Positions 1 to 64,000 of a stretch of 64,000 nucleotides of DNA are shown piece after piece. The DNA is from Spirochaetota bacterium. Its GTDB lineage: Bacteria > Spirochaetota > Spirochaetia > Treponematales > UBA12059. The notes under the pieces are model-generated. The model ran no database searches. It was not told where the DNA came from and worked only from the letters and a program-made list of their open reading frames with translations. Positions within the stretch are counted from its first letter, which is position 1. Each line of letters starts with the position of its first letter. The stretch covers positions 41,922-105,921 of the forward strand of contig JAKPPT010000068.1 of assembly GCA_029547205.1 (NCBI GenBank). Direction: 5' to 3'. The translations under genes and the position numbers were made by a program.

Positions 1-678
1 CATCTCAAGCATCATGGTCAGGATACCTGGTACAATGAAGCAATAGCAATACTCACAGAAAAGGGATTTGATGTACATACTGTACTCTCTGAACAGGATA
101 CAACCACTCATGCACAGCATACAGCACACTCGCTGCATAGCCCTCACGAAGGGTGTCCAGGCGCTCGGTCATTTTCATTTAAGGCACAAGGTCTTTCATC
201 TGGATCGATGCAAGAGGGTCGACACACCATTCAAGGTCACCCTGCAGCATCTCACGCACCACAGATAAACGACGGCCAGACGGTAGCTCAAAACCGATAT
301 GGCTCTATGCTTGAACAGTGGCCCATACAGCTCCACCTCATCAACCCGCGGGCACCTTACTTTAAGGGACAGCACATCCTCATAGCTGCAGATTGTACAG
401 CATTTGCGTACGGAGCCTTCCATCCTGCTCTGCTCGCTGGCAAAAAGCTCATCATCGCTTGCCCCAAACTCGATGCAAATAAGGAAATCTATGTTGATAA
501 AATTGCTGCGCTCATCGACGATTCAGAAGTAGCGTCAATTACCGTTGCAATTATGGAAGTACCATGCTGTTCTGGTTTAGTTTCGCTGGTTAAACAAGCA
601 TTAGCTAAAACTGTACGAAAACCAGCTCTAATAACAGTCACAATAGGAATCAATGGTGATCTCATACATTGGACTTAG
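1..678 (+). CDS. Hypothetical protein, C-terminal part. The reading frame is open from the window edge and runs directly upstream of hcp.
   Basis: Frame 1 is uninterrupted from nt 1 to the stop at 678. The ORF track gives M208-678 in the same frame. No family was recognised. Confidence 0.5.
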   Translation, partial: HLKHHGQDTWYNEAIAILTEKGFDVHTVLSEQDTTTHAQHTAHSLHSPHEGCPGARSFSFKAQGLSSGSMQEGRHTIQGHPAASHAPQINDGQTVAQNRYGSMLEQWPIQLHLINPRAPYFKGQHILIAADCTAFAYGAFHPALLAGKKLIIACPKLDANKEIYVDKIAALIDDSEVASITVAIMEVPCCSGLVSLVKQALAKTVRKPALITVTIGINGDLIHWT

Positions 679-691
679 ATTTTGCTTTAAG

Positions 692-707
692 GTGAAATTG
701 TTTTCAC
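692..707. promoter_or_regulatory. Palindrome GTGAAA-N4-TTTCAC; candidate CRP/FNR-family (HcpR-like) operator upstream of hcp.
   Basis: A perfect 6-bp-arm inverted repeat lies 28 bp upstream of the hcp ATG and next to an AT-rich -10-like TAATAA (711-716). Confidence 0.35.
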
Positions 708-734
708 TTTTAATAAACTAATAAGGAGGAACGA

Positions 735-2426
735 ATGTTCTGTTATCAATGTCAAGAAGCAATGCAGGGGAAAGGTTGTGCCCTTGCAAAAGGTGTTTGT
801 GGCAAGCAGGATACAACCGCAGATTTGCAGGATCTTCTCACGCATACACTCAAAGGTATAGGTGCATGGGCAACAGAAGCAAGAAATCTGGGACTTGCCA
901 CGCCTGATGCAGACCGGTTTGTTGTAGAAAGCCTCTTTGCATCAATCACAAATGCAAACTTTGATGATGAGTGGTTCATCAACGCAATTAAGGAAGGGCT
1001 TGCTATTCGAACCAAACTGCGTGATGTAGTGCGAAGCAAGCGCGGAAGCAGAGAAGATGTTTCGTGTGCTGAAACTGGCTCCCAGACACCACGAGGAGGA
1101 GAAAAACCCATACTCTGCACCGATGCAGCACTCTGGAGTGCTGTCCCGCAAGACTTCGCAAGCAAGGCAAAAACAATTGGATTTCTCGCAGTTCAAAATG
1201 AAGATATTCGCTCGCTCATTGCTCTGTTAATCTTTGGGCTTCGCGGCATGGCAGCATATACTCACCACGCTATGGTACTTGGCTATACCGATGATACAAT
1301 CTTCGCATTTATGCATAAAGCGCTAGCAGCAACAACCGATCCCGCTATCACCGTAGATCAGCTTACAGCACTTGTTCTGGAATGCGGCACGATGGGTGTT
1401 ACTGCAATGGCTTTGCTTGACAAAGCAAACACCAGCACCTATGGTGAACCAGAAATAACAACTGTTGATATAGGTGTACGCAACAATCCTGGCATACTCA
1501 TTTCAGGCCACGATCTAAAAGATCTTGAAATGCTCCTAGAGCAGACAAAAGATCTTGGGATTGATATCTATACGCACAGCGAGATGCTGCCGGCCCACTA
1601 CTATCCTGCATTCAAGAAATATTCACACTTTGCAGGCAATTACGGCAATGCTTGGTGGAAACAGCGCGAAGAGTTTGAAAAGTTCAATGGACCTATTCTC
1701 ATGACAACAAACTGTCTTGTTCCTCCTGCCGATTCCTATAAAGATAGAGTGTATACAACCGGTATCGTGAGCTATCCAGGACTCAAACACATTGATGCCA
1801 ATACTAATGGTTATAAAGATTTTACACCTATTATTGAAGCAGCAAAACGATGTTTACCCCCGACACAGCTTGAAACGGGCAGCATTACTGGAGGCTTCGC
1901 TCACGGCCAGGTAATGAAACTAGCTGATAAAATAGTTGATGCTATAAAGTCTGGCAAAATCAAAAAGTTTGTTGTTATGGCCGGGTGTGACGGCAGAATG
2001 GCAAGCAGAAAATACTACGAAGAATTTGCACTCGCACTTCCAAAAGACACCGTAATACTAACTGCTGGATGTGCAAAGTACCGCTACAACAAACTCAACC
2101 TGGGGGATATCGATGGCATTCCTCGTGTACTCGATGCAGGTCAATGCAACGATTCATACTCGCTTGCTGTAACAGCACTCAAGCTTAAGGAAGTATTTGC
2201 ACTAGCCGATGTCAACGACCTCCCGCTTGTATTCAATATTGCCTGGTATGAGCAGAAAGCTGTCCTTGTACTCCTGGCACTCCTTGCGCTTGGGTTTAAA
2301 AACATTCATATCGGACCTACACTACCTGCATTCCTCTCCCCTGCTATCGCCAATGTACTTATAAAAACTTTCGGACTTGGCACGATTAGCAATGTACAAA
2401 ATGATATTACTCAGATGATTGGTTAA
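735..2426 (+). CDS. hcp: Hydroxylamine reductase / hybrid-cluster protein
   Basis: N-terminus MFCYQCQE...GKGCA is the Hcp cysteine motif. Length is 563 aa. RBS AAGGAGG lies 6 nt upstream. Confidence 0.95.
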
Positions 2427-2461
2427 TTGCTATTTACTGTAAGTACTATTTACTAATTAAC

Positions 2462-2494
2462 CTGGCTGCGGTGCTAATTCGCAGCCAGATTTTC
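2462..2494 (+). terminator. Rho-independent terminator after hcp
   Basis: 9-bp GC-rich stem CTGGCTGCG/CGCAGCCAG, 9-nt loop, followed by ATTTTC. Confidence 0.6.
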
Positions 2495-2569
2495 ATCTGC
2501 TATACAGTTGCTCTTGAATCTTTGATGTGAAAATAACTGAAAAATAGCTTTCTCAGTTTTAATTGGCAC

Positions 2570-3340
2570 CTATTTCATTTCTCCAATATCACTGATACAA
2601 CAGTCTTCCCATTTGGAACCTGGATACACGCTGACAATTTGAATTGCAACAAACCACTGCACAGTTAAGTCTTGAGCATTCATACCAGACACCTGTGTTT
2701 TTGGGACATTTGCTGGAGCTACAGGCAATGGAAGTTCCTGCCAGCCCATAGCATCCTTTAACTCAGTTTCTCTGACAGCATATGTTTTAACATTAATAAA
2801 AAAATCAAATGCCTCACCTAAATTTTTTCGTTCTGCTGCTAAAAGCCAGACTTTGATTTTTTTTGGTCTGGCATTTTTATTATAAAGATCCGCGTTTTTT
2901 TGGAAACCATTGCGTATGCCAATATTCTTTAATCCTGGTATTGGTGCTATGACAACTTCTCCTATACCTGTCCCTTTAACGCCTTCCACCCAGCATGTCT
3001 CTGGATTATTATCCCTGAGGCTTTGCGCAGAATACATGCTTGCCCAGTTTGCCAGCGCCCAGGCATATTCATACTCCGCTTGCATGTCAGCGTCTTCATC
3101 TCCAGTTGGTTCAGGCTTTACAGGAGGCTTTCCTTCCGCTTTCAAAAACGTTGATGACCACGCATCATTGTATTTACCGCCTCCATCGCAAAGCTCCGGT
3201 ATAACATAGCCAATTTTGATATTTCGCAAATCAGGATTTCCGTATGTTTTTGGCGGTTCAACTGTAGTAAATTGTCCATACAAAACAACTGCTATGCTGG
3301 TAAAAACTAATACCAATACAAGCAAACTTAATTTTTTCAT
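2570..3340 (-). CDS. Secreted hypothetical protein (signal peptide MKKLSLLVLVLVF...)
   Basis: 256-aa ORF starting at the internal Met, with a GAGGAGG RBS 5 nt upstream. The N-terminus is hydrophobic. No family recognised. Confidence 0.75.
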   Translation of the reverse strand: MKKLSLLVLVLVFTSIAVVLYGQFTTVEPPKTYGNPDLRNIKIGYVIPELCDGGGKYNDAWSSTFLKAEGKPPVKPEPTGDEDADMQAEYEYAWALANWASMYSAQSLRDNNPETCWVEGVKGTGIGEVVIAPIPGLKNIGIRNGFQKNADLYNKNARPKKIKVWLLAAERKNLGEAFDFFINVKTYAVRETELKDAMGWQELPLPVAPANVPKTQVSGMNAQDLTVQWFVAIQIVSVYPGSKWEDCCISDIGEMK

Positions 3341-3560
3341 ACACACCTCCTCATTCATTTTTAATAAAATTATCTTTTGCAATTACTAATTATAAAACCG
3401 CATTTTGCTATTGTCAAAGCTGGGTTTACACAACATCTGTTCTTAAGCACAAAAAAATAAACACGACAACTTGAAAATACTGAAGCGTGAATTATACTTA
3501 ATAATAAGCTTTACTATATACTTTTTATGCAGCATATTTTTTTTTAACAAGGAGGACACT

Positions 3561-4737
3561 TTGTCTAAAAAGTCATTATTTTTCTTTTTTTGTGCTGCTA
3601 TAAGCTTTTCAGTACATGCATAGAGTTTTAGTGGTTATGACGTACTGGTCATAACGGGTTCTGTTGATGGTGCCGGCACTGATGCAAATGTTTCAATCAA
3701 ACTGTATCGAATCGACAAATGGGCTCTTTGAAAACTCAAGCTGGGACACATTCCGACTGATGCCGCCTACTATAAATTCTTATGGGACATTACAAAAACT
3801 GCAAATTAAGCATGATAACAAAAACAATAGGCCAGGTTGGTTTCTCGGTGCGGTGGTTGTTTTTAACAGAAGTGCTGGAGAACAGGCTATGTTTTATGCA
3901 AACCGCTGGCTTGCCACTGGCGAAGGTGATAAAAAAATCGATAGTGCGCTCGATAAACTTCAAGCTGTTTACTATGCCTACAAGGCACCGTATGAACTAT
4001 CGTCTCCATGGCAGCATGAAACAGTTGGTGTTTCGAAAGGTAAAGCATGGGGCAATAAGTCAAGCGGAGCGCTTGGAATCTACTGTGATGTATGGGCAGG
4101 CAGCATTAAAGCTCTTGAACAATTGTGCACCATTTACGATGATATGAATCTGCTTGCCAATCTGGAAACCCTGGCAAATGCAAACATCGCAACCCGTATT
4201 GTTGATACATTTTCCTTTAACACCACAAACGGACGCAATACCGTACGAGTCGGACTGCGTTGTGATGCAAGCGGCATAGTAACCGGATCCGGCTTTGTCA
4301 TTGTTGGAGGAGCAGTAGCAGGCATCGACACAGTTGGTTTCTGCACACCGCCTTCCCAGCCTGTTCAGACACAAAACACTCAAGCAACCTATACAAAAAT
4401 TACAAAAACAGCAAATGATACCAGAGAGTATCCCATATACAACAGAAGCTGGGGCTGGCATCAAAGTCATACGTACGATCTTGGTTCACTACCAGCAATT
4501 CAATCACTTTCCGAAACTATAGTCGCAGGTCCATCGAAACAAAAAAATATAACCTATACAAGGCAGATTCGCATTTCAAACGATGGCACCAAATGGACAA
4601 CAATCTACACCTTCCATGTACCAGGCGGAACGTCGAGCAGTTTTTCGGTATCGGGAATTTCGGTTAATTGCCGCTATGTGCAAATTTTTACTAATGGTCA
4701 AGGATATGTTGATGACTCAACACTGACAGTAAATTAG
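3561..4737 (+). pseudogene. Disrupted gene for a secreted PLAT/LH2-domain protein: signal peptide, in-frame TAG, then a +1 frameshift inside the PLAT domain.
   Basis: GGAGG RBS plus TTG start at 3561 encode MSKKSLFFFFCAAISFSVHA, followed by a TAG stop at 3621. The same frame continues SFSGYDVLVITGSVDGAGTDANVSIKLYRIDKWAL (PLAT N-terminal consensus) to a stop at 3729. The PLAT domain then continues in frame +1 (LFENSSWDTF...LQIKHDNKNNRPGWFLGAVVV) as ORF 3664-4737. Confidence 0.55.
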
Positions 4738-4801
4738 CATGCAAAAAGAAACAGCATGATGATTTCATAGCAAGCTGCTATAAGTAAGAGGAGGAAACAC
4801 A

Positions 4802-5389
4802 ATGGATAATCAGACCTATCTCGATCCAGGGCTACCAGAAGGCCTTGAACTCAATAACACAGGAACAGGTATTGAAATTACCAGAAAATGGTTTTCTGTG
4901 CTGCATATTTTTACCGGGATTTTTGCACTAGTCTGGTGTGGGTTTCTTTTTTTCTGGTATAGCATTCTTGGTTCAATCGCTGCTCCGGGTGAAGAAACAT
5001 CCAATTTTCTTCTCATATTCTACTTATTTCCGCTCATCCACGTTGCTGTCGGAGTCTATTTACTCTACTACTCTCTCTGCGGTTTTTTCAACAAAACAAC
5101 GATCAGTGTCGATTGGGAAAACCTTCGCATTAAACATCATCCGCTTCCATGGCGGGGAAACAGAACCATTCCGCGCTCAGATATAAAACAGCTCTATGTC
5201 AAACGGCAGGAATCTCATTCAAGAAACGGAACAAGCGTTACGTATGACATAAATCTCATAACGCAGAGCGGCCGGGATATAAAACTACTTAAAGGACTTC
5301 CTGCTGATGAACAGGCTCGTTTCATCGAACGAGAAGTAGAAAAATATTTACACATCGAAAACGTACCAGTGCGGGGAGAATACTCATAA
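4802..5389 (+). CDS. Hypothetical membrane protein (two TM helices)
   Basis: 195-aa ORF with a strong RBS (AGAGGAGG) and two hydrophobic segments. Confidence 0.7.
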   Translation: MDNQTYLDPGLPEGLELNNTGTGIEITRKWFSVLHIFTGIFALVWCGFLFFWYSILGSIAAPGEETSNFLLIFYLFPLIHVAVGVYLLYYSLCGFFNKTTISVDWENLRIKHHPLPWRGNRTIPRSDIKQLYVKRQESHSRNGTSVTYDINLITQSGRDIKLLKGLPADEQARFIEREVEKYLHIENVPVRGEYS

Positions 5390-5522
5390 CGAGACAAACT
5401 ATATTGCGCGGCCTTGCAAATAACAATATTTTCTTATAGAGTAGATAACTACATATGGTGCTTCCTGCTGTTTCTTTAACTGCAGGTTTAGTATAATTCT
5501 CACTCTAAAAAAAGGATGTACT

Positions 5523-7091
5523 ATGAGAATCAAACTGCATCTTCCTAAAGACAGAATCGATTATGCCCGCCAGCTTGCTAAACAGATTGCTGCTCCTGTA
5601 GGGGCATTTATCGATGCTCACAGTTCAGTGACGGTTGAACGCGCTACGCTCCGACTGGCAGGAGCTGATGGTGCTAATGCCGATGGTGTACCCGTCCCCA
5701 ACCTCGTTGTGGATCAGGTTAAAGCTGCAGATCCAGCACTGCTCGAAGACGGTGTTATTATTCGATATATCAATGCACTCATTAAAACCGGTCTTTCTAC
5801 TCAGGAACTCAATAAAAAAATTGCAGAAGGTTTCAATGTTATGAGCCTTCCGTTAGGCGACCGCTCAGCAATTGAAGCAAAATGCAATGAACTAGTAGCA
5901 CAGGGTCTGGGGAAAATAAAAGACAACCGTGCATATCGAGACAAAAAGCTTGAAGAGTTTCATGACCGCAATAACAAACCACTTCTCTATCTTATCGTTG
6001 CTACTGGTAATATCTATGAAGATGTCAAACAGGCAAAGGCTGCAGCAAAACAGGGTGCTGATGTTATAGCTGTAATCCGCACAACCGCGCAAAGCTTGCT
6101 CGATTATGTTCCGTACGGAGCAACTACAGAAGGATTTGGCGGAACCTACGCAACGCAGGAAAACTTCCGAATCATGCGCGCTGCACTCGACGAGGTAACC
6201 GAGCAGGAAAAACGGTATATCATGCTCACCAACTATGCATCGGGTCTCTGTATGCCGGAAATTGCTGCAATGGGCGCTCTTGAACGGCTAGACATGATGC
6301 TCAATGACTCAATGTACGGCATCCTCTTCCGCGACATCAACATGTACCGTACTTTTGTTGACCAGAAGTTCAGCCGCATGATCAATGCATATGCTGGTAT
6401 CATTATTAATACCGGAGAGGACAACTACCTTACTACAAGCGATGCGTATGAAAAAGCATATACCGTACTGGCAAGCCAACTCTTGAATGAGCAGTTTGGA
6501 TTTATGGCAGGGCTTCCTGCGCGTCTTCTCGGATTAGGTCACGCTTTTGAAATGGATCCTTCCATTAAAAATGGATTCCTCTATGAGCTTGCCCAGGCTC
6601 AGATGGCGCGCGAAATTTTCCCAGAGCATCCGCTCAAGTACATGCCACCCACAAAGTTCATGTCAGGAGACATTTTCAAAGGCTTAGTCATGGACAGCAT
6701 GTTTAATTTTGTTTCTAAAGCTACGAATCAGGGTATTCATCTCCTTGGCATGCTCACCGAAGCTATTCACACACCATTTATGATGGACCGGTACATTGCC
6801 GTCGATAATGCAAAATACATTATGAACAATATTGAAGATTTTTATGACGATATAGAGTTTAGAAAAGATGGTATTATTGTACGCCGTGCGCATGAGGTGC
6901 TCGATAAGACAATAAAATTCCTTGAGGAAGTTCAGGCAATTGGTTTGTTTGATGCCATCGAACGCGGACTTTTTGCTGATGTAAAGCGTCCAAAGGATGG
7001 CGGAAAAGGATTTGAAGGGCTCATTAAGAAGGGGCCACAGTATTTTAATCCATTTGAAAAGCAGCTCAAACAAGAGCTCAACATAAAATAA
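5523..7091 (+). CDS. kamD: D-lysine/beta-lysine 5,6-aminomutase alpha subunit
   Basis: 522 aa. The N-terminal pattern ...SSVTVERATLRLAGADG...VPVPNLVVD matches the KamD family. A B12-binding partner is encoded immediately downstream. Confidence 0.85.
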   Translation: MRIKLHLPKDRIDYARQLAKQIAAPVGAFIDAHSSVTVERATLRLAGADGANADGVPVPNLVVDQVKAADPALLEDGVIIRYINALIKTGLSTQELNKKIAEGFNVMSLPLGDRSAIEAKCNELVAQGLGKIKDNRAYRDKKLEEFHDRNNKPLLYLIVATGNIYEDVKQAKAAAKQGADVIAVIRTTAQSLLDYVPYGATTEGFGGTYATQENFRIMRAALDEVTEQEKRYIMLTNYASGLCMPEIAAMGALERLDMMLNDSMYGILFRDINMYRTFVDQKFSRMINAYAGIIINTGEDNYLTTSDAYEKAYTVLASQLLNEQFGFMAGLPARLLGLGHAFEMDPSIKNGFLYELAQAQMAREIFPEHPLKYMPPTKFMSGDIFKGLVMDSMFNFVSKATNQGIHLLGMLTEAIHTPFMMDRYIAVDNAKYIMNNIEDFYDDIEFRKDGIIVRRAHEVLDKTIKFLEEVQAIGLFDAIERGLFADVKRPKDGGKGFEGLIKKGPQYFNPFEKQLKQELNIK

Positions 7092-7103
7092 GGGAGAAAC
7101 GAT

Positions 7104-7844
7104 ATGAAGCTCATAAGAACATATGGTGACACGCTTGATGACGGTAAAGTCCAGCTTTCGTTTACCCTCCCGGTGCCGGATGGAGCCCGCGGCAGAGAGG
7201 CTGCACGGAAACTTGTACTTGCATGGGGTTTCAAAGAATGCGAAGTAGTGCACTCTGCTCCGCTCTCAGAAGAATTTTCCTTTTATGTAGTGTATGGCAA
7301 ATCCGAAACCGCAATCGATTTTGATACAGTTGAAGCTGATGAAATCGATAAAGATGCCTCAATGAGCATGGATGAAGTCAATGAGTTTATCAGGCAGCAT
7401 ATAAAGCGCAAAGTTGTCGTTGTTGGTGCATGCACAGGCTTCGATGCACATACTGTAGGTATTGACGCCATTATGAACATGAAGGGTTATAACCACCACT
7501 ATGGACTCGAACGCTATCCCGAAATAGAAGCCTACAATCTTGGAGCACAGGTTCCCAATGAAAAGCTCATCGATTTTGCTGTAAAAGTTAAAGCTGATGC
7601 TATTCTCGTAAGCCAGGTAGTTACACAAAAAGATACACACATTCATAACATGACCGAATTTATAGAACTGCTTGAGGCAAAGAACCTGCGAGACAGGTTT
7701 ATCTGTATAGCCGGTGGTCCGCGCATCGGCAACAAGCTTGCTGTAGAGCTCGGATTTGATGCCGGTTTCGGTCGTGGCACATACGCTGATGATGTTGCCA
7801 CGTTTATTGTGAAAAAACTTGTAGAAAAAGCACAAGCTTCCTGA
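7104..7844 (+). CDS. kamE: D-lysine/beta-lysine 5,6-aminomutase beta subunit (B12/PLP-binding)
   Basis: YGDTLDDGKVQLSFTLP N-terminus; DxHxxG cobalamin motif (GFDAHTVGIDAIMNMKGY); 246 aa. Confidence 0.85.
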   Translation: MKLIRTYGDTLDDGKVQLSFTLPVPDGARGREAARKLVLAWGFKECEVVHSAPLSEEFSFYVVYGKSETAIDFDTVEADEIDKDASMSMDEVNEFIRQHIKRKVVVVGACTGFDAHTVGIDAIMNMKGYNHHYGLERYPEIEAYNLGAQVPNEKLIDFAVKVKADAILVSQVVTQKDTHIHNMTEFIELLEAKNLRDRFICIAGGPRIGNKLAVELGFDAGFGRGTYADDVATFIVKKLVEKAQAS

Positions 7845-7852
7845 CAAAATGC

Positions 7853-7881
7853 TTGACAAAAGTGCGATAAATCGGTATAGT
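7853..7881 (+). promoter_or_regulatory. Sigma-70 promoter for tRNA-Asp
   Basis: TTGACA (7853-7858), 17-bp spacer, TATAGT (7876-7881), about 20 bp upstream of the tRNA. Confidence 0.6.
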
Positions 7882-7901
7882 CCGTTACTGTCAACTGACA
7901 C

Positions 7902-7975
7902 GGGGGCGTAGCGAAGCTGGTTATCGCGCTGGCCTGTCAAGCCGGAGATCGCGGGTTCAAGCCCCGTCGCTCCCG
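7902..7975 (+). tRNA. tRNA-Asp (anticodon GTC)
   Basis: Cloverleaf folded by hand: acceptor GGGGGCG/CGCTCCC, D-stem GCGA/TCGC, anticodon loop CTGTCAA, T-loop TTCAAGC; 74 nt. Confidence 0.85.
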
Positions 7976-7976
7976 A

Positions 7977-8004
7977 AAGCCTGCTTCAAAAGCGGGCTTT
8001 TTTA
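7977..8004 (+). terminator. Hairpin plus T-tract after tRNA-Asp
   Basis: AAGCCTGC/GCGGGCTT stem, followed by TTTTTT. Confidence 0.5.
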
Positions 8005-8055
8005 TTATGACCACTAGCCTATAGTGGCCGATCATCATTCTGCAACATAGTCAAT

Positions 8056-8128
8056 CGGGTTGTAGCGCAGGGGCTAGCGCGCTTGGTTCGGGACCAAGAG
8101 GTCGTGGGTTCAATTCCCACCAGCCCGA
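8056..8128 (+). tRNA. tRNA-Pro (anticodon CGG)
   Basis: Acceptor CGGGTTG/CAGCCCG, D-stem GCGC/GCGC, anticodon stem CTTGG/CCAAG with loop TTCGGGA, T-loop TTCAATT; 73 nt. Confidence 0.85.
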
Positions 8129-8267
8129 TATTTAGCCATCACTTTCACTATAACTTCTCACAAGCTTTCATACATACTGATGAATCATTAATCACTGCAC
8201 AGCTCACACCATGTTCAAAGCGCTTTGGCCTTAACATGTTTTTCCGCTGGCGCTATGGTATCGAACT

Positions 8268-8287
8268 CAGTGTCATGAAGCTTGTTG
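8268..8287 (-). repeat. Reverse-orientation copy (CAACAAGCTTCATGACACTG); a weaker forward copy lies at 8159-8177
   Basis: Direct read. Confidence 0.75.
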
Positions 8288-8309
8288 CATAAAATTATCT
8301 CCACAACAT

Positions 8310-9608
8310 TTAATTTGTACGAGATACCGAGCGTTTCATTTCTTCTGCAACTTTAGCTAATTGTTCATGCATGTGCTTCATATCGCGAATAAAGATACCG
8401 CCAATTGTAACAAGAACAATGCCACAAATGGTCCAGAATGATACAGAAACGGCAAGAGAAATAGTGAGCGTTGTGGCTACGGAAATAAGACCTGCAACCC
8501 ATCTTCCGATACCATTACCCAATGAATCGGTAAGATTGAAGATTGAGAATATTGCTCCTCGCTTTTCTGGTGGGTTTACATCCATTAACATTGCGCGCAT
8601 ATTGGGACCTGTCATAGCTGCAAAAAATGCTGCTAAAAAGCCGCTTATCAACATGAGCGGCACGCTAAGATTGACCAATATTACTCCGAGGGTCACTATC
8701 ATACCGAACAATGTGGTAATACCGCAAAATACGGGAAGCATGCGATTGTTTTTTACAAACACAAGCTGACCAAGCTTTCCTCCGACAATGGTTCCAATAA
8801 CCATACCAATTCCAAACACTAAAAAGATAGTTGTGGCAACTTCAACCGAAAAATGTTTTTCGGTTTCGAGAAATTTATTGAGAAAGAAGAATGCCCCCCA
8901 GGGTATCGTTCCTGCAATGCCCTGAACAAAAAGCCACACATTGGTTGGTACTTTTACAAGGGTTGCGTAATCGGCAAGTTTGATTGTTTTAGGATACAGT
9001 ACACCTGCTGCAACAAGTTCCTTTGTTGCTTCCTCTGAAGCAGCTTTTTGCGGTTCTGGTACAAATACCATAAAAAGTAATACAAAAATAACATTTGGTA
9101 CTGATACCAAAATAAAAGGAAGCCTCCAGCCAAGACTGGGTCCTAAATATCCGCCAACCACTGTTCCGACAATGTTCCCGAGCCCAAACGATGTAGTAAG
9201 CACAGCTGTTGTAAACGGTCTTTCTTTTTCATCATATATATCACCCAGTATCGAAAACACGAGAGGAAATGCTGCGCCTACTCCAATACCGGTAAGAATG
9301 CGAAGTATATAGAACACAGTAAAATTAGGTGCCCAGTAGGTAAGCAGGCATGGTATTTCACCGATTGCAACCGAAAGGACAAAGAGCATTTTTCTGCTTG
9401 CCTTATCAACAAAATAGCCCCACAAGAGGGATACTGCTGCACCGACCAGTGTAAAGAGAGCCATCATATTCCCTATTGCATCATCATTGACACCAAAATC
9501 AGCTTCAATTCGAGAAAGCATGGGTGCCATAACATTACCATCTGCATTGAGTGTTATCATGACAAGAACCATTAACACTAAGAGCAATGTTTTTTGCTGT
9601 TTTGTCAT
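8310..9608 (-). CDS. MFS-family transporter
   Basis: 432 aa, about 12 TM segments, with typical MFS loop motifs. Confidence 0.8.
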   Translation of the reverse strand: MTKQQKTLLLVLMVLVMITLNADGNVMAPMLSRIEADFGVNDDAIGNMMALFTLVGAAVSLLWGYFVDKASRKMLFVLSVAIGEIPCLLTYWAPNFTVFYILRILTGIGVGAAFPLVFSILGDIYDEKERPFTTAVLTTSFGLGNIVGTVVGGYLGPSLGWRLPFILVSVPNVIFVLLFMVFVPEPQKAASEEATKELVAAGVLYPKTIKLADYATLVKVPTNVWLFVQGIAGTIPWGAFFFLNKFLETEKHFSVEVATTIFLVFGIGMVIGTIVGGKLGQLVFVKNNRMLPVFCGITTLFGMIVTLGVILVNLSVPLMLISGFLAAFFAAMTGPNMRAMLMDVNPPEKRGAIFSIFNLTDSLGNGIGRWVAGLISVATTLTISLAVSVSFWTICGIVLVTIGGIFIRDMKHMHEQLAKVAEEMKRSVSRTN

Positions 9609-9695
9609 AATTATCTACATTATCCTCCTTGCATATAACACATGTTGCAAAAAGTATAATTCAGCAAAGGTGGTCTGTCAAAATGCATAAACACT

Positions 9696-9727
9696 AAAAA
9701 AGGCTGTCTTACCGACAGCCTTTTTTC
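9696..9727. terminator. Bidirectional rho-independent terminator
   Basis: AAAAAA-GGCTGTC-ttacc-GACAGCC-TTTTTT, downstream of the minus-strand rhodanese gene. Confidence 0.65.
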
Positions 9728-9803
9728 AAACACGTTTATTCTTTGTTTCTACCGGGGTTATATTGCTGCGCTCTCTTCACATACCATATAGCGCTGCACT
9801 TTT

Positions 9804-10079
9804 TCACATACCGGGCATATCATAGAGACCGCCAGCATTGATGACATCCTTCCAGCCAGCCATTTTAAGTATTCTAGCAGCCATAGCACTCCGGGCACCG
9901 CTAGCGCAGTAAAGAACAACAGGCCTATCTTTAGGTTCCAATTTATTGAGCTGCTGCTGCAATACTCCTAAAGGAATGTTCACTGCACCGGGGAATGCTT
10001 CATCCATAAACTCGTCTTCGGTTCGGACATCAACCACAAGTGCACCTGCTTTAATTTTCTCTTCAATAACATTTGCCAT
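9804..10079 (-). CDS. Rhodanese-domain sulfurtransferase
   Basis: Active-site motif LYCASGARS. Start moved to the internal Met (MANVIE), which has a GAGGAG RBS. Confidence 0.8.
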   Translation of the reverse strand: MANVIEEKIKAGALVVDVRTEDEFMDEAFPGAVNIPLGVLQQQLNKLEPKDRPVVLYCASGARSAMAARILKMAGWKDVINAGGLYDMPGM

Positions 10080-10132
10080 AGTTAGCTCCTCTTTGTTAAT
10101 TTTTCTTGCCAAATCATCTGGTTTGTATTGAA

Positions 10133-11836
10133 CTATTCAATAGATAATCCTCTCATAAACTTGAGATGTGACCATCCTCCCGATATATTTTTAACATGCT
10201 TGAATCCATGCTGCTTTAACATTCTTACAGCTAGATGACCTTCGAACCCTCCGACCGAAATACAGTAAATTGGCTTATCGCGAGGGATTTCATCTATCCT
10301 GTCACGCAGCTCATCAACAGGGATATGCAGGCTGTTTTTAATGTGTCCTTTTGCATATTCACCATAATTACGCACGTCCAGCCACAGTACTGCATCTGGA
10401 TTTTTTAACGATGTTTCTATTTCATCCATACTGATAACAGGACTGTATCCGGAAAGATTGTTTACAGCCATAAACGCAGCCATATTAAGAGGATCATTTG
10501 CAGATGAATATGGTGGCGCATACGCAAAATCGATTTCAGCCAAGTCGTATACAGTCAAGCCTGCATGCAATGCAACTGCGACCGCATCGATGCGTTTTTC
10601 TACACCTTGTTTGCCAAAAGCTTCAGCTCCAAGGAGACGTCCATTCTTTTCGTTGTACACCAATGTTAACAAAATATCTTCTGCACCAGGATAGTAACCT
10701 GCATGATTACCTTTAATGAGCGAAACTTCTCGTACAGGTAACCCTGCTCGCTTTGCTTGGGTAAAAGAAAGACCTGTACTCGCAAGTGTTGTATCAAATA
10801 TTTTGATAACAGAAGTTCCCAGGGCACCCTTATAGCTCATTGGAGTAAGCATGCTCATAGACTCTGGCATTGATTTTCCGCTATGCCATGCAAGCACAGC
10901 ATTTGTTGCAGCAATACGCCCCTGCCTGTTAGCAGGTCCTGCAAGCGGTATTCGTACTTTTGCATTTGAGATTTTTGATTCAATTTCGATCATGTCTCCT
11001 GCAGCCCAGATCCAAGGATCACTCGTTCTAAGGAATTCATCAACAGCAAGACCACCAGTCTTACCAATTTCAAGCCCAGCTTTTTGCGCTAGTTCAGTAT
11101 TCGGTTTAACACCAGCTGACACTAAGACAAGATCTGCTGGTATTGCTGTACCATTACCAAGGATAACTGCAGTATCGGTTATTTTTTTTACAACAGCATT
11201 TGTGTAAACAGCTGCGCCTCTTTCTTTGAACTGATCTTCGACATGCCTGCCATATACTGCATCGAGCTGTGGCATTACATGATCGAGTGCCTCGACAATG
11301 GTTACGGTAAGTCCTCGCTCAACAAACGCTTCAGCTGTTTCAAGTCCAATAAAACCGCCGCCAATCACTACTGCATTGCGAGGCGATTGTTCTTTGATAT
11401 GTTTAAGAATTTTATCCATATCAGGAATAGTCCAGAGCTTGAATACATGAGGAGCATCGATACCTTCAATGTTTGGGAAAACAGGAGTTCCTCCCTGAGC
11501 AAGCAGCAATACGTCATACGCCAGCGCCTGTTCGGTACTACCTTCTGCTGTTTTGGTATCAACTGTAACCTGCTTGCTGTTTCTATTCACCGCTATTGCT
11601 TCGGTATTGAGCATAACCTGAACACGGTAGCGGCTCATAAAGCCTTCTGGCGTTTGAACAAGCAGCTTACTTCGTTTTTCAATAGCCCCAGAAATATGAT
11701 AGGGCAAACCACAGTTAGCAAACGAAACATATGGACCGCGCTCTACAATAGTAATTTCAGCATGTTCATCAAGTCTTCTAATTCGTGCTGCAGCCGTAGC
11801 ACCTGCTGCTACACCGCCAATAATAAGTGCTTTCAT
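10133..11836 (-). CDS. CoA-disulfide reductase / NADH oxidase family flavoprotein with C-terminal rhodanese domain
   Basis: N-terminus MKALIIGGVAAGATAA (FAD fold); redox Cys in SFANCGLPY; C-terminal rhodanese with GGF...GH. Confidence 0.85.
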   Translation of the reverse strand: MKALIIGGVAAGATAAARIRRLDEHAEITIVERGPYVSFANCGLPYHISGAIEKRSKLLVQTPEGFMSRYRVQVMLNTEAIAVNRNSKQVTVDTKTAEGSTEQALAYDVLLLAQGGTPVFPNIEGIDAPHVFKLWTIPDMDKILKHIKEQSPRNAVVIGGGFIGLETAEAFVERGLTVTIVEALDHVMPQLDAVYGRHVEDQFKERGAAVYTNAVVKKITDTAVILGNGTAIPADLVLVSAGVKPNTELAQKAGLEIGKTGGLAVDEFLRTSDPWIWAAGDMIEIESKISNAKVRIPLAGPANRQGRIAATNAVLAWHSGKSMPESMSMLTPMSYKGALGTSVIKIFDTTLASTGLSFTQAKRAGLPVREVSLIKGNHAGYYPGAEDILLTLVYNEKNGRLLGAEAFGKQGVEKRIDAVAVALHAGLTVYDLAEIDFAYAPPYSSANDPLNMAAFMAVNNLSGYSPVISMDEIETSLKNPDAVLWLDVRNYGEYAKGHIKNSLHIPVDELRDRIDEIPRDKPIYCISVGGFEGHLAVRMLKQHGFKHVKNISGGWSHLKFMRGLSIE

Positions 11837-12025
11837 TGCATACTCCATAACAATCAGATATATTAAATATATATATATTTATTTATATAGTCAATATACT
11901 ATATATAAAAATCACTTTTACATGGTATCGCTTTATTAAATCGGTTAAACGTGCTACTATACATGCACCAATACTATTGATAGTTGTTGATTGATACATG
12001 AATCCTCTCAGATAAAGGACACAAT

Positions 12026-13579
12026 ATGCATAGACGTTCAAGCGGAATTTTGCTCCATATCACATCGCTTCCCGGCTCTCCAGGAATCGGTACAATTGGT
12101 AAGCCTGCGCATCGGTTTATCGACGCGCTTAAAAGAGCGGGACAGACCCTCTGGCAGATTTTACCGCTAGGACCAACCGGATATGGCGATTCACCCTATG
12201 CACCTTTTTCTAGCTTTGCAGGGAATGAAATACTCATAGATTGCCATGAACTTGCAGAAGCAGGTCTCTTACCAGATTCATCTCTGAGCGCATTAGACAG
12301 CCTGCCATCTCACACAGTAGACTACTGGGCTGTTAAACAGACTGTACTACCGCTCCTTACTCGTGCTGCTGAACGCTTTCTCGAACTGCACCCTGATGAT
12401 ACAGCATACCAGACATTTAAAGAGCAGCAGTGTTACTGGCTCGATGATTACACGGTATTCCGTTCTATTAAAAATTACCATGACGAAAAAGCACAACAGG
12501 AAGGTGCTGTCTCGACTTGGAACACATACTGGCCCATAGAACTCAGACAGCATACATCAAAAGCTGTTCTAGAGTGGAAAAAAGATCATGCTCATGAAAT
12601 TGAGGTTCTCAAGGTAATTCAGTTCTTTTTCTTTTCCCAGTGGGCAAAACTAAAACGCTATGCTAAGGAACAGGGAATTGCCATTATTGGCGATATTCCA
12701 ATATTTGTAGCTCTTGATTCTGCTGATGTGTGGTCCCATCCTGAACTTTTTAACCTCGACAAGAATTTTGCACCTATCACGGTTGCTGGAGTTCCTCCCG
12801 ATTACTTTAGTCCGACGGGACAGCTCTGGGGAAATCCTACATACCGATGGAGTGAACATAAAAAAACTAAGTTCACCTGGTGGATTGAACGGATGCGTAT
12901 CTCGATGGAGCTCTACGATTACGTTCGTATCGATCACTTCCGCGGGTTTGCAGGATACTGGTCTGTCCCCGCAGGGAACCCAACAGCTGAACATGGTGAA
13001 TGGTTACCAGCAGAAGGTGAGGCACTATTTAAAGAAATGGAACAGGTGCTCGGTAAACCACTCCCCATTATTGCAGAAGATCTTGGTGTCATTACCGATG
13101 ATGTTGTCGAGCTTATGGAAAATTTTAATTTCCCCGGCATGAAGGTATTGCAGTTTGCCTTTGATGGTCAACGGATTGACAATTTCTATGCAGGTACTAA
13201 CCAGTTCCTGCCACACAATTGTCCTATCCGTTCGGTGATGTATACGGGGACACATGACAATGATACCCTTCAAGGTAAATACAGCAAGGCTCCCGATTGG
13301 GAAAAAGCATGCATAGCAGAATACCTGGGGTATTGGCCAGAATCCTTTCCGCGAGCACTCATTCAGGAAGCATTAAAATCGGTATCTCAATTTGCTATAA
13401 TTCCTATGCAGGATATTCTTGAGCTCGGAAGTGATGCTCGCATGAATACACCTTCAGTGCTCGGAGGAAACTGGCTCTGGCGTATGCGTAGCGATGATTT
13501 TAATGAATCACGACAAACCTGGCTCAAAGCAGTGTCGCTACGATATGGCAGGAATCTTCCGGAAAACAATAGCAATTAG
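12026..13579 (+). CDS. malQ: 4-alpha-glucanotransferase (amylomaltase)
   Basis: SGILLHITSLPG...GIGTIG...WQILPLGPTGYGDSPY is the GH77 N-terminal signature; 517 aa. Confidence 0.9.
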   Translation: MHRRSSGILLHITSLPGSPGIGTIGKPAHRFIDALKRAGQTLWQILPLGPTGYGDSPYAPFSSFAGNEILIDCHELAEAGLLPDSSLSALDSLPSHTVDYWAVKQTVLPLLTRAAERFLELHPDDTAYQTFKEQQCYWLDDYTVFRSIKNYHDEKAQQEGAVSTWNTYWPIELRQHTSKAVLEWKKDHAHEIEVLKVIQFFFFSQWAKLKRYAKEQGIAIIGDIPIFVALDSADVWSHPELFNLDKNFAPITVAGVPPDYFSPTGQLWGNPTYRWSEHKKTKFTWWIERMRISMELYDYVRIDHFRGFAGYWSVPAGNPTAEHGEWLPAEGEALFKEMEQVLGKPLPIIAEDLGVITDDVVELMENFNFPGMKVLQFAFDGQRIDNFYAGTNQFLPHNCPIRSVMYTGTHDNDTLQGKYSKAPDWEKACIAEYLGYWPESFPRALIQEALKSVSQFAIIPMQDILELGSDARMNTPSVLGGNWLWRMRSDDFNESRQTWLKAVSLRYGRNLPENNSN

Positions 13580-13627
13580 CCACTTTCACAAGGTTCGTTG
13601 CATTACTGACAGCTAGAGGAATGGTAC

Positions 13628-14584
13628 ATGAACACTTCAAAACTCACAGACATGTTTTCAGGCACAATGGAAATCAGAGAGCATGAGCCGATGAAATTGC
13701 ATACAACAATTCGTATCGGTGGTCCTGCTGATATTTTTTGCACGCCTCCCTCTATTGAAACCTTTTGTGCATTGCTTTCATTTTGTATACAGGAAAACAT
13801 TCCATACTTTATTCTGGGGGGAGGCGCAAACCTGCTTGTTGGCGACAGGGGTATTCGTGGCGTTGTTATCAGCACGGAACTGCTTACGCGCTACAGTATT
13901 ACCGCTGCTCCTCCAAATGCATCAGCGGAACCACGCAATGCAATAGTCTGTGCAGAAGCTGGTCTTTCAATTGCTCGGTTAGCAGAAAACCTCGCTCATG
14001 AAAGTTGGTCAGGGTTTGAGTTTTCAGCATCACTTCCCGGAACGGTAGGTGGTGCTGTATACATGAATGCCCGCTGTTACAATCATGAAATTGCAGATGT
14101 TCTCACTCGCATTCATTTTTTTAATCCAAAGACATTCGCAACCTGTTCTATTGAACGGAGTCAACATTCATGGGAATATAAAAAGACGCCTTTTATGCCT
14201 GGTGGAGCCTATGAGTCATCCATAATCCTTAAAGCTGAATTTTTAGTAACACAAAAAAACGAGAGCGAAATTCTAAAGGAAATGGAACACTACACAGCAG
14301 ATCGTATTGCAAAAGGTCATTTTGATTATCCATCTGCAGGCAGCATGTTTAAAAACAATCGTGCTTTCGGAAAACCAACAGGCATGATTCTTGATGAACT
14401 CAATTTTCGCGGAAAGCGTATTGGCGATGCAATGGTGTCTCCAAAGCACGCTAATATTTTTGTAAATGCAGGCAATGCTTCGGCACGTGATATGCGCGCA
14501 TTGATTGAGCTTGCTCAAACTGAAGCATTACAACAGTTTGGGTTTTCCCTTGAGCCCGAAGTGGTGTTTGCAGGTGAATTCTAA
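13628..14584 (+). CDS. murB: UDP-N-acetylenolpyruvoylglucosamine reductase
   Basis: FAD-binding PCMH-type region (TTIRIGGPAD, ILGGGANLL) and a MurB C-terminal domain. Confidence 0.8.
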   Translation: MNTSKLTDMFSGTMEIREHEPMKLHTTIRIGGPADIFCTPPSIETFCALLSFCIQENIPYFILGGGANLLVGDRGIRGVVISTELLTRYSITAAPPNASAEPRNAIVCAEAGLSIARLAENLAHESWSGFEFSASLPGTVGGAVYMNARCYNHEIADVLTRIHFFNPKTFATCSIERSQHSWEYKKTPFMPGGAYESSIILKAEFLVTQKNESEILKEMEHYTADRIAKGHFDYPSAGSMFKNNRAFGKPTGMILDELNFRGKRIGDAMVSPKHANIFVNAGNASARDMRALIELAQTEALQQFGFSLEPEVVFAGEF

Positions 14585-14676
14585 CGAACACGCACAGACA
14601 ACCATGAGCAGCTACACATATGGACCCACGGTTGTCTGAAACACTAGTGCAAGCTCCTGTTGTTTAATACAAACTC

Positions 14677-15573
14677 CTATTTTTTTTCTGGCTCATGTTT
14701 AGTCATACCAACAAGTCTAAACAGCTTTCTCAGTAAGCCGATTTTTCCAAACAACAGCCACCAGAACAGAAGTACAACGACAAGCAGTGGAATACCGTAT
14801 AACAATATTGCCACAATAATCACTGCAAAACTCTGTATGCCGGAACCAAAACCTATAAAAAGATCCCGCAACCGCTCCCAGAGCGTAGGCTTTGATGCAC
14901 TCGATTTTATTTCCGATTCAATTGTCAGTGTTACCGTTGCATAGTCTACCTGCTTCACAAGCCCCTTAAAACTCCCCTCAAGACTCTCAAGTTCTGCTGT
15001 GGCATCATTCAAAAAGCGCTCGATATTTAATAGATCTTCAACATTTTTTGCACTCTTAAGGTAAGTCTGGTATCGCTCTACAAGGATCCGTTTATTTTTT
15101 ACCCTATTCTCTAAGTCATAGTAGTAATCAGTTACATCTTGAGCCTGTAATGTTTGCCTTCTTATTTTTCCTAAATTGGGCAAAAGATCCATAAAACGAT
15201 TGAGATTTTCAACAGGAACCCGGATTTCATATGTTATACCATCTTCCCATATATCCTGACTTGCAACATATCCACCAAAATTTGCAAGCTCAGTGTTAAG
15301 AATTTTTACAATATCATTTGGTTTTGTTACAACTATTTCTACAGAAGCAGTATAGATGAGTTTTCTCCCTGCTGGCACCTGTATGTTGCTACTAGCAGCT
15401 GCAGCCTGAGCAGACTCCTTTATGGGAGACATTGCTGGCGCTTCAGAAACGCTTTTATTCATAACTGAATCTGATCGTGAAAAACTTTGCAAAGGAGCGC
15501 TTTTCGAGCAACCAAAAACAGAGAGCGTGAATATGGCAAACAGCGCTATAAAAACCTGCCACTGATTTTTCAT
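14677..15573 (-). CDS. Lipoprotein, DUF4349-like (coiled-coil plus C-terminal TM)
   Basis: Lipobox FGCS; C-terminal hydrophobic stretch LLVVVLLFWWLLF. Confidence 0.55.
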   Translation of the reverse strand: MKNQWQVFIALFAIFTLSVFGCSKSAPLQSFSRSDSVMNKSVSEAPAMSPIKESAQAAAASSNIQVPAGRKLIYTASVEIVVTKPNDIVKILNTELANFGGYVASQDIWEDGITYEIRVPVENLNRFMDLLPNLGKIRRQTLQAQDVTDYYYDLENRVKNKRILVERYQTYLKSAKNVEDLLNIERFLNDATAELESLEGSFKGLVKQVDYATVTLTIESEIKSSASKPTLWERLRDLFIGFGSGIQSFAVIIVAILLYGIPLLVVVLLFWWLLFGKIGLLRKLFRLVGMTKHEPEKK

Positions 15574-15630
15574 ACTATACCTCCAGAATCAGCAAATAAT
15601 AGATTTCTGTAAATCCGGTGTCATGTGTAT

Positions 15631-16497
15631 CTATTCATTGATATAGCCAAGGCCAGGCACCAGTCTCGTTCTATTTACAGTTAAATCTACTGCTTTATCA
15701 AAAGAATTTCCAGAATCTTTTTGTATGTTTTCATTTTCTTCTGTATTATTGTAATAGCCAACATACCACAAAAAAAGACCATGTGCTGGCGCTGTTGTTC
15801 CTGCCTCCTCTCTATTTTTACTTAAAAGAATTTTTTTAAACATATCAGGTTCTGCATTATTCTTATCAAGTTCGATTAAAGTACCAACAAGAGAGCGCAC
15901 CATTCTCCAGAGAAAAGCATTTGCTGCTATATCAAAAACAAGAGCTTCACCTTCATAATAAAAACAGGCATGGTACAAATAGCGGAATTTATGCGGGCTT
16001 TTATCTTTTGCACTTGCAAAGGCAGAGCAATCGAGCTCACCTTTTAAACAGGAAGCCATTGCATTAAGCCTGTTGATGTCAGGATAGTGGAATATTCGCC
16101 AGGCATACCTATCCTCAAACGGATATGGCGTATCTCCAGGTCTAATAAAATATTTATAACGTCTGTACCGTGCATCAAAACGAGCATGAAAATTATGCGG
16201 CATTTCTTCCGCACAAATAATGCGAATATCGCGTGGCAAGAGTTTATTGAGTGCCAGTTTGAACTTATCTGCGGGAATGCTTGCAATATCAGTATGGAAA
16301 TGCGCAACCTGTCCTCGAGCATGAACACCGCTATCAGTTCTTCCTGCTCCAATAACAGTAATATCATGACCGTGCATTTTTGAGAGTGCTCGTTCAAGTT
16401 CTCCCTGTACCGAACGAAAACCGTTCTGACACTGCCATCCAGCGAAATCAGTACCATCGTATGCTAATGTGAGTTTTATGCATCTATTCCTCATCAT
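15631..16497 (-). CDS. truA: tRNA pseudouridine(38-40) synthase
   Basis: LTLAYDGTDFAGWQ and GAGRTDSGVHA (catalytic Asp motif). Confidence 0.9.
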   Translation of the reverse strand: MMRNRCIKLTLAYDGTDFAGWQCQNGFRSVQGELERALSKMHGHDITVIGAGRTDSGVHARGQVAHFHTDIASIPADKFKLALNKLLPRDIRIICAEEMPHNFHARFDARYRRYKYFIRPGDTPYPFEDRYAWRIFHYPDINRLNAMASCLKGELDCSAFASAKDKSPHKFRYLYHACFYYEGEALVFDIAANAFLWRMVRSLVGTLIELDKNNAEPDMFKKILLSKNREEAGTTAPAHGLFLWYVGYYNNTEENENIQKDSGNSFDKAVDLTVNRTRLVPGLGYINE

Positions 16498-17362
16498 CAG
16501 CTTGATCCTTTAATTCTTTTTTTATCATTTCATACAGTTCACGGGCTTTATCAAGTAGCGGCCCGGGTTTTGATTTAGTTTTTTTACCAACACCAAACAT
16601 GCGCGCTACAGCATTTTTTCTTGCATTAAGTTCTTTGATACGATATTCCATATTATCTCGGGGACCATATTTGAGTTCAAGAATTGCTGACATGTAAATT
16701 ACACCCTCATGACCGTAGTTTTTATCTATATCAGGACCAAGGTTTCTTACTGTTGATGAATATGGTTCTTTCCCGCTCTGTTCAAGTTCAAGCGCCAATT
16801 TATAAAAAAAGCGCGCTTTATGGTAAAAGAGATCGGCTACATAATCCCAGTGTTCATCAGGATACTTTTTATGCAAATCTGAACTAATCCATGCAGCACG
16901 AATCGATGCTATTGCACGCTTTATGGTTGGAGCGAATTCTTTTGGAAAAAATTCATAACACTGCAACGCAAGAAAGTAGCTTGCCAATCCTTCTTTTATG
17001 GTTCGTGGTTCCTGAAAATCAACATGTTCAAATAGCTGCTGAATACTTTCTACTCGTTCCTGAAAATGATCCTGCAGAATCTTAGCAAGTTTTTTACCAG
17101 CAGGTAAAAAATCACTGCGAAATGCTGCATAAAAACAATGGGGACAGACATCTATTTCGTAAATAAGTGGTATAACCTCACCATAAGCAGCTGTAGGTTT
17201 ATACAATCTATGCAATTCATCGGTAAGGTCATGAACATTAATTCTTCCGGAAAATAATTCTTCACGTTTGAATGATCCATCACACACAGGACACTGGATA
17301 AGGTCTTTTGATAAAAAGGTTATCTTAGCAGGTTTTTTTTCGGGCTTGTTTTGAACCTTCAT
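16484..17362 (-). CDS. Zn-ribbon/DUF2225-like conserved hypothetical protein
   Basis: CPVC...CPHC zinc-ribbon followed by a helical region; 292 aa. Confidence 0.5.
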   Translation of the reverse strand: MKVQNKPEKKPAKITFLSKDLIQCPVCDGSFKREELFSGRINVHDLTDELHRLYKPTAAYGEVIPLIYEIDVCPHCFYAAFRSDFLPAGKKLAKILQDHFQERVESIQQLFEHVDFQEPRTIKEGLASYFLALQCYEFFPKEFAPTIKRAIASIRAAWISSDLHKKYPDEHWDYVADLFYHKARFFYKLALELEQSGKEPYSSTVRNLGPDIDKNYGHEGVIYMSAILELKYGPRDNMEYRIKELNARKNAVARMFGVGKKTKSKPGPLLDKARELYEMIKKELKDQADDEE

Positions 17363-17734
17363 TTAAGCCTCCAGAATTACAATTGCTATTGCGTTATCGC
17401 TTTCATGCGTCATAGAAAGATGGATTCGTTTTGCTCCTGATTTTTCAAAAGCCATTAAAGCCGAATTAACTACCAATAACTCCGGTTTCCCCACGCTGTT
17501 GTTTCTTACCAAAATATCTTTTAGTGCTATACCTTTTAGCCCTGTCCCCAGAGCTTTACCAAACGCTTCTTTTGCAGCAAAGCGAGCTGCTAAAGATAGA
17601 GCAGCACTTTTTCCCCGGGAAAGCGATGCAGTTATTTCTTCCTCATGGAAAAAGCGTTCCATGAGTTTTTTATTGGTTAACCAGCGCTCGAGTCTACTTA
17701 CATGCACTACATCTATACCCGTACCTATTATCAT
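17363..17734 (-). CDS. acpS: Holo-[acyl-carrier-protein] synthase
   Basis: MIIGTGIDVVHVSRLE N-terminus; 123 aa. Confidence 0.85.
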   Translation of the reverse strand: MIIGTGIDVVHVSRLERWLTNKKLMERFFHEEEITASLSRGKSAALSLAARFAAKEAFGKALGTGLKGIALKDILVRNNSVGKPELLVVNSALMAFEKSGAKRIHLSMTHESDNAIAIVILEA

Positions 17735-18720
17735 TATTGTACTTTCTTTTTTATTACCCGCACTGTAATATTTGAAGGTAAAATCGATACCACTCGTACC
17801 GAAGAAGGAAATTTTGTTTCTATTGCAACAGAATATACCCCTTGCTGATCTATATCAGTAAGATTTATGGTTACCATATTACTTTCTAATATCAGTGATT
17901 CAACATCCTGCCGTAAACCAGAAACCTTTAAAGTTACCTGAGGGATATCTCCAGCAATCTCAAGTGAATCACTAAGACCATGTATAGTAACCGGTATATC
18001 CTGAAATGTTTTATACACTATGATTTTTTTTACTTCCCATAGTACCATAACACCCTGGTTATTAAGTATTTGAACAGTTTCTTTAGGTGAATTTAATTTA
18101 GCTCGGTAACTATATACACCTTCCTGTAATGTTGTCACAATTGACTCAGTTTCAATTTTAGTAACAGCATCAGCAAGTGCAGCAGGACAAGTTATCTCAA
18201 CCTCTTCTGGCTGCAACCGGATATTTATGACTTCATAATTTTCAGGCATTTCAGAACCAAATACAGGTACAACAGGTACTTTTTTTGTTATTTTTTTATC
18301 CAGCTGGGCCTCAACATCGAGAGGATACAAGGTATATTCAAGAAAGCTGGCTGCTAAAGCACTACCTTTTTTTTCAATTCGAATGGGCACCCTGTATGTC
18401 CCGGGTATGGTATATGAAGAAAGATTTACATATGCACTGATATCGTCTTCTGGAATTGAATAAATCACATTAGACTCACCTTTAAGCGTTACACGAACAG
18501 TAGCAGGAAGAGGATTTACGAGTGCGAGTGTATCAGCAATGCTATGTTCAAGCGGTATGATAAGCACACGGGTATCGTACTTACTTACATTATACAAATA
18601 AAAAAGCAGTGCTGCAGCAATAAGACTAATAATTTTAGGGACCCAATTATCAAATATTTTTGCCAGCTTATTCTGCTTCATATATTTCCTCTTCTGAAAC
18701 CGCGAGGTCTCTATCTTCAA
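17734..18720 (-). CDS. cdaR: YbbR-domain protein, regulator of diadenylate cyclase
   Basis: N-terminal TM followed by repeated YbbR-like beta domains, immediately downstream of cdaA. The true start is possibly the internal MKQNKL (18681). Confidence 0.7.
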   Translation of the reverse strand: MKIETSRFQKRKYMKQNKLAKIFDNWVPKIISLIAAALLFYLYNVSKYDTRVLIIPLEHSIADTLALVNPLPATVRVTLKGESNVIYSIPEDDISAYVNLSSYTIPGTYRVPIRIEKKGSALAASFLEYTLYPLDVEAQLDKKITKKVPVVPVFGSEMPENYEVINIRLQPEEVEITCPAALADAVTKIETESIVTTLQEGVYSYRAKLNSPKETVQILNNQGVMVLWEVKKIIVYKTFQDIPVTIHGLSDSLEIAGDIPQVTLKVSGLRQDVESLILESNMVTINLTDIDQQGVYSVAIETKFPSSVRVVSILPSNITVRVIKKKVQ

Positions 18721-19471
18721 TAAGCTGCATGAGCCTCTTCTTTACTGTAGCAACTGAAAGGTTATAAAATAACTTTGATTCATACGCAAGAGATAGAGCT
18801 CCCGTTTCCTCGGAAACAATTAGTATTACAGCATCGGATACTTCCGACAAACCAAGCGCTACTCGATGCCGTGACCCAAAACTTCTTTTAATATCCTGCT
18901 GCTCCGAAACTGGTAAAAAACAGCCAGCTGCAAGAATTCTGTCACCTTTAATAACGACAGCACCATCATGGAGGGGTGTATTATATTCAAAAATGGAAAG
19001 CAGCAACGAGGACGAAAGCATACCATCGATTTTTGTACCCTTTTCAATGATATCATTGAGACTGATATACCGCTGAAACACTATGAGGGCGCCTCGCCGC
19101 TTTTGAGCCAATATCTCAGCAGCATTGAGAACAACATCAAACCTGGTTGTTTTTTGCTGCCCCTGTCTTCTAAACAGAGCTCCCTGACCGAGCCTGATAA
19201 AAACTTTGCGTAGCTCAGGTTGAAAAATAATTGCCAGTGCAATAACAATACCTGGAGCAAGCAGGTTAAGTATCCATAAAAGTGTTGAGAGCTGCATTAC
19301 ATACGCGACAACCCAGATGAGTGCAAGAAAAATAGTACCGCGAGCTAGCTGAATTGCTTGTGTCCGTGTTAAAAGCCTGTACAATTGATAGATGAGAACA
19401 GCTAAGATGATGATGTCTGCGGCGGGTGCAATATATGTTTTATAAAATGCCAGTAAGCTCGAAATATTCAT
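18668..19471 (-). CDS. cdaA: Diadenylate cyclase (c-di-AMP synthase)
   Basis: Three N-terminal TM helices plus a DAC domain (LHDGAVVIKGDRILAAGCFLP, RHRVALGLSE). Confidence 0.9.
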   Translation of the reverse strand: MNISSLLAFYKTYIAPAADIIILAVLIYQLYRLLTRTQAIQLARGTIFLALIWVVAYVMQLSTLLWILNLLAPGIVIALAIIFQPELRKVFIRLGQGALFRRQGQQKTTRFDVVLNAAEILAQKRRGALIVFQRYISLNDIIEKGTKIDGMLSSSLLLSIFEYNTPLHDGAVVIKGDRILAAGCFLPVSEQQDIKRSFGSRHRVALGLSEVSDAVILIVSEETGALSLAYESKLFYNLSVATVKKRLMQLIEDRDLAVSEEEIYEAE

Positions 19472-19543
19472 GGTGTTTACAAGTGTACCATAATTTTGAG
19501 TAAAACAATAGTGCTGAATTCCCGGAAAGAAGATCAGAGAAGC

Positions 19544-19628
19544 GAGATTGTCGATAGTGTCACGAAAATTGTGGAGATAATGTTATGCACAAGCTTCATG
19601 ACACAAGGCATTCTTTTTACAAGCTTCA
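19544..19628. repeat. Three copies of the same repeat family in the cdaA-folP intergenic region (one reverse, two direct)
   Basis: 19544-19558 reverse (TTCGTGACACTAT), 19578-19597 (CACAAGCTTCATGACACAAG), 19608-19628 (TACAAGCTTCATAGCACTAAG). Confidence 0.85.
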
Positions 19629-19649
19629 TAGCACTAAGTTTAGCATGCA

Positions 19650-20513
19650 TTAGGACTTATATACCCCTTTGAACGCAAGATACACTTTGAGCGCATCAAC
19701 AGTTTCTGCCACATCATGCACGCGTATGATTGCAGCACCATGTTCAGCTGCCCAGCAGGCTGCCCCGAGCGATCCAGGAAGTCTACCATGAGGGTCTTTT
19801 CCGGTAATCGCACCTATCGTGCTTTTTCGAGAAATACCGATAAGTACTGGGTATCCCGTTGCAACGAAATCAGGGATATGCTGCATGAGTGCAATGTTAT
19901 CATCCAGACGTTTGCCAAATCCAATTCCAGGATCAATGACAATAGCATCTCGTACAATCCCATGAGCTTCTGCATTCTGAGCTGCAGTAAGCAACGACTG
20001 CAAAACTTCTCGAACGCAATCTTCATAATAAGGCTTATCCTGCATGGTAGCAGGAATACCTTTTTTATGCATAAGAATTACCGGTACGTTATAGCGAGCG
20101 CACACCGTTGCCAGTTCGGGATCTTCTCCCAGTGCAGATATATCATTCACTATATCAGCCCCTGCGCGCAGAGCTTCTTCGGCAACAACAGATTTTCGGG
20201 TATCAATTGATATTGGTATATCCCAGCGGGAACGGACAGCTTCAATTGCTGGTATAACTCGTGCCAATTCCGTATCAGCATCAACGTATTCTGCACCAGG
20301 TCGTGATGATTCACCGCCTATATCAAGAATAGCTGCACCGCTCGAAATCATCGATGCAGCAGCATCTACTATGGAAGCTGGTGTAACGCGGCTGCCATCA
20401 AAGAAAGAATCAGGAGTAACGTTCAATATACCCATAATGGCAGGAAACCCCTGCAGTTCTAAAACTCTATTGCGTGGCAGTCGCAGATACCGTGTATTTA
20501 TGGTCGTTTTCAT
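19650..20513 (-). CDS. folP: Dihydropteroate synthase
   Basis: [13 protein letters not shown] and [13 protein letters not shown] motifs. Confidence 0.9.
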
Positions 20514-21658
20514 TGATTTCGTAACTCAGAAAGAGGAATGGGTTGAGGTTCTTTGTTTTCACCTTCTGCCACAAGAAATGCTTCAAGCAAATCTCTGCCT
20601 TTTTTGCTGACTGTTTGAGGCACAGTGGTAATTATTTTAATGTACAAATCACCGCGGTGTTTGCCACCATTTATTGGAACTCCTTCACCACGAATACGCA
20701 ACAGTTTACCATGCTGGGTGCCTGCAGGAATTTCAACTCGTATATGTTTCTTATCGATAGTTGTTATTGTAACTTCTCCGCCCAGAGCTGCCCGCATCGC
20801 AGAAACGGGAACCGCACAGTAGAGATCGGAACCATTTCGTTCAAAATATTGATGCGGTCTAACATGTACAACAACATAGAGATCACCAGCCGGTCCGTTA
20901 TTCGGACCCATATCTCCCTGACCGGCTACTGTGACTTTACGGTTATCATCAATACCAGCAGGTATGGTAATTTCTATAGTCTGTTTGCGCTTAACAAGAC
21001 CAGTTCCAGAACATGTTTTACACGGTTTCTCGACAATAAAACCATCGCCACCACATTGTGGACAGGTACTTGCAATGGAAAAGAATCCGGTATTTCGCCG
21101 TACCTGGCCTACACCCTGACAGGTTGGACACGTTTTTCGTCCTGACCCGCTTGCAGAACCTGTACCACCACAGTCGCGGCAATGTTCATTGCGATTATAC
21201 TGGATCTGCACTTTTGTACCAAAAACTGCCTGCTCGAATGTGATTTCGAGATCATAGCGGATGTTAGAACCGCGCTGAGGCTCATTCGCATAATGCTGAC
21301 GTCGTGAACGAGTACCGCCACCGCCAAATAGATTATCAAATATGGAACTGAAGTCACCAAAACCAGAGAAAAGGTCTTCAAAATCTCTGTAGATGTTAGA
21401 AAAGTCCTGAGCTCCCTGTCCTCCAGCCATTCCGTCAACACCAGCAAAACCAAACTGATCATATGCAGCGCGCTTCTGGTCATCGGATAGTATTTCGTAA
21501 GCTTCTGTAGCTTCCTTAAACCGCTCTTCTGCAGTTTTATCGCCGGGGTTTTTATCGGGATGATACTGGATTGCCATTTTTCTATAGGCTTTTTTAATAT
21601 CATCCTTGCTTGCGTTTTTAGGTATGCCCAGTACCTCGTAATAATCCCTTTTTGCCAC
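20510..21658 (-). CDS. dnaJ: Chaperone DnaJ
   Basis: J-domain DYYEVLGI...HPDKN; four CxxCxGxG repeats. A GTG start with an AGGAAACC RBS is preferred over the upstream ATG at 21733. Confidence 0.9.
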
Positions 21659-21772
21659 CTTGGTTTCCTCATCAATCCATGTTTTTTCGGTTACATTCCC
21701 TCTTGACTGAGGGCTGCTCAACGCAGCCCTCATCGAGACTTACTATTTTATGTGCACATGTGCAGAACGTAT

Positions 21773-23707
21773 TTATTTTTTCTCATCATCATCAACTACG
21801 CGATAGTTTGCATCTTCTGCTGTGCGAGTCGATGATCCATCGGCATTGTTAGATCCCTGTGATTGCCCTGCATCCGTATTAGCCTGAGCACCGCCTTGCT
21901 GTGCACCTGTATGCTTATAGACCTCTTCACTGATTTTGTAAATAATCTGTTTCAGGCTCTCAAGCTTCGCTTTCATGTCATCGTAGTTATTCGATTCAAT
22001 AGCTTTCTTGAGATCTGCAATACCAGCCTCTACCTGAGCTTTTTCTGCTGCAGGAACCTTATCGCCTAAATCTCTCAAGGTTTTTTCTGCAGTGTACACA
22101 AACGAGTCGGCTTCATTGCGAGTTTCTGCCCGCTCCTTTTCGCGCCTGTCTTCTTCTGCATGAGCTTCAGCTTCTTTTACCATGCGCTCAATATCAGCTT
22201 CGGAAAGACCGCTTGATGCTTCGATACGGATTTTCTGCTCTTTACCAGTTCCAAGGTCTTTGGCTGATACATGAACAATACCGTTAGCATCGATATCAAA
22301 AGTAACCTCAATTTGAGGAACACCGCGCGGTGCAGGAGGAATACCCTCAAGGTCAAACCTGCCGAGCGTTCTGTTCTGCGAAGCCATTTCCCGCTCACCC
22401 TGCAGAACATGGATCGAAACAGTAGTCTGATTATCAGCTGCAGTGCTGAAAATCTGGCTCTTGCGGCACGGTATTGTTGTATTGCGCGGTATTAATCTGG
22501 TAAATACTCCACCGAGCGTTTCAATACCAAGCGAAAGTGGAGTAACATCAAGAAGCAGTACGTCCTTGACATCGCCACCAAGAATACCCCCCTGAATAGC
22601 TGCTCCCACGGCAACTGCCTCATCGGGGTTTACTCCTTTTGAGGGTTCTTTACCAAAAAGATCGCGTACAATTTGCTGTACTTTTGGAATGCGGGTTGAA
22701 CCGCCAACCAAAATTACTTCGTCAACCTGTGCTGCTGTGATACCTGCATCTGCAAGTGCTTTGCGGCATGGTTCCTTAGTACGCTCAAAGAGATCATCAC
22801 ACATGCGTTCAAAAGCTGCCCGGGTTAAAGTCTTTTGAAGATGTTTAGGACCGGACGCATCTGCTGTAATAAATGGAAGATTGATTTCAGTTTGCTGCAC
22901 ATTGGAAAGCTCTATTTTAGCCTTTTCTGATGCTTCTTTAAGCCGCTGTAATGCCATGCGATCTGTTGAAAGATCAATACCGGTATCATTCTTAAACTCT
23001 TTAACGAGCCATTCCATAATACGGCGATCAAAATCATCACCACCAAGGTGAGTATCGCCATTTGTGCTCTTTACTTCAAAAACACCCTCGCCAAGTTCAA
23101 GAATAGAAATATCAAAGGTACCACCACCAAGGTCATATACAGCGATAAGTTTTTCTTTGCTCTGATCTTTGTTAAAACCATATGCAAGCGCAGCCGCAGT
23201 TGGCTCATTGATAATACGTTTTACTTCAAGTCCTGCAATTTTTCCTGCATCCTTAGTTGCCTGACGCTGTGCATCGTTAAAATAAGCAGGTACGGTAATT
23301 ACAGCCTCGGTTACTGTTTCCCCAAGATAGTCCTCTGCTGTTTTTTTCATTTTTTGCAAAATGAATGCGCTAATTTCTTGAGGACTGTACAGTTTATCAT
23401 CGATAGATACACGCACATCGTTCTGATGTGGAACTACTTTATAGGGTACCAGCTTGATTTCTCCCTGAACTTCATCATATCTGCGGCCCATAAACCGCTT
23501 GATTGAATAAACAGTTTTTTCCGGGTTAGTGATCATCTGGTTCTTTGCAGGCTGTCCTACTACACGCTCACCTTTCTGAGTAAATCCCACAATAGAAGGA
23601 GTAGTTCTCTGTCCTTCTGAATTGGCAATAACAAGTGGTTCACCACCTTCCATTACCGCAACACAACTGTTTGTTGTACCAAGGTCAATTCCTATAATTC
23701 TACCCAT
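21773..23707 (-). CDS. dnaK: Chaperone DnaK (Hsp70)
   Basis: [18 protein letters not shown]; 644 aa. Confidence 0.97.
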
Positions 23708-23737
23708 ACTCTATATTCTCCTTATATTAGACTCTTA

Positions 23738-24490
23738 TTAGTTATTACCAGCAGAGTTTGATGGATTCTCTGCACCAGTAGTATTTTGCTGTTCCTGTCC
23801 AGCACTATCATGCTGAGCTGCTGAATTAGTTTCGCTCTCCTGCCCCTTTGCAGGGTCAGTAGTTACTTGAGGCATTCTCACTTTTACGCGAGCTGTTCGC
23901 AGCACACGGTCTTTGAGCATGTATCCTTTGCTGTATTCCTCAATAACGATTGGATATTTGCAGTCACCGATTTCGCTGGACATAGCCTCATGTTTGTGTG
24001 GATCAAATTCAACATTGAGAGAATCGAATCGTTTGAGACCATATTTCCCCTCTAGCAAACTTAAAAAATGCTTCTGAATCATTACGATACCGTCATGCAA
24101 TGCAGTAAAGTCTTTTGAAACCTCTGCACTCTGAATTGCACGGTCGAAATTATCCAGAACATCAACAAGATCAGTCAGGAGCTGCGTATTAGCATATGCC
24201 ACTGCTTCATCACGCTCTCTGAACATACGTTTGCGAAAATTTTCATAATCAGCAAGTTTCCGCAAATACTGTTCTTTAGCTTCTGCAAGTTCTTTTTGCA
24301 GATTTTCAATTTGTTCATTCTTCTCTTTAAGCAATTCAATTTCTTCCTTGCATGAGCTAGTGGTAACATTTTCACTGTTTTGTTCAGACTTGCCTGATGC
24401 CTGTTCTGCAACGGCATCATCTTGTGTCACACGAGTCTCATGCTCTTCTTCATGTTTTTCTTTTTTCTCAGAATTATTTGTTTTATGCAC
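23738..24490 (-). CDS. grpE: Nucleotide exchange factor GrpE
   Basis: RKRMFRERDEAV...LLTDLVDVLDNFDRA core; acidic low-complexity N-terminus. Confidence 0.9.
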   Translation of the reverse strand: MHKTNNSEKKEKHEEEHETRVTQDDAVAEQASGKSEQNSENVTTSSCKEEIELLKEKNEQIENLQKELAEAKEQYLRKLADYENFRKRMFRERDEAVAYANTQLLTDLVDVLDNFDRAIQSAEVSKDFTALHDGIVMIQKHFLSLLEGKYGLKRFDSLNVEFDPHKHEAMSSEIGDCKYPIVIEEYSKGYMLKDRVLRTARVKVRMPQVTTDPAKGQESETNSAAQHDSAGQEQQNTTGAENPSNSAGNN

Positions 24491-24682
24491 AAAATCCCTC
24501 TTTTTACCACGAATAATGTGTAATTTCGAATGTAAAATAATAAAAATCAGCTAAATCGTCAAGAAAACTACGCTAATCATACAATTATTTGGCATGAATA
24601 TCACTTTTTAACACACTTTTACTCTTGACTATTTGAATAAATTGATTAAAGTTAAAACAGGGAACTAGGAGATACCAGCCTG

Positions 24683-26059
24683 ATGCAGTCAAACAGAACG
24701 GTGCTTACCCAGGAGCAGCGGCAAACTCTAAGCCATCAAATGCTTCAATCGATACGCATTATGGCTATGCCCATCCAGGAACTCAAAGAAACCATAAATG
24801 CTGAATTAGAAAAAAACCCTGCACTTGAGGTAATTTATGATCCATCAGTAGTCTCTCTTGACAGTATTAGAACCAATCCTGAAATTGCAGGAACAACCAG
24901 TACACAGCAAACAGAGACTAATACAAATTATGAAAAACATACTAAACCTAAACAATCACATCAAGAATTATTTGAAAAAATTCTTAGCAACGAAGAAACA
25001 CTCCAGGAGCATTTACTAGAACAGCTTCGTATCCAGCCTGTTTCTGAAAGTATTTTAAAAGCTGGTGAGCTCTTAATTCAGAATCTCGATGATAAAGGCT
25101 TTCATATTGAGGATCCATTCGTTGTTTGTAAAGATTTTCCACAGGAAGATGTACATACTGCTATCGATCTTATTCAACATTTGGAGCCTATTGGAACCTG
25201 TACCAGGAATTTTCAAGAGTCCCTCATTGTTCAAGCAAAATTAGATCCGGCTGCTCCTCCGTATGCGCAAGTTATTCTAGAGCGATACTTTGATCTTCTT
25301 GAACACAATAAGACTAAAGAGATCCAAAAACTTCTTAAAATTGATCAAGAAGAGCTTGAGCATATACTAACCTACATTAAAACCCTTAACCCTTTCCCGG
25401 GAAGGCAGTATGCACCCAATAATGTTCGATACATTACACCCGATGTGATTGTTCGTCGCGAAAATGGTGATTTTATTATTACTATTAATGAAGAAGAATT
25501 TCCTGTACTCAGTATCAATCCATATTTTAACACACTGCTTGAAAAACAGTACGACAGGGCTACAACACTATTTGTAAAAGAAAATGTTAGAAAAGCACAG
25601 GAATTTATTCAGAGTATTCAGCAACGAAATAAAACTTTACTGCGGGTAGTTCGTGCACTAATTGATTTTCAGCGCGCCTTTTTTATTAAGGGACCGCGCC
25701 ATCTTGCACCGCTCACATTAAAAGATATTGCGCAGCACCTGGAACTACATGAATCAACAATTTCGCGTCTCGTGAATGGAAAATTTATTCAAACTGACTA
25801 TGGCATATTCGAACTGCGATACTTTTTTTCAAACAGCATTTCCGGAGCTGGCAGTACAGGATCACGCTACGCTCAAGGTGCTGTTAAAGAAATAATTAAA
25901 GAAATCATTCAAAACGAACCTGATGCGCTTTCTGATCAAGCAATAGCTGAAAAGCTTGCTTTACGTGGCATACAAATAGCTCGACGTACTGTGGCAAAGT
26001 ACCGTAAAATGCTTCAGCTCGATTCATCTTTTGAACGCAAAGGGAGAAAGAAAAATTGA
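24683..26059 (+). CDS. rpoN: RNA polymerase sigma-54 factor
   Basis: Gln/Leu-rich N-terminal region I and the C-terminal RpoN box ARRTVAKYR. Confidence 0.9.
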   Translation: MQSNRTVLTQEQRQTLSHQMLQSIRIMAMPIQELKETINAELEKNPALEVIYDPSVVSLDSIRTNPEIAGTTSTQQTETNTNYEKHTKPKQSHQELFEKILSNEETLQEHLLEQLRIQPVSESILKAGELLIQNLDDKGFHIEDPFVVCKDFPQEDVHTAIDLIQHLEPIGTCTRNFQESLIVQAKLDPAAPPYAQVILERYFDLLEHNKTKEIQKLLKIDQEELEHILTYIKTLNPFPGRQYAPNNVRYITPDVIVRRENGDFIITINEEEFPVLSINPYFNTLLEKQYDRATTLFVKENVRKAQEFIQSIQQRNKTLLRVVRALIDFQRAFFIKGPRHLAPLTLKDIAQHLELHESTISRLVNGKFIQTDYGIFELRYFFSNSISGAGSTGSRYAQGAVKEIIKEIIQNEPDALSDQAIAEKLALRGIQIARRTVAKYRKMLQLDSSFERKGRKKN

Positions 26060-26141
26060 ATCGTTTACAAATGATGAGTATATTATACTGGTTAACTACT
26101 ACCGGCATATATAACAATAACAAGCTTTTAAGGAGGTTTTC

Positions 26142-26432
26142 ATGAACATTGATGTCCGGAGCGTTCATTTTGATCTTGGGGAGTCAGCACGTTCCTATCT
26201 GGACAAGAAGCTCGAACGTATCAACCATGCAAGGGACTCGATTGTCGATTTGATGTTCTGCTTTACCAAGGAAAAGCAGTTTAAATGTGAAACAACAATC
26301 AATTTCCGCTGGGGTACAACGGCACATATCGAAGAAAAGGACTTCGACCTCATAGCAGGTATAGATAAAATGATGGATAAAGTAGAACAAAAAATCCATA
26401 AAGAAAAAGAAAAAATTAAGGATAAAAAATAG
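26142..26432 (+). CDS. hpf: Ribosome hibernation-promoting factor / RaiA family
   Basis: 96 aa, MNIDVRSVHFDLGESARSYLDKKLERI; conserved position downstream of rpoN. Confidence 0.8.
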   Translation: MNIDVRSVHFDLGESARSYLDKKLERINHARDSIVDLMFCFTKEKQFKCETTINFRWGTTAHIEEKDFDLIAGIDKMMDKVEQKIHKEKEKIKDKK

Positions 26433-26446
26433 CCAGTACACAATGA

Positions 26447-26478
26447 CAGGGGCTATGAAATGCCCCTGTTTTTATTTT
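26447..26478. terminator. Rho-independent terminator between hpf and the convergent OMP gene
   Basis: CAGGGGC-tatgaaat-GCCCCTG followed by TTTTTATTTT. Confidence 0.7.
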
Positions 26479-26482
26479 AATC

Positions 26483-27631
26483 TTAAAAAATCATTCTCAA
26501 TCCGCCAATTACTGACCAGCTGCTTTGAGTCCAGCTTTCATAGAGTGTTCCTTGGCCACCTGCATTGAAAGTACTGCTTACATAGTACCAGAGTCCCTGA
26601 TAAGGCTTCCAGAGCACAGTCAGCACAAACAATGCAGAGCTATCGATGGGAGAATAGAGTGTTCGTGTCGTGAAACTAATTGTGTCGAAACCAAATGCTA
26701 TATCAGCCAGGATGTGTAAACCGTATGGATATCCAGACTGTCGCATCTCCTCTGACAGCTCGGTTTGTGACCAGGGTTTTTCCGGCTGAACGAGACACTC
26801 AAATCGCACACTTGTAGCATCTATACCAGGAATGAAATTTAAAATGAGGATACCGCCGCTCACGCATGGTTGCTCATACGGTATCACGCAGTTTAAACTA
26901 CTATACAGTTCTACACTACCCAGAGCACTCGCTGCAGAAATGGCAACCTTATGAGTATTGTCTGTTTCTTTATAATTCCATGCAGCTTCCAGAGCAAGCG
27001 CTTCAAAATCAGCATACCAGCGCACTCCATACATACTCTGAGTGCCAGCTGACTGTGCAATGGGCAGCATGAGATTTCCCTGTGGTGATGAAACAATGGT
27101 GTATTCCGATAGAGGTACATGCAGAACACATTCTATAAAAGAAAACACACCAACAGGCATGTAAAGTACGGCAAGCCAATCGGTCTCGTTTCTTGAAAGC
27201 GCTGAGACTGTCGTGAGCATACCTGATGAACCTGCTTCTCCAAAAAACAAGTTCCCGGCATTGAAAAATGCTCCCATACCCCATGTTATAGTATTTTTAC
27301 CTACTGTAATTCTCGGAGAAAAGCCTTCAAAAAGAGGTAATTGTGCACGTACAAAGAGCCTCGTAATATCAAAAAGCGTCGTTACCGCTCCGTTAATTGA
27401 TACAAGTGTTCCCTGTAGTGTTACTCTTCCTCGAATCGCGTCATATACTGGCGATTGAAAATCCAACTCTGAATTCGCAAATGAAAGCCAGTTAACATTT
27501 TCTAAACCCGCATAGAGAACCGCTCCTGTATCGAGAGTTATCTTAACTGTCTGTTGAGTTTGGACTGGATTTGCAACACCTAACCCAATAAGTATTATAA
27601 AACAATATAGCATTCTTTGCTTTGCACTCAT
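26483..27631 (-). CDS. Putative outer-membrane beta-barrel protein; last gene of the YtrA-ABC-LolA-like cluster
   Basis: Signal peptide after Met (MSAKQRMLYCFIILIGLG) with a GGAGG RBS; C-terminal ...GGLRMIF with a terminal Phe. Confidence 0.6.
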   Translation of the reverse strand: MSAKQRMLYCFIILIGLGVANPVQTQQTVKITLDTGAVLYAGLENVNWLSFANSELDFQSPVYDAIRGRVTLQGTLVSINGAVTTLFDITRLFVRAQLPLFEGFSPRITVGKNTITWGMGAFFNAGNLFFGEAGSSGMLTTVSALSRNETDWLAVLYMPVGVFSFIECVLHVPLSEYTIVSSPQGNLMLPIAQSAGTQSMYGVRWYADFEALALEAAWNYKETDNTHKVAISAASALGSVELYSSLNCVIPYEQPCVSGGILILNFIPGIDATSVRFECLVQPEKPWSQTELSEEMRQSGYPYGLHILADIAFGFDTISFTTRTLYSPIDSSALFVLTVLWKPYQGLWYYVSSTFNAGGQGTLYESWTQSSWSVIGGLRMIF

Positions 27632-27715
27632 TATTGCCTCCGCATATATTATCGAAACAATTCGGTGCGCAATACCATAAGTACCGCGCAACGAATTGCT
27701 AAAATAACCCTCATA

Positions 27716-28462
27716 TTACATTGATAAATTTTGCAGAGAAAATAAATTAGGATCGAGCGCTTCATTGATGCGAATAGTTTCAAGGATGAGTTCTGTTTTT
27801 GTTTGTTTTTTTAAATTATCCTGAACAACAATATGCGAAGGTATTACAAAACCTCCAATGGATGTATAGTCTTTTACGTATACTGTCTTAAGCAATTTTT
27901 CAGCAAGTGAATATGCTTCACTTTTTTTGAGCGCATAAGTTTTTTTATCTATCCAGAGCTTTTGAATTGGATAGGGAATATCATTGACTTTAGCTTTAAT
28001 TTTTATAACCCAACAGGCTGTAGTATCAATGACTTCTTCGGAAATAGATTCAATTACGTACTGATCCAATATGCTCTTCCCGCCAGTCATATCTTCATAC
28101 GACAAATCTGACCCTGCAAGAGAATTCCTCAGTGCTGCTCCCTGAAGACGAATAATTTCCTCAGCATCTGGATAATATAAATATACTGCTTTTTTTGAGC
28201 GTAATATTTTTTGACCTGATTCATCTTTACTGGTAAACACTATGAGTGAATCATCTGTTCCTCGCGACCATATTTTAAATGCTTTTTCCTGTATGCCAAA
28301 TTGATTATAAATAACTATTTTGCCTGAAGCACTCATAGTTTTAATATTCTGATTTTGTTCATATCGTCGTATAATATCTTCTGCAGACTGTGCCTGAACC
28401 AATACTGCAACAAATATAACTGCAACAGAGCTCACTACACATTTAGTAATTTTATTCAGCAT
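27716..28462 (-). CDS. LolA-like / outer-membrane lipoprotein-sorting-like periplasmic protein
   Basis: Signal peptide; 248 aa; the beta-rich pattern resembles the LolA-like proteins found next to FtsX-type ABC transporters. Confidence 0.5.
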   Translation of the reverse strand: MLNKITKCVVSSVAVIFVAVLVQAQSAEDIIRRYEQNQNIKTMSASGKIVIYNQFGIQEKAFKIWSRGTDDSLIVFTSKDESGQKILRSKKAVYLYYPDAEEIIRLQGAALRNSLAGSDLSYEDMTGGKSILDQYVIESISEEVIDTTACWVIKIKAKVNDIPYPIQKLWIDKKTYALKKSEAYSLAEKLLKTVYVKDYTSIGGFVIPSHIVVQDNLKKQTKTELILETIRINEALDPNLFSLQNLSM

Positions 28463-28500
28463 ATATAACCTCCTTATAGTTCTGCACGATTAGTAACAAA

Positions 28501-29724
28501 TTAGGTAGATCGCAGCGCCTGAATTGGCTTAATGTGTGCTGCCTGTCGGCTTGGAATGAGTACAGCACATGCTGAGACTATAATTGAATAACAAAATACA
28601 AGCACTGTATTAACGAGAGAAAGCTTGAGTCTTACAACACCAGAAACTTCCATTGATATGCCCTGCATTGCTCCAGAAAAATCTATACCATAGATCGCAA
28701 GAGGAATCCCTACAATATTGCCAGCAATCGCACCTAAAAAAGCAGCCACACATGCAATAATGAGCGCTTCAAGAAAAAACAATTTTGTAATTTCACCACC
28801 TTCCATGCCTAATGCTCCGAGCGTCCCTATTTCTTTCATGCGTTCAAATACTACCATGAGTGTTGTGTTAATTATTACGGTGCTTGCAAGAATAAAAAAT
28901 ACTATTGCTATCACAATGTAAATACCTTGAGCCATCTCAAAAAATGAGTAAATTTCGTTTATTTCTTTCCATGTTTTTATTTCATAATCACGTTGCAACT
29001 CAGGGAGCATTTTTATGGTTTGCGCCATAAGTTTTTCATCTACAGCAGGTTTTGTTTTAATGAGAATCTCTGTAACAAGGTCATCCATTCTCGCAAAATA
29101 CTGACCTACGCGGAGCGGTATATATGCTGAGGAACTGTTCAGCATTGCAACCGGGTATTCTAATACACCACAAATCCGGAAGGTCATTGCATTAGTTCCG
29201 CCCGTTTTTGTTTGAATAAGCAATGTTATTTTATCATTGAGATTTACATTCAATTTATTAAGAAGCCATTTTGTTAAAACAATTTCACGAGCATCTGGAC
29301 TTTCTGGCAGCCTGCCTTCTTTAAGGTATACATCAATATGCTGAAATTTCTTTTCTACTTCAAAATCCACAGCCTGTATAAGCAAACCGGTTTCTGTATC
29401 GCGAATGAGACCTGCTGGCAGCTTAATACGAGGTGCAATGGTATCAATTCCTTCTATACCTGCAAGTGCATTCATGCTGCTAGAAAGCGGAACACCAAGC
29501 ATGAGCGGATTCAGATGTTCATAAGCAGTATACTGCGCATTCCTTATCCGTATATTCCCCAAATAAAAATCTATAAGATTTTTTTTCATATCATCTTTCA
29601 TGCCATCGATAAGACCAAACAGCAATAGTATAGACATGGTTGCAATGAGGATAGCTATACCAGAAAGCAAGCTCCGTCTTTTATTGCGAAATATATTTCT
29701 ATAGGCCATTGTAAGCAAACTCAT
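28501..29724 (-). CDS. ABC transporter permease, FtsX/MacB family
   Basis: N-terminal TM, large periplasmic domain, and a C-terminal 3-TM FtsX domain. Confidence 0.8.
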   Translation of the reverse strand: MSLLTMAYRNIFRNKRRSLLSGIAILIATMSILLLFGLIDGMKDDMKKNLIDFYLGNIRIRNAQYTAYEHLNPLMLGVPLSSSMNALAGIEGIDTIAPRIKLPAGLIRDTETGLLIQAVDFEVEKKFQHIDVYLKEGRLPESPDAREIVLTKWLLNKLNVNLNDKITLLIQTKTGGTNAMTFRICGVLEYPVAMLNSSSAYIPLRVGQYFARMDDLVTEILIKTKPAVDEKLMAQTIKMLPELQRDYEIKTWKEINEIYSFFEMAQGIYIVIAIVFFILASTVIINTTLMVVFERMKEIGTLGALGMEGGEITKLFFLEALIIACVAAFLGAIAGNIVGIPLAIYGIDFSGAMQGISMEVSGVVRLKLSLVNTVLVFCYSIIVSACAVLIPSRQAAHIKPIQALRST

Positions 29725-29733
29725 GTTTCCCTC

Positions 29734-30981
29734 CTATTTTCGAAGACATTCAACAATTGTTTTTTTAAGTCCGCGCCTTACAGGGAAAATTGATACAAGT
29801 ACTGCAATAACCGCACCAATAAAAAAACAACTTATCATGGTCGTAATATTCCATATTCCATGAAATGCTCCACCCACTCGATAACCAATATCTATATCTT
29901 TGAGAAACATAGAAAAATCAAAACCATAGGTAACGAGATAAAAATCAAATGCAATGCCCAATACAACTCCAAAAACAGCACCAATAATTCCAATCAAGCC
30001 AGCCTCTATAAAAAATAAATTTTTTATATCTTCATCCTCCATACCCATTGCCCTGAGCATACCTAATTCACGCATTCGCTCATATACTGCCATGAGCATT
30101 GTATTAGATATCCCTACTGCTGCAATAATAAAAACAAGCAATAGAATAAAACTTGTTCCTTTTTGTTTTGCTCCTGCTATAGCAAGATAATCTTCTGCAA
30201 GTTTTTCCCAGGAATGGTACATCAGCATTGGTTGATTTAGAAGTATTTCATTTATCTTTTGCTCATTTTTATTAACATTACTCATATTAAAATTAATGAA
30301 TATATGTGTTGCACCTTGAGGCATCTCGAGCATTTCCTGCAAGTATTCTAGCGGGAGGTATACACCTGTTCTGTTGATAACAGGATCAGGAGCATCAATT
30401 ATGCCAACAACTGTCGCATCAATTGTCTGCATGTACCCATTTACTGTTCGAGTCACAATGGTTATCGGGTAACCTACATCGGCATTGAGTTTTTCTGCTA
30501 TCCAGGATCCTAATATAACTTCTGGATTTTGCTCCTTTAAAAATCTGCCTTTTGATAGTGTCTTTTGTAGTTTAAAAACTTTCTCATCACGAACCGGATC
30601 GATCCCCGTTAGTATGACTCGCATTGAACCGTCAACAGGATAGGGATCCTCGTATACTATGAGCTCGCCCTGAGCCTGAATACGAGGCGCAGCCTGTAAT
30701 CCTGCATCGGATAGCGATTGCAAGAGGACATTGCTATGTTCGATGTATTCACTAGTAGGAATTCTTTCCTTGCTATCCCAGTATGCTTTTGTTGTAATGA
30801 CACCAGATCCTGTTTCAAAATCATGCAGATTTCGTTCCGATTCCTGTTCCGCACTTTTTAACATGCTATCAACACCAATATACATTCCTATTCCCATTGC
30901 TATTGCCAGTGCAGTAATTAGAGTACGCCGCTTATAGCGCATGAGATTTTTCCATGCTAACTGACTAATAAATCTAAACAT
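29734..30981 (-). CDS. ABC transporter permease, FtsX/MacB family (second copy)
   Basis: Same architecture as the first permease; 415 aa. Confidence 0.8.
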   Translation of the reverse strand: MFRFISQLAWKNLMRYKRRTLITALAIAMGIGMYIGVDSMLKSAEQESERNLHDFETGSGVITTKAYWDSKERIPTSEYIEHSNVLLQSLSDAGLQAAPRIQAQGELIVYEDPYPVDGSMRVILTGIDPVRDEKVFKLQKTLSKGRFLKEQNPEVILGSWIAEKLNADVGYPITIVTRTVNGYMQTIDATVVGIIDAPDPVINRTGVYLPLEYLQEMLEMPQGATHIFINFNMSNVNKNEQKINEILLNQPMLMYHSWEKLAEDYLAIAGAKQKGTSFILLLVFIIAAVGISNTMLMAVYERMRELGMLRAMGMEDEDIKNLFFIEAGLIGIIGAVFGVVLGIAFDFYLVTYGFDFSMFLKDIDIGYRVGGAFHGIWNITTMISCFFIGAVIAVLVSIFPVRRGLKKTIVECLRK

Positions 30982-30983
30982 AC

Positions 30984-31661
30984 TTATCTCCTCTCGTCTG
31001 AAACGATAAGTCCATCATGTAGCTTTATAAGTCTTGTAGCATACAGCATTACCATAGGATCATGTGTTGAAAAAATAAATGTAGTGCCATGCTTTTTATT
31101 AAGTTCCAGCATGAGCTTCATTATTTCCTCTCCTGTTACTGAATCAAGATTGGCAGTGGGTTCATCTGCCAATACAAGTAATGGTCTTTTAACAAGCGCA
31201 CGCGCTATAGCTACTCGCTGCTGCTGACCTCCGGAGAGTTTAGAAGGAAGTCGGTTTTCAGCTCCTTTGAGACCTACCTCGTGCAGTATAGCAATCGTCC
31301 GGCTTTCGATTTCTTTAGCTGAAATTTGTAATAGATTGAGCGCAAGTGCAACATTTTCATAGGCAGTTAATACGGGAATGAGATTAAATGTCTGAAACAC
31401 AAAACCCAATTTTTCTCTTCTAAAACGTGCCCGCTCTTTCCCTGAAAAGGTTTGTATATCTCTGCCGTCTATTAAAATTTTGCCACTATCGGCATCATCT
31501 AAGAGCCCGATAATATTCAGTAACGTGGTTTTTCCAGAACCAGATGGACCTGCAATCGCAGTAAACTCTCCAGGTTTAATTTCTAACGAAACTCCACGCA
31601 AAGCATGTACTTCCGATTCACCTTCTCGATACGTCTTTACCAATGCATCAATTGTAATCAT
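30984..31661 (-). CDS. ABC transporter ATP-binding protein (LolD/MacB-type)
   Basis: Walker [10 protein letters not shown], signature [15 protein letters not shown], Walker B LVLADEPT. Confidence 0.9.
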
Positions 31662-31676
31662 AATCTTCCTCCTTAA

Positions 31677-32324
31677 TTAACATGTTACTGTCCTGTTGTT
31701 TGAGTCTTTGATTGACCAGTATGCTGTGCTCGTATTTCTTGTAAAGCTTTTAAGCCAAAAACATAATGCATCAACTGTTATTGGAACAGAATCCCGTGTT
31801 AGTGTTGTTTCTGCACAAAAGTCAGTAACACGGGTACGAATGTCAATGAGATCACTTACTGAATCAAAAAATGGTAAAATCAGAAAAACTCCAGGGCCTT
31901 TTACTGCTTTAAATCGTCCAAGTCTAAGAATTATTGCTCGTTCCCATTCTCGCGTCATCTGAATCATTGTGCTTGCACTGCAGCTAAAAGCATAAATGCC
32001 GATAAACAAACCGATGGTAAACGGATTTACGTTATCCATTGATAACAGTGCGCCTATAAATGCAGAACTTAAAAAAAATATAACAAAGCCAATTTCCCAG
32101 CGTCTTAACCAGAATGTCCCAGCGATAAAAAGTAAAGGAAGGGCACATGCAATACCAACCCTTGCAGAAAAGGCATTGTACCCGAACTGAATTCCCATTA
32201 CGCATATTCCTGTGAACCAGAGTAGTAAAAATACCATTATATTAAAAGCATTCCAGGAAAAATGCGGTTCAAGTATAGGTTCATGAATATTCTTTATAAG
32301 ATAATGTTTTTTTCTTTCAGCCAT
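31677..32324 (-). CDS. Membrane protein: 4-TM N-terminal domain fused to a truncated SPFH/band-7 domain
   Basis: REWERAIILRLGRFKAVKGPGVFLILPFFDSV...ITVDALCFW matches the stomatin/QmcA SPFH N-terminal half. The protein ends about 90 aa into the domain. Confidence 0.55.
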   Translation of the reverse strand: MAERKKHYLIKNIHEPILEPHFSWNAFNIMVFLLLWFTGICVMGIQFGYNAFSARVGIACALPLLFIAGTFWLRRWEIGFVIFFLSSAFIGALLSMDNVNPFTIGLFIGIYAFSCSASTMIQMTREWERAIILRLGRFKAVKGPGVFLILPFFDSVSDLIDIRTRVTDFCAETTLTRDSVPITVDALCFWLKSFTRNTSTAYWSIKDSNNRTVTC

Positions 32325-32742
32325 GTTTGCTCCCTCCTTGCTCAGTCATTAGCAATTTAATCATTTCAATTAAATCTTTATACTGTATACCTAGCTTTTC
32401 AGCTTTTTTAAGCAAATTGAAAATATCAAGCTCAAGTTCATCTACCGCTTTCTGTCGCAATTTTTGTTCTTCAGGATGAGCAGCAATATCTGCAACATAT
32501 GTTCCGCTTCCGACCTGCGTAATAACAATCCCGCGAATTTCTAATTCTGTGTATGCCTTGGCAATTGTGTTAGGATTTATCTGTAGTTTTACTGCCAGTT
32601 CACGAATTGTTGGAAGTCGTGTTCCTGGCTGGAGCTTTCCAAACTGTACAGCATGTTCAATTGCATGAATAATTTGTCTATAAAATGGCACTCCACTTTT
32701 TGTATCGAGAAGAAAAGAAAATTCATTTTCCATATCTGCCAT
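32317..32742 (-). CDS. GntR-family transcriptional regulator, short YtrA-like subtype
   Basis: wHTH motif RLPTIRELAVKLQINPNTIAKAY. Start placed at the internal Met, which has a GAGGA RBS. Confidence 0.8.
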   Translation of the reverse strand: MADMENEFSFLLDTKSGVPFYRQIIHAIEHAVQFGKLQPGTRLPTIRELAVKLQINPNTIAKAYTELEIRGIVITQVGSGTYVADIAAHPEEQKLRQKAVDELELDIFNLLKKAEKLGIQYKDLIEMIKLLMTEQGGSKHG

Positions 32743-32767
32743 AATTTTCCTCATTCAATCGAGGCTA

Positions 32768-32805
32768 TTTGTCATATTGTACTAGTTTAATAGTACAATA
32801 TGACA
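32768..32805. promoter_or_regulatory. Perfect 16-bp-arm inverted repeat, TTGTCATATTGTACTA-N6-TAGTACAATATGACAA; putative YtrA-like autoregulatory operator
   Basis: Read directly from the sequence; lies 26 bp upstream of the regulator start. Confidence 0.6.
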
Positions 32806-32831
32806 ACATTTCTGTCAAGAAACAATTTTTC

Positions 32832-32978
32832 CTAGTGTCACGAACATTGTAAAACTGATTTCTTTAGTAACTATGCGTTTGATTTTAAGAGAAAGTGCAG
32901 AATAATATTGTATTGTTGAGAGATATCTCTACTAAATAATGTAGGGATACGTTTATACACAAACTTCGTGACACTAGA
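32832..32978. repeat. Inverted pair of repeat-family cores (CTAGTGTCACGAA ... TTCGTGACACTAG) flanking a 118-bp AT-rich segment
   Basis: 32832-32845 and 32964-32978 form 13-bp perfect inverted repeats. Confidence 0.8.
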
Positions 32979-33371
32979 TACCTTTTTCTCATTCATCATT
33001 GTAATGCTACAAAATTTTGTTGACTTCAGGTAGGTCATGAGAGGTGCTCCTCTCTTCTGGTAGCGCCTTGGAGACAATCTCCTTTCGCTATTCACAGTAT
33101 TCTGCCTATAAAGGTAATGGCAGATTCTCAGCTGGTGATAAACAGGGTGCTCTCTGGTGCTATCCTAAAAACTAATATGCTATGAAAACAGGGCTGCCAT
33201 ATAACGTGGCAGTCCTGTACGCCTGTTTCATAAATTGAAATAACTGTTTTTATATTTACAACGCATAAAAACAATATAATTAAAAAATAATTACTAATAT
33301 TACCATATTGACAAAGCTCATCATATACCACATTGTTAATTTAATTTTTCAAGCATGGAGGCATTTTAAAG

Positions 33372-34502
33372 GTGAAAGGCAGCGATGTAGTAATCAGCCA
33401 TGTTTCAAAAACATTTGGCAAATTTGAAGTACTCAAAGATGTAAGTCTTTCAATAAAGAAAGGTGAATTTTTTTCTTTGCTTGGTCCATCGGGCTGCGGG
33501 AAAACAACCCTACTCAGAATAATTGCTGGATTTGAACTTCCGGACAGTGGTGAAGTGACTATTGAAGGTATCAATGTGCTTCCCCTCCCTCCTAATAAGC
33601 GGTTTGTCAATACGGTATTTCAAAACTATGCATTGTTTCCACACCTCTCTATTTTTGAGAATGTTGCGTTTTCATTGCGACTCAAAAAAACACCGGAGTC
33701 AGAACTCAAAGACAAAGTATATAAATATCTAAAGCTTGTTGAACTCACTGAACACGCCCATAAAAAGCCTGGCATGCTTTCAGGAGGACAAAAGCAGCGT
33801 GTTGCAATTGCTCGAGCGCTCATCAATGAACCAAGTGTACTCCTCCTCGATGAGCCTCTTTCAGCGCTTGATGCGAAGTTGCGACAGCAGATGCTCATCG
33901 AACTTGATGCAATCCATGACAAAATTGGTATTACCTTTATTTATGTCACCCATGATCAACAAGAAGCACTGTCAGTTTCAGATAGAATTGCTGTTATGAA
34001 TCATGGTGAAGTTCTTCAGATAGGTACTCCGCATGAGATTTACGAAAGTCCTCGCACAAAATTCGTTGCAAAATTTATTGGAGAAACAAATCTTTTTGCT
34101 GGTGTTGTAAAAGCAAGCGAACCTTACACTAATGGAACCCGGCTCCTCACCATCGATGTAGAAAATCTGGGTTTAACAAAGGTAACCTGTGATCAGGATT
34201 ATACAGTAGGCACAAAAGTAACCTATACCATTAGGCCTGAGAAAATTGTAATCAGCACAACGGAACCCGGAATGCCTGCTTCAGGAAAGCATATCAATGT
34301 TGTGCAGGGTACAGTTGATGAACCAATTTATTCGGGCTTTAGCACGAAATATTTTGTTAAGCTTACCAGTTCCTTAACATTCAAAGTTATTAAACAGCAT
34401 GCAAACTACTCTGATGAAGGTCCCGCTATAAAATGGCAGGATAAAGTATGGCTTTCATGGAGCGCTGATGATGGCTATATTGTGGGAGAAAGCCATGATT
34501 AA
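33372..34502 (+). CDS. potA: Spermidine/putrescine ABC transporter ATP-binding protein
   Basis: Walker [25 protein letters not shown], and a C-terminal TOBE domain. Confidence 0.9.
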   Translation: MKGSDVVISHVSKTFGKFEVLKDVSLSIKKGEFFSLLGPSGCGKTTLLRIIAGFELPDSGEVTIEGINVLPLPPNKRFVNTVFQNYALFPHLSIFENVAFSLRLKKTPESELKDKVYKYLKLVELTEHAHKKPGMLSGGQKQRVAIARALINEPSVLLLDEPLSALDAKLRQQMLIELDAIHDKIGITFIYVTHDQQEALSVSDRIAVMNHGEVLQIGTPHEIYESPRTKFVAKFIGETNLFAGVVKASEPYTNGTRLLTIDVENLGLTKVTCDQDYTVGTKVTYTIRPEKIVISTTEPGMPASGKHINVVQGTVDEPIYSGFSTKYFVKLTSSLTFKVIKQHANYSDEGPAIKWQDKVWLSWSADDGYIVGESHD

Positions 34503-35382
34503 AAAAAATTATGGTCTATTCTATGCTCTCCCCACAGCACTGTGGTTTACCATTTTTTTTGCTGCTCCGCTTGTGATTATCGTTATTTATAGTTTTTTAA
34601 CACGTGACACACATGGAGGAGTTGTATTTAAATTCACTCTCGATGCCTATAAATCACTCGCGAATCCTGGTTTTGGATTAATTGCATTGCGAACACTGCT
34701 TACATCAATTGCAGCAACTGTATTGATTATACTAATAGCTCTCCCATGCGGTTATTATATGGCACGAAGCAAAAATCAGACTTTCCTGCTCATGCTTGTT
34801 ATTATACCTTTCTGGACTAATTTTCTGATACGTGTTTATGCATGGATTGCCATTCTCGGTAATAATGGCTTTTTAAACAACCTGCTTCTTAAAACAAAAC
34901 TAATCAGCGATTATGTCCAATTTTTATATAATCAGGAAGCAGTTATTCTGGTTCTTGTATACATGTATCTCCCATATGCTATACTGCCATTATATTCAAC
35001 GATAGATAAATTCGATTTTGCATTGCTCGAAGCTGCACGAGACCTTGGCGCAACAAAGCCACAATCAATGTTCAAAGTACTCCTTCCTAATATTCAGAGC
35101 GGTATATTCACAGCTGTATTGTTTACATTTATTCCAATATTTGGAGCGTATGCAGTACCGCTCCTCATAGGCGGTAAAGACTCGTATATGATGGGTAACG
35201 TAATTGCAGATCAGCTTACCAAAGCGAGAAACTGGCCACTATCATCTGCAATTTCAATGGTAATTACGATGGTAACAACACTTGGAGTGCTGCTACTGCT
35301 AAGGATTCAGCGCAGGGATAAAGCAGCCAGCCAGGAAGCTCTGCTTGCCTCAAATAGAACGGAGGATAGCAATGGCAAATAA
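34495..35382 (+). CDS. potB: Spermidine/putrescine ABC permease
   Basis: 6-TM BPD_transp_1 permease; start MIKKNY with a GGAGA RBS. Confidence 0.85.
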   Translation: MIKKNYGLFYALPTALWFTIFFAAPLVIIVIYSFLTRDTHGGVVFKFTLDAYKSLANPGFGLIALRTLLTSIAATVLIILIALPCGYYMARSKNQTFLLMLVIIPFWTNFLIRVYAWIAILGNNGFLNNLLLKTKLISDYVQFLYNQEAVILVLVYMYLPYAILPLYSTIDKFDFALLEAARDLGATKPQSMFKVLLPNIQSGIFTAVLFTFIPIFGAYAVPLLIGGKDSYMMGNVIADQLTKARNWPLSSAISMVITMVTTLGVLLLLRIQRRDKAASQEALLASNRTEDSNGK

Positions 35383-36190
35383 TGTGATGTATGTTCCTGC
35401 AAAGATAATTAAAAAGCCATTTTCATTTTCAAGACTTGTATTTGTTTTTGCCATAGTTTTTCTCTTTTTACCGCTTATTGTTATTACCATCTATTCATTC
35501 AATGATCAAAAAGGCATGGATTGGAGTAAATTCTCTCTACGGTGGTATATAAAACTCTTCAGTGAATCGCCCGACCTCTGGCGCGCTTTTTGGAACAGTA
35601 TTTTTATTGCACTGACATCAGCAGTGACTGCAACTGTAATTGGAACACTCGGAGCTATAGGTGTAAACTGGTACAAATTCAGATTGAGGAATTATGTACA
35701 GGTAATTACATTTTTACCGATGATCCTTCCTGAAATTATTATCGGTGTTTCACTCTTGATATTTTTTGCTGGCGTTGGAATCAAACTAGGACTAGGCTCT
35801 ATCTATCTTGCCCATACAACGTTTAATCTTCCATTTGTATTTCTCATGGTCATGGCACGCCTTGATGAGTTTGATTACTCAATCATTGAAGCCGCAAAAG
35901 ATTTAGGCGCAACCGAAATTCAGACATTGCTCAAAGTAATAATACCTGTTTCCATACCTGGTATTATTTCTGGATTTTTAACAGCGGTAACCCTGTCACT
36001 TGAAGATTTTGTAATAACTTTTTTTGTTTCAGGGCCAGGTTCTACAACCCTGCCACTCTATATTTACTCAATGATACGGTTTGGTGTATCACCGGTAATC
36101 AATGCACTTTCTGTTGTTATGATTGTTGGAACTGTTATATTAACTTTATCATTGAGAAAATTTCTTAAATTTATCGCCGCAAATGGCTGA
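35372..36190 (+). CDS. potC: Spermidine/putrescine ABC permease
   Basis: Permease carrying the EAA-like motif ...IIEAAKDLGAT. Confidence 0.85.
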   Translation: MANNVMYVPAKIIKKPFSFSRLVFVFAIVFLFLPLIVITIYSFNDQKGMDWSKFSLRWYIKLFSESPDLWRAFWNSIFIALTSAVTATVIGTLGAIGVNWYKFRLRNYVQVITFLPMILPEIIIGVSLLIFFAGVGIKLGLGSIYLAHTTFNLPFVFLMVMARLDEFDYSIIEAAKDLGATEIQTLLKVIIPVSIPGIISGFLTAVTLSLEDFVITFFVSGPGSTTLPLYIYSMIRFGVSPVINALSVVMIVGTVILTLSLRKFLKFIAANG

Positions 36191-36224
36191 TATATAGTAT
36201 AATTAAAGCTAAGGAGATCGTACA

Positions 36225-37259
36225 ATGAAGAAAATTTTATTGCTCATTACTTCACTCTTAGTACTATTTACGTGCGTTGCGTGTGGCGGAACAAAAAAAC
36301 AAACACTTTATATTTACAACTGGACATACTACACGCCCGATTCAGTAATTGAAAAATTTGAAAAAGAATATAATGTAAAAGTTGTCTATGACAACTTTGC
36401 TTCTAATGAAGAAATGTATGCAAAATTAAAGGCTGGAGGAACTGGTTACGATATTGTTTTTCCTTCAGGTGATTATGTATCGATTTTAATAAAAGAAGGC
36501 ATGGCTGAAAGAATAAACAAAGAGCTCATACCCAATCTCCAATACATCAATCCTGGAATACTCGAAAAAGCCACCTATGATCCACAAATGGAATACAGTG
36601 TTCCTTATTACTTTGGCGCAGCAGGCATTGCTGTCAATACGAAAAAAGTGTCAAATTTTGAAAAAAGCTGGGCTATTTTTTCACGAAAAGATCTAAAAGG
36701 TAAAATGACTATGCTCGACGACATGCGTGAAGTAATGGGTGATGCGCTTGCTTTCCTCGGATATTCTGTCAATACAAAAAACCCCGTTGAAATTGAACAA
36801 GCAAAAGAACTAATTAACAATGTATGGAAACCTAACCTCCTTAAGTTTGATGCTGAAGCATTTGCAAAAGCCTTTGCTGCAGGGGAAATCTGGGTCGCTC
36901 AGGGTTATGCTGAAAATATTTTTGCCGAGCTCCCGGAAACGGAATGGAGCAACGTTGCTTTTTTTATACCACAGGAGGGAGGACCATCATATATCGACAG
37001 CATGGTTATTCTTAAAGGATCAAAAAATCTGGAACTTGCACACAAGTTTATCAATTTTATTCATCGTCCAGAAATTTACGCAGAGTTTTGTGACACATTT
37101 GGATTCCCTATTACTGTAAACATGGCAGCATGTTCGTATCAAAAGCGTACACCACTCTATAATGGCAGTGAACTATTAGGGACACAACTCAAAGAAGACC
37201 TTGGGGACAGCCTCGATCTCTACAATAAAGCATGGGAAGAAATAAAAATTGGCGGATAA
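36225..37259 (+). CDS. potD: Spermidine/putrescine-binding periplasmic lipoprotein
   Basis: Lipobox FTCVAC; PotD/PotF-type solute-binding protein fold pattern. Confidence 0.85.
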   Translation: MKKILLLITSLLVLFTCVACGGTKKQTLYIYNWTYYTPDSVIEKFEKEYNVKVVYDNFASNEEMYAKLKAGGTGYDIVFPSGDYVSILIKEGMAERINKELIPNLQYINPGILEKATYDPQMEYSVPYYFGAAGIAVNTKKVSNFEKSWAIFSRKDLKGKMTMLDDMREVMGDALAFLGYSVNTKNPVEIEQAKELINNVWKPNLLKFDAEAFAKAFAAGEIWVAQGYAENIFAELPETEWSNVAFFIPQEGGPSYIDSMVILKGSKNLELAHKFINFIHRPEIYAEFCDTFGFPITVNMAACSYQKRTPLYNGSELLGTQLKEDLGDSLDLYNKAWEEIKIGG

Positions 37260-37349
37260 TACAAACTCGTAATTGATGATTGAAAGGCCTGGTTTTTTAA
37301 CAGGTATGTGTTATACTTTTATTCGAAATTCATATAGTGGAGGTAGATA

Positions 37350-37556
37350 ATGATAGAAAAAGTAGATTTTTTAGTAAAAGGAATTCCTAACAGTATTCTC
37401 ACAATGTTTCGAGGACTCTGCTCAATCAATGGAAAAACAGAAGTAGAGGGAACTATCGATCTTATCATTGAGTATATCGATAAAGTGTATGGCGGCGATA
37501 AAACCGCATTCAAAAAAACGGTAGAAGAATACAGAGCATCACTCAAGAAAAAATAA
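37350..37556 (+). CDS. Small hypothetical protein (68 aa)
   Basis: Good RBS (GGAGGTAGATA-ATG). Followed by a 12-bp inverted repeat, AACACCTGGTTC...GAACCAGGTGTT (37594-37651), and a T-rich tail. Confidence 0.5.
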   Translation: MIEKVDFLVKGIPNSILTMFRGLCSINGKTEVEGTIDLIIEYIDKVYGGDKTAFKKTVEEYRASLKKK

Positions 37557-37965
37557 CACTGGTACAGTTTTATAATCATACCTTTTGATAATAACACCTG
37601 GTTCAATATTGGCGATAATTAACAAGCTGCGAAAAAGAGGAACCAGGTGTTGTTATTTATAAAAATATACAGTATCGTTTTTATATGATTCTAATCAAGC
37701 ATTTGCAATATGTGTAAACTGCTCTCAGGAGGGATGCATACATGAGTAAACTGCCCTCAATAATTACAGCGCACGCTCATTCCGTTTTTTTTGAAATTGT
37801 TCCTCCACAGCGAGGACACCAGAGGAAGAACGAGAAGCAGGCCTCCGCTTTAGTACAAAGCTATTAGAAAATTTTTACACTATTGGCGTTCCTCTCATAC
37901 ATATTTTTACAGTTGGGAGATCGGCTGATATCAGCGAGCTACTCAGATGTATCAGGTAGAAAGCT

Positions 37966-40900
37966 ATGAATAACACAGAAAAACTACAGAACATATTAAT
38001 TGCAGAAGGTGCCACAGGGACAGTCCTTGAAAAACTGCTCATCGAACAGCTGTTTAAGGACAACAGGGCTGCTGTGCACTCATCCATACGGAATAAAGAA
38101 TATTCCTTAAGTGCATACGAGCTCTTAACGGCTCCCCTCGAACACTCGGACATTATCCGCGAGCTTCACAAGCGCTACATCGCTGCAGGCGCTGATATTA
38201 TTAAAACTGCTACATTCAGCGCAAATCTTATTGATATTGATAAAATCAACTCTCATGCACGCAGTTCAGAAAAAATTGAAACATTCTGCTATGACCTCAA
38301 CCGTCGTGCAGCTGAATTGAGTTCATCATGCGCTCAATCGTTTGTTTCAACACCATATGATCACTCACTGTCTACTAAAATAATTCGTACTGCGGGTTCG
38401 ATTGGACCAGGGACAGTCCTCCCCGCTTTAAGCCAGACAGATCCAAATGAAATTTATCGTGCTTACAAACCACAGGTATACGGACTTATAGAAGGTGGTA
38501 TCGATATCCTGCTTATAGAAACGATGCAAGATATTCTCCATGCTAAAACGATCCTCGCGCTTGTCAGTGAAGCACAGATTATATGCAATAAATCTATTGC
38601 AATTATAGTAAGCGCAACACTCAGTTCTAATGGAACACTTCTCTGCGGTACTGAACTCGATGCATTTGCGGAAATCATGGCACCCTATGAGCCGATGGCA
38701 ATCGGTCTTAATTGTTCGGGTGGTCCACTAGAATTGGAACCGCTTATGAAAAAGCTCTCTCGCTATACGGACATTCCCCTCTCGATTATGCCAAATGCTG
38801 GATTACCCATCATACAGAATGGAAAAACTGTGTGGCCTATGGATCCTGAAACATGGGCTCGCCGTATGTTCACAATAATTTATAACACAGAGATAACTAT
38901 AGCAGGAGGTTGCTGCGGAACCACACCAGAACATATAGCTGCACTCACACAATTGATTAACAAAAATAAACAACAAGCAATAAGCAACGCTAAACAAAAC
39001 CATCCAGAGGTACATCAGGAAACTTATCAATCCAGTCCCAAGCTTGCGTCATTATATATCGTTCAAAAAGCGGATCAGAAACCGCTTATCATTGATGAAC
39101 GCGCAAATACACAGGGAAGCAAAAATTTTAAGGAATGCATCCTCCAGAAAGATTTAGTATCTGCATGCAACTATTTATTAACTCTTTCGGAAGATGAATC
39201 CAATGCAATAGATATAGCCATATCGCTTCCGGGAAAGAATGAGATTGAACTTTATAAAAATATAATTAAACAGGTAAGCTCAAAAATAAAACAGGCCATT
39301 GTAATTGATAGCATGTCGGAGAATGTCTTTACACATACACTACCACTGCTGCCAGGCAAAGCATTAATCAACTCCATTAACCTCGAAGATGAAGCAAGAA
39401 CCAAACGACTTCTTGCGTTAGCTAAAAAACATGGAGCTGGCGTTGTACTCCTCACAATGGATAAAAAAGGACCTGCTAAAACAGCACACGAAAAAATTGT
39501 GATAGCGGAACAGCTCTATGAACTTGCGAGATTAGCAGGCTTGCGAGAGAACGATATACTGTTTGACACCTGTACCTTTCCAATAATTTCAGCTGGACCT
39601 GAGTCTGCACAGGCAACGCTCGATGCAATTAGAACACTAAAAGAGCGCCATCCCAACTGTGGATATCTTCTCGGTGCTGGCAATGTTTCCTATGGACTTG
39701 CCCGCAAGCTCCGTGAACCGGTTACCTGCTATTTTTATAAACAAGCAGTCAAAGCTGGATTAACAGCTGCTATTATCAATCCAAAAACAGCCAAACGCAC
39801 GCTCACACGGGATGAAGAATTGCTTTTAGGTAATTTTTTCCATAAACCAGATGTGCAAATCTTATTGGAATACTACGAATCTAAAAACGATGTTAACCGT
39901 TCTGAACAGGCAGGTGAAATCTTAGAAGAACTAAGAGAACCAGCAGAGGGACAGACCTCTCATCTGCTGCCACCATTGCCAGATCTACACACCCTCATAT
40001 TCAGAGGCAAACAGCATAAAATACAGGAACCAGAAATTCAAACTATATTACAAAAATTAACAGCGCAAGAAAAAGTTGAAACGGTACTTACCGCGATGCA
40101 GGAAGTAGCACAGCACTTTGACAGAGGCAAAATTTCACTCCCGGAAGTAATGCTCGCTGCAGAAACTGCCAGAGCTATACTTTCATGTAATACTAACAAT
40201 GAACCCGGAGGATATTTGGCTACCATTGTGCTTGCCACTGTTAAAGGAGATCTCCACGATATTGGTAAAAACATGGTTCGTCTCGTACTTGAGGCGAGCA
40301 ATGTTCATGTAATTGATCTTGGCATTGATGTAGATGCAAAAAAAATATTACAGGAAGCACAACGTAGCAATGCGCATGCAATTGGAATTTCCGGTCTTCT
40401 TACCCGCTCACTTTCAGAAATACAGGAAGTAGCCAATGTGATGAACAAAAATAAAACCTCTGCTGTACTCATTTGTGGCGGGGCAGCAGTTTCAGAAGAG
40501 TATGTTGCACAATACATTGAACCCCTCTACCCCGGAAAAGTTTTTTATGGAAAGGATCCCTTTGAAACTCTTGTGATCCTCAAAAACCTTTCAAACACTA
40601 GAGCAAACATACACAATAAAACCAGACCAACTAGAGCTGTTGCAAAACAGGACTATGCAGGAGCAGCATCAAGCAATGAAAATCAGCAACCATCTAAAGC
40701 TTTATTGCTGACCGAATATGCTCAATCAACAGTGCGAACAGACACCGAAGCTTCTGAAAAACAGCTATGGAGTTCGAGCGGAACAATTCCATTACACGAA
40801 CTCCTCGAAGCACTGAATTTTAAGCGACTCATTCACACACGGCTTAACTACAACAATTTTGCAGAAGGTTTTAAGCAAATACAAAAAGTGCTGGACATGC

Positions 40901-41412
40901 TTCAAAACACCACAATTAAGCTCTCATATAAGAGCTGCATCTGTCCCTGTTACTCAGAATCTGCTCATGCAATTACGTTTAGCTTAGGGGTTAAAACAAT
41001 TGAGCTTCCGGTTGCATCAGCAAATGGCGCAAGCATTGCAGGCTACTTTCAAAATAAAGGAGGCATGTTCTGCTGTACACTTGGCAGGCAATCAGCAGAG
41101 ATCGTTCATAGCATTTCTGCTCATAACATGAGCGATTGTGTGACACTTCATGCTCTCTTTGCAGAACTTACCGAAACTGGAGCAGAGCTAATTCATACCA
41201 GGATCAAAACTGAAGCTCATGCACAGGGCGGGAAACGCTACTCATTCGGTTTCCCCGGAGCACCAGGTGTTGAATATAACAGCGCACTCCTGGAGTTTCT
41301 TTCTGCGGATACCATAGGGCTTTCTGTCATGTCATCGGGGGAGCTTATTCCGGAATACAGCATTACAGCAATCGTGAGTTTTGATCCCAATGCTCGCTAT
41401 ATCGATGCATAG
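37966..41412 (+). CDS. metH: Cobalamin-dependent methionine synthase
   Basis: Hcy domain (GLNCSGGP, GGCCGTTPEHI), pterin-binding domain, B12 cap with DxHxxG (GDLHDIGKNMV), and a C-terminal extension; 1148 aa. Confidence 0.9.
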   Translation: MNNTEKLQNILIAEGATGTVLEKLLIEQLFKDNRAAVHSSIRNKEYSLSAYELLTAPLEHSDIIRELHKRYIAAGADIIKTATFSANLIDIDKINSHARSSEKIETFCYDLNRRAAELSSSCAQSFVSTPYDHSLSTKIIRTAGSIGPGTVLPALSQTDPNEIYRAYKPQVYGLIEGGIDILLIETMQDILHAKTILALVSEAQIICNKSIAIIVSATLSSNGTLLCGTELDAFAEIMAPYEPMAIGLNCSGGPLELEPLMKKLSRYTDIPLSIMPNAGLPIIQNGKTVWPMDPETWARRMFTIIYNTEITIAGGCCGTTPEHIAALTQLINKNKQQAISNAKQNHPEVHQETYQSSPKLASLYIVQKADQKPLIIDERANTQGSKNFKECILQKDLVSACNYLLTLSEDESNAIDIAISLPGKNEIELYKNIIKQVSSKIKQAIVIDSMSENVFTHTLPLLPGKALINSINLEDEARTKRLLALAKKHGAGVVLLTMDKKGPAKTAHEKIVIAEQLYELARLAGLRENDILFDTCTFPIISAGPESAQATLDAIRTLKERHPNCGYLLGAGNVSYGLARKLREPVTCYFYKQAVKAGLTAAIINPKTAKRTLTRDEELLLGNFFHKPDVQILLEYYESKNDVNRSEQAGEILEELREPAEGQTSHLLPPLPDLHTLIFRGKQHKIQEPEIQTILQKLTAQEKVETVLTAMQEVAQHFDRGKISLPEVMLAAETARAILSCNTNNEPGGYLATIVLATVKGDLHDIGKNMVRLVLEASNVHVIDLGIDVDAKKILQEAQRSNAHAIGISGLLTRSLSEIQEVANVMNKNKTSAVLICGGAAVSEEYVAQYIEPLYPGKVFYGKDPFETLVILKNLSNTRANIHNKTRPTRAVAKQDYAGAASSNENQQPSKALLLTEYAQSTVRTDTEASEKQLWSSSGTIPLHELLEALNFKRLIHTRLNYNNFAEGFKQIQKVLDMLQNTTIKLSYKSCICPCYSESAHAITFSLGVKTIELPVASANGASIAGYFQNKGGMFCCTLGRQSAEIVHSISAHNMSDCVTLHALFAELTETGAELIHTRIKTEAHAQGGKRYSFGFPGAPGVEYNSALLEFLSADTIGLSVMSSGELIPEYSITAIVSFDPNARYIDA

Positions 41413-41419
41413 TAAAGAT

Positions 41420-41971
41420 TTAGCTTGATGCCTTTGCTTTGAGAACGCTCAGAATTGGCGAGTTTTTAAAGTATCGGTTTAAAAGTGCATAATCATATGC
41501 TGTTTTGCCAGTTTTACTCTTTAACGTTGCATTTGCTCCAGCTTCGAGCAAAATAGTGATCATCGTAGCATTAGAATTATAGCCAGCAGCGTACATGAGT
41601 GCTGTACGACCGCTTGAATCTTGAGCATTAACCTCAGCTCCGACTTTGATGAGCGTGCGAATTACTTCAGGATTGGTGTTGTTGAGTGCAGCATACATGA
41701 GCGCTGTCATCCCCAGCTTATCGCGAAAATTAACATCAGCGCCAGCCGCTATCAGCATGGTTATAACCTCAGTGTAGTAGTTAAATGCAGCAGCGTACAT
41801 GAGCGGTGTACTCCCATTGCTATCTGTAGTGTTTATGGGAAAACCGGAGAGAAGGAACGCTGAAACCTGTTCGGGCTTTCCTGTTCTAAACACATCAAAT
41901 TTGGGTGCATCAGCTGAAATAATCGTAATAATAACGAAAATTATCAGAATCAGAGCCGCTCTACGCTTCAT
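41420..41971 (-). CDS. Secreted ankyrin-repeat protein
   Basis: Signal peptide followed by about four ANK repeats (TPLMYAA...GADVN, TALMYAA...). Confidence 0.8.
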   Translation of the reverse strand: MKRRAALILIIFVIITIISADAPKFDVFRTGKPEQVSAFLLSGFPINTTDSNGSTPLMYAAAFNYYTEVITMLIAAGADVNFRDKLGMTALMYAALNNTNPEVIRTLIKVGAEVNAQDSSGRTALMYAAGYNSNATMITILLEAGANATLKSKTGKTAYDYALLNRYFKNSPILSVLKAKASS

Positions 41972-42102
41972 TAATCCTCCCTTGCTCTATACCGTATCAA
42001 AAACCATAACTATTCAGTATCAGTATAAAAGAGAAAATAGCTTTTTGTCAAAGCAGGTAGCATGTAGAGTTGTATAAATCAAATATATAGAAACTGGATT
42101 TT

Positions 42103-42123
42103 CACAATTTTCATGACACTAAG
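42103..42123 (+). repeat. Variant copy (CACAATTTTCATGACACTAAG)
   Basis: Direct read. Confidence 0.7.
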
Positions 42124-42302
42124 CACCTGTTCTCCAAAACACTGCACCTTTTCGTGGACTCCAGCCCCCTTCTGGGATAGTTCCCCCGAAAAGCCACCAA
42201 TACGAGTATATTTGTGAAAACCTCTACCTAAATAATGATAAACCATCAATTTTATATTTTATGGTAATCGGGTATGAGTATGATAATTTTCGTTTATATG
42301 TA

Positions 42303-43253
42303 TCAGGATTTCTCGATGATGGTAACTGACTGAAAAACCTTGAGCGCCCAGCCATCACTTATAATAGCCATTTTGTTTTGGGGTTGAACGATGGTTCCGA
42401 TGCCGAGGGTTTCCAGTATTTTTTTTATCTTGAGCACCTGGTTGTAAATTCTGCGATAGTTCACACAGAGTGTGGCTTTATGGTGTTCTGCCACACATTC
42501 CGCGCAGCTTGACTGCCTTGCCATTTGCTCTATCGGGTTTTCAGCGAAGCCAGCGAACATTTCCGCACAGGTAACTGGTCTTCCTGGTTCCTTAGCAAAG
42601 AATGTCAGTACCAGCAAATCACTCGATCCAAAAAGCTGCGTATAATCAGTTTCGTCAACAACAAGCTGGTACTTGTTCAATACCACGCGCCGGTTCATAA
42701 GTTCTTGTGAACTCCTGATGGCAAAGAGGCCAATAAAGAGATAACCCGCTGTATAAGCATTGAGCAGTATCCATTTTGCAGCTGATTCTGGCGTAATGAG
42801 TATCCTAAAAATGGCATGTAAGCGTACCCAGATACTTACGCACACTTCTACGAAAATAAGGATATACATGAGGGTTTTCGCGTTATCCCGGAGTCTGCCT
42901 GGTATCCGAAAAAACTCATAACGAAAGGTCAGAATGAGCATAAAAACCCCAATAACGTGAAACATGGTCAGAAGGGGTTCCTGGTATACGAAGAATGCCA
43001 GGATAAACGTGGAGAGGGCTGCGACAAAGGCTCCCGCGGTATAGATTTTTACGAATTTGTCCCGTCCTGCACTTAGTACAACAAAGTAGTCTGCGAAGTG
43101 CAGTCCTGCCAGAACAAGCCCTAGCAAAAGCTGCTGATGTGTAAATGAGCTGCTCAAGGATTTTGACTCCATAGTGAGAAAAACAAGCAATCCTGCCATA
43201 GAAAAATAAAGCGAAAGTGCTAGACGTGATAAGACATTTTTAAAACTTACCAT
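42303..43253 (-). CDS. Integral membrane protein (6 TM) with a 130-aa cytoplasmic Cys-containing C-terminal domain
   Basis: Hydropathy pattern. The C-terminal region (LLVLTFFAKEPGRPVT...YRRIYNQVLKIKKIL) weakly resembles a winged-helix domain. Confidence 0.6.
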   Translation of the reverse strand: MVSFKNVLSRLALSLYFSMAGLLVFLTMESKSLSSSFTHQQLLLGLVLAGLHFADYFVVLSAGRDKFVKIYTAGAFVAALSTFILAFFVYQEPLLTMFHVIGVFMLILTFRYEFFRIPGRLRDNAKTLMYILIFVEVCVSIWVRLHAIFRILITPESAAKWILLNAYTAGYLFIGLFAIRSSQELMNRRVVLNKYQLVVDETDYTQLFGSSDLLVLTFFAKEPGRPVTCAEMFAGFAENPIEQMARQSSCAECVAEHHKATLCVNYRRIYNQVLKIKKILETLGIGTIVQPQNKMAIISDGWALKVFQSVTIIEKS

Positions 43254-43463
43254 CTTCTCTATAAGTATAAACCTATAGGGTAATTTTACAATGAGTCCAT
43301 ATGGACTTTTTGTTCGTTTACAAAGAAAAGTAACGCGTTACAGTAATAAGAAGATGGCATGTAAAAGTTTATTGGGATATGACAAAAATTCATCGCTGGC
43401 AGAATCATCAAACTTTCCATGGTGGTTTCTGCTGCCACCTAAATCATTATCTGGAGGTGCAAT

Positions 43464-44021
43464 ATGAGAAAAAAAGTTATCGCTATCCTTGTGGTACTCG
43501 CGTTTTCGGTAGTAATTGTGTGTGCTCAGGAGGAAGTGAGAATTGTAACACCTTTTACGGATGCTGGTGGCATGACGGGGCTCATCCTTGAGGCAACGGG
43601 GTATGGTTTGGTTATCGGCGCCGGCGTGGCTGCGAGCGACCGGGACATGCTCGGCGCCGCACTCGTGCTCTTTGCCATAGCGCCGATTTGCTCAACTGCG
43701 GGAGCATGGCTCTTCCATGGCTTTATGGTGCGAACGACAAATTTTTGGGCAAAAAATGGTGTCAGTTTCGATGCGTCAGGCTACATCAAGGCGTCGAATA
43801 CCTATGCCATAATCACAACTTCGGCCATGGTGGCATCTATTCTGACCGGATTATTGATACCGGATACTGCTGGCGTAATAGTCTCGCTCGTTTGTTCGGG
43901 AGTATCGGTCTGCGCCGATATCATAGCGCTCTACGGAGTCAGGCTTGCGTGGACCAATGCAATCAACAAGGCAATTGTCTCGTCCGGTGTTGATTGGAAA
44001 ACGATACAGTCTACAAAGTAA
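43464..44021 (+). CDS. Hypothetical secreted/membrane Gly-Ala-rich protein
   Basis: Signal peptide; GC-rich codon usage unlike the flanking DNA. Confidence 0.55.
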   Translation: MRKKVIAILVVLAFSVVIVCAQEEVRIVTPFTDAGGMTGLILEATGYGLVIGAGVAASDRDMLGAALVLFAIAPICSTAGAWLFHGFMVRTTNFWAKNGVSFDASGYIKASNTYAIITTSAMVASILTGLLIPDTAGVIVSLVCSGVSVCADIIALYGVRLAWTNAINKAIVSSGVDWKTIQSTK

Positions 44022-44066
44022 CATGTTTTAATACATGCGTATATCAAAGCAAAGGGGGGAATTAAT

Positions 44067-44519
44067 ATGAAAACCAAGCAAGTTGTTTTTGCAACGATCA
44101 TGCCGATTGCGGTACTCGCGATGGCATTGGTCGCGCTAGTTGCAGGATGCGCACTCCTTGACCTTTTCAACAGCGTGAAATTCAACACTATTATTGAAGG
44201 CGAAATCGAATACAGCGACGAGCACAGTGAAGATTCTAACGACCTCATGTTTTACTGGGATTACTACGAGGTTACACTCAAGACTGGGAAATCATACTCC
44301 ATCGAGCTTTGGACTGATCCCGGCTGTCCTATCCATTTTGAGTGCGATGACCTTGGACAGGATCTAGGAGCCTGGAGCGATGGAGACGGTACCTGGGACG
44401 GATACCTTAAGTACACTATTCCATCATCCTTTACCGGTAAGCTCGGCTTTGATTTTTACCTGCGTGCTGACTTTGTTGGCAGCAGAAGTTGGTACAAGTT
44501 CAGGGTGAACGAAAATTAA
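44067..44519 (+). CDS. Hypothetical lipoprotein
   Basis: Lipobox LVAGC; acidic, Trp-rich mature part. Confidence 0.6.
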   Translation: MKTKQVVFATIMPIAVLAMALVALVAGCALLDLFNSVKFNTIIEGEIEYSDEHSEDSNDLMFYWDYYEVTLKTGKSYSIELWTDPGCPIHFECDDLGQDLGAWSDGDGTWDGYLKYTIPSSFTGKLGFDFYLRADFVGSRSWYKFRVNEN

Positions 44520-44526
44520 GAAAAAC

Positions 44527-44560
44527 AACCCCACCCGATATACTTGAGTGGGGTTTCGTT
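44527..44560 (+). terminator. Rho-independent terminator
   Basis: AACCCCAC-N13-GTGGGGTT followed by TCGTTG. Confidence 0.5.
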
Positions 44561-45015
44561 GTAGTTATTATAAAATATTAGCATCCTAACGGTAATATAA
44601 GCAGTACTATCAGCATACAACTTGAAATGAAAATATACTTATGCTTCTTGCATGTAACCATAAAACCTGCTGTGAGTATATTCATGAAACAAAAGGTTCC
44701 CATGAAGAAAGCAGCCATAATGCTTTTAGCATCATATCAAATGTATGATTGCTTTATCTCTTGCGGTCACGGCAATCTATTTTAAGCACACAAAACTATT
44801 GTTGAAGTTAAAATTAGTAAGCCATGCTTTGTACTATTTCACAATTAAGTTATTTTTTATAACTATCAATATTGATTCGTTACAGATTACTTGTCCCTTT
44901 ATTGTATTTAAGTATCGGAGGTAATGGGTGTCCGTTATAAAAACATGCTGTCCACTCCAGCTTCGCCTGAACATATCATCACGCTATATTCAGAACCGAT
45001 ATCGCCATCGGTTCT

Positions 45016-45735
45016 GTGCCGCGTTTTCGTATTGTAGATTCCAGCTCGCATGCTGAAATAGCATCTGGTCGCATTGGCACTTATGGCATCATACGGAACG
45101 CTCCCTGCTTTATCGTAGACGCGGTAAAATCAGGTTCCTACGGGTTTGTCGATTATGGGTATGCACTGGAAGGTATTGCTCTCTGGGCAGCGGGTGCAGG
45201 ACTGGGATCCTGCTGGCTCGGTGGCACCTTTAACCGCTCATCTGTGTCTACTTCAATGAGCTTAGCTCCTGACGAAATAGTACCCGCGATCATGTCTATA
45301 GGTGAACCTGCAGAACGGCGTACCTTCATTGATGCAACGATGCGAATACTTGCTGGTTCCAGAAACCGTAAGCCGTGGAGTGAACTCTTTTTTGATAACC
45401 AGTTTGATATTCCTCTCGTAGATGCAGGACCGTGGACACGAGCGCTGGAGGCTGTTCGCATTGGACCGTCAGCTTCAAACAAACAACCATGGCGTATGGT
45501 GCGAACTGCCAGTGGTAACAAGATAGCGTTCCATTTGTTTCTCCATGAAGACCGGGCGAACAACACTGCCATAAGCGGTATCCGTATCCAGGAATTGGAC
45601 ATCGGTATCGCCATGAGGCACTTTGAAGCTGCTGCCCTATCCCTGGGGTTACCTGGCAAATGGACTCCCCTTGAGACAGTTCCGGTGGATTACAAAGAAC
45701 CGTTACAGTATTTCAGCAGCTGGATAACTTACTGA
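45016..45735 (+). CDS. Nitroreductase-fold protein (TM1586-like family); GTG start, N-terminus possibly disrupted
   Basis: GYALEGIALWAAGAGLGSCWLGG is the nitroreductase-fold signature. See the finding on an upstream out-of-frame ATG with a strong RBS. Confidence 0.6.
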   Translation: MPRFRIVDSSSHAEIASGRIGTYGIIRNAPCFIVDAVKSGSYGFVDYGYALEGIALWAAGAGLGSCWLGGTFNRSSVSTSMSLAPDEIVPAIMSIGEPAERRTFIDATMRILAGSRNRKPWSELFFDNQFDIPLVDAGPWTRALEAVRIGPSASNKQPWRMVRTASGNKIAFHLFLHEDRANNTAISGIRIQELDIGIAMRHFEAAALSLGLPGKWTPLETVPVDYKEPLQYFSSWITY

Positions 45736-45866
45736 CAAAATATTGAGTGGCAAATCTTCTTTGACAGGATAGTATGTTTGGTAAGTATATCTCTTCAACA
45801 CCCAAACTAAAAATATGCAATAAATACCTTACGTCCAATTGTAACATCGAGAATGTTTTAAGCATT

Positions 45867-45888
45867 CACAAGCTTCCTGTCACTAAAG
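45867..45888 (+). repeat. Copy of the repeat family (CACAAGCTTCCTGTCACTAAAG)
   Basis: Direct read. Confidence 0.85.
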
Positions 45889-45944
45889 CTCCTTTACAAC
45901 ACCCGTAACTCTGCTATCATTATATGTATCCAGAGGAGGGCACC

Positions 45945-46745
45945 ATGCTTATTCTAGGTATCGTTATTGCTGTTATTGGTGTTATTGTATTTATTGTGAG
46001 AACCGGGCAGGTTAAAAAAGGCGAACTTATTGCTGGAACGGAAACTTCCCGAGTGGGAGAACTTTTGGAAACAGCTAAAAGCGTCGCGCAGGAAATAGGC
46101 GCAGGTTCATTTAATCAATTTGTAGAGATAAAAGGAACAACTGTGTGCAACGCTCCGCTTACCTCAGAACTAGCTAGAGTACCCTGTGTCCATTACAGTT
46201 TGACTGTTACAAGGGAATGGGAAGAAACTTACTGGGATAAGGACTCCGAAGGCAGAAGCGTCCAGCGCACCCGGAGTGGCTCAGATATCGTAGCCAGTAA
46301 CAACCGATCAACAATCTTTTATGTTGATGATGGCACTGGTCGTGTACGGGTTAATCCAGAAGGGGCTGAACTCATAAAAGAAAAAGCATTTTCACAGTTT
46401 CAGCCAGGCGAAGCACAGGGTTCAACTCTCCGTATCGGTGCGTTCTCGTTTAATATTGAGAATATCGGTGTGAATCTCGGAGGCGGCAGAAGAACACTTG
46501 GCTACCGGTATGAGGAACACATCATCCCCGTAGGAAAACCAGTGTACATTCTAGGCGAAGCCAGTGATGCAAGCGGTGAACTTACCATTATCAAACCTAC
46601 AGAAAAAGGCAAAAAGCTGCTCATCAGTGTTAAGAGCGAAGAAGAACTCATGAAGAGTGTCTCGACGACTAAACTGGTACTCCTCATTATCGCATGCTTA
46701 CTCTTAGCCGGTGGCGCTGTACTAATAGTGCTCAGTCTGTTCTGA
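45945..46745 (+). CDS. Hypothetical membrane protein with N- and C-terminal TM anchors (GIDE-like topology)
   Basis: Start placed at MLILGIV with a GAGGAGGG RBS; C-terminal hydrophobic helix. Confidence 0.6.
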   Translation: MLILGIVIAVIGVIVFIVRTGQVKKGELIAGTETSRVGELLETAKSVAQEIGAGSFNQFVEIKGTTVCNAPLTSELARVPCVHYSLTVTREWEETYWDKDSEGRSVQRTRSGSDIVASNNRSTIFYVDDGTGRVRVNPEGAELIKEKAFSQFQPGEAQGSTLRIGAFSFNIENIGVNLGGGRRTLGYRYEEHIIPVGKPVYILGEASDASGELTIIKPTEKGKKLLISVKSEEELMKSVSTTKLVLLIIACLLLAGGAVLIVLSLF

Positions 46746-46750
46746 ATGCT

Positions 46751-46828
46751 CACAAGCTTCGTGGCACTAACCACAAGCTTCGTGGCACTAGGCATGTGCT
46801 GGATACTCACAAGCTTCCTGACACTAAA
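46751..46828 (+). repeat. Tandem triplet of the 20-bp intergenic repeat CACAAGCTTC(G/C)TG(G/A)CACTA(A/G)
   Basis: Copies at 46751-46770, 46772-46791 (21-bp period) and 46808-46828. Confidence 0.9.
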
Positions 46829-46882
46829 TTCAGGTTGATGAAAGCTCATTAATCTGCTAGCATAAGACATGAGGTAGACCTA

Positions 46883-47860
46883 TTGTCAGATTCAGCTTGT
46901 CTTGTTATTGATGAATTGCCCCTGCTCAGAAACATCTGCGGTGCAAATGATTACAATTTGCGCATCATTGAGCGGCTTTTGGGCTGCAAGATTTTCTCGA
47001 AGGGCAACGAACTCATTGTTGAACATGCAGATGAAACAACACGTACATTATTTTTCAGGCTCATTCAAGAACTCTCTGAAGCAATAAAAGAGGGGATACC
47101 GCCAAATCCCGAACTCATCACAGCACTGCATGCATCGCTCCTTGCCAGTCAAAAACCTGAGCACAACCAGGAACCGCATGGCACCGAGCTTTTTACCGAA
47201 AATGCCATTCAGGTGCCAGGAGCATTTGAAAAAATATTTCCCCGGTCTGTGAACCAGGCGCACTACATCAAAGCGCTTTCCGAATATGATATAACTTTTG
47301 CAACGGGTCCAGCTGGTACTGGCAAAACGTTCCTTGCTGTCGCATGGGCACTCAGGGAGGTGCTCTCTAAGACCAGGAAAAAGCTTGTGCTTACCCGCCC
47401 TGTTGTTGAAGCAGGAGAAAGTCTAGGTTTCCTCCCCGGCGACCTCACACAAAAAATTAGTCCGTATCTCCGGCCACTCTATGATGCTATGGAAGCAATC
47501 ATCCCGTTTGAAACAATCCAACGGCTTGAAGAAACACATGTTATCGAAATAGCACCGCTTGCATATATGCGCGGAAGGAGCTTGAACAACTGCATTGTCA
47601 TTTTAGATGAAGCGCAAAACACGACCCGCGAGCAGATGAAAATGTTCCTCACCCGCCTCGGCCAGCATGCAAAAGCCATTGTAACAGGTGATCTGACACA
47701 GATCGATTTACCCAAAAAGTCGGATTCAGGTCTCTCTCATGCACTGTCGGTAATCTCATCGATACCAGAGATTTATATCTCCCGGTTTGATGGCAGGGAT
47801 GTAGTACGAAATCCTTTAATAAAGAAAATTATAGAAGCCTATGAATCTGAACCATATTAA
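46883..47860 (+). CDS. ybeZ: PhoH-like ATPase (YbeZ)
   Basis: Walker A GPAGTGKTF; PhoH family. TTG start. Confidence 0.85.
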   Translation: MSDSACLVIDELPLLRNICGANDYNLRIIERLLGCKIFSKGNELIVEHADETTRTLFFRLIQELSEAIKEGIPPNPELITALHASLLASQKPEHNQEPHGTELFTENAIQVPGAFEKIFPRSVNQAHYIKALSEYDITFATGPAGTGKTFLAVAWALREVLSKTRKKLVLTRPVVEAGESLGFLPGDLTQKISPYLRPLYDAMEAIIPFETIQRLEETHVIEIAPLAYMRGRSLNNCIVILDEAQNTTREQMKMFLTRLGQHAKAIVTGDLTQIDLPKKSDSGLSHALSVISSIPEIYISRFDGRDVVRNPLIKKIIEAYESEPY

Positions 47861-50084
47861 AAAACAATCACAAGCACCATCTGAAACCATACACGCTGTA
47901 ATCACTTTGTATTCAATGAAACTTACAAGACGTCAGTTTATCTATGCACTGCTTGCTTTTCTAATATGCAGTCTCACGATGGTGCTCACACGGCTCATTC
48001 CAGAAGTAAACATAAACAGCGGGATTGAAGTTGGGAAAGTTGCAGACAGAGACATTGTAGCTAACGAAGACATCATATACATCGATCAGGAGGCAACACA
48101 GCGCCTCATCATGCAGGAAAAAAACAAAGCCGCTCCTATTTTTGTGATTGATGACCGAGTCACGCAGAAGATCATGCAAAATTTCCAGAAGTTTAAGGAA
48201 CAGACGTTGCTCCTCCTACGAGACAAACTGCCGCAGGAAGAAGTCATAGTGGCACTTGAGAAGCAATTTGGAACCAGAGTTAGCCGTGAGACAGTCCAGA
48301 AACTTACAAGCTTCCCTGCACCAGCTGCTGTGCTTGCGGAAACAGAAAAAATCCTCATAAAAGTACTCGAAAAAGGTATTGTAGCTTTTCCAGATTCAGG
48401 TCTCGAAGAATTCAATTCACAGATTATCGAGCTTCAATACTGGAAAAACAGCACACTGCATTACGAGCAAATTGCGATAGACAATGTGTACACGATTACC
48501 ACACTGAATAGAGCCATTCAAACCGCAATCAAAACTTCCGGGATTAATTCATCAGCTATAGCAAACCTTGTAGCAGCACTCTCAACTGCCTTCATTGAAG
48601 AAAATGCTTTCTTTGATGCTCAGAAAAGCCAGAAACGGCTCCAATCTATTGAAACATCTACGGAACCGGTATTGCGGCAGATTACAAAAGGCGAAAAAAT
48701 AATCCGCAAGGGCTTTATCATTACTGATCGGGACACCGAAGAGTACAAAGCGCTGCAGATCCATTCGATGCGCTTTAATATACCGCTCATTCTCGGAACC
48801 AGCCTTATTATTGCTATTTTCTTTTTTGGCATTCTCTTTTTGCTTAAAAGCAATTTTACTGGTTTTGAACTGCCAGGAAACTACTGGTTTTTTGTGCTCT
48901 ACACTGCTACTGTGTATTTTATTATTGTCAATTTGCTGTTTACAATTGTTCCCGAAACCCGACAGACGCTCATTCCTGTGTTCCTTCCGGGAGCTCTCAT
49001 CACAATGGTGATGACAATACTCATCAATGAGCGTTTTTCACTCCTGTTTTCTATATTTATAGCGGTACTCTATCTCATCGCAAGCAATTTTGATGGAATT
49101 GGAACTATCGCTGTCTTGCTCTCCGGCCTCATCAGCACCAATTTTGCTATGCGTACGGAACAGCGCATCGATCTCATCCGTTCTGCACTTCAAATTGCAG
49201 CATACCAATTTGGTATTGGCTTTGTCATATCAATGCTGCGTGAAACGTATATCACCAATTTTTTCCTGAACGGTCTCTGGTTTGGTATTAACGGTTTCTT
49301 ATGTGGCACCCTGACTTTGGGCTTTCTACCCATACTGGAACACTGGTTCAATGCTCCAACCGTATTTAGACTCCAGGAACTTTCGGATCTCAACAACCCG
49401 ATTCTTAAGCGTCTCCTCACACTTGCTCCTGGCACATATGCTCATTCCGTGACAGTGGCTCATCTTGCAGAATCAGCTTGTCTTGCAATTGGTGCTTCAC
49501 CAATACTTGCCCGCGTTGGTTCCTACTATCACGATCTTGGTAAAATGGAGCAGCCCGAATACTTTATAGAAAATCAAGCTGGCTATAACAAGCACAATGA
49601 GATTAAACCCAATCTATCAGCTACTATTCTTAAGAGTCACGTGCAGTTTGGTATTGAACGTGCACGGGAACTTGGTCTCCCCGAAGTCATTATTGACATT
49701 ATCAGCCAGCACCATGGCACGAGCCTCATGCACTATTTCTTTAATGAAATGAAAAAAATCGATCCCAATGCCGAGCCTAACCAATTCCGTTATTCGGGAC
49801 CGCTTCCACAGAGCAAGGAAGCTGCTGTTGTGATGCTTGCTGATTCGGTAGAAGCTGCTTCCCGGGTTATTAAAAAACCAAATATCCAAAAACTTGAACA
49901 GATGATCGATGAAGTCGTTAAAGGAAAAATTGAAGAAGACCAATTCAGTGCCTGTAACCTCACATTTAAAGATATCGAACTCATCGAAAATGCCTTTGTC
50001 AGGGTACTTGCAGGCCATTTCCATTCCCGTATAGAATACCCTAAAATACAACTAGAAAACAGTAAACCTATGGAAGAAAAGTAA
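47841..50084 (+). CDS. 7TM-receptor with intracellular HD hydrolase domain (YqfF-type)
   Basis: Extracellular N-terminal domain, 7 TM helices, and an HD domain (HDLGK...HH). Confidence 0.8.
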   Translation: MNLNHIKKQSQAPSETIHAVITLYSMKLTRRQFIYALLAFLICSLTMVLTRLIPEVNINSGIEVGKVADRDIVANEDIIYIDQEATQRLIMQEKNKAAPIFVIDDRVTQKIMQNFQKFKEQTLLLLRDKLPQEEVIVALEKQFGTRVSRETVQKLTSFPAPAAVLAETEKILIKVLEKGIVAFPDSGLEEFNSQIIELQYWKNSTLHYEQIAIDNVYTITTLNRAIQTAIKTSGINSSAIANLVAALSTAFIEENAFFDAQKSQKRLQSIETSTEPVLRQITKGEKIIRKGFIITDRDTEEYKALQIHSMRFNIPLILGTSLIIAIFFFGILFLLKSNFTGFELPGNYWFFVLYTATVYFIIVNLLFTIVPETRQTLIPVFLPGALITMVMTILINERFSLLFSIFIAVLYLIASNFDGIGTIAVLLSGLISTNFAMRTEQRIDLIRSALQIAAYQFGIGFVISMLRETYITNFFLNGLWFGINGFLCGTLTLGFLPILEHWFNAPTVFRLQELSDLNNPILKRLLTLAPGTYAHSVTVAHLAESACLAIGASPILARVGSYYHDLGKMEQPEYFIENQAGYNKHNEIKPNLSATILKSHVQFGIERARELGLPEVIIDIISQHHGTSLMHYFFNEMKKIDPNAEPNQFRYSGPLPQSKEAAVVMLADSVEAASRVIKKPNIQKLEQMIDEVVKGKIEEDQFSACNLTFKDIELIENAFVRVLAGHFHSRIEYPKIQLENSKPMEEK

Positions 50085-50542
50085 TGAATTCAATTTTAAT
50101 TGATGCGCAGGGGGTGGAACCCCCACCAGAAACCGAATCGCTCCTTCGCTTTGCCCATACAGTACTCGAAACATTAGAGAAATCCAATTGGGAGATTTCT
50201 ATTCTCTTTACCGATGATATACTCATACAAAACCTGAACAAACAGTACCGAAACAAAGATGAGCCCACCGATGTTCTCTCATTTGAACAGGGCACATACT
50301 ACGAACTTCCGGACGGCACTACTCAATTCTTGGCTGGTGATATTGCTATTTCACTTCCAGCAGTTGCTCGTAATGCCGAAAATTGGAATGTACCATATGC
50401 TGAAGAACTGCACAGATTGCTCCTGCATGGTATACTGCACCTTGCAGGGTATGATCACACAACTAATGATGCTTCTGAACCCATGCTTATAAAGCAGGAA
50501 GCACTCATGCAATCTTTATATATGCATCAGGAACGGAAATGA
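50084..50542 (+). CDS. ybeY: rRNA maturation endoribonuclease YbeY
   Basis: HGILHLAGYDH zinc motif. Confidence 0.9.
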   Translation: MNSILIDAQGVEPPPETESLLRFAHTVLETLEKSNWEISILFTDDILIQNLNKQYRNKDEPTDVLSFEQGTYYELPDGTTQFLAGDIAISLPAVARNAENWNVPYAEELHRLLLHGILHLAGYDHTTNDASEPMLIKQEALMQSLYMHQERK

Positions 50543-51321
50543 CTATACCAGATTTTTTCAAACGACTATTCAAAACAAACCAGCATCCCGAAACAGATGT
50601 CAGTAATGATGAACGCAAAGAAATGATTCGTGGCATTGAGGAACTTTCTGAAACCACCGTCAAGGAAGTCATGGTACCGCGAATCGATGTTGTCTTTTTG
50701 CCAGTCGACGCAACACAGGAGGAAATACTTACTACCGTTAGCTCATGCGGACATTCACGAATTCCTGTATACCGTGAGAGTATCGATGAGGTTATTGGAG
50801 TGCTGTATGTTAAGGATCTGCTCCAGGCACTCATGAAACATGAGCCAATTAACCTGGAAGCAATTATCCGTAAACCATTTTTTGTGCCAGATTCCAAACG
50901 CATCGATTCTTTGTTAAGAGAATTCAAGCGGCGCCATGTACATATTGCAATTGCAATTGACGAATATGGTGGCGTATCCGGTATTGTTTGCATGGAAGAT
51001 ATTATTGAAGAAATCGTTGGCGATATTCAGGACGAGTTTGACAATGAAACCGAAGAAATTATTAAACTCAGTGAGGGCACCTGGCTTATCGACGCTCGCA
51101 TTAACCTTGATGATCTCAATGAACAGCTTAATCTAAAAATTCCCACCGATGAGTTTGATACACTCGGTGGTTTTGTGTTTGATCTTTTCGGAAAAATCCC
51201 GGCACGTTATGAAAAAGTTACCTGGAATAATTTAGAATTTATTGTACAGGATATGGACGGTCATAAAGTCCACAGCATTAAACTTGTCCAGAAAAATGAG
51301 ACCAACCAGGAAGAGGCATGA
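50539..51321 (+). CDS. CBS-pair plus CorC/HlyC C-terminal domain protein
   Basis: Tandem CBS domains followed by a transporter-associated domain; YbeX/CorC-like. Confidence 0.8.
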   Translation: MTIPDFFKRLFKTNQHPETDVSNDERKEMIRGIEELSETTVKEVMVPRIDVVFLPVDATQEEILTTVSSCGHSRIPVYRESIDEVIGVLYVKDLLQALMKHEPINLEAIIRKPFFVPDSKRIDSLLREFKRRHVHIAIAIDEYGGVSGIVCMEDIIEEIVGDIQDEFDNETEEIIKLSEGTWLIDARINLDDLNEQLNLKIPTDEFDTLGGFVFDLFGKIPARYEKVTWNNLEFIVQDMDGHKVHSIKLVQKNETNQEEA

Positions 51322-53330
51322 AACAGAAAACACTGAAAGCTGCTTTTTTTCTATCACTCATTTTCATATTGTTGCTAACTGTAAACAGTCTCTTTGCACA
51401 GCAAACCAGTTTCCAGCTCACTGCTCCAGAACTCCTCGAGAAAGCTTCTATTGAATTTGCTGCCCGCAATTACTATCGTTCTATTGATTTTGCTCTGCAG
51501 TCAATTGCTGTAAACCCTGCGTATGCGCCTGCTTACGCGCTCCTTGCGCGTGCATTTTATAATCTGCAAGAGTTTTCCCAGAGCCTTGCATATTGCGCGA
51601 AAGCATTCCAGTACGGGGGGAGGCAACCGGAATGGGTAAACCTGAGCGGATTTTGCTCTCTTCAGACTGGGGATTTTTCCAGCGCAGAAAAAGCATTTAC
51701 AGAAGTTCTTGCCAAAATACCGGGTGACAGAGACGCTAATTTTGGCATGGCACTACTCGAAGTGCGCTCTGGTAAGACAGTCAACGCCGCTGCATACTTA
51801 AACAAAACACTCAAAGCCATACCCGATGATCCGCGAGCGCTCCTCAGCATGGCTGTGTTATCCCGTGCCGAAGGAAAAACCGAAGAGGCTTCCCGTTTCG
51901 TTCAGGAAGCTCTACGGTGGCTTGGAGATGAGCCAGCCCTTTACTACCTGATTGCGCTTGAATTTTTTGAGACAGGGAAAATTGGCGATGCCACAACCTT
52001 TGCGCAAAAAGCTGTTCAAAGCATGCCAGAGAACCCGCTGTTCCGCCAGCTCCTTGCACACCTGTACTACAGGCAGGGTGTGTACACCGATGCAATCAAT
52101 CAGATTACGGCAGCACTTGCTAAAGCACCAGATGATCGCAGGCTCCTCTATCTTCTGGGTATATCGTACGCTGGAGCTGGAAAAATTACCGAAGCATTGC
52201 AAACCTTAAAGTATCTTGCCAGCCTCTATCCAGATGATGAGCTAGCCCGGCTTGCAATGGAAAATATTGTTATGAAATATTATCCTATGGAAGCAATGCT
52301 TCGATCGGAATATGCAGATTACCGCTTTGGGCGAGCACGATCATTTAGAGACAACTATCTCCACGGTAAAGCACTGGCAGAATATCGCCGCGGTCTGCTC
52401 ATCTACCCCTATGCAAATACAGGCCGCCGCGAGTATGCTGAGCTTATAAAAATATCAGGACTCCCTGCAACCTACCTTGAAGAACTCCTCTTTCTACGCG
52501 ACATAGGCAAAGCTGACCGCGCAGTAAATGATGCCATTGAAGTGTACAATTCACTCCTTGCAGGAAGCGTATACCGATCCTGGAAGGTTACTCCACTCCA
52601 GCTCGGCACTGCCCCCTATTCGCTCGCTATCTATGCAACCGGTTCAGGTGGTATTCCTTGGCATCCTGGATGTGATATTCTTATAGCCCAATACCTTCGT
52701 GACACGCTGATATTTTCAAATCAGATACGACCTCAAACAACCATTAGTACCGTGAATACCTTTACCGATGCATTTGCATCAGCACGAGAAAGCGGCATGG
52801 ATTACTTTATCCTCCTTACAGCATATGAAACCGAACGTGATATCAGGATAAGCGTAGAACTCAGGCAGGCACGAACTGGTGTTCTTATCCGCTCTATTCA
52901 GGTGACACAGAGTGGCAATGAACGAATACAGCGCGCCTGTGACAGAATTCTTGATGAACTTGCACCTGCTTTTCAGCTTCGAGGCACTCTTATCAACAGA
53001 AAAGGCACATTGGGGCTAATCAATCTCGGGAAGAAAAACAAGGTAGAAAAAGGAAGTAAATTTTATATAATAAAGCGTGGCATGACAAGTATAAAGGCAG
53101 ATGGCACAGGACTTGTCTGGCCAGAGTCAGCGCTTATCGGCACATTTGAAGTAACCAAAACTGATGATGCCGTCGCTGAGGGTACAATACAATTCAATGG
53201 CCCTTTTGACGCTGTCAATATTGGAGACACCGTTGTGTTAATTCAAACAGAATCACCAAAAAACACTATTGTCCCCACACCAGCAGTGCCTTACCCATAC
53301 GTGTTTGAAACACTAAAGATGCTCTATTAG
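51318..53330 (+). CDS. Secreted TPR-repeat protein
   Basis: Signal peptide plus multiple TPR-like helical repeats. Confidence 0.7.
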   Translation: MKQKTLKAAFFLSLIFILLLTVNSLFAQQTSFQLTAPELLEKASIEFAARNYYRSIDFALQSIAVNPAYAPAYALLARAFYNLQEFSQSLAYCAKAFQYGGRQPEWVNLSGFCSLQTGDFSSAEKAFTEVLAKIPGDRDANFGMALLEVRSGKTVNAAAYLNKTLKAIPDDPRALLSMAVLSRAEGKTEEASRFVQEALRWLGDEPALYYLIALEFFETGKIGDATTFAQKAVQSMPENPLFRQLLAHLYYRQGVYTDAINQITAALAKAPDDRRLLYLLGISYAGAGKITEALQTLKYLASLYPDDELARLAMENIVMKYYPMEAMLRSEYADYRFGRARSFRDNYLHGKALAEYRRGLLIYPYANTGRREYAELIKISGLPATYLEELLFLRDIGKADRAVNDAIEVYNSLLAGSVYRSWKVTPLQLGTAPYSLAIYATGSGGIPWHPGCDILIAQYLRDTLIFSNQIRPQTTISTVNTFTDAFASARESGMDYFILLTAYETERDIRISVELRQARTGVLIRSIQVTQSGNERIQRACDRILDELAPAFQLRGTLINRKGTLGLINLGKKNKVEKGSKFYIIKRGMTSIKADGTGLVWPESALIGTFEVTKTDDAVAEGTIQFNGPFDAVNIGDTVVLIQTESPKNTIVPTPAVPYPYVFETLKMLY

Positions 53331-53639
53331 GTTTTGCCAATAGGTCTTTACAAACACCTTGCACCCTGTTACTGTGAGATCTTTCCACTTCCCGAATGCT
53401 GCGTACAGACACTAACCTGTGGTTGGTGTCAGGAAGCTTGTTAACAAACGCACCACAACAATATTTAGTATGTATATTTATACATCATACAACATATTGT
53501 TTACTCTCGGTAAAAACAATTTTGTAGTAAGTACAAACAACTTTTTCACATTCTTCATGACACCAGCACCATCTTGTTTCTGTACCTTCTTTCATGGTAT
53601 TGTATGAGCATCTCCGAGTTTTTATATCTACATCATACG

Positions 53640-53770
53640 GTCTATGACACGATATAAAAACCGAGGTTGTGAGCAGCACAATCACTCATGTTGTACGTGT
53701 TTCATGCTCGCAGCCGAGGGTTGTTCTGGAAACAGAGCAGCCTCCCGTATTTTGGAAAGGAGGAGTATCA
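53640..53770 (+). promoter_or_regulatory. Candidate molybdenum/tungsten-cofactor (Moco/Tuco-type) riboswitch leader
   Basis: Structured leader upstream of the tupA-moa operon. A 13-bp stem capped by a GAAA tetraloop sits at 53716-53744. CCGAGG and CCUCCCG elements lie next to the RBS GGAAAGGAGG. Confidence 0.35.
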
Positions 53771-54652
53771 ATGAAGTTTCTCAATGTTTTGATAGCGGTA
53801 CTTGGGATTGTAGTGTTTTCACTTTCCGCTTGTAAACAAACACCAGCAATACGACTTGCTACCACAACCAGTCTTGAACAATCAGGTCTTCTTGGAGAAC
53901 TGATTGAAGCATTTACGAAAAAACAGCATATACCGATTCAAGTTATCACCACCGGGAGTGGGGCAGCGCTTGAACTTGGTAAAAATGGTGATGTAGATGT
54001 AATTATTGCTCATGCTCCAGAATTGGAAAAGCAATTTATGGATTCTGGATATGGGCTTGAACGACATTCGTTTCTATACTCACGTTTTGTTGTACTCGGC
54101 CCTCTTGAAGATCCTGCACACATTGCAAACGCTCAAAACCCAGAGGATGTATTCAAGCGTATAGCTCTCTACAATCAAAGAGGTAATACACAAAAAACAT
54201 TTAATAATTTACCACAACAGCATGCTATGTTTGTATCACGAGGGGATAATTCGGGGACAGATGTTTTGGAAAAATCGATCTGGAACAAGATTGGGATAAA
54301 ACCTGATTCATCGTGGTACAAAGAATCGGGTCAGGGAATGAGCGAAACGATACTCCTTGCGAATGCTCTCAGTGCGTATACCATTTCTGATTTGCCTACC
54401 TGGCTTGCTGTATCAGAGAGCGCATGGTTTAAACAAAATTACTCAAATACAGTAACTATACTGTATGACGCTCCCGGGCAACAGGATTTTTCTAACATAT
54501 ATAGTGTCATTGTCATCAAAAACAATAGTGCTCCTCAAAACCAAAATAACGCAAAATTATTTGCTGATTTTCTTCTCACTGAGGAGTCTCAATCTATTAT
54601 CAATAATTTTTCGATACAAGGAATACGCTGCTATAACAGCATACAACCTTAA
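53771..54652 (+). CDS. tupA: Tungstate/molybdate-binding periplasmic lipoprotein (TupA/WtpA-type)
   Basis: Lipobox LSAC; RLATTTSLEQSGLL...GDVDVIIAHAPE matches TupA. Confidence 0.75.
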   Translation: MKFLNVLIAVLGIVVFSLSACKQTPAIRLATTTSLEQSGLLGELIEAFTKKQHIPIQVITTGSGAALELGKNGDVDVIIAHAPELEKQFMDSGYGLERHSFLYSRFVVLGPLEDPAHIANAQNPEDVFKRIALYNQRGNTQKTFNNLPQQHAMFVSRGDNSGTDVLEKSIWNKIGIKPDSSWYKESGQGMSETILLANALSAYTISDLPTWLAVSESAWFKQNYSNTVTILYDAPGQQDFSNIYSVIVIKNNSAPQNQNNAKLFADFLLTEESQSIINNFSIQGIRCYNSIQP

Positions 54653-54666
54653 TCAATGGGGAAACA

Positions 54667-55329
54667 ATGAACGCTGTATCAATTTTGGAAATTATAGAAA
54701 TATCACTAAGGAGTTTATATTTTGCTTTTACTGCAGCCCTGCTTGCTATGCTCGCAGGGCTTATTCCTGGTATCTGGATTTCAAGAAATGACCAGTATCA
54801 GCACAAAGCAATAAAAAAAATTCTGACATCAATTATCAGCACGCTGACATCTATTCCAACAGTAGTAATTGGAATTTTTGTTTACATGCTGCTTTCAAAA
54901 AAAGGTATTCTTGCAGGGCTTAACTGGCTTTATACATCATCGGGTGTCATTTTTGGAGAATTTTTATTAGCATTACCATTAGTGATTCACCATCTTGTTT
55001 CTGGATTTTCTAAAATTGACTCTACACTATTTGAAACGCTTGCGGTATTTAAAGCTGATGCCCTGAGTACAATTACGATTACAGCAAAAGAAGCCATGCC
55101 TGTTTTGGGCGGTGCTCTCACACTGGCATTTGGAAGAGTTATAGGAGAGGTTGGCCTTGTTATGATGATAGGCGGTAATATCAGGCACGCTACTCGCACA
55201 ATGACAACAGCCATTGCACTTGAGACTTCAAAGGGTAATATCCATGCTGCAACAGTGCTCGGAATAGTTCTTTTACTTATATCGCTTATTGTCAATATTA
55301 CCATCAACTATATTGCGAATTATGAATAA
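54667..55329 (+). CDS. tupB: Tungstate ABC transporter permease
   Basis: 5-6 TM BPD_transp_1 fold. Confidence 0.75.
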   Translation: MNAVSILEIIEISLRSLYFAFTAALLAMLAGLIPGIWISRNDQYQHKAIKKILTSIISTLTSIPTVVIGIFVYMLLSKKGILAGLNWLYTSSGVIFGEFLLALPLVIHHLVSGFSKIDSTLFETLAVFKADALSTITITAKEAMPVLGGALTLAFGRVIGEVGLVMMIGGNIRHATRTMTTAIALETSKGNIHAATVLGIVLLLISLIVNITINYIANYE

Positions 55330-55972
55330 CAAGTTTATTTTTAACAAGCTACATTTCTCATACAAAAATCAGAGTTCATTTTTTTTAACTATTCCATATT
55401 TCGAACTAAACACAAAAGAACCTGTTCGTATTGGTGGAACTAACGCGAGCGGCAAGACCACACTCCTTAAACTGTGTTCAGGACTCTTAAAACCAATCTC
55501 TGGTGAAATTTTATTTAATGAACATACTATCTATCCTATACAAAAACATCCAGAAAGTATTATCTACGTACACCAAAACCCATATATTTTTAAGGGAACT
55601 GTACTATTCAATATTAAAACAGTGCTTGCACTCTATAAAATTTCCGGATTCAAAGCAGATTCAGCAATTGACGAGATTGTATCCTCTTTTAGCATTAAAA
55701 ATATTTTACATAAAAAGCATTATGAACTTACTACTGGAGAAAAACAAAAAGCAGCTCTTGCTCGCGCATTTGTTATAAAACCAAATGTATTACTCCTCGA
55801 TGAACCGAGCACTGGCCTCGATGCTGAAGCAAAAATCATGCTAGCAGCTGCTATAAAACAGAATGCAGCAAATGGTTCTTCAATTATATTTGCATCGCAT
55901 GATTTTGAATTTTGCAACTACATCAAACCATATACTATTACAATTGATGCAGGTACTCTAAAACATCTTTAA
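55322..55972 (+). CDS. tupC: Tungstate ABC transporter ATP-binding protein
   Basis: Walker A GTNASGKTT, ABC signature, Walker B LLLDEPSTGLD. Confidence 0.75.
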   Translation: MNNKFIFNKLHFSYKNQSSFFLTIPYFELNTKEPVRIGGTNASGKTTLLKLCSGLLKPISGEILFNEHTIYPIQKHPESIIYVHQNPYIFKGTVLFNIKTVLALYKISGFKADSAIDEIVSSFSIKNILHKKHYELTTGEKQKAALARAFVIKPNVLLLDEPSTGLDAEAKIMLAAAIKQNAANGSSIIFASHDFEFCNYIKPYTITIDAGTLKHL

Positions 55973-55994
55973 CAATCGGAGACGGAGAATAATA

Positions 55995-57272
55995 ATGGAA
56001 CAATCTATTCATCCCGATCATGCGCTGGAACTCATTCTGGAAGCAGCTAATCTTTTTCCACTAAAAACAGAGACTATCCCAATAGAACAGTCAGCAGGCA
56101 GAGTACTTCCCTATTCAGCATGCTCACTTATTGATCAGCCTCCATTTACAAAGTCTGCCATGGATGGTTATGCATACAACAATGCAACTCCCTGTCTGGA
56201 ATATACACTAGCGGAAGCTGTTAAAGCAGGCAGTCATAGAAGCACTCCGCTTGGTCCCTGTGAAGCTGTACCCATCATGACAGGTGCCCCAATTCCAAAC
56301 GGTGCTAATGCTGTTCAACGTATAGAATGGACTGAACGCTCACGCGACAGAGTTAAGTTTACCAAACAGGAAACAATAAGCAATCTTATAATGCAGGGAG
56401 AAAACTGCAAAGCAGGTGATATTGTATTAACTCCACGCATTATTGCTCCACAGGATATTGGAATACTTGCTGCATCAGGTTACCGCACTGTCACAGTATC
56501 GGTTCCGCCACGTGTTGGCATACTATCAACCGGCGATGAACTCCATGAACCTAATTGTTCTCTTAATCAGCAATCAGAGCTACAGGCTATTATGAATCAG
56601 GCAGCTCGTTATCTTGGTCCCGCTGGTATTTACGATTCAAACGGCTATCAACTTACTGCACATGCTCTTGCATGCGGAGTGTATGCTCACTTCCTGGGCA
56701 TCTGTAAAGACGATCCTCATGAGCTAGCAGCTGCGCTATCAGAGGCCTTACTAAATTATGATATTGTAATACTGTCAGGCGGTGTATCCAAGGGTGATTT
56801 TGATTATATTCCTACTATTGCAAAACAATGTGGAGTAAAGCCTGTATTCCATGAACTTACAATGCGCCCCGGAAAACCAACATTTTTTGGTACTAAAGAC
56901 TGCAAAGCAGTATTTGGTCTTCCAGGAAATCCTGTTTCAACGTTTGTCAATTTTGAAGTATTGGTAAAACCATTGCTCTATAAATCCATGGGCATTTCCT
57001 ATGCTCCTCATATCGTACCAGCACTATTAAATGAAGACATTAGACGGAAAGGTTCAGATCGGGTGGAATTTCTTCCTGGCAATCTGAGCTATAAAAGCAG
57101 TAGTAATGACAACACTTTCTGTTTCCCCGTTATAACGCCCCTCAAATACCATGGTTCTTCTATGATTACAGCATTAGCAGGAGCAAATGTCCTCATTCGG
57201 ATTGAAAAAGGCATAGAGCACCTATCAAAAGGAGACACTATACATGTTAGACTCATTCGGCCGCTCTATTGA
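55995..57272 (+). CDS. moeA: Molybdopterin molybdenum/tungsten transferase
   Basis: ...PPFTKSAMDGYAY... MoeA N-terminal motif; 425 aa. Confidence 0.85.
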   Translation: MEQSIHPDHALELILEAANLFPLKTETIPIEQSAGRVLPYSACSLIDQPPFTKSAMDGYAYNNATPCLEYTLAEAVKAGSHRSTPLGPCEAVPIMTGAPIPNGANAVQRIEWTERSRDRVKFTKQETISNLIMQGENCKAGDIVLTPRIIAPQDIGILAASGYRTVTVSVPPRVGILSTGDELHEPNCSLNQQSELQAIMNQAARYLGPAGIYDSNGYQLTAHALACGVYAHFLGICKDDPHELAAALSEALLNYDIVILSGGVSKGDFDYIPTIAKQCGVKPVFHELTMRPGKPTFFGTKDCKAVFGLPGNPVSTFVNFEVLVKPLLYKSMGISYAPHIVPALLNEDIRRKGSDRVEFLPGNLSYKSSSNDNTFCFPVITPLKYHGSSMITALAGANVLIRIEKGIEHLSKGDTIHVRLIRPLY

Positions 57273-58065
57273 CTACCTGCGGATTTCCGTAACCGACCGC
57301 TGCAACCTCCGCTGTTTTTACTGCATGCCAGAAGAAGGGATAGAGCTTCTTAAACATGAGGCTATTTTAAGTTATGAAGCTATAACACAGGTCGCACAAA
57401 AGGCAGTAAAGCTTGGCTTTACCAAAATAAGACTAACGGGCGGCGAGCCACTTATCCGAAAAAACATTGTTGATCTTGTTGCTATGTTAAGTAATATTAG
57501 TGGCATTAAAACTATCGCTATGACAACAAACGGAACTCTGCTTTCTGATCTTGCTCAGGAACTTAAGAATGCAGGACTCACGAGCATCAATGTATCGCTG
57601 GATACGATGAACAGCACTCTCTACAATATCATTACCCGCGGAGGCTCACTCGATGCAGTTCTAAAAGGAATTTATGCCGCAAAAAATGCAGGATTGGCAA
57701 TTAAAATTAACACAGTTGTATTAGATACTGCATCACCGATATTAGCAGAACAAAAATTTAAGCAAGATATCGAAGCTGTTAGATCATTCGCTGACTCTAT
57801 TGGCGCTCACTTTCAGCGCATTGCTCAATACAATCTTGCTCATATCAAACAGGACTACGGTGAAATAGAACGACCTCCGGCTTGTGCCTCTTGCAACAGA
57901 TTGCGGTTACTTGCAAATGGCGTGTTGAGACCTTGTTTACACTCAAACATAGAAATCCCCATTGATTTTACAAATATTGAAGCAAGCATTAAAAGTGCTA
58001 TTGCTCTCAAGCCTGCGCATGGTCTTTCGTGCACGGGTTTAACAGTTGGGCAAATTGGAGGATAA
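57244..58065 (+). CDS. moaA: GTP 3',8-cyclase (radical SAM)
   Basis: CNLRCFYC cluster motif preceded by DYLRISVTDRCN. Shortened C-terminal region. Confidence 0.85.
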   Translation: MLDSFGRSIDYLRISVTDRCNLRCFYCMPEEGIELLKHEAILSYEAITQVAQKAVKLGFTKIRLTGGEPLIRKNIVDLVAMLSNISGIKTIAMTTNGTLLSDLAQELKNAGLTSINVSLDTMNSTLYNIITRGGSLDAVLKGIYAAKNAGLAIKINTVVLDTASPILAEQKFKQDIEAVRSFADSIGAHFQRIAQYNLAHIKQDYGEIERPPACASCNRLRLLANGVLRPCLHSNIEIPIDFTNIEASIKSAIALKPAHGLSCTGLTVGQIGG

Positions 58066-58068
58066 TGT

Positions 58069-58590
58069 ATGAGTAATAATCAGTTAACGCATGTCGATGA
58101 AAACGGAAAAGCCCGCATGGTCGATGTTTCAGCAAAACCTCGCGTCCGCAGAACAGCGCGGGCTGAAGGATTCATACGATTACATCCAGAAACTATTCAA
58201 GCAATAAAGGCTAACACGATTGCAAAAGGGGATGTCCTTGCCACTGCCCGTATTGCTGGAATTATGGCAGCCAAACAGACTGCATCGCTCATTCCACTCT
58301 GTCACAATATAGAAATCGAATACGTGCAGCTTGATGCTGAAATTATTGAAACTGCTGGCGATTCTGCAAACGGCACCAACTGCTCTGGTAATCCTCTAAA
58401 CAGCAGTAGCCATTGCGGAGTCAAACTTACGAGTTTGTGTACCTGTACCGATAAAACTGGAATTGAAATGGAAGCGCTCACTGCTGTGTCTGTTGCAGCT
58501 CTCACCATTTATGATATGTGCAAGGCAATTGATAAATCAATGGTTATAGAAACTATACGTTTACTCGAAAAAACAAAGGAGGAATTTTAA
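58069..58590 (+). CDS. moaC: Cyclic pyranopterin monophosphate synthase, carrying a 20-aa Ser/Asn/Cys-rich insertion
   Basis: LIPLCH and TGIEMEALTAVSVAALTIYDMCKA motifs. Confidence 0.85.
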   Translation: MSNNQLTHVDENGKARMVDVSAKPRVRRTARAEGFIRLHPETIQAIKANTIAKGDVLATARIAGIMAAKQTASLIPLCHNIEIEYVQLDAEIIETAGDSANGTNCSGNPLNSSSHCGVKLTSLCTCTDKTGIEMEALTAVSVAALTIYDMCKAIDKSMVIETIRLLEKTKEEF

Positions 58591-59108
58591 TGGTATCAAT
58601 AAATGATAACACTGATTCACAAAAAGAAGGTACCTTTAGTATTGTATCGATTAATGTTTCAGAAAAAACCGGAACACGAAAGCGACCGGTACAGACCGCG
58701 GTATTGATACCTGGTAAAGGTATTGACGGGGACGCACATGCCGGCATCCTTGATGACAGACAGGTTTCACTCCTGGCGATTGAAGATATTGAACAGGCTA
58801 ACAATTCTCTCAAAACAAAACCTGGCTGCTGCACGAAAGCGCTCGGACTTGAACAGCTTAATCCTGGTGATTTTGCGGAAAATATTACAACCCGAGGTAT
58901 CAATTTACACAACCTCCCCATAGGGACTGAACTCCGAATAGAGGATGCGATACTCGAAGTTTCACGTATCGGAAAAGAGTGTCACGCAGCCTGTGAAATA
59001 CGGACACTGGTAGGTGATTGCATCATGCCCCGTCGTGGTATTTTTGCACGTGTCATTCAAGGAGGAACCATTACCAATGAAAGTAACTGTTATTACCGTA
59101 TCCGATAG
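58590..59108 (+). CDS. MOSC-domain protein
   Basis: 172 aa; beta-barrel MOSC pattern with conserved Cys (KECHAAC). Confidence 0.6.
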   Translation: MVSINDNTDSQKEGTFSIVSINVSEKTGTRKRPVQTAVLIPGKGIDGDAHAGILDDRQVSLLAIEDIEQANNSLKTKPGCCTKALGLEQLNPGDFAENITTRGINLHNLPIGTELRIEDAILEVSRIGKECHAACEIRTLVGDCIMPRRGIFARVIQGGTITNESNCYYRIR

Positions 59109-59544
59109 AGCTTCTCGTGGCGAATACGAAGACAAATCGGGTCCAGCCATACTCGATGTCATCAAGACTGAAATTCCAGATACAGAACTGGAATATGAAG
59201 TCGTCCCCGATGGCTTTACTTCTGTGCTTTCAGCACTCAAGCGACACATCGATTCCGATTGGATACTCACCACAGGTGGCACAGGTCCTGCACCGCGTGA
59301 TGAAACCCCTGAAGCGACTCGCGCATACATTACAAAATCTATGCCAGGAATTGCTGAGTACCTGCGCATGAAATCGCTTGAGGAAACTCCCTTTGCTGTT
59401 TTCTCCCGGGGAGAAGCAGGCATGAGAGAGAGGCAGTATATTGTCAATCTACCCGGAAGTGAAAAAGGCGCCCGGTTTTGCACAAAACTACTCATTCCAC
59501 TGCTCAAACATGGAATCCATATGGCTGAAGGCGGCGGACATTAG
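59077..59544 (+). CDS. mogA: Molybdopterin adenylyltransferase MogA/MoaB
   Basis: MKVTVITVSDRAS...GGTGPAPRD; RBS AAGGAGGA. Confidence 0.85.
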   Translation: MKVTVITVSDRASRGEYEDKSGPAILDVIKTEIPDTELEYEVVPDGFTSVLSALKRHIDSDWILTTGGTGPAPRDETPEATRAYITKSMPGIAEYLRMKSLEETPFAVFSRGEAGMRERQYIVNLPGSEKGARFCTKLLIPLLKHGIHMAEGGGH

Positions 59545-59721
59545 TTTATGTAACACCATGGAGGCAGCCATCTTCTTTCACTGATCAGATGCCCATCTCT
59601 TTTCACTATCCAATACTATAAATTTACTAGAGATTTTTTTTATTACCAGTCTAATATATGCTATACTGTACCAGTACACGTATAACATGAGAGTTATAGC
59701 CTTGATCACAAGGAGGTGCTT

Positions 59722-61128
59722 ATGGACTTTTTCTGGAAAGTTGCTATCGATGCGGGCATTATCTCTGCTGCACTATTATTTGCTACCGTTTTACGGCACA
59801 AACTCCCGTTTCTGCAAAAATTTATGGTTCCAAATGCGCTGACAGCTGGTTTTATCCTGCTCCCCATATATAACTTTGTATTGCCTCTCATTGGACTTGG
59901 ACAGCACCGTCTCGGCGACCTCGTCTATCACCTGCTCAATATATCTTTTATTGCAATGAGTTTACGTTCACCAACACCTAAAGCAGAACATCGCGAACGA
60001 GGATCGGTGTGGGGTATGTCAACGGTAATACTCTCACAGTATGCTATTCAAGCACTTCTTGGGCTCGGGCTCGCTTTTCTCTTTGCCATAACTATTGCTC
60101 CTCAACTCAATCTTGCAATAGGATTAACATTACCGCTGGGTTTTGCACTTGGTCCTGGTCAAGCTTATGCAATAGGAAAAGGCTGGGAAGCAATGGGCTT
60201 CCCTGGTGCTGGTTCTGTTGGCCTAACTATGGCTGCACTCGGGTATCTCTGGGCATGTATCGTAGGCGTGGCACTCGTTAATATTGGCACCAGAAAAGGA
60301 TGGCTCACTCATCGTGTTCAGACTGATACCAACATGCTCACAGGATTGATATCTAAAGATAAAGACAAACCTGTTGCTATGCGCAGTACTACCGACTTCG
60401 AAGCACTTGACCCCCTATCGTTTCATACAGCAATAGTTGCCCTCACCTACCTCCTCTCGTACCTGCTACTCCTTGGGCTCACCTACTTGCTCTCGTTTGC
60501 AGGAAAAGCCGGTGCTGAACTGGCAAACAATCTCTGGGGCATTAATTTTATTTTTTCTGCTGTAACAGCACTGCTTGTACGATTTGTTCTCGATAAACTA
60601 AAACTTGGCCACTATTTTGATGATGATGCACTCTCGAGAATTTCCGGTTTTTCTATCGATTTTATGGTCGCTGCAGCTATTGCAGCTATCTCATTAGTAT
60701 TTGTAGCACAATATTGGCTTCCTATACTCGTTATCAGCACCATTGGAGGCATTGTTACCGTGTATACCGTTCCATGGTGGAGCGCGCGCATATTCCGCGA
60801 TCATCGCTTTGAACGCATGATAATGCTCTTTGGAGTTTCAACGGGAACACTCTCCACAGGACTTGCACTCCTCCGCATTGTAGACCCTGAATTTAAGACA
60901 AAAGTTTCCCGTGATTACATGCTCGCATCGGGATTGACCTTTCTCCTTGCAATTCCCTTTATTCTGAGTATCAATCTTCCAGCTAAAGCAAGTCAAACCG
61001 GCTCACTGGTGCCTTTCTGGACCATGATTGGCATTTCTGCTGGCTATCTCATCTATTGCATTGTCAGCTACATGCTGGTTGCAAGAGAAAAATCATTTAA
61101 AAACCCTGGGAAACTTTGGATTGATTAA
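59722..61128 (+). CDS. Sodium/glutamate symporter-like (GltS family) membrane transporter
   Basis: About 12 TM helices. The N-terminal pattern KLPFLQKFMVPNALTAGFIL resembles GltS. Confidence 0.55.
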   Translation: MDFFWKVAIDAGIISAALLFATVLRHKLPFLQKFMVPNALTAGFILLPIYNFVLPLIGLGQHRLGDLVYHLLNISFIAMSLRSPTPKAEHRERGSVWGMSTVILSQYAIQALLGLGLAFLFAITIAPQLNLAIGLTLPLGFALGPGQAYAIGKGWEAMGFPGAGSVGLTMAALGYLWACIVGVALVNIGTRKGWLTHRVQTDTNMLTGLISKDKDKPVAMRSTTDFEALDPLSFHTAIVALTYLLSYLLLLGLTYLLSFAGKAGAELANNLWGINFIFSAVTALLVRFVLDKLKLGHYFDDDALSRISGFSIDFMVAAAIAAISLVFVAQYWLPILVISTIGGIVTVYTVPWWSARIFRDHRFERMIMLFGVSTGTLSTGLALLRIVDPEFKTKVSRDYMLASGLTFLLAIPFILSINLPAKASQTGSLVPFWTMIGISAGYLIYCIVSYMLVAREKSFKNPGKLWID

Positions 61129-61171
61129 GGCCTGTCTGCTCTGGAGACACACAGCTGGTGCCAGGCTTGCA

Positions 61172-62404
61172 TTATACCTTGTATTTCTTCTGACAGTATG
61201 ATATAGCCCAGTACCAGCGCAATCCTGACTGATACCGATGCGGAAATTTAAACCTAAACATTGTACCTTGATAATAAAACTCAAAGTACTGTTGTTTTAA
61301 AACCGAAAGACCTTCAAGCTGGCTTAAAGGAAAATCAATAACAAATGTGCTCTCATGAAATAATCGTGACGGTATCTGCTTATTGCTCTGTAGATCTATA
61401 TGAATGCTGATAGTGTCCGGATGTAGCTCTGCCAGTCCTCTACCAAGGTTATCAAATTGCCTTAATCGTTTTCCACGGAACACTGTAACAGCATCAGAGA
61501 GCAAAGCCATGTGCTGCGTACTATACTGTTTATAGCGTTCTTCCAGAATCTGATGAAAAGACAAATTTGTACGCTGAAAAATTTCTGGAAGCGTACTGTT
61601 TATCCCTTCTAGCTGATACCGTGAGGTAATACGCCATGAAGCACCACAAGCGGAGCAATAGATCAAGTTTCCCTCACTGCGCATGGAAGTATCATGAGTG
61701 CAGTTCGGACACACAAAAATTGCTAGTTCAAGGTGCTGTGCCCTTTTTTTTGAAACAAAGCGGGTGCCTGTTTTTTCAATCCAGGCACATTCATTATGTG
61801 CTAGTGCATCCTGGATTTCAGTGTAAATAGTCTCAGGTGTTTTAGTTTTGAGCTCTGGTCCATCATAGAGCTTAAAAAACTCGAGTTCTATTTGCCCCCT
61901 GCGATCGTTCCATGACCATCGTGGCCGGGAGGCATAACCACCTTTTATTTTTACACCAATGACTGTCCCCTTAAACAGCTTCAAGAGCTTTGCAGTACTT
62001 TCGATAAAAGGCTGAGTGGTGCCATCCCAGGTAGCCTGTCCCTCAGCAAATACACCGACAACACCTTTTCGCTTTCGCAGCACATCCATTATCATGTTTA
62101 CGGTAACAATATCGGATATTGCTTTAGATTTAGGAATTGAGCCAACCAGTTTTAGGAGCAAACGCAAAATCAGGCTGTGCATGTTTCCATCACTTGTAAC
62201 CCAATACACTGGACGCCCTGTAAAAGCACTTATCCAAAAAGGATCAAACACACTCACATGGTTTGCAATTATTATATAGGGCTTACTTTTTGGTAAGATG
62301 TCTGTTCCTCTGGCTTTCATGCTGTAATGAAGCTTAAGGTATAAACCGTAAAACCAGCGGAGCAATGTATTAAACCACTTAAGATTCCATGTTCTATAGC
62401 GCAT
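61172..62404 (-). CDS. Lysophospholipid acyltransferase (PlsC-like) with a C-terminal extension
   Basis: HxxxxD motif ANHVSVFDPF. Confidence 0.65.
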   Translation of the reverse strand: MRYRTWNLKWFNTLLRWFYGLYLKLHYSMKARGTDILPKSKPYIIIANHVSVFDPFWISAFTGRPVYWVTSDGNMHSLILRLLLKLVGSIPKSKAISDIVTVNMIMDVLRKRKGVVGVFAEGQATWDGTTQPFIESTAKLLKLFKGTVIGVKIKGGYASRPRWSWNDRRGQIELEFFKLYDGPELKTKTPETIYTEIQDALAHNECAWIEKTGTRFVSKKRAQHLELAIFVCPNCTHDTSMRSEGNLIYCSACGASWRITSRYQLEGINSTLPEIFQRTNLSFHQILEERYKQYSTQHMALLSDAVTVFRGKRLRQFDNLGRGLAELHPDTISIHIDLQSNKQIPSRLFHESTFVIDFPLSQLEGLSVLKQQYFEFYYQGTMFRFKFPHRYQSGLRWYWAISYCQKKYKV

Positions 62405-62507
62405 ACTGTAATTGTACTCTAATATTTTTGCATTTTACAATATTAATGATACTGTAACTTGTTTTTAATAAAGAAACTTTTTACTATTAAGAGTACGGAG
62501 TCGCTGT

Positions 62508-63560
62508 ATGAATTATCATATTTTTAACTATAATTTTCAGGAAACACTCAAAAAGAGTCCACAAATTACAATTGGCAATACCGATAGCTTTATTATACTG
62601 AGTGATCTCCACATGGGAGACGGCGGCAGTCGTGATGATCTCTTGCATAATAGGGAATTGCTTGAAACATTACTCAAACACTATTATGAAAAAGGATACA
62701 CAATCATACTCAATGGAGATATCATCGATCTTTCAAAATATAAGTATGAACGCATAATAAACGCATGGGAAAGCACAATTGCCATACTAAAACAGTATAA
62801 TGATGCAGGGCGGCTCTATCAGATTCTGGGCAATCATGATTCAGGACTCCCGCTCTATAATTATCCATTTGAACTTAAGGAAAGTCTCCTGCTCAATTAT
62901 AACAACAATAAGCTGTTTATTCTTCATGGGCACCAGGCATCCCGGCTTTTAACTAAAACCCCTTACATATCCGATTTTATCGTTCGATTTATTGCGCGCC
63001 CGCTTTCAATTAAGAACACTTCAGCACGGGAGAACGCCTATGCGCGGATAGCTGTCGAACGCCTTATTTATAAAGCAAGCAGGGAACTCAAATTGGTCTC
63101 GCTGATTGGACATACACATCGGCCGCTATTTGATGCATTGAGTAAATACGATAACCTGCGCTGGACAATAGAAGAACTCTTCAGAGAATATATTATTGCT
63201 GAAGAACCTAAAAAACAGCAGCTTGCTGAACTCATCAAACTATATAGAAATGAGCTACTAACCATTAAAAAAAAGGATAAAACACGAATTTCAAAAAGCC
63301 TATACGCCGAAGAAGATCTGCTCATTCCCTGTTTGTTTAACAGCGGTTGTGCTACCGGTAAAACCGGTATTACCTGCTTAGAAATAAAGCATGGCTCACT
63401 TGCACTCACGTACTGGAGCAGCATCAGTAAAGCCCGTCCCTACATGGATAGAGAAGCCCTCGATCGCGAGACTATTCCAAACAGCACCGCTATCCGATAT
63501 GTCATCAGGCAGGAAACACTCTCGAGTATTTTTGATCGCATCATGCTGTTATCAGAATGA
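62508..63560 (+). CDS. Calcineurin-like metallophosphoesterase
   Basis: DLHMGDG, GNHD and GHTH motifs. Confidence 0.8.
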   Translation: MNYHIFNYNFQETLKKSPQITIGNTDSFIILSDLHMGDGGSRDDLLHNRELLETLLKHYYEKGYTIILNGDIIDLSKYKYERIINAWESTIAILKQYNDAGRLYQILGNHDSGLPLYNYPFELKESLLLNYNNNKLFILHGHQASRLLTKTPYISDFIVRFIARPLSIKNTSARENAYARIAVERLIYKASRELKLVSLIGHTHRPLFDALSKYDNLRWTIEELFREYIIAEEPKKQQLAELIKLYRNELLTIKKKDKTRISKSLYAEEDLLIPCLFNSGCATGKTGITCLEIKHGSLALTYWSSISKARPYMDREALDRETIPNSTAIRYVIRQETLSSIFDRIMLLSE

Positions 63561-63584
63561 TTAAGTATGCTATGATACTCATAT

Positions 63585-64000
63585 GGATGCACAACTGGTA
63601 TATCCTGTTTATTCTCGTCGTTCCGAAGGTATTTCTATAGGCATAGACCTATTCCCCGACGCAAAACACTGTTCGTTTAATTGTCCTTACTGCGAAGTAC
63701 ATCCATTTCGTCACGATCATACCTTTAGTTTAGAGCAGCTAACCAGTGAACTTGATGCTATACTTTCTTCGTATGCAGGTACTCGTGAGCCAGTTAAAGA
63801 TATTGCATTTGCCGGCCACGGAGAGCCATTGCTTTCTCCATATTTTATAGATGCCGTCACACGTGCTATTGCAATAAAAATCAAACACATGCCAGAAATA
63901 CCAATTATACTCATTACCAATACACTACAGTTAGGGGATAATCACTTAATTAATTTTTTGCAAACGGTACGATCACAAACACCATTCTCTATTTGGGCAA
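63585..64000 (+). CDS. Radical SAM domain protein, N-terminal part (runs off the window)
   Basis: CSFNCPYC cluster motif. The frame stays open to the window end. Confidence 0.65.

Follow-up and report, generated by a model that had tools for sequence, protein, structure and literature searches.

Evidence for a recently inactivated pseudogene of a secreted PLAT/LH2-domain protein in an uncultured Treponemataceae lineage

PLAT/LH2 domains are found at the C-terminus of Clostridium perfringens alpha-toxin and of pancreatic lipase, at the N-terminus of lipoxygenases, and in polycystin-1, and their usual role is the targeting of membranes, lipids or a partner protein. Literature searches returned nothing on bacterial or Treponema PLAT proteins, or on the JGI samples compared below. 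Separately, bacterial pseudogenes are well known to decay with a bias towards deletion, as in Mycobacterium leprae and host-restricted Salmonella, and a deletion with short direct repeats at its ends is the usual mark of replication slippage or microhomology-mediated deletion. We analysed a stretch of 64,000 nucleotides (the window) and found that positions 3561 to 4737 very probably represent a genuine, population-fixed and recently inactivated pseudogene of a secreted PLAT protein in an uncultured Treponemataceae lineage. As in the known PLAT proteins, the PLAT domain is here an accessory beta-sandwich joined to other modules of a secreted protein. Unlike in those proteins, there is no lipase, lipoxygenase, phospholipase C or other catalytic domain, and the partners are two binding-type beta-sandwiches; moreover, the PLAT domain of the window is split by a stop codon and is about 17 residues short. 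As in M. leprae and Salmonella pseudogenes, a nonsense mutation and two deletions, flanked by 8-nt and 5-nt direct repeats, have become fixed, further lesions are accumulating, and substitutions are apparently relaxed. Apart from this gene, the coding density of the window is high (53 long ORFs in 64 kb), which points to the isolated loss of an accessory gene and not to genome-wide decay.

The features of the locus are as follows, in window coordinates.

3471..3498, + strand: promoter-like site (TTGAAA, 16 nt, TATACT), 10 of 12 consensus matches
3549..3555, + strand: Shine-Dalgarno sequence AAGGAGG, 5 bases 5' of the TTG at 3561
3561..3620, + strand: TTG start and 20-codon signal peptide M/L-SKKSLFFFFCAAISFSVHA, predicted from the sequence pattern
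3621..3623, + strand: lesion 1, nonsense change CAG (Gln) to TAG (window GCA TAG AGT; orthologue GCC CAG ACT)
3624..3693, + strand: PLAT/LH2 domain, N-terminal portion, read in the start-codon frame, SFSGYDVLVITGSVDGAGTDANV..., PF01477 profile positions 1-25
3694..3704, + strand: lesion 2, junction of a 50-nt deletion causing a frameshift, microhomology ATCAAACT at 3696-3703
3694..3951, + strand: PLAT/LH2 domain, remainder, read in the +1 frame, QSNCIESTNGLFENSSWDTF...IKHDNKNNRPGWF...RWLATGEGDKKIDSAL, PF01477 profile positions 56-106 (frame-B ORF)
3955..4095, + strand: left remnant of the central jelly-roll module, profile positions 1-50 of about 227
4095..4101, + strand: lesion 3, junction of an in-frame 246-nt (82-codon) deletion, microhomology GCAGG at 4096-4100
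4096..4344, + strand: right remnant of the central jelly-roll module, profile positions 134-227
4345..4383, + strand: Pro/Gln/Thr-rich linker, 9 nt longer than in the orthologue (extra CCTTCCCAG at 4351)
4384..4734, + strand: C-terminal discoidin-like (F5/8 type C, NedA-like) domain, intact in the window haplotype, PF22633 20.4 bits
4612..4612, + strand: site of lesion 4 in a second haplotype, a T deleted in 8 of 12 related contigs and present in the window
4735..4737, + strand: original stop codon of the gene, TAG, identical in the orthologue

A scan of one genome per species gave a single related locus (L001), located on contig CAZVTR010000015.1 of an uncultured Treponemataceae MAG. At this locus the PLAT gene runs without interruption as a single ORF (5938-7401) for 487 to 492 aa (P0002/P0023), and its product is 81% identical to the conceptual product of the window. 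The two loci are syntenic, with the same flanking genes on both sides; the shared order is a hybrid-cluster protein (HCP) gene, a gene for an NADase-type discoidin protein on the minus strand, the PLAT gene, a gene for a 195-aa membrane protein, and kamD and kamE, the last two encoding lysine 5,6-aminomutase. The alignment to relatives that had been proposed in an earlier note on this DNA thus yielded an intact syntenic version, although in another species. P0003 (508 aa, 53% identical) is a more distant homologue, also intact, whose gene is found in another context, beside a GH3 gene and an ABC transporter, and an exhaustive search added one further full-length member (P0024; 499 aa).

The TTG start aligns with an ATG in L001 at the DNA level, and the equivalent N-termini of the orthologues are MVKKVCIVLLCTAIVFLVYA, followed by Q, and ...LMLCGSTAHS, also followed by Q. 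The AXA-like site (VHA/VYA/AHS) stands immediately ahead of the conserved QTF/GYDV, and therefore processing of the predicted signal peptide by signal peptidase I is favoured over lipoprotein processing at the conserved Cys (window position 11). The −10 region of the promoter-like site falls in a stretch of 18 nt (3486-3503) in which the window and L001 do not differ, and the site is probably still intact. Because this site and the Shine-Dalgarno sequence are intact and the −10 region is conserved, the remnant locus may still be transcribed. No Rfam RNA family was found within 3200-4900. The divergent neighbour on the minus strand (2570-3382) is intact and encodes an N-terminal hydrophobic segment followed by an NADase-type glycan-binding discoidin domain (NF047619, 92 bits; PF25302); a promoter-like site at 3417-3389 on that strand matches the consensus at 12 of 12 positions. 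This neighbour adjoins the PLAT gene in L001 as well and is absent beside P0003.

Comparison with L001 revealed three lesions in the window. The ribosome-binding site, the TTG start and the signal peptide ending in VHA described in the earlier note are all present, and codon 21 is indeed TAG. This codon corresponds to the first residue past the predicted cleavage site, a position at which P0003 also carries Q. Beyond it, the start frame reads SFSGYDVLVITGSVDGAGTDANVSIKLY and ends at TGA 3729. Through the second lesion the PLAT domain loses about 17 residues, which read SIKLYGTAGTSAFISLA in the orthologue, and the frame moves by +1. In L001 two copies of ATCAAACT lie 52 nt apart (TCTATCAAACTTTAT ... 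ACAATCAAACTGCAT), and the window holds one hybrid copy. The same window bases give VSIKLY when read from the start codon and QSNCI when read in the +1 frame, motifs that are 18 codons apart in the orthologue; this stretch can be read in two frames because the 50 nt between the repeats were deleted, and since 50 equals 2 modulo 3, the observed +1 shift follows. The frameshift had previously been attributed to an extra T near 3720, an explanation that the 50-nt deletion at about 3694-3704 replaces. The third lesion takes out profile positions 51-133 of the central module (approximately 40%), including several beta-strands and the first inserted helix, GPVVIDKVIGLAGIAA. Being in frame, it shows only by comparison with an orthologue, and the earlier count of two lesions had missed it. 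The segments of 50 nt and 246 nt are retained in P0002, P0003 and P0024, and both events were therefore deletions in the window lineage. The 9-nt length difference at 4351 was also considered as a lesion and rejected; the linker is variable in length and is longer still in P0003.

In order to read the lesions at the population level, we used the protein database entry for the frame-B ORF, P0001 (100% identical), which NCBI names 'PLAT/LH2 domain-containing protein [Spirochaetales bacterium]'. The 13 members of its 90% cluster measure 98 to 356 aa, none of full length. Twelve contigs encoding members of this cluster were compared, from NCBI TPA MAGs (GCA_035424545.1, GCA_035418525.1 and GCA_035451305.1), JGI metagenomes (3300010345, 3300010347, 3300009704, 3300009664 and 3300025686) and ENA assemblies of metaSPAdes and MEGAHIT contigs (ERZ773283, ERZ772709, ERZ27257445 and ERZ27257464). 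All 12 were 99.5 to 100% identical to window positions 3480-4760 and carried the TAG and both deletion junctions; they represent fewer than 12 truly independent samples, as the same raw reads may underlie more than one of them (L002 and L004 have an equal length of 2,550 nt). Four contigs have the window-type haplotype. The other eight form a second haplotype that differs by four SNPs and the 1-nt deletion at 4612, and one of these has a further SNP at 3764. The deletion at 4612 lies in a TT dinucleotide and frameshifts the C-terminal domain, as seen in the proteins as ...TTIYTSMYQAERRAVF.... Among the relatives in the protein database, no intact allele of this species was found, and the window and the 12 contigs together give 13 of 13 sequences broken at all three sites. 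A metagenome_contigs collection gave no match to the exact 26-mer 5' of the deletion or to P0001, and this collection evidently does not overlap the JGI contigs known to contain the sequence.

These data bear directly on whether the lesions are real. Some assemblies do contain many single-base errors and indels, and the gene might have been intact in the organism; but the same TAG and the same junctions recur in contigs from different assemblies and assemblers, and deletions of 50 and 246 nt are a type of error that no sequencing platform makes. Since several assemblers and samples agree, sequencing error is excluded, and an intact gene hidden by faulty sequence has a negligible probability. 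An identical intact ORF, which would have been the sign of such an error, is the opposite of what was seen: the near-identical copies are all broken, and the intact copies that were found all come from other species. The same sample speaks to phase variation, which the earlier note had offered as an alternative. Secreted and surface proteins of host-associated spirochaetes are often variable, and a contingency gene could be switched off here and later revert. However, none of the lesions lies in a homopolymer or other simple repeat; they comprise one base substitution and the deletion of two unique stretches, the deletions being irreversible, and no allele in the on state occurs among the 13 sequences. 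A revertible gene is thus extremely improbable, and the alternative was rejected.

Programmed recoding was likewise considered, in which the TAG would be read through (by a suppressor tRNA, by pyrrolysine insertion or as a reassigned codon) and a +1 ribosomal frameshift would follow, so that a full-length protein is made. The intact Shine-Dalgarno sequence and start codon are in keeping with this, as is the better PLAT match of the two frames combined than of either alone. On the other hand, within the window TAG terminates 11 of the 53 long ORFs, this gene among them, and it also ends the orthologue; the only tRNAs in the window are tRNA-Asp and tRNA-Pro; and the orthologues have CAG and a single frame, with neither the stop nor the frameshift. 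Even a perfect frameshift would leave the PLAT domain without about 17 residues and the central module without 82, and 8 of the 12 contigs carry a further frameshift. We consider the chance that recoding rescues the gene to be vanishingly small. The reading of a decaying accessory gene, which the earlier note had also proposed, is the right one: an intact syntenic orthologue exists, and three lesions are shared by all of the contigs.

The selection history of the remnant was examined against L001. Its dN/dS was 0.088 at a dS of about 1.08. The ratios of the intact accessory neighbours were 0.094 (NADase-type protein) and 0.071 (membrane protein), and those of the core enzymes were 0.040 (HCP), 0.009 (KamD) and 0.012 (KamE). 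Because the value of the remnant is in the range of the intact accessory neighbours, the inactivation was recent relative to the species split, and nearly all of the divergence from L001 would have arisen while the gene was functional. Taken alone, a dN/dS of 0.088 would describe a constrained gene and speaks against a pseudogene; it fits one only if inactivation was recent, with dS about 1. The intact promoter-like site and strong Shine-Dalgarno sequence, with the transcription that they might still allow, also speak against it. The SNPs between the two haplotypes behave differently. In the remnant, three are non-synonymous and one is synonymous (n = 4), in addition to the new frameshift, versus 14 synonymous and one non-synonymous (n = 15) in the HCP gene, the NADase-type gene and kamD together (Fisher p = 0.016; small numbers, with only four SNPs in the remnant). 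This pattern, within the limits of these small numbers, fits neutral drift since the separation of the haplotypes.

Whether the +1 frame might itself encode a shortened protein with a retained or new function can be judged from the same values. Frame B is open from 3664 to 4737 (1,074 nt; 351 to 357 aa), reading ...QSNCIESTNGLFENSSWDTF...IKHDNKNNRPGWF..., and its length, its low dN/dS against the orthologue and its naming as a protein by annotation pipelines are what one would expect of a real gene. Nevertheless, its product would have no signal peptide and would be missing the first half of the PLAT domain and about 40% of the central module; inspection by eye showed no Shine-Dalgarno-like sequence before the candidate starts at 3664-3688; and in the population the C-terminal domain is frameshifted in 8 of 12 contigs and three of the four haplotype SNPs change amino acids. 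The dN/dS of frame B is low because the inactivation is recent. A functional frame-B protein is accordingly rated as very unlikely, though not quite so remote as the alternatives of error, phase variation and recoding. The pseudogene reading is instead carried by the syntenic intact orthologue, the direction of the lesions as given by the outgroups P0003 and P0024, their reproducibility across assemblies, and the signs of relaxed selection, small in number.

Two further differences were seen in the neighbourhood. In the gene for the 195-aa membrane protein (4802-5389), downstream of the pseudogene, the haplotypes differ at 34 positions (5.8%) between 4909 and 5332, and five more differences fall in the spacer past this gene (5490-5506); the flanking genes differ by only 0.35 to 0.42%. 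These differences suggest an imported recombination tract or a patch of local diversification. No family could be assigned to the membrane protein. At 8191-8286 on the + strand there is a remnant of approximately 96 nt, ITAQLTPCSKRFGLNMFFRWRYGIELSVMKLV (tblastn, 59% identity over 32 aa, E = 2e-5), whose counterpart in L001 (10937-12160) is an intact, repeat-rich and apparently secreted protein of 407 aa encoded between tRNA-Pro and an MFS transporter gene. This is apparently a second accessory gene lost in the window lineage, within 4 kb of the PLAT pseudogene.

The domain content was examined with the fused translation of both frames. Against Pfam PF01477 it scored 46 bits (E = 1e-11; cut-off 23) over profile positions 1-106 of 117, compared with 20.1 bits for the frame-A piece and 24.4 bits for the frame-B ORF taken separately. 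The intact homologues P0002 and P0024 scored 59 and 43.7 bits, respectively. The match spans the frame change and is not due to chance, and so the PLAT/LH2 domain that had been read as continuing in the +1 frame is borne out, with the hit sought in the conceptual translation lying above the Pfam gathering score. The domain of the window is nonetheless neither complete nor uninterrupted: a TAG precedes it, it is spread over two frames, and it is without the 50 nt present in both intact orthologues. The fused protein matched no NCBIfam family. An AF2 model of full-length P0002 was poor (pLDDT 43); over residues 1-286, where the alignment was shallow, pLDDT was below 50, so that the strands predicted there come from an unreliable model, and the C-terminal domain was the sole part modelled with confidence.

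The region downstream of PLAT had been described as one unfamiliar domain of about 290 aa. Two modules are present instead, the remnant of a jelly roll of about 215 aa that no Pfam model covers and a discoidin-like C-terminal domain of about 120 aa. When the parts of P0002 and P0003 outside PLAT were used as a profile in an exhaustive search, 144 representative proteins (E <= 1e-3) were recovered among 1.8 billion, and the central and C-terminal modules proved to be independently mobile. The central module follows PLAT in P0024, P0025, P0026 and P0030, and it is also N-terminal in large extracellular proteins with PKD, CARDB, beta-propeller and T9SS sorting domains. In P0035, P0037, P0047, P0052 and P0067, proteins of 1,152 to 4,814 aa, the module of about 215 aa occupies the extreme N-terminus. 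No Pfam model was found over the central module in ten proteins carrying it, and a 40-member profile found nothing below E = 0.35 among PDB sequences.

An AF2 model of the central module built from a 40-sequence alignment is a beta-sandwich (pLDDT 86, pTM 0.81), in which a three-helix insertion of about 45 residues (residues 113-157) is the least confident part. The nearly invariant residues of the module are mostly glycines. By this model, its fold is a beta-jelly-roll of the CBM35/CBM6 type. The beta-jelly-roll CBMs (CBM35, CBM6, CBM36 and CBM22) and Cry toxin domain III share one fold; a Foldseek search of the PDB with the module gave only generic jelly-roll matches in weak agreement (TM about 0.3). 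Unlike the four CBM families, the central module belongs to no described CBM family, with an identity of 7 to 16% to them and no Pfam or PDB sequence match, and its three-helix insertion, of which the first helix is the hydrophobic one lost in the window, is absent from them. The intact relatives thus define, as modelled, an unannotated extracellular jelly roll of about 215 aa with a hydrophobic and amphipathic three-helix insertion.

For the C-terminal region, the HMM search suggested in the earlier note gave F5/8 type C and NedA-like families as the best Pfam matches. The last 120 or so residues match best to the galactose-binding domains of these families (PF00754 and PF22633). Unlike certified members, the domains of the window and P0002 remain below the PF22633 cut-off of 27.8 (20.4 and 25.7 bits, respectively), which marks a divergent relative; other relatives of the module reach the cut-offs (P0027, 28.6 bits; P0029, 31.9 and 28.2 bits; P0046, 30.1 bits). 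No catalytic domain was found in the intact protein. Based on these domain matches and models, it is possible, and we suggest tentatively, that the intact protein would be a secreted or surface binding protein combining a lipid- or membrane-binding PLAT domain with two glycan-binding-type beta-sandwiches. That PLAT and the central module form a new kind of membrane-active secreted protein (lipid-targeting and possibly pore-forming), and not a passive glycan binder, is considerably less likely, and we regard it as improbable.

From these results, the course of inactivation may be reconstructed. The ancestor would have been a secreted protein of about 490 aa, consisting of a signal peptide, PLAT/LH2, a CBM-like jelly roll of about 215 aa that bears a helical insertion and, past a linker, a discoidin-like domain. 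The change of CAG to TAG directly past the signal peptide would leave only a 20-residue peptide from the real start. A 50-nt deletion between the ATCAAACT repeats removed part of the PLAT sandwich and shifted the frame, and a 246-nt deletion between the GCAGG repeats removed about 40% of the central module; both presumably arose by replication slippage or microhomology-mediated deletion. The protein product would thereby be lost, and the remnant would now be drifting, one haplotype having acquired an extra 1-nt frameshift and SNPs that are mostly amino-acid-changing.

The window gene is the pseudogene of a rare secreted PLAT protein, and its loss is ordinary biology: that an accessory gene disappears through a premature stop codon and deletions between repeats belongs to textbook bacterial genome dynamics and has little general weight. 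It has two practical consequences. A repeat-flanked deletion can mimic a single-base frameshift when only one sequence is at hand. In addition, five public MAG entries (HQG40074.1, HPD81014.1, HRS65205.1, HQK35204.1 and HON88932.1; 337 to 351 aa) name the out-of-frame remnant as an intact 'PLAT/LH2 domain-containing protein', and in MAG annotations this remnant (window 3664-4737) should be flagged as a pseudogene. For the family, the intact relatives expose an extracellular jelly-roll module that is so far undescribed and is a candidate for a new domain family.

What the first reader, a model, noticed from the sequence alone, without database searches (positions are those of the whole stretch)
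31677..32324. 4-TM module fused to a half SPFH (band-7) domain inside an ABC/FtsX/LolA-like export operon
After four TM helices, residues 125-190 align convincingly with the N-terminal half of stomatin/QmcA SPFH domains (RLGRF...PGxxFxxPFxD...VD). The ORF then stops about 25 aa later, 15 nt before the ABC ATPase gene. Full SPFH domains are at least 160 aa. This is therefore either a truncation by deletion or an unusual short scaffold variant. It is the second gene of the YtrA-like regulated operon, and I do not know of SPFH proteins being described in that context.
Basis: partly seen in the sequence, partly recalled or inferred. Interest (0 to 1): 0.5.

Follow-up and report, generated by a model that had tools for sequence, protein, structure and literature searches.

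The report
Deletion-truncated stomatin-like gene remnant
The "half SPFH domain" is real, but it is what remains of a normal 371-residue membrane stomatin-like gene after a 479-base out-of-frame internal deletion, so it is a broken gene in an otherwise intact spirochaete export operon and not a new short scaffold protein.

Summary
The ORF at 31677..32324 (minus strand, 215 aa) has four TM helices followed by a significant but partial Band_7/SPFH match (residues 124-190 = profile positions 3-68 of 176, E 7e-11). It stops 15 nt before the ABC ATPase gene.

All uncut orthologues in 80 Spirochaetota species loci are about 355-377 aa, with four TM helices and a full stomatin-like SPFH region. Compared with the closest orthologous operons, the window lacks exactly 479 nt between two copies of TTTGGCTT. 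The 72 nt after the junction, read in the +1 frame, still encode the ancestral C-terminus (FGLKALQEIRAQHTGQ...*). The product therefore lacks the rest of the SPFH domain, the long helices and the C-terminal region that build stomatin cages.

The same 215-aa protein occurs on at least 20 contigs from many metagenomes. The deletion is therefore real and common, possibly fixed, in this uncultured Treponemataceae-like species.

The gene order is conserved. A YtrA-type GntR gene lies directly upstream in 72/72 assessable loci, a MacB/Lol-type ABC ATPase directly downstream in 60/69, and a LolA-like gene in 41/45. I found no description of this operon, which is mildly interesting. The flagged feature itself is an ordinary gene remnant.

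The parts
32769..32818 (-). Promoter-like site (-35 TTGACA starting at 32818, 17-nt spacer, -10 TACTAT ending at 32790) overlapped by a perfect palindrome at 32769-32806 (16-nt arms, 6-nt spacer: TTGTCATATTGTACTA / TAGTACAATATGACAA). This is the probable operator of the YtrA-type repressor.
   Evidence: The core TGTACTA-N6-TAGTACA is conserved upstream of the GntR gene in L001 and L004. A long palindrome with GT/AC far from the centre is the described YtrA motif type (PMC4494728). Binding was not tested.
32317..32754 (-). YtrA-type GntR-family regulator, 145 aa. Its stop codon overlaps the start of the SPFH ORF by 8 nt (ATGGCTGA).
   Evidence: Pfam GntR PF00392, E 6.6e-16, residues 25-87. Sub-threshold NCBIfam matches to PmtR (residues 14-139 on 3-124/125) and Rv1152. 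The overlap is seen. The same 8-nt (L001) or 11-nt (L004) overlap occurs in the orthologues.
31677..32324 (-). Truncated 4TM-stomatin-like ORF (215 aa). It is the remnant of an ancestral gene of about 371 aa.
31962..32261 (-). N-terminal four-helix transmembrane module (residues 22-121). The positive-inside rule predicts N-terminus in, so the SPFH part would face the cytoplasm.
   Evidence: Hydropathy and loop charges. The AF2 model of orthologue P0002 has helices 26-46, 54-72, 76-96 and 101-120 at pLDDT about 90 or more. The topology is inferred.
31755..31955 (-). Retained N-terminal third of the SPFH domain (residues 124-190: EWERAIILRLGRF...VDALCFW). It corresponds to human stomatin residues of about 57-125.
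   Evidence: Pfam positions 3-68 of 176. Alignment of the orthologue to stomatin chains. Numbering is anchored on C53 and C87 named in PMC12344292.
31752..31759 (-). Deletion junction: a single copy of the 8-nt repeat TTTGGCTT. In full-length genes this repeat occurs twice, 479 nt apart, in different reading frames (within CFWL and within FGL).
   Evidence: The 5' copy is TTTTGGCTT in L001. The 3' copy is TTTGGCTT in L004 and TTTGGACT in L001. The BLAST segments against L001 overlap at window 31752-31767.
31685..31759 (-). Remnant of the ancestral 3' end. In the +1 frame relative to the present ORF it reads FGLKALQEIRAQHTGQSKTQTTGQ*, and the ancestral stop codon is at 31685-31687.
   Evidence: Compare the C-terminus of P0002, FGLKALQELRSQHPGQSSSGQSK*.
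31677..31751 (-). Out-of-frame tail of the present ORF (KSFTRNTSTAYWSIKDSNNRTVTC*). It has no homologue in any relative.
30984..31661 (-). ABC ATPase (LolD/MacB/FtsE-like), 225 aa, with its own AAGGAGG ribosome-binding site in the 15-nt spacer.
   Evidence: Pfam ABC_tran, E 1e-37. Best NCBIfam match is LolD at 226 bits, below the 307.75 cut-off. Sequence.
29734..30981 (-). FtsX/MacB_PCD permease 1 (415 aa).
28501..29724 (-). FtsX/MacB_PCD permease 2 (407 aa).
27716..28462 (-). LolA_like / TP_0789-like periplasmic protein (248 aa) with an N-terminal signal-like segment.
   Evidence: Pfam PF17131, E 1.5e-47. Named TP_0789-like.
26483..27634 (-). Last operon gene (383 aa from the ATG at 27634; the listed ORF extends to 27691). 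It has an N-terminal signal-like segment and ends ...GGLRMIF. It matches no family.
   Evidence: No Pfam or NCBIfam hit. Only 4 homologues were found. The AF2 model is unusable at pLDDT 31. An outer-membrane location is a guess from the termini only.

Best explanation
The ORF is a deletion-derived remnant of a spirochaete gene for a stomatin-like (slipin-type) SPFH protein anchored by four TM helices. A single 479-nt deletion occurred between two 8-9-nt direct repeats (TTTGGCTT). This pattern is typical of replication slippage or microhomology-mediated deletion (inferred). It removed codons of about 191-349 and shifted the frame. The present product keeps the 4-TM anchor and only the first third of the SPFH domain, followed by 24 unrelated residues. 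It lacks the helical part of the SPFH domain, the long wall and cap helices and the C-terminal segment. In solved stomatin, QmcA and HflK/C structures these parts build the closed oligomeric cage, so the product most likely cannot act as an SPFH scaffold (inferred loss of function). The rest of the operon is intact: the autoregulated YtrA-type promoter/operator, the GntR gene, the MacB/Lol-type ABC ATPase, two FtsX permeases, the LolA-like protein and a last secreted protein. The ABC gene keeps its own ribosome-binding site. The exporter is therefore probably still made, now without its SPFH partner. The deletion is shared by every assembly of this species that I could find.
For: 1. Homologues are 355-377 aa. 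The closest is P0002, 371 aa, 82% identical over residues 1-191.
2. Orthologous operons L001-L004 have the same gene order with a full-length SPFH gene.
3. DNA and protein alignments lose homology exactly after CFWL.
4. BLAST against L001 gives two collinear segments that leave out L001 6730-7194.
5. The missing length is 479 nt against both L001 and L004, and the junction carries one copy of TTTGGCTT.
6. The +1 frame after the junction reads FGLKALQEIRAQHTGQSKTQTTGQ*, which is the ancestral C-terminus.
7. In 80 species-level loci, every SPFH gene not cut by a contig end reaches residue 343 or beyond of the 371-residue reference, median 360.
8. Full-length P0002 residues 120-323 align to human stomatin at E 3e-32 and to QmcA at E 3e-24. 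Its model matches stomatin, HflK/C, QmcA and prohibitin chains. The deleted span holds helices 195-250, 267-306 and 311-327 of the model. PMC12344292 assigns cage assembly to inter-subunit contacts and the C-terminal beta-barrel.
9. The exact 215-aa protein is indexed in 44 blocks of the collection and was read on 20 contigs from JGI, ENA, Logan and NCBI samples. Two further assemblies carry the same deletion plus G145R, a change at a glycine invariant in 52 family members.
10. A second deletion remnant, the last 28 codons of a peptidase M10 gene, lies about 800 nt away. Deletional gene loss in this lineage is therefore not unique to this gene.
Against: The remnant ORF is still open, keeps its ribosome-binding site and its start overlapping the GntR stop codon, and is identical in most strains. 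dN/dS of residues 1-190 against L001 is 0.107, like the neighbouring genes. That value mostly reflects history before the deletion, so it cannot separate a young pseudogene from a selected short protein. Strain diversity is too low (1% or less) and my sampling of variants was biased, so relaxed selection could not be tested. Expression and protein stability are unknown. A 4-TM protein with a short beta-sheet stub could retain some activity, for example contact with the regulator or the transporter.
Confidence: 0.85

Rival explanations
1. A functional short variant. After the deletion, the 4-TM module with a stub of the SPFH domain was kept by selection, for example as a membrane partner of the YtrA-type regulator or of the ABC transporter.
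For: The ORF is open and keeps its ribosome-binding site and its start overlapping the GntR stop codon. The identical protein is found on at least 20 contigs from many samples. There were no substitutions in the ORF among 10 contigs, although these were chosen for protein identity. dN/dS against L001 is 0.107.
Against: The new tail is an out-of-frame reading of the old 3' end, with no homologue. No other species has a short form among the SPFH genes not cut by a contig end. Sister strains carry G145R at an invariant glycine, and the other known variants (K6N, F47L, Y49H) are all non-synonymous. The low dN/dS is dominated by time before the deletion. Strain identity simply reflects 1% or less divergence.
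Confidence: 0.1
2. An assembly or sequencing artefact: a collapsed repeat or chimeric join created a false deletion.
For: The junction lies at a short direct repeat, which could in principle mislead an assembler.
Against: An 8-nt repeat is far below assembler k-mer sizes. The same junction is present in independent assemblies made by different pipelines (JGI, ENA/MGnify SPAdes, Logan, NCBI MAGs), on contigs up to 120 kb in the loci read and 352 kb on record.
Confidence: 0.01
3. An adaptive regulatory knock-out. Loss of the SPFH partner was selected because it changes how the YtrA-type repressor controls the exporter, for example constitutive expression in the habitat where this species is found. 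This refines the main explanation and does not contradict it.
For: GntR and the SPFH gene are an obligate pair with overlapping stop and start codons: 72/72 loci, and sometimes without the ABC genes. YtrA-type regulators have a minimal C-terminal domain (PMC4494728). The deletion allele is shared by every assembly of the species found, from many samples.
Against: There is no direct evidence that the SPFH protein talks to the regulator. Spread by drift or hitch-hiking explains the data equally well. A neighbouring peptidase gene was also lost by deletion, which points to general gene decay.
Confidence: 0.15

Closest known systems
Stomatin / prokaryotic stomatin-like proteins (slipins): human stomatin (PDB 9oh9, 9z7u), P. 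horikoshii PH1511 (3bk6), E. coli QmcA (8z5g)
   Same: The full-length orthologue aligns over residues 120-323 with stomatin at E 3e-32, covering the SPFH domain, wall/cap helices and C-terminal region, and its model matches these chains. The window ORF keeps the first conserved block (EWERAIILRLGRF...PG...VD).
   Different: The window copy has only profile positions 3-68 of 176 and none of the oligomerising helices. The family anchor is four predicted TM helices instead of a hairpin or a single TM helix. No NfeD partner gene is adjacent, and the partner gene is a GntR regulator. The SPFH part is predicted to be cytoplasmic, whereas it is described as periplasmic in QmcA and HflK/C (my knowledge).
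HflK/HflC (FtsH modulators)
   Same: Same SPFH superfamily, with weak NCBIfam matches.
   Different: Scores are far below the equivalog cut-offs (56.9 against 159.4 bits for the full-length orthologue). No FtsH gene is linked, and the gene is single rather than a K/C pair.
YtrA-subfamily GntR operons with ABC transporters (B. subtilis ytrABCDEF, S. aureus pmtR-pmtABCD, M. tuberculosis Rv1152)
   Same: A short GntR regulator as first gene, a long palindromic operator over the promoter, and a single operon encoding an ABC exporter.
   Different: An SPFH membrane protein sits between the regulator and the transporter. The transporter is of the MacB/Lol (FtsX) type, with a LolA-like protein.
Lol/MacB type VII ABC systems, and the Borrelia BBJ23-BBJ29 cluster (PMC13078400)
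   Same: An ABC ATPase, FtsX/MacB_PCD permeases and a LolA-like periplasmic protein, followed by a putative outer-membrane component, in a spirochaete.
   Different: There are two different permease genes here, against a homodimer in Borrelia. There are no TPR proteins, and the last gene is not recognisably Omp85. Neither the Borrelia paper nor my other searches mention an SPFH or GntR gene in such clusters.

Membership tests
SPFH / Band_7 (PF01145) | Significant match to the family HMM | tested here: met
   42.9 bits against a gathering score of 23.6, E 7.2e-11.
SPFH / Band_7 (PF01145) | Complete domain (about 176 profile positions: beta-sheet plus helical part) | tested here: not met
   Only profile positions 3-68 are present. 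The orthologues have the whole domain.
Stomatin-like cage formers (stomatin, QmcA, HflK/C) | Long wall/cap helices and a C-terminal segment that close the oligomeric ring | tested here: not met
   Residues 191-349 of the ancestral protein are deleted. They are present in orthologue P0002. Their role comes from PMC12344292.
Prokaryotic slipin-NfeD operon | Adjacent NfeD-family partner gene | tested here: not met
   The neighbours are GntR and an ABC ATPase. No NfeD Pfam hit was found in the operon proteins or in the N-terminal module.
YtrA subfamily of GntR regulators (neighbouring gene) | GntR winged-helix N-terminus, a very short C-terminal domain, a long palindromic operator, and an operon with an ABC transporter | tested here: met
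   PF00392 at residues 25-87 of 145 aa. A 38-bp perfect palindrome lies over the -10 region and is conserved in orthologues. The criteria are from PMC4494728. DNA binding was not tested.
Type VII (MacB/LolCDE-like) ABC transporter (neighbouring genes) | FtsX-type 4-TM permease with a MacB periplasmic core domain, plus a separate ATPase | tested here: met
   PF02687 plus PF12704 in both permeases, and ABC_tran in the ATPase.
LolCDE lipoprotein-release system proper | Equivalog-level match to LolC/LolE/LolD | tested here: not met
   LolD 226 bits against a cut-off of 307.75. lolCE 89-98 bits against a cut-off of 362.
Pseudogene / gene remnant | Loss of a large conserved part and a frameshift relative to orthologues in the same genomic position | tested here: met
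   A 479-nt out-of-frame internal deletion, with the ancestral C-terminus readable in the +1 frame.
Pseudogene / gene remnant | No functional product (no expression, or relaxed selection) | tested here: inconclusive
   dN/dS of 0.107 reflects history before the deletion. Strain variants are few and the sampling was biased. Expression cannot be tested with these tools.

The most novel reading that the evidence does not exclude
In Spirochaetota, the YtrA-type GntR regulator and the 4TM-stomatin-like protein form an obligate two-gene membrane-sensing module. The genes have overlapping stop and start codons, pair in 72/72 loci, and sometimes stand alone without the ABC genes. In this reading, a cytoplasm-facing SPFH assembly controls the minimal repressor and through it a Lol/MacB-like envelope exporter. 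The window species would then be a natural knock-out of the SPFH component, common and possibly fixed in the wild, showing that it is dispensable or that losing it rewires the operon.
Probability: 0.25. Interest if true: 0.5.

Novelty: new member of a known kind. Interest (0 to 1): 0.2.

Why it matters
The flagged feature matters little in itself. It is a recent loss-of-function deletion in one uncultured spirochaete, and public records that call it "SPFH domain-containing protein" should flag it as truncated.

The work did bring out something modestly useful. A conserved operon exists across Treponema-like spirochaetes and I found no description of it. It comprises a YtrA-type repressor, a 4TM stomatin-like protein, a MacB/Lol-type ABC transporter, a LolA-like protein and a secreted protein. 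The window species offers a natural SPFH-null allele of that operon. This could help anyone studying what bacterial SPFH scaffolds do for envelope transporters, or how effector-domain-less YtrA regulators sense signals.

Tried and rejected
1. I looked for a full-length allele in the same species. An exact-pattern scan of metagenome contigs with the 24-mer just 5' of the junction found nothing. A protein-guided scan found only one distant relative. The protein index holds only deleted alleles for this species. Contig L089, 99% identical in the last operon gene, does not reach the SPFH locus.
2. I considered P0017 (212 aa) as an independent short form. Its contig L088 shows two overlapping Band_7 ORFs, so it is a simple frameshift split and not the same event.
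3. I tried to test for relaxed selection with strain polymorphism. Ten contigs were chosen by identical protein, which biases the sample, and show 0 SNPs in the ORF against 6 in the ABC gene. L100 carries single-base indels in several pot genes, which are probably assembly errors. In L101, 7 of 15 mismatches cluster at the contig end and are unreliable. I draw no conclusion from these data.
4. The structure prediction of the last operon gene, from 5 sequences, failed at pLDDT 31, so I make no fold claim.
5. The Foldseek search of the orthologue model gave no significant match for the 4-TM module. Only the SPFH part matched.
6. Literature searches for TP0789, for SPFH with GntR and ABC transporter in spirochaetes, for stomatin with MacB and LolA-like, for YtrA with SPFH, and for TDE0703-0705 found no description of this operon.
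7. A second SPFH copy, or a displaced piece of the deleted segment elsewhere in the 64-kb window, was not found.

Full report
**Observation**

The ORF at 31677..32324 lies on the minus strand and encodes 215 aa.
- Pfam Band_7/SPFH (PF01145) matches residues 124-190 to profile positions 3-68 of 176, at E 7.2e-11 and 42.9 bits against a gathering score of 23.6.
- Hydropathy gives four hydrophobic segments between residues 22 and 121. The AlphaFold2 model of the full-length orthologue places four helices at 26-46, 54-72, 76-96 and 101-120 with pLDDT about 90 or more.
- The ORF ends 25 residues after the homology stops, 15 nt before the ABC ATPase start.

**Gene context**

All the genes below are on the minus strand.
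- A 145-aa GntR regulator at 32317..32754. Its stop codon overlaps the SPFH start by 8 nt.
- The SPFH ORF.
- An ABC ATPase at 30984..31661. Its best NCBIfam matches are LolD, DevA and FtsE, all below cut-off.
- Two FtsX+MacB_PCD permeases at 29734..30981 and 28501..29724.
- A LolA_like/TP_0789-like protein at 27716..28462.
- A family-less protein at 26483..27634 with a signal-like N-terminus, ending in ...RMIF.

Upstream of the GntR gene there is a TTGACA-17-TACTAT promoter-like site. It is overlapped by a perfect palindrome with 16-nt arms at 32769-32806. The core TGTACTA-N6-TAGTACA is conserved in two orthologous operons. This fits the published description of the YtrA subfamily: a short C-terminal domain, long palindromes with GT/AC far from the centre, and a single operon with an ABC transporter (PMC4494728).

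**What the ORF is**

A protein search returned 297 relatives, essentially all from Spirochaetota. Almost all are 355-377 aa and have a Band_7 domain. The closest full-length one, P0002, is 371 aa and 82% identical over query residues 1-191.

Contigs encoding P0002 (L001-L003) and P0004 (L004) have the same gene order as the window, with a 371-373-aa SPFH protein in second position. The order is GntR, SPFH, ABC, FtsX, FtsX, TP_0789-like, and a family-less protein of about 382 aa.

The evidence for a single deletion event is as follows.
- Protein and DNA alignments lose homology exactly after CFWL.
- BLAST of L001 against the window gives two collinear segments, L001 5663-6730 and 7194-12478. 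They abut and overlap at window 31752-31767.
- Against both L001 and L004 the missing stretch is 479 nt, which is not a multiple of three.
- The junction carries one copy of TTTGGCTT. Full-length genes have this repeat twice: once inside the CFWL codons (TTTTGGCTT in L001) and once inside the FGL codons (TTTGGCTT in L004, TTTGGACT in L001).
- Read in the +1 frame, the 75 nt from the junction give FGLKALQEIRAQHTGQSKTQTTGQ*. This matches the C-terminus of P0002, FGLKALQELRSQHPGQSSSGQSK*.

So the tail of the present ORF (KSFTRNTSTAYWSIKDSNNRTVTC) is an out-of-frame reading of the ancestral 3' end. The feature is the product of one microhomology-flanked internal deletion. The deletion mechanism, slippage or microhomology-mediated repair, is inferred from the repeat.

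**Artefact or real?**

The deletion is real.
- L005 (ENA ERZ795058) and L006 (JGI 3300009715) carry the same junction at 99.84% identity.
- The exact 215-aa protein is indexed in 44 blocks of the collection. It was read on 20 contigs from JGI, ENA, Logan and NCBI assemblies. The longest locus contig read was 120 kb, and a 352-kb contig is on record. NCBI names it "SPFH domain-containing protein".
- I found no full-length allele of the same species.

The species has no representative among 185,579 GTDB species genomes. The nearest is an uncultured Treponemataceae MAG. NCBI labels the MAGs that carry the protein Spirochaetia or Spirochaetales bacterium.

**What was lost**

Full-length P0002 residues 120-323 align to human stomatin at E 3e-32, to PH stomatin at 5e-30 and to E. 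coli QmcA at 3e-24. Its model retrieves stomatin, HflK/C, QmcA and prohibitin chains at probability 1.0.

Anchoring the alignment on stomatin C53 and C87 (named in PMC12344292), the window product ends at about stomatin residue 125. It keeps only the first beta-strands of the SPFH domain. The deletion removes model helices 195-250, the long helix 267-306, helix 311-327 and the following segment. These correspond to the helical part of SPFH, the wall and cap helices, and the C-terminal strand. PMC12344292 shows that this strand closes the 16-mer cage. Loss of scaffold function is therefore the most likely consequence. This step is inferred and was not measured.

**Age and selection**

dN/dS of residues 1-190 against L001 is 0.107, the same as the neighbouring genes (0.055-0.139). 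Most of the divergence therefore happened while the gene was constrained, which means the deletion is recent relative to the split from the L001 species (dS about 0.95).

Strain-level data are thin.
- L005, L006 and P0128 carry G145R, at a glycine that is invariant in 52 family members.
- The other protein variants are K6N, F47L and Y49H.
- No synonymous change was seen in the ORF in the contigs examined.

The pattern hints at relaxed constraint. However, the variants were found through protein clustering, so the sample is biased and I do not rely on it.

A second remnant lies close by. Window 33089-33172 (+) encodes only the last 28 codons, at 93% identity, of the 285-aa peptidase M10 gene that L001 carries between potA and GntR. 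Deletional loss has therefore happened more than once in this stretch.

**Is the context conserved?**

A genome survey returned 80 Spirochaetota species loci. They include Treponemataceae, Breznakiella homolactica, Treponema primitia and many termite-gut and sediment MAGs. By tblastn with the window's proteins:
- a GntR gene lies directly upstream in 72 of 72 assessable loci;
- an ABC ATPase lies directly downstream in 60 of 69;
- a LolA-like gene lies within 6.5 kb downstream in 41 of 45;
- every SPFH gene not cut by a contig end reaches residue 343 or beyond of the 371-residue reference (median 360).

In some termite-gut Treponema MAGs the GntR-SPFH pair is followed by unrelated genes, MurG-like in L037 and AIR-synthase-like in L053. 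The tightest partner of the SPFH protein is therefore the regulator and not the transporter.

The positive-inside rule predicts that the SPFH part faces the cytoplasm (inferred).

I found no paper describing an SPFH gene in such an operon. The nearest described system is the Borrelia BBJ23-29 cluster, which has a MacB-like ABC transporter, a LolA-like protein and an Omp85-like barrel, and is proposed to move a non-polar ligand to the outer membrane. That paper mentions neither SPFH nor GntR (PMC13078400).

**Mechanism and verdict**

Shown:
- the partial domain;
- the 479-nt out-of-frame deletion at a direct repeat;
- the ancestral tail;
- the occurrence in many assemblies;
- the conserved operon.

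Inferred:
- the deletion arose by slippage or microhomology-mediated repair;
- the product cannot form an SPFH cage;
- the operon downstream is still expressed from its autoregulated promoter, with the ABC gene using its own AAGGAGG site.

Unknown:
- whether the 4-TM stub is made and does anything;
- what the full-length protein does for the regulator or the exporter.

The finding is an ordinary gene remnant inside a conserved operon for which I found no description. I score interest at 0.2.

Noticed in passing
window 33089-33172 (+), within the 32819-33372 intergenic stretch: Only the last 28 codons (93% identity) of a 285-aa Peptidase_M10/M57 gene survive here. The related genome L001 has the whole gene (L001 4314-5171) between potA and the GntR gene. 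About 1.26 kb in L001 corresponds to about 270 nt of unrelated sequence in the window. This is a second deletion remnant next to the SPFH one.
   Followed up: partly
L037 7598-10331; L053 5105-8049 (also L028, L039, L071, L077, L079, L083): In several termite-gut Treponema MAGs the GntR-4TM-SPFH pair stands alone and is followed by unrelated genes (MurG-like glycosyltransferase, AIR-synthase-related) instead of the ABC/FtsX/LolA-like genes. This suggests the pair is a module in its own right.
   Followed up: partly
window 26483-27634 (-): The last operon gene encodes a 383-aa protein with a signal-like N-terminus and a C-terminal ...GGLRMIF. It has no Pfam or NCBIfam match and only four homologues among 5.8 billion proteins. 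The AF2 model was unusable (pLDDT 31). It could be an outer-membrane component, but nothing shows that.
   Followed up: partly
L088 77-1221: In another spirochaete lineage (JGI 3300045276) the orthologous SPFH gene is split into two overlapping Band_7 ORFs (212 and 187 aa). This is a frameshift or a sequencing error, and is independent of the window's deletion.
   Followed up: partly
L100 (Logan SRR7903765_643322), whole contig: This contig is from the same species at 99.1% identity and carries five single-base indels that split potA, the pot permease genes and the SPFH remnant. These are probably assembly errors and not extra pseudogenes.
   Followed up: no
window 26445-26470: A GC-rich hairpin (9 pairs) followed by a T-run lies between the end of the operon and the convergent Ribosomal_S30AE-type gene seen in related loci. 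It may be a shared or bidirectional terminator.
   Followed up: no
window 33372-37259 (+): A complete potABCD-like spermidine/putrescine ABC importer operon is divergently placed from the GntR operon. It is syntenic with L001 at about 84% nucleotide identity.
   Followed up: no

Follow-up and report, generated by a model that had tools for sequence, protein, structure and literature searches.

How much of the intergenic DNA between a YtrA-like regulator gene and the divergently oriented potA is regulatory? In the 64,000-nucleotide stretch of spirochaete DNA that was analysed (the window), these genes are separated by a gap of about 600 bp. An earlier note on this DNA proposed that a perfect inverted repeat at one end of the gap is the autoregulatory operator of the regulator. 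It described the remainder as structured and non-coding, and suggested that a small RNA might be encoded there or that the pot leader might be long. The reading favoured here, with a probability of roughly 0.8, is that the gap is a mosaic in which one working regulatory site and two ordinary promoters sit among evolutionary debris. The features on which this reading is based are listed in Table 1.

Table 1. Features of the gap between the regulator gene and potA, by position in the window.
Feature	Position	Strand	Remarks
YtrA-subfamily GntR regulator gene	32317-32754	-	longest ORF, 145 aa
Perfect palindrome, proposed operator	32769-32784 / 32791-32806	.	16-bp arms, 6-bp spacer
Operator core, 22 bp, TTGTACTA-N6-TAGTACAA as read on the minus strand	32777-32798	.	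arms identical in L001 and L013
-10 hexamer TACTAT, regulator operon promoter	32795-32790	-	17-nt spacer; within operator core
-35 hexamer TTGACA, regulator operon promoter	32818-32813	-	sigma-70-type
146-bp non-coding element	32832-32977	.	inverted copies of a dispersed 21-nt repeat at its ends
Spacer, ~110 nt, origin unassigned	32978-33088	.	hairpins 33021-33037 and 33039-33054
Peptidase_M10 (matrixin-like) gene fragment, last 28 codons (YSQYSAYKGNGRFSAGDKQGALWCYPKN) and stop	33089-33175	+	tblastn
13-bp stem-loop, decayed remnant of the intrinsic terminator that followed the lost protease gene	33188-33218	+	alignment with L022 and L013
potA promoter: TTGACA (33308-33313), 17-nt spacer, CATTGT (33331-33336)	33308-33336	+	conserved in six relatives
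Shine-Dalgarno GGAGGC (33357-33362) and GTG start codon of potA (33372)	33357-33374	+	

The palindrome exists as it was first written down, but its position was given as 32768-32805 and is actually 32769-32806, one base to the right. Its two arms (TTGTCATATTGTACTA and TAGTACAATATGACAA, 16 nt each) are 100% complementary, and two tandem TTGTnnTA boxes can be read in each of them (TTGTCATA|TTGTACTA). No perfect inverted repeat in the 64-kb window is longer when spacers of up to 12 nt are allowed; in 30 block shuffles the maximum arm length was 8-12 nt. No second copy of the operator was found above chance in the window. The runner-up in length among the perfect inverted repeats (AAAAAAGGCTGTC-N5-GACAGCCTTTTTT, 9696-9726) looks like a bidirectional intrinsic terminator and is located between convergent or adjacent genes.

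The gene next to the palindrome probably starts at the ATG at 32742 rather than at the first ATG of the open reading frame (32754), giving a protein of 141 aa. The downstream ATG is favoured because it is preceded by GAGGA (32752-32748) and because orthologues of 141-144 aa begin there with MA(E/D)... The Pfam GntR domain (PF00392) matches residues 25-87 of the protein (6.6e-16), and about 55 residues remain beyond it. In the AF2 model (mean pLDDT 80.6) the winged helix-turn-helix consists of three helices and a two-strand wing, and the C-terminal part contains exactly two helices (94-120 and 125-136). The top PDB matches by sequence and by fold (4ham, 3by6, 4r1h, 3neu, 2du9/2ek5, and 6sbs) are all YtrA-type proteins of 113-134 aa. 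The regulator is therefore a member of the YtrA subfamily: it has the winged helix-turn-helix and the short two-helix C-terminal domain, it is found at the head of an operon, and it is accompanied by a palindrome. It is not an orthologue of PmtR or Rv1152, since it scores 61.5 bits against the NCBIfam PmtR model (cutoff 200) and is likewise far under the threshold of the Rv1152 model.

In the operon, the regulator gene is followed by overlapping or closely spaced genes for an SPFH/Band_7 protein, an ABC ATPase (ABC_tran), and two FtsX/MacB_PCD permeases. The gene order GntR-Band_7-ABC_tran-FtsX recurs in seven other spirochaete loci (L013, L016-L021). The SPFH/Band_7 gene of the window (31677-32324, minus strand) encodes only 215 aa and its sequence departs after ...DALCFWL; the orthologues in L001, L013, and L016-L021 have 358-375 aa. 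The truncation is common to all four strain-level contigs and hence probably reflects a deletion or a pseudogene.

The promoter of the regulator operon overlaps the palindrome. TTGACA-17-TACTAT matches the consensus at 10 of 12 positions, and transcription is predicted to begin near 32783, at about the middle of the palindrome, which spans about -24 to +15 of this promoter. Two close orthologous upstream regions from related Treponemataceae, L001 and L013, were compared with the window. A search of genome and metagenome contigs with the regulator yielded one close locus (L001), which reaches 125 nt upstream. The regulators are 76% (L001) and 69% (L013) identical to that of the window. Both loci keep TTGACA-17-TACTAT at the same distance together with the 22-bp core, while the surrounding sequence diverges. 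The outer halves of the arms diverge too, but the one on the promoter side is still a TTGTnnTA box in all three species, and its counterpart in the other arm is partially conserved among them. The perfect outer 8 bp of each arm are specific to the species of the window, and the presence of an extra box would account for them only partly.

The host of the window is an uncultured member of the Treponemataceae. JGI metagenome contigs identical or nearly identical to the window exist, and among the four strain-level contigs the operator is free of SNPs. In the more distant loci L016-L021 the -35 hexamer is TTGACA or TTGACT. In spirochaete orthologues of ~55% identity, boxes of the TTGTACTA/TAGTACAA type adjoin the -35 hexamer in variable arrangement and spacing, which makes the exact binding geometry uncertain. 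The half-site heptamer TAGTACA is found 11 times in the 700 nt upstream of 7 orthologues; the remainder of those loci, 43.4 kb, contains it 5 times, which makes a ~130-fold enrichment. Judged from the DNA, the palindrome is most likely the autorepression site of the adjacent YtrA-type regulator, which would bind across the predicted start site. The proposal of an autoregulatory operator is thus supported by the overlap with the -10 box and start, the conserved core and promoter, the YtrA subfamily of the regulator, and its place at the head of an ABC operon.

Two papers (PMC6746942, PMC4494728) describe YtrA-type genes as usually the first in ABC-transporter operons, repressing both the operon and themselves. 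The operators are described there as long palindromes with distal GT/AC, typically one site for one operon. The present locus is similar to Bacillus subtilis YtrA/ytrGABCDEF and Staphylococcus aureus PmtR/pmtR-pmtABCD in that an ABC-transporter operon includes the gene for a small GntR protein whose C-terminal domain consists of two helices (PMC5080381, PMC6746942, and PMC12772383). The regulator gene is first here, whereas B. subtilis ytrA is second, after ytrG. A single long palindrome placed over the promoter and start is also shared: S. aureus PmtR protects 36 bp across the transcription start (PMC5080381), compared with the 38-bp palindrome of this locus. Unlike the YtrA and PmtR systems, this one includes an SPFH/Band-7 gene and MacB/FtsX-type permeases, its host is a spirochaete, and the binding is a predicted one.

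The site also agrees with YtrA motifs as they are outlined in comparative-genomic work (Rigali 2002 as cited; Suvorova 2015, PMC4494728): a long palindrome of ~22-24 bp with an AT-rich middle and distal GT...AC. One site per operon is likewise a property of the YtrA operator motifs described there (PMC4494728, PMC6746942), and secondary half-site-like boxes flank the core as they do at the Sulfolobus YtrA site (PMC6746942). The half-site TTGTACTA and the perfect extension to 16-bp arms in this species come from no motif described in the running text of these papers.

Beyond the regulator promoter the gap changes in character. The 146-bp element begins 26 nt from the palindrome and 13 nt upstream of the regulator -35 box. 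The inverted pair of a dispersed repeat that had been noticed here is indeed present (32832-32850 and 32959-32977, 19 nt, 89% complementary). The 21-nt unit has the consensus yTAGTGTCAyGAAGCTTGTGa. A position-weight scan detected ~19 units in the window compared with 0-3 in shuffles, and the 13-mer core of the repeat occurs 9 times where 1.0 is expected. Strong matches to the unit are found between long ORFs, and several weak ones inside ORFs. The units are arranged as singles, tandem arrays (46745-46827), and convergent or inverted pairs (7792/7825, 19554/19582). A second full-length copy of the element is located at 53426-53581 (67% identical, E 1.5e-13), and both full-length copies fold into long hairpins.

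Further units are found at 7792-7854, 8267-8292, 13581, 19554-19640, 42097-42122, 45861, 46745-46827, and 53423-53566. These include ~60-nt convergent pairs, a tandem triple, and copies flanking the tRNA genes at 7902-7975 and 8056-8128. The second full-length copy ends ~35 nt short of a Moco/tungsten-cofactor riboswitch (53600-53778, plus strand; RF01055, 75.8 bits, E 1.5e-16), which precedes the gene for a PBP_like_2 solute-binding protein (53669-54652).

REP/BIME and small palindromic MITE-like repeats (e.g. Correia, ERIC, and RUP elements) are the comparison group for such a sequence. The element resembles REP/BIME or MITE-like repeats. As in that group, the unit is short, its strong copies are intergenic, and it is found in single, tandem, and inverted-pair form. 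A pair enclosing ~110 nt makes up a hairpin-forming element of ~146 bp with at least two copies, which also fits the comparison group. The 19-nt terminal inverted repeats, the length of 146 bp without coding capacity, and the two full-length copies alongside shorter pairs are MITE traits. For REP/BIME the traits are mixed: inverted pairs occur and the strong copies are intergenic, but the stem of the unit is only 6 bp (TCACGA-AGC-TTGTGA) with one G.T pair. Besides this short stem, the element differs from the comparison group in having no evident target-site duplication (no direct repeat abuts the ends of either full-length copy) and no transposase among the 15 scanned genes adjoining repeat units. 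The 21-nt unit was not found in the fetched loci of related species.

Two regulatory readings of the repeat were rejected. Sigma-54 promoters carry GG at -24 and GC at -12 (TGGCAC-N5-TTGC). The spacing of TGTCAC/TGCCAC-N5-TTGT in the unit fits this pattern, but the invariant GG and GC are broken, and the orientation fails as well, with many units pointing away from or into neighbouring genes. A transcription-factor regulon was dismissed because the genes adjoining the units are functionally unrelated (aminomutase, MFS transporter, MalQ, MurB, CdaA, DHPS, ankyrin, nitroreductase, PhoH, and TPR proteins).

Towards its centre, the gap contains the remains of a gene. The statement that the gap has no convincing ORF holds but misses the 3' end of a protease gene at 33089-33175. 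Three ORFs in the gap (74, 43, and 67 aa) have no credible Pfam match, and a JGI-called 55-aa gene in the gap overlaps the repeat element. By tblastn, 33089-33172 is identical in 24 of 28 residues (86%, E 3e-12) to the C-terminus of a 285-aa protease in L022. At the nucleotide level 33088-33181 is 75.5% identical to the 3' end of the same protease gene (blastn, E 5e-16). L022-L024 contain the closest relatives of PotA (82% identical), and in them a 285-aa Peptidase_M10 gene immediately precedes potA; in L022 this gene is intact (Pfam 1.2e-09). The divergent arrangement of regulator operon and potA is shared by L013, where ~2.3 kb separates the two and a Peptidase_M10 pseudogene with at least two in-frame stops is found at 932-1580 (minus strand of the locus). 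The gene thus forms a decay series: L022 has it intact, L013 has it as a pseudogene, and the window retains a stub of 28 codons (87 nt). This is similar to other gene fragments left by intergenic deletion, in which the 3' end and the terminator survive, and synteny upstream of potA is conserved.

The stem-loop that follows the stub aligns with the GGGGCTG...CAGCCCC-TTTT protease terminators of L022 and L013, and its T-run is eroded to ACGCCTGTTTC. SNPs in the gap among the four strain-level contigs are found at 33213, 33220, 33223, and 33325; the first (T to C) turns a G.U into a G-C pair in the old terminator stem. The fragment and its old terminator explain why the centre of the gap is richer in GC and in hairpins. 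Between the repeat element and the stub, the ~110-nt spacer resembles nothing else in the window, nor anything in L022 or L013, at a significant level; the similarity of 32978-33092 to the L022 and L013 neighbourhoods stays within the range of shuffled controls. The GAGAGG-tgct-CCTCTC hairpin that had been pointed out is present in this spacer (33039-33054), whose fold z-score of about -2.4 to -2.6 is unexceptional.

The description of the gap as structured and non-coding is correct insofar as there is an excess of predicted structure, but this is concentrated in 33180-33260 and the gap itself is a mosaic of debris. The plus strand of 33010-33260 folds with a z-score of about -4.9. When it is divided, 33180-33260, which contains the old terminator, reaches -5.7 and 33015-33180 reaches -2.6. 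The background of the window on a coarse grid is -0.78 +/- 1.33, with 7% of windows at or below -3. The structure excess therefore comes mostly from the old terminator at 33188-33218. When the gap is aligned with L022 and L013, three parts have a counterpart there: the protease codons, the terminator, and the potA promoter. No conservation was detected outside the protease fragment and the promoters.

At the other end of the gap, potA appears to have a promoter of its own. L022 and L013 preserve the block TATTGACAAAGC...CCATTGTTAA, and the TTGACA-17-CATTGT layout is also found in L025-L027 (PotA identity 72-73%), where the flanks are different. CATTGT matches the -10 consensus at 3 of 6 positions, the key A2 and T6 among them; it could instead be a conserved regulator site. 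The predicted start of potA transcription is near 33344, which would give a leader of ~28 nt. GGAGGC and GTGAAAGGC are conserved in the potA relatives, and PotA matches the NCBIfam potA model TIGR01187 above the cutoff (369.7 bits). As the conserved promoter gives such a short leader, a long pot leader running through the gap is unlikely.

In the mechanism proposed from these observations, a dimer of the regulator, or possibly two dimers in view of the two TTGTnnTA boxes per arm, would bind the core TTGTACTA-N6-TAGTACAA. The bound protein would cover the -10 box and the start of TTGACA-17-TACTAT and so block RNA polymerase. Expression of the regulator itself, together with the SPFH/Band-7 protein, the ABC ATPase, and both FtsX/MacB-type permeases of its operon, would stay repressed until a signal frees the regulator; by analogy this signal may be envelope stress or an exported substrate. 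The features of the sequence, how they are conserved, the family to which the protein belongs, and the homology of the fragment are direct observations, and the binding, the repression, both start sites, and the signal are inferred from them. The 32832-32977 segment is a copy of a lineage-specific dispersed repeat element, and 33089-33218 is the remnant of a Peptidase_M10 gene and its terminator, a gene that in relatives lies between the regulator operon and potA. potA would be driven by its own conserved promoter ~60 nt ahead of the start codon, producing a short leader.

The operator TTGTACTA-N6-TAGTACAA is a clean, testable site for a spirochaete clade of YtrA-type regulators that would control an operon for an SPFH protein and a MacB-like ABC exporter. 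The rest of the gap illustrates that gene decay and repeat insertion can explain a seemingly "structured" intergenic region, so that a false sRNA or riboswitch annotation is avoided. The locus is a further case of a well-known regulatory unit within ordinary genomic debris and is otherwise conventional.

Other explanations of the palindrome were considered. Instead of binding a protein, it might form a terminator or attenuator hairpin in RNA, or it might belong to a mobile element: a terminator scan lists it on the plus strand, with a 16-bp stem and a tail that contains T residues, and the dispersed repeat element begins only 26 nt away. However, no plus-strand gene ends upstream of the palindrome and the stem is AT-rich, with G-C pairs at 4 of 16 positions. 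Because the predicted minus-strand start lies inside the palindrome, the mRNA would carry one arm only, which favours a DNA site over an RNA hairpin. The sequence of the palindrome is also unique in the window, and across species without the repeat element the position of the core co-varies with the regulator promoter; an RNA hairpin or mobile-element origin is extremely improbable. It is very unlikely, too, that the palindrome acts on both divergent units and that the YtrA-like protein also regulates potABCD. The palindrome does lie in the intergenic region shared by both, and control of a divergon from a single site is known for FadR and HutC members, but the same source calls divergent regulation very rare in the YtrA subfamily (PMC4494728). 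Moreover, ~500 nt containing the repeat element and the gene fragment separate the operator from the potA promoter, and there is no second site near potA. The adjacency to potA is itself recent: the protease gene intervenes in L022 and L013, and the neighbours in L016-L021 are different.

Another reading is that ~33020-33250 encodes, on either strand, an sRNA, or that it serves the pot operon as a cis-regulatory leader or a riboswitch. This is quite unlikely. Apart from the low fold z-score of 33010-33260 on the plus strand, a promoter-like site on the minus strand (33314-33287) and a hairpin-TTTTC (33212-33194) could bound an RNA of ~100 nt, and pot leaders do exist in the family, as ~100 nt before potA are conserved in L025-L027. 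On the other hand, the structure signal originates from the old terminator, the remainder having a z-score of -2.6, and the minus-strand promoter-like site is not conserved in L022. The leader of L025-L027 has no counterpart in the window, and the conserved potA promoter is downstream of 33020-33250. The sole conserved sequence in this region is protein-coding debris, conserved as codons. Rfam 15 at the gathering threshold gave no match in the gap when the whole window was searched. At E up to 10, a search of 32600-33500 returned only eukaryotic snoRNA and miRNA families and others far under their gathering scores. Neither the suggested small RNA nor a long pot leader is thus supported, the gap being accounted for by the protease stub and its terminator, a repeat copy, and a potA promoter with a short leader. 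A related idea is that the 21-nt unit and its 146-bp form are an undescribed family of mobile or structural repeats in an uncultured Treponemataceae lineage, and that the copies beside the regulator -35 box and the Moco riboswitch, or the retained protease terminator, have been co-opted to insulate or tune promoters or as a source of sRNA. This is unlikely as well, and the mosaic of one operator, two promoters, and debris remains the preferred reading.

The relatives L025-L027 differ from the window in their potA leader. Between the TTGACA-17-CATTGT promoter and potA they have ~100 nt (2410-2500 in L025 and L027) that are highly conserved (...CGAATCCGGGGTTCCGCGGGC...GGTTTTGCAGACTCAAGTA..GGGTCAGAGGAGG), and the upstream flanks are diverged. 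At E up to 1 this leader matches no Rfam family; it could represent a pot leader RNA that is so far undescribed.

Follow-up and report, generated by a model that had tools for sequence, protein, structure and literature searches.

A 20-bp sequence, CACAAGCTTCNTGNCACTAA, recurs between the genes of the 64,000-nucleotide stretch of a Spirochaetota genome analysed here (the window), and three of its copies lie close together upstream of phoH. This raises the question of what kind of sequence it is. The preliminary description had named three candidates, a REP/MITE-like element, a DNA-uptake-type sequence and the binding site of a global regulator.

Copies of the repeat and their surroundings

With up to three mismatches allowed, the window contains 12 matches to CACAAGCTTCNTGNCACTAA, against 0.06 ± 0.24 expected from dinucleotide shuffles, and three weaker matches have four mismatches (Table 1). 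The family of at least 14 copies proposed earlier is therefore real. Some of its coordinates were shifted by 6–10 bp: the copies placed at 19544, 19578 and 19608 exist, and start at 19554, 19588 and 19618. The inverted pair 32832/32964 with 13-bp arms is indeed a pair, with its right copy at 32958 and arms of 20 bp. From the other proposed pair, 8159/8268, the copy at 8267 stands, while 8159 carries an indel and is doubtful. Two further copies, 13587 and 53423 (which pairs with 53547), had escaped notice. The supposed tandem triplet with a 21-bp period comprises a perfect 21-bp tandem duplication (46751/46772, detected by TRF) and the copy at 46808, which is 36 bp further and off register. As stated before, the 20-mer is no simple palindrome; its best self-stem has 5 bp with a G·T pair.

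The earlier impression that the repeat is almost exclusively intergenic was borne out. All 15 copies are intergenic, spread over nine regions; coding sequence fills 89% of the window, whose GC content is ~42%, and the probability that nine independent loci would all be intergenic is ~2e-9. The sole overlap with a gene is that of the copy at the kamE stop codon. Convergent, divergent and tandem intergenic spaces are used alike, and the neighbours are functionally unrelated housekeeping genes. An Rfam scan gave no match at the repeat copies.

Table 1. Repeat copies and the elements they belong to in the window. Matches to CACAAGCTTCNTGNCACTAA have at most three mismatches unless marked 4m (four mismatches); hmm positions and E-values refer to the nhmmer MITE model described in the text.
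Feature	Position	Strand	Matches to CACAAGCTTCNTGNCACTAA (start, strand)	Remarks
Solo degenerate TIR	7831..7850	+	7831+	Contains the kamE TGA stop; tRNA-Asp promoter 2 nt later
Truncated MITE end, TIR and ~30 nt sub-terminal	8267..8315	-	8267-	Adjoins the stop codon of an MFS transporter gene; hmm positions 98-143, E 8e-6
Weak degenerate TIR-like copy	13587..13606	+	13587+ (4m)	Between a 4-alpha-glucanotransferase gene (12026..13579) and murB
Internally deleted 54-bp mini-MITE	19554..19607		19554-, 19588+	R-TIR, 14 nt GAGATAATGTTATG matching the sub-terminal block of the MITE consensus, F-TIR; hmm positions 99-143, E 1.8e-6
Extra solo F-TIR	19618..19637	+	19618+	2 mismatches; 30 bp after the preceding F-TIR
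Full-length MITE, 146 bp	32832..32977	+	32832- (4m), 32958+	Left TIR CTAGTGTCACGAACATTGTA, right TIR CACAAACTTCGTGACACTAG; divergent GntR / ABC-transporter promoter region; E 3.7e-31 in + orientation, 0.045 in -
Truncated MITE, other end, TIR and ~20 nt sub-terminal	42082..42122	-	42103+	hmm positions 2-41, E 9e-6
Solo TIR, exact match	45867..45886	+	45867+	6 nt upstream of promoter-like TTTACA-16-TATCAT
Two TIR copies, perfect 21-bp tandem duplication	46751..46791	+	46751+, 46772+	
Solo TIR, exact match	46808..46827	+	46808+	Followed after 7 nt by the conserved phoH promoter, TTGATG-17-TAGCAT (46835-46863)
Full-length MITE, 144 bp, opposite orientation	53423..53566	-	53423-, 53547+ (4m)	Between a TPR gene and the Moco riboswitch; E 1.1e-31 on - strand, 5.8e-4 on +

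The region upstream of phoH was compared with that of relatives whose PhoH proteins are 89%, 82% and 67% identical to the one in the window. The motif is absent from the 4, 7 and 21 kb of sequence available around these genes. Upstream of the relatives' phoH the promoter TTGATG-17-TAGCAT is kept, and a terminator hairpin stands where the window has its three repeats; at two of these loci (L045 and L046, 82–89% PhoH identity) the promoter and the leader are conserved next to a different upstream gene. The operator of a global regulator, as proposed in the preliminary description, was rejected because the phoH promoter is kept in relatives without the repeats, the genes beside the copies are functionally unrelated and all kinds of intergenic context are used alike. 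A sigma-54 promoter, considered for the TGGCAC found in two copies, was also discarded: most copies read TGACAC, with no GC box after it.

Several other features were noted beside the copies. The genes for tRNA-Asp(GTC) at 7901–7976 and tRNA-Pro(CGG) at 8055–8129 directly follow the lysine 5,6-aminomutase genes kamD/kamE (5523–7844) and are preceded by a near-consensus promoter, TTGACA-17-TATAGT (7853–7881). An imperfect (AT)n run of ~24 units (11858–11907) occupies the divergent intergenic region between genes 10133–11848 (-) and 12026–13579 (+). At 32769–32806 a 38-bp near-perfect palindrome, TTGTCATATTGTACTAGTTTAATAGTACAATATGACAA, overlaps the promoter-like sequence TTGACA-17-TACTAT of a GntR-family gene (32317–32754, minus strand) and is probably the operator of this regulator itself. 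Three direct repeats with a 102-bp period (41586–41815) are coding; they lie inside ORF 41420–41971 and correspond to ankyrin repeats (Pfam Ank_2). The promoter-like sequence TTTACA-16-TG-TATCAT (45893–45924) ends 3 nt before the annotated ATG of a GIDE-domain gene, so that the mRNA may be leaderless or the true start may lie further downstream. Finally, a Moco (molybdenum/tungsten cofactor) riboswitch at 53600–53778 (+; Rfam 75.8 bits) precedes an operon with an ABC transporter and MoeA/MoaA/MoaC/MOSC/MogA-type genes (53779–59544). No consensus promoter was found in the 34-nt gap between the MITE at 53423–53566 and this riboswitch, so the Moco operon may be transcribed from within the MITE or from a point upstream of it.

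The copies are not confined to this one region: the family is also present just left of the window on the same contig (L131, 8807/8890), on other contigs that share this MITE family, and in numerous genomes of spirochaetes. When one genome per species was scanned, the exact motif was recurrent in Treponema-like and other spirochaete MAGs, and other phyla gave single, chance-like matches only. Another 56 loci came from a metagenome scan. Among hosts whose genomes span 40 to 69% GC, the 18-bp core AGTGTCACGAAGCTTGTG hardly varies. Set against the absence of the motif near phoH in the relatives, this makes for a patchy distribution. Viral contigs contained three single, unpaired matches, and a tblastn search against plasmids gave no match.

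Paired copies and the units they bound

That the repeat appears in both orientations had been correctly recognized, but one rule had been missed: two copies that form a pair always point tail-out, TTAGTGTCACGAAGCTTGTG ... CACAAGCTTCGTGACACTAA (R...F). Across the retrieved loci and the window we counted 53 nearby R-then-F pairs, and the reverse order is suggested nowhere except at the doubtful pair 8159/8267. The interior between paired copies measures 103–106 bp in the window species, 110–112 bp in Spirochaetota MAG048 and 61–78 bp in high-GC treponemes. One apparent long pair, at L039, encloses a CobW gene and was dismissed as a chance pairing.

Unoriented alignments and blastn had suggested that the interiors are unrelated. 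This was rejected, since the elements lack symmetry and lie in either orientation; once oriented, the ~145-bp units of the window group align end to end. They share the conserved blocks TTGATTTT and AATAT.ATTGTAT, as well as TACTAAATATTGTGGAG, which precedes one TIR by ~15 nt. Seven copies served to build an nhmmer model, which recovered full-length copies outside the training set at E-values of 1e-14 to 8e-30, in one orientation only. Oriented interiors are on average 66% identical (79% at most) versus 60% in shuffled or flipped controls, and the TIRs are on average 84% identical. The interiors have no excess folding or self-complementarity (z about 0), and no ORF of at least 80 aa starts inside 32832–32977 or 53423–53566. 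Their divergence is near saturation; the family is thus old and has possibly lost its activity.

The paired units are short and non-coding, have inverted ends with 20-bp arms, occur in multiple copies that are homologous in their interiors as well and have a cognate IS (see below), as expected of MITEs. The window carries two intact ~145-bp MITEs and three truncated or internally deleted ones, the remaining copies being solo or tandemly duplicated TIRs; six copies are present in the 15-kb locus L118. From the REP/MITE-like element proposed earlier, the MITE half can be retained, the repeats being the TIRs of ~145-bp MITEs and of their parent IS.

A difference between strains was found at window position 59549/59550, where a strain of the same species (L130, 97.4–99.75% identical) has 246 extra bp (L130 6797–7042) including a complete MITE. 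In this indel the MITE is accompanied by unique flanks of 28 and 73 bp; it shows neither a duplication nor a clean insertion or excision footprint, and the indel may reflect a deletion or an import by recombination instead of an insertion. The identity between L130 and the window shifts at this very point, being 97.4% on its left side and 99.75% on its right, which suggests a recombination boundary at the indel. A MITE at an unrelated locus (L059) matches that of L130 with 84% identity over 150 bp, and this likeness indicates that whole units have been copied.

Evidence for target-site duplication comes from one element. The MITE at L118 11149–11303, inside the 3' UTR of an IS, is flanked on both sides by the exact 8-bp duplication CAATAGGA; the chance of one such match across the 48 elements tested is ~0.02. 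In the same scan (8-mers, offsets 0–4) the other 47 of the 48 elements were no better than random pairings of flanks, which is uninformative because the interiors are so diverged. At nearly every copy the dinucleotide TA is conserved immediately outside GTG...CAC, and it could be either a target duplication or a part of the TIR.

The 21-bp tandem duplication upstream of phoH has counterparts elsewhere. Exact duplications of this kind, with copies identical within each, are located at window 46751–46791, L065 426–466 and L083 11435–11475, the latter two at the ends of intact MITEs, and L089 2226–2330 contains a degenerate array with a 21-bp period and about six units. These duplications of the outward TIR arose independently at several loci.

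The parent insertion sequence and its transposase

At three metagenome loci the two members of an R...F pair are ~1.25 kb apart and enclose an ORF of 375 aa; further loci were added by tblastn. The same TIRs bracket an ORF of 375–380 aa in six lineages with a mutual identity of 49–58% (L079/L101; L099; L094=L065=L118; L033, partial; L122; L041). The autonomous element is an IS of 1.27–1.29 kb with the order TIR, 70–90 nt, ORF, 23–33 nt, TIR. This standard layout was found in five of the six lineages, L041 being bracketed differently.

The deviating lineage belongs to MAG048. Nearly every intergenic space in its loci (L041 1606–7576, L044 1479–6377, L037 6310–6461) holds an R...F pair of 150–152 bp, and nine such pairs were counted in these three loci, 23 kb in all. 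The gene for the transposase homologue (L041 3218–4381) is preceded at 30 nt by an F-TIR, and an R-TIR is found at its stop codon. Two 150-bp pairs thus enclose it "inside-out" (F..ORF..R), opposite to the usual IS arrangement. An integron attC array, considered for the fixed-length pairs in L041 and L044, was rejected: the flanking genes are housekeeping genes (Dus, TatD, glycosyltransferase) and the interiors are unstructured.

An alignment of 150 sequences of the bracketed protein (A1) revealed invariant residues C8, C13, C44, C47, D126, D216 and R268-K269-D270, and E266 is nearly invariant. The AlphaFold model (pLDDT 95, pTM 0.92) has an RNase-H-like core with D126 on strand 1, D216 after strand 4 and E266 on the following helix, the arrangement that defines DDE transposases with an RNase H fold. 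According to this model the ORF encodes a DDE transposase with an RNase-H-like fold, and D126, D216 and E266 are its predicted catalytic triad.

Searches of Pfam and NCBIfam gave no match that reached a cut-off and none to the catalytic domain, and a PDB sequence search with the family profile returned only zinc-finger and HTH noise. Weak NCBIfam matches cover the N-terminal third (zinc finger and HTH); they were to ISL3 in 73 of 77 members (best E 1e-8) and to IS1 in 61 of 77 (best E 6.3e-6), with scores of 15–40 bits versus curated cut-offs of 180 and 100 bits. For ISL3 (NF033550, 180 bits; Pfam DDE_Tnp_ISL3) the best scores were ~20–35 bits, N-terminal only and with no Pfam match. For IS1 (NF033558, 100 bits) three individually scanned proteins scored 16–18 bits, and the 77 members remained far below the cut-off. 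In its presumed DNA-binding N-terminus the transposase is a distant relative of ISL3 and IS1; by the available models it belongs to neither family.

Other traits place the new elements near several known systems. ISL3 and IS1 are likewise single-ORF ISs of ~1.3 kb with an N-terminal zinc finger and HTH before the DDE core, and they make 8-bp duplications, the length of the one that flanks the MITE at L118. The ends of ISL3 and IS1 are GG-initiated, unlike the TIR found here, TAGTGTCACGAAGCTTGTG. A TA just outside GTG...CAC would fit the TA target duplication of IS630/Tc1-mariner elements, and the size of the IS fits these as well. The IS256/Mutator transposase ISCth4 (PDB 6xg8) is also among the closest known systems.

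The family is large, with at least 401 clusters at 50% identity at E ≤ 1e-30 and at least 1731 at E ≤ 1e-3. NCBI records name its members "hypothetical protein", for example in Rectinema subterraneum, and many members are located on contigs of 1.2–1.3 kb. At one locus (P0155; L119–L128, e.g., L122 1413–2669) a single IS copy is fixed at one site in 10 or more metagenome samples; it lies between a TetR-family gene and a gene for an AMP-binding enzyme, and both flanking ORFs run into the TIRs.

No transposase homologue is present in the 64-kb window. Proteins of the window are identical to proteins of "Spirochaetia/Spirochaetales bacterium" MAGs from anaerobic digesters [HON87840/87841/89753; HOT59318/59331/60624; HQK34882/34883; HQG39337]. 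The version of the transposase that adjoins MITEs of the window family (L094/L065/L118) occurs in the same four accession series [HON89100; HOT59043; HQK35686; HQG39891]. In the HON series its accession falls between those of two window proteins, and in the other three it is within about 300–800 of that of a window protein. Judging by these blocks, and assuming that GenBank protein accessions are contiguous per submission, the transposase is probably encoded in four MAGs of the window species, each binned independently. The lack of a transposase gene in the window and the dependence of the species link on accession blocks of binned MAGs both count against the IS/MITE reading.

Interpretation, alternatives and significance

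On balance, the 20-mer is very probably the TIR of a family of cut-or-copy DDE transposons, widespread among Spirochaetota, and the window carries only its non-autonomous descendants. The N-terminal zinc finger and HTH of the transposase would bind the TIR, and the RNase-H-fold centre with D126, D216 and E266 would cleave and join the ends. The enzyme probably acts in trans on any DNA between two tail-out TIRs, including short deletion derivatives. Such action, with only intact-ended copies propagating, would keep the TIRs ~84% identical while the interiors drifted to ~66%. Insertions would survive only in intergenic DNA, and purifying selection on the host would explain this restriction. In either direction, one reading frame of the TIR contains a stop codon, and insertions at the 3' ends of genes, as at kamE, would therefore be tolerated.

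Four points do not follow readily from this scheme. Simple transposition leaves unexplained the recurrent exact 21-bp tandem duplications of the TIR. The IS/MITE reading also leaves unexplained the near-invariance of the TIR despite transposases that are only ~50% identical, the pair density and inside-out bracketing in MAG048, and four outward TIR ends in the window that lie 2–13 nt from promoter-like -35 boxes (tRNA-Asp, GIDE, phoH, GntR). On their account we keep a small probability for co-option by the host, with the TIRs serving as regulator or insulator sites for the zinc-finger/HTH protein or a derivative of it, or with the paired 20-bp ends forming terminating or processing stems. The conservation of the TIRs far above that of the interiors would suit such a role, but element-level selection for transposability already accounts for it. 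Conservation of the phoH promoter in relatives points the same way, although the copies themselves are absent from the orthologous site. Pairs located between convergent genes in Go_SlDig_bin_479, the transposase copy fixed at P0155 and the MAG048 pairs in almost every intergenic space are further points in its favour. Adjacency to promoters, however, is not general (4 of 48 flanks versus ~1 in shuffles, a weak null), every intergenic context is occupied beside unrelated housekeeping genes, and the interiors lack excess folding; co-option as an account of the repeat is accordingly unlikely. Slightly better, though still low, is the chance that in some genomes the ends have been domesticated as protein-binding or stem-forming intergenic punctuation, with the zinc-finger/HTH protein as reader; this idea draws on the fixed-length pairs of MAG048, the promoter-abutting TIRs and the recurrent 21-bp tandems.

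REP or REPIN elements mobilised by a RAYT (Y1/HUH transposase), the other half of the REP/MITE proposal, are also abundant, intergenic and found in inverted pairs, and the outer end GTAG (GTAGTGTCAC...) in several genomes recalls the GTAG head of REPs. This head reads TTAG, CTAG or ATAG in the window species, a single copy forms no stable hairpin, and the bracketed gene encodes a DDE protein with an RNase H fold, not a RAYT, which makes REP elements very improbable. Still less credit can be given to invertons, in which a site-specific recombinase would flip a promoter segment of ~105 bp between inverted repeats. The 20-bp repeats do surround a short AT-rich segment with promoter-like hexamers (e.g., TTGATT-16-AATAAT inside 32832–32977), but in assemblies of eight loci from two to five samples each the interior was always co-oriented with the flanks, pairs also occur between convergent genes, and the density of up to one per 2 kb is far too high. 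Equally negligible is the proposed DNA-uptake sequence, or any other short oligonucleotide favoured genome-wide: the motif is short, over-represented and present on both strands, but it has zero copies in the coding 89% of the window, exceeds with its 20 bp the length of known uptake sequences and is part of larger homologous units and of an IS.

Returning to the IS/MITE reading, the family is of an ordinary kind, MITEs with a cognate IS, and its new part is an unmodelled IS family found throughout the Spirochaetota; our literature search found no description of this sequence or of a similar spirochaete MITE or IS. Among bacterial MITEs with a cognate IS, the Correia/NEMIS elements of Neisseria are ~100–155 bp long with 26-bp TIRs. 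The spirochaete elements resemble them in length (~145 bp, and 55–152 bp in other genomes), in having ~20-bp TIRs and no ORF, in their many intergenic copies, often abutting gene ends or promoters and including truncated and solo forms, and in that their TIRs can form a long stem if transcribed. They differ in that their interiors are far more diverged than the TIRs and their length is genome-specific (~145 bp in the window species, 150–152 bp in MAG048, 55–118 bp elsewhere). They differ also in the 18-bp TIR core, which is near-identical over hosts of 40–69% GC with transposases only ~50% identical, and in the recurrent duplication of one TIR as a 21-bp tandem.

In these genomes the repeat should be annotated as the ends of MITEs and ISs, and it should be masked ahead of any search for motifs or regulons. 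Since the transposase family is unmodelled in Pfam and NCBIfam and its records are named hypothetical, a family model would re-annotate many spirochaete genes; it would also help to explain assembly breaks. Copies are situated beside the promoters of tRNA-Asp, phoH, the GntR regulator and the Moco riboswitch, and one supplies the stop codon of kamE. Because of this placement, they are candidates for strain-specific differences in gene expression.

Follow-up and report, generated by a model that had tools for sequence, protein, structure and literature searches.

The leader upstream of tupA on the forward strand of the window, i.e. the whole 64-kb stretch of DNA that was analysed, is a genuine riboswitch of the Moco/Tuco family (Rfam RF01055). 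It is an ordinary, previously uncharacterised member of this family and lies in a 5' leader site, directly upstream of the genes tupA-tupB-tupC-moeA-moaA-moaC-MOSC-mogA, the usual gene context of RF01055. Its presence extends the family to a phylum, the Spirochaetota, absent from the list of the founding paper and identifies a regulator for a spirochaete operon of metal uptake and cofactor synthesis. We assign a probability of about 0.9 to the complete reading, namely that this RF01055 RNA acts as a cofactor-dependent translational OFF switch of the uptake and synthesis operon.

An RF01055 aptamer in the tupA leader

A scan of both strands of the window with all 4227 Rfam families returned one riboswitch match only, RF01055 (the Moco/Tuco riboswitch aptamer) at 53600-53778 (+), with 75.8 bits in cmscan against a gathering score of 36 (E-value 1.5e-16). 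This match covers model positions 1-135 of 135 and is not truncated. Energy minimisation of the predicted transcript (53609-53768) gave -58.4 kcal/mol (z = -5.18), and its minimum-free-energy (MFE) and centroid structures are the same five-helix P1-P5 arrangement as that of the Rfam alignment. The order P1-P2-P3-P4-P5 is common to the thermodynamic fold, the Rfam alignment and a de novo RNAalifold consensus, and the aptamer proper, from the 5' strand to the 3' strand of P1, occupies positions 53611-53763 (+) according to cmscan and to both folds.

All helices are on the forward strand. P1 is short, with 5 bp including one G-U pair: its 5' strand (UCUCC, 53611-53615), followed by the J1/2 nucleotides GA (53616-53617), pairs with GGAGG (53759-53763). 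In the fold of a longer fragment P1 was replaced by other pairings in the MFE structure and retained in the centroid. P2 (53618-53661; Rfam alignment and fold) is composed of an 11-bp lower stem, an internal loop UACA / CAC and a 5-bp upper stem. P3 (53665-53715), supported by the same two sources, is a 51-nt hairpin of 11 bp, an internal loop and 4 bp, which folds on its own at -20.2 kcal/mol (z = -3.25). P4 (53718-53743), found by the Rfam alignment, a terminator scan and the fold, has an 11-bp stem (53718-53728 / 53733-53743) with 8 Watson-Crick and 3 G-U pairs, capped by a GAAA tetraloop (53729-53732); this hairpin alone reaches -17.4 kcal/mol (z = -4.8) and none of 200 shuffled sequences folds as well. 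The mini-helix P5 (CC...GG, 53744-53755; Rfam alignment) lies in the conserved core CCUCCCGUAUUUUGG. Finally, the 3' strand of P1 is at the same time the Shine-Dalgarno (SD) sequence of tupA (GGAGGAG, 53759-53765) and constitutes the expression platform, with 7 nt between GGAGG and the ATG at 53771.

We also looked for the conserved core of the family: CuCCGAG at P1/J1-2, AGGG opening P4, GAAA on P4, CCUCCC and GGAAAGGAG. The corresponding nucleotides are all present, as CUCCGAG (53612-53618), GAGGG (53716-53720), GAAA on the P4 loop, CCUCCCG (53741-53747) and GGAAAGGAG (53754-53762). A preliminary description of this DNA had proposed a structured leader upstream of this operon and, within it, a candidate Moco/Tuco-type riboswitch, naming as elements known from Moco riboswitches CCGAGG and CCUCCCG, which flank a GAAA-capped helix and run into the ribosome-binding site (RBS). 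The leader is real, as attested by the RF01055 match, its folding z-score and the Pfam and NCBIfam content of the genes that follow, and the full-length match, at more than its gathering score, supports the riboswitch candidate. These elements are all there: CCGAGG occurs twice (53661-53666 and 53714-53719), CCUCCCG stands at the position given above, and the RBS GGAAAGGAGGAG (53754-53765, +) runs into the tupA ATG. The GAAA-capped helix is present too, with 11 bp at the coordinates of P4 instead of the 13 bp at 53716-53744 first assigned to it. As for the range 53640-53770 given to the element, it lies inside the riboswitch but cuts off its 5' part (the 5' strand of P1 and, from 53618 on, the first half of P2), the element beginning ~30 nt further upstream.

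Conservation and covariation of the structure

Orthologues recovered by exact-protein look-ups provided four more distinct leaders with the same RNA (L001/L088, L004, L006 and L087), whose TupA proteins are, respectively, 90, 62, 58 and 47% identical to that of the window. These leaders match RF01055 with 63-71 bits and have a long P3 in each case. The operon is as in the window in L001, L004 and L088, and the contigs of L006 and L087 end at or just past tupA. A protein identical to the TupA of the window is recorded from Spirochaetales metagenome-assembled genomes (MAGs) and JGI metagenome contigs; two metagenome scans for closer orthologues, one using TupA as query and the other a riboswitch pattern of 26 nt, found none.

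RNAalifold applied de novo to six leaders (five distinct sequences) yielded P1-P5, with 13 of the 50 pairs changed on both sides, a count that, like the others reported here, was made on the same alignments from which the structures were derived or to which they were fitted. In the alignment of this clade, 89.2% of the cells are paired, compared with 39-44% when the 3' partners are slid, and the covariation score is 0.306, compared with at most 0.118 (0 of 500 shuffles reach 0.306). The sequences of P3 differ among the orthologues and the hairpin is the same. The alignment of orthologous tupA leaders, proposed by the preliminary description together with a search using the RF01055 covariance model, showed a structure kept with compensatory changes, and the search itself gave a full-length match far above threshold; neither of the two outcomes that had been named as contrary to a riboswitch, no model match and a hairpin lost from orthologous leaders, was observed.

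A broader comparison included 14 RNAs, namely the five distinct sequences of the clade, six RNAs lacking P3 and, from other spirochaetes, three leaders that have it. It was based on the Rfam cmscan alignments, a MAFFT alignment of the 14 being unusable in P2 and P3. Compensatory changes support the helices P2, the base of P3 and P4. In the lower stem of P2 (P2a), 10 of 11 positions show changes on both sides, and between three and six pair types occur per position in P2a, the upper stem P2b and positions 5-11 of P4. None of the eight P3-bearing RNAs has lost any of the five pairs at the base of P3, where one position reaches six pair types. The CUCC/GGAG core of P1 is invariant or compensated in all 14, and the C-G pairs of P5 are invariant except for one compensated U-A in L023.

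The association between tupA and RF01055 is lineage-specific: among the tupA loci taken from GTDB genomes, the majority of the proteobacterial and other ones lack an RF01055 RNA. A covariance model built from a single sequence, the P3-less RNA of L055, took P3 for P2 and so misaligned the P3-bearing RNAs; it found no extra strong matches in the remaining tupA loci. Near a deltaproteobacterial tupA locus (L030 6153-6214) there is an nhaA-I RNA (RF03057, 47.7 bits), unrelated to the riboswitch of the window.

A degenerate tetraloop receptor

A GNRA tetraloop receptor in P2 is common in the family although not universal, and members without receptor have been reported (PMC2408646). In the window RNA, the internal loop of P2 at the receptor position (53628-53633 / 53647-53652) reads UCUACA/CACGA, which is not the canonical CCUAAG/UAUGG and retains only its C-G pair and the UA. 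The other partner also varies, the P4 tetraloop being AAAA instead of GAAA in L001, L088 and L087, which represent two lineages. The P3-less RNAs compared have receptor loops of the CCUAAG/UAUGG type. These sequences suggest relaxed selection on the tetraloop-receptor contact in the clade of the window, where this tertiary contact may be weak or absent. More speculatively, the long P3 may compensate for the degenerate receptor.

The operon and the start of tupA

The eight genes downstream of the RNA, all on the forward strand, are tightly packed or overlapping. The preliminary description had stated that they join uptake to molybdopterin cofactor synthesis, and Pfam and NCBIfam matches confirm this gene content. 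The first one (53771-54652) encodes a TupA-like substrate-binding lipoprotein of 293 aa (PF12849). Its best NCBIfam match is TupA, which at 156 bits falls short of the 400-bit equivalog cutoff, and its relatives in the PDB are 3LR1 (annotated as tungstate-binding protein) and 5MY5 (ABC transporter substrate-binding protein). The protein has the motifs TTTS and SRGDNSGT, which are invariant in 35 homologues. Compared with solved TupA structures, it carries a 16-residue insertion at residues ~133-150 (LYNQRGNTQKTFNNLP...) and a second short insertion at residues ~215-221. It is followed by a TupB-like ABC permease (54667-55329; PF00528), for which the ABC_perm1 subfamily model of NCBIfam is the best match (152 bits, above cutoff) and TupB scores 119 bits, below the equivalog cutoff, and by a TupC-like ABC ATPase of 216 aa (55322-55972; PF00005), whose start at ATG 55322 was set by comparison with the gene calls of L001 and L088 plus a check of the ATG. 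This TupC is devoid of a C-terminal TOBE domain, which the L055 homologue possesses.

The cofactor genes start with moeA (55995-57272; PF03453, PF00994 and PF03454), whose product inserts metal into molybdopterin, and continue with a compact moaA (57244-58065; TIGR02666 at 242.6 bits). The MoaA protein is short, with 273 aa (265-273 aa in spirochaete relatives) versus 340 aa in the solved S. aureus enzyme: ~50-60 residues are missing after the radical-SAM core. It retains CX3CX2C, CX2CX13C (the C-terminal cluster motif) and the terminal GG. Next come moaC (58069-58590; PF01967, E 1.5e-53), a gene for a MOSC-domain protein (58590-59108; PF03473), which corresponds to the MOSC half of the MoaC/MOSC fusion model NF011069, and a mogA/moaB-type molybdopterin adenylyltransferase gene of 155 codons (59077-59544; PF00994 and NF006932), whose ATG at 59077 is preceded by AAGGAGG.

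Elsewhere, the window contains two tRNA genes (7902-7975 and 8056-8128) and genes for a hybrid-cluster (prismane) protein (735-2426), the alpha subunit of D-lysine 5,6-aminomutase (5523-7091), sigma-54 (24683-26059) and a B12-dependent methionine synthase (37966-41412). This gene content fits an anaerobic fermenter. Among ten large ORFs of the window we found no Mo or W enzyme.

Since a lipoprotein signal peptide begins there, the start of tupA can be fixed at 53771. An upstream start would make the leader protein-coding and its structure incidental: a mechanical ORF (53669-54652) does exist in the window, opening at GTG 53669, and the public calls of two orthologues start inside the RNA (P0002, 326 aa, L001 6001-6981; P0004, 374 aa, L006 3204-4328). 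However, the ATG at 53771 follows a strong SD and begins a signal peptide of the usual lipoprotein kind (MKFLNVLIAVLGIVVFSLSAC, with the lipobox LSAC at its end), the public gene call of the window itself has 293 aa, and the stretch upstream of this ATG varies in length and by compensatory base-pair substitutions, not in the manner of a reading frame. We therefore consider a coding leader extremely improbable; the public calls of the two orthologues run through the RNA.

Putative promoter and proposed mechanism of regulation

Conservation among the leaders points to a promoter just upstream of the aptamer. A putative -35 hexamer, TTGTTT (53574-53579, +), contains a TTG (53574-53576) that, together with the preceding CA.C, is invariant in the five orthologous leaders, and a putative extended -10, TGGTATTGT (53595-53603, +), conforms to TG.TATTGT, which is invariant in the window, L001, L004, L006 and L087. 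The two are 18 nt apart and the spacer varies in sequence. Transcription probably starts at ~53610, at the invariant CAUCUCCGAG. The Rfam match shares its first 4 nt with the extended -10, and the outermost optional pairs of the model, which are non-canonical in the window RNA, are therefore probably not transcribed.

The transcript would thus begin just past the extended -10 and fold into P1-P2-P3-P4-P5. The 3' strand of P1 is the SD of tupA, so that binding of the cofactor should hide the ribosome site. We envisage that plentiful metal-loaded molybdopterin cofactor occupies the aptamer and makes P1 more stable, which would hide GGAGG (53759-53763) and lower the translation of tupA. The expression of tupB, tupC, moeA, moaA, moaC, the MOSC gene and mogA would probably drop too, via translational coupling or polarity. 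When the cofactor is scarce, P1 would open and the uptake and synthesis operon would be expressed, which amounts to negative feedback. In the papers considered here, direct binding of the cofactor in vitro is not reported for RF01055 members, the evidence being genetic (PMC2408646). The arrangement with the SD in P1 is shared by L001/L088, L004, L006 and L087, as well as by L008b, L013, L094, L095 and L097.

A transcriptional mechanism could be imagined instead, in which the P4 hairpin and CCCGUAUUUU form an intrinsic terminator and the operon is controlled by attenuation, and a simple terminator scan indeed flags 53718-53743 plus tail. Nevertheless, the family-wide conserved aptamer core consists of the P4 stem with its GAAA loop and of CCUCCCGUAUUUGG after it, also in members with separate expression platforms; the U-run is short, begins after CCCGUA and is itself the P5 loop; and the scan is expected to yield 0.4 such matches by chance in this 800-nt region. 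Moreover, there is no room for a terminator further on because the ORF starts 8 nt past P1. Attenuation is accordingly very unlikely, if somewhat less so than a coding leader, and we retain translational control. A search for an intrinsic terminator after mogA found none. We also considered a hairpin between the SD and a conserved UUUCUC just past the start codon, and rejected it (z = +0.78); this conserved UUUCUC is explained by codons of the signal peptide.

P3 and the metal that is sensed

P3-bearing RNAs of the family were linked only to Moco/MPT genes and P3-less ones to tungsten metabolism (Regulski et al. 2008, PMC2408646), tupA and tupB being the tungsten markers of that survey; in the same work, the P3-bearing RNA of E. 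coli gave no response to tungstate. A 2024 study of Eubacterium limosum still took the absence of P3 as confirming W dependence, including for the tupABC leader (PMC11725836). By its architecture, the window RNA belongs to the P3-bearing 'Moco' class and not to the P3-less 'Tuco' class (PMC2408646). Its operon contains MPT/Moco synthesis genes and yet its first gene encodes a TupA-family transporter. The hints on the ligand are therefore conflicting: the P3 class points to Moco whereas the family of the transporter and the neighbourhoods of the relatives point to tungsten.

A P3-bearing RF01055 RNA combined with a tupABC-moeA or tupABC-moaA operon recurs in other Spirochaetota, in at least six more lineages (L008b, L012, L013, L094, L095 and L097). 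P3-less members of the family, in turn, lie upstream of tupA in L055, L058, L016 and L086. In L097 (positions 1-3009; Treponemataceae MAG contig JBAYHM010000061.1), a P3-bearing RF01055 RNA (2854-3009) heads tupABC-moeA-moaA, and an AOR-family gene (PF02730/PF01314) and radical SAM/SPASM, ThiS-like and ThiF-like genes lie directly upstream of the RNA. This neighbourhood is typical of tungsten enzymes, despite the 'Moco-architecture' of the RNA. Two more spirochaete tupABC-moeA-moaA operons are headed by RF01055-like leaders below the gathering score, which routine Rfam annotation would miss: one in L096 (2882-2996; 35.5 bits), P3-less and with a 30-nt insertion in the P5 loop, and one in L098 (2885-3009; 31.4 bits), whose P3 is short and whose P4 carries a GGAAGC loop. 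L008 (Treponemataceae MAG contig CAYZZW010000002.1) has two RF01055 RNAs 1.6 kb apart (1013-1135 and 2788-2935), of which the P3-less one precedes a gene for an NAD-type aldehyde dehydrogenase (PF00171, ORF 1109-2767) and the P3-bearing one precedes tupABC-moeA. The P3-less RNA of L008 may be a cofactor-sparing switch: a supply of W/Mo cofactor would allow an AOR-type enzyme to work, and the RNA would then repress the aldehyde dehydrogenase, which does without the cofactor.

Two versions of the same switch have to be weighed. The ligand may be specifically Tuco, or both metal forms, in which case P3 would be no Mo-versus-W determinant in Spirochaetota. This is what one would expect from a first gene of the TupA family, whose product has the conserved TTTS and SRGDNSGT motifs and is related to PDB entries annotated as tungstate-binding, from the recurrence of P3-bearing RNAs before tupABC operons in the six further lineages, from the AOR-family gene cluster adjoining the operon in L097, and from the P3-less, near-threshold leader on the orthologous operon of L096, which implies that P3 can be gained or lost while the operon keeps the same genes. 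Several of these points are weakened by the fact that TupA-family proteins of some species also bind molybdate, that the score of the window TupA is well under the NCBIfam equivalog cutoff and that some AOR-family enzymes use Mo. In addition, the occurrence of a P3-less and a P3-bearing RNA so close to each other in L008 suggests that the two types are not equivalent, and the 2008 survey, which ties P3 only to Moco/MPT genes, and the insensitivity of the E. coli RNA to tungstate (PMC2408646) also count against it. Overall, we place a ligand of this kind, with P3 irrelevant to the choice of metal, just short of even odds.

Alternatively, the switch may be strictly Moco-sensing, as its P3 would indicate, and the TupABC-like system would be the molybdate importer of this organism. 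P3 is in fact present and covarying, the published correlation and the E. coli data tie it to Moco (PMC2408646), every P3-bearing spirochaete example that we found controls a transporter together with the general synthesis genes moeA/moaA, and the P3-less spirochaete RNA of L055 controls a stand-alone transporter. Against this speak the family and motifs of TupA, the AOR-family neighbourhood in L097 and the near-threshold P3-less leader on the same type of operon in L096, and we regard strict Moco sensing as a reasonable possibility of rather less than even probability. For the metal sensed by the window RNA as such, Tuco or both forms stand at roughly even chances, Moco only is somewhat less probable and any other ligand is improbable.

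The widely used rule 'P3 present = Moco, absent = Tuco' does not track gene context in Spirochaetota. We tentatively advance, as a proposal that is more doubtful than either of the two versions weighed above, that the tungsten cofactor, alone or alongside the molybdenum form, is the signal for the P3-bearing RF01055 aptamers of Spirochaetota, that of the window included. If true, the presence or absence of P3 would not be the Mo-versus-W determinant assumed since 2008 and the architecture-based assignment of Moco and Tuco riboswitches would need revision. The spirochaete leaders offer natural variants in which the basis of metal specificity in RF01055 riboswitches can be probed.

Comparison with known systems

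The moaA riboswitch of E. coli (PMC2408646) is an RF01055 RNA with P1-P5 including P3, as the window RNA, and has the same core (CCGAG, AGGG, a GAAA loop on P4, CCUCCC and GGAAAGG). Both RNAs lie upstream of molybdopterin synthesis genes. In the two RNAs the RBS falls within or beside the 3' strand of P1, immediately ahead of the start codon, and an OFF switch is expected; for the E. coli leader, P1 was proposed to enclose the RBS and repression when Moco is made was shown genetically (PMC2408646). With the same tool, the window RNA scores 75.8 bits against RF01055 and the E. coli moaA RNA 103.6 bits. The P3 of the window RNA is longer (51 nt versus ~29 nt) and its P2 receptor is non-canonical, unlike that of E. 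coli. The operon is headed by a TupA-family transporter in the window and by moaA in E. coli, and the host is a spirochaete known from a MAG.

The P3-less 'Tuco' riboswitches found upstream of tupABC or tungstoenzyme genes in Clostridia, such as Eubacterium limosum (PMC11725836) and Syntrophomonas wolfei (PMC2408646), belong to the same family and share the tupABC context with the window. For the tupABC leader of E. limosum, sequestration of the RBS was also proposed (PMC11725836). The P3-less RNAs keep a canonical receptor of the CCUAAG/UAUGG type in the examples compared here, whereas in the window RNA the receptor is degenerate and P3 is long, and this RNA breaks the pairing of P3-less architecture with tupABC context seen in E. 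limosum.

Further counterparts occur in other Spirochaetota. The RNAs of L008b, L012, L013, L094, L095 and L097 have in common with the window RNA the family, the presence of P3, the head of the operon and the SD in the 3' strand of P1. Nonetheless, their P2 and P3 are unrelated in sequence and length to those of the window, and their TupA proteins are only ~40% identical. Several of them keep a more canonical receptor than that of the window, as in L097, where it reads CCUAAA...CAUGG.
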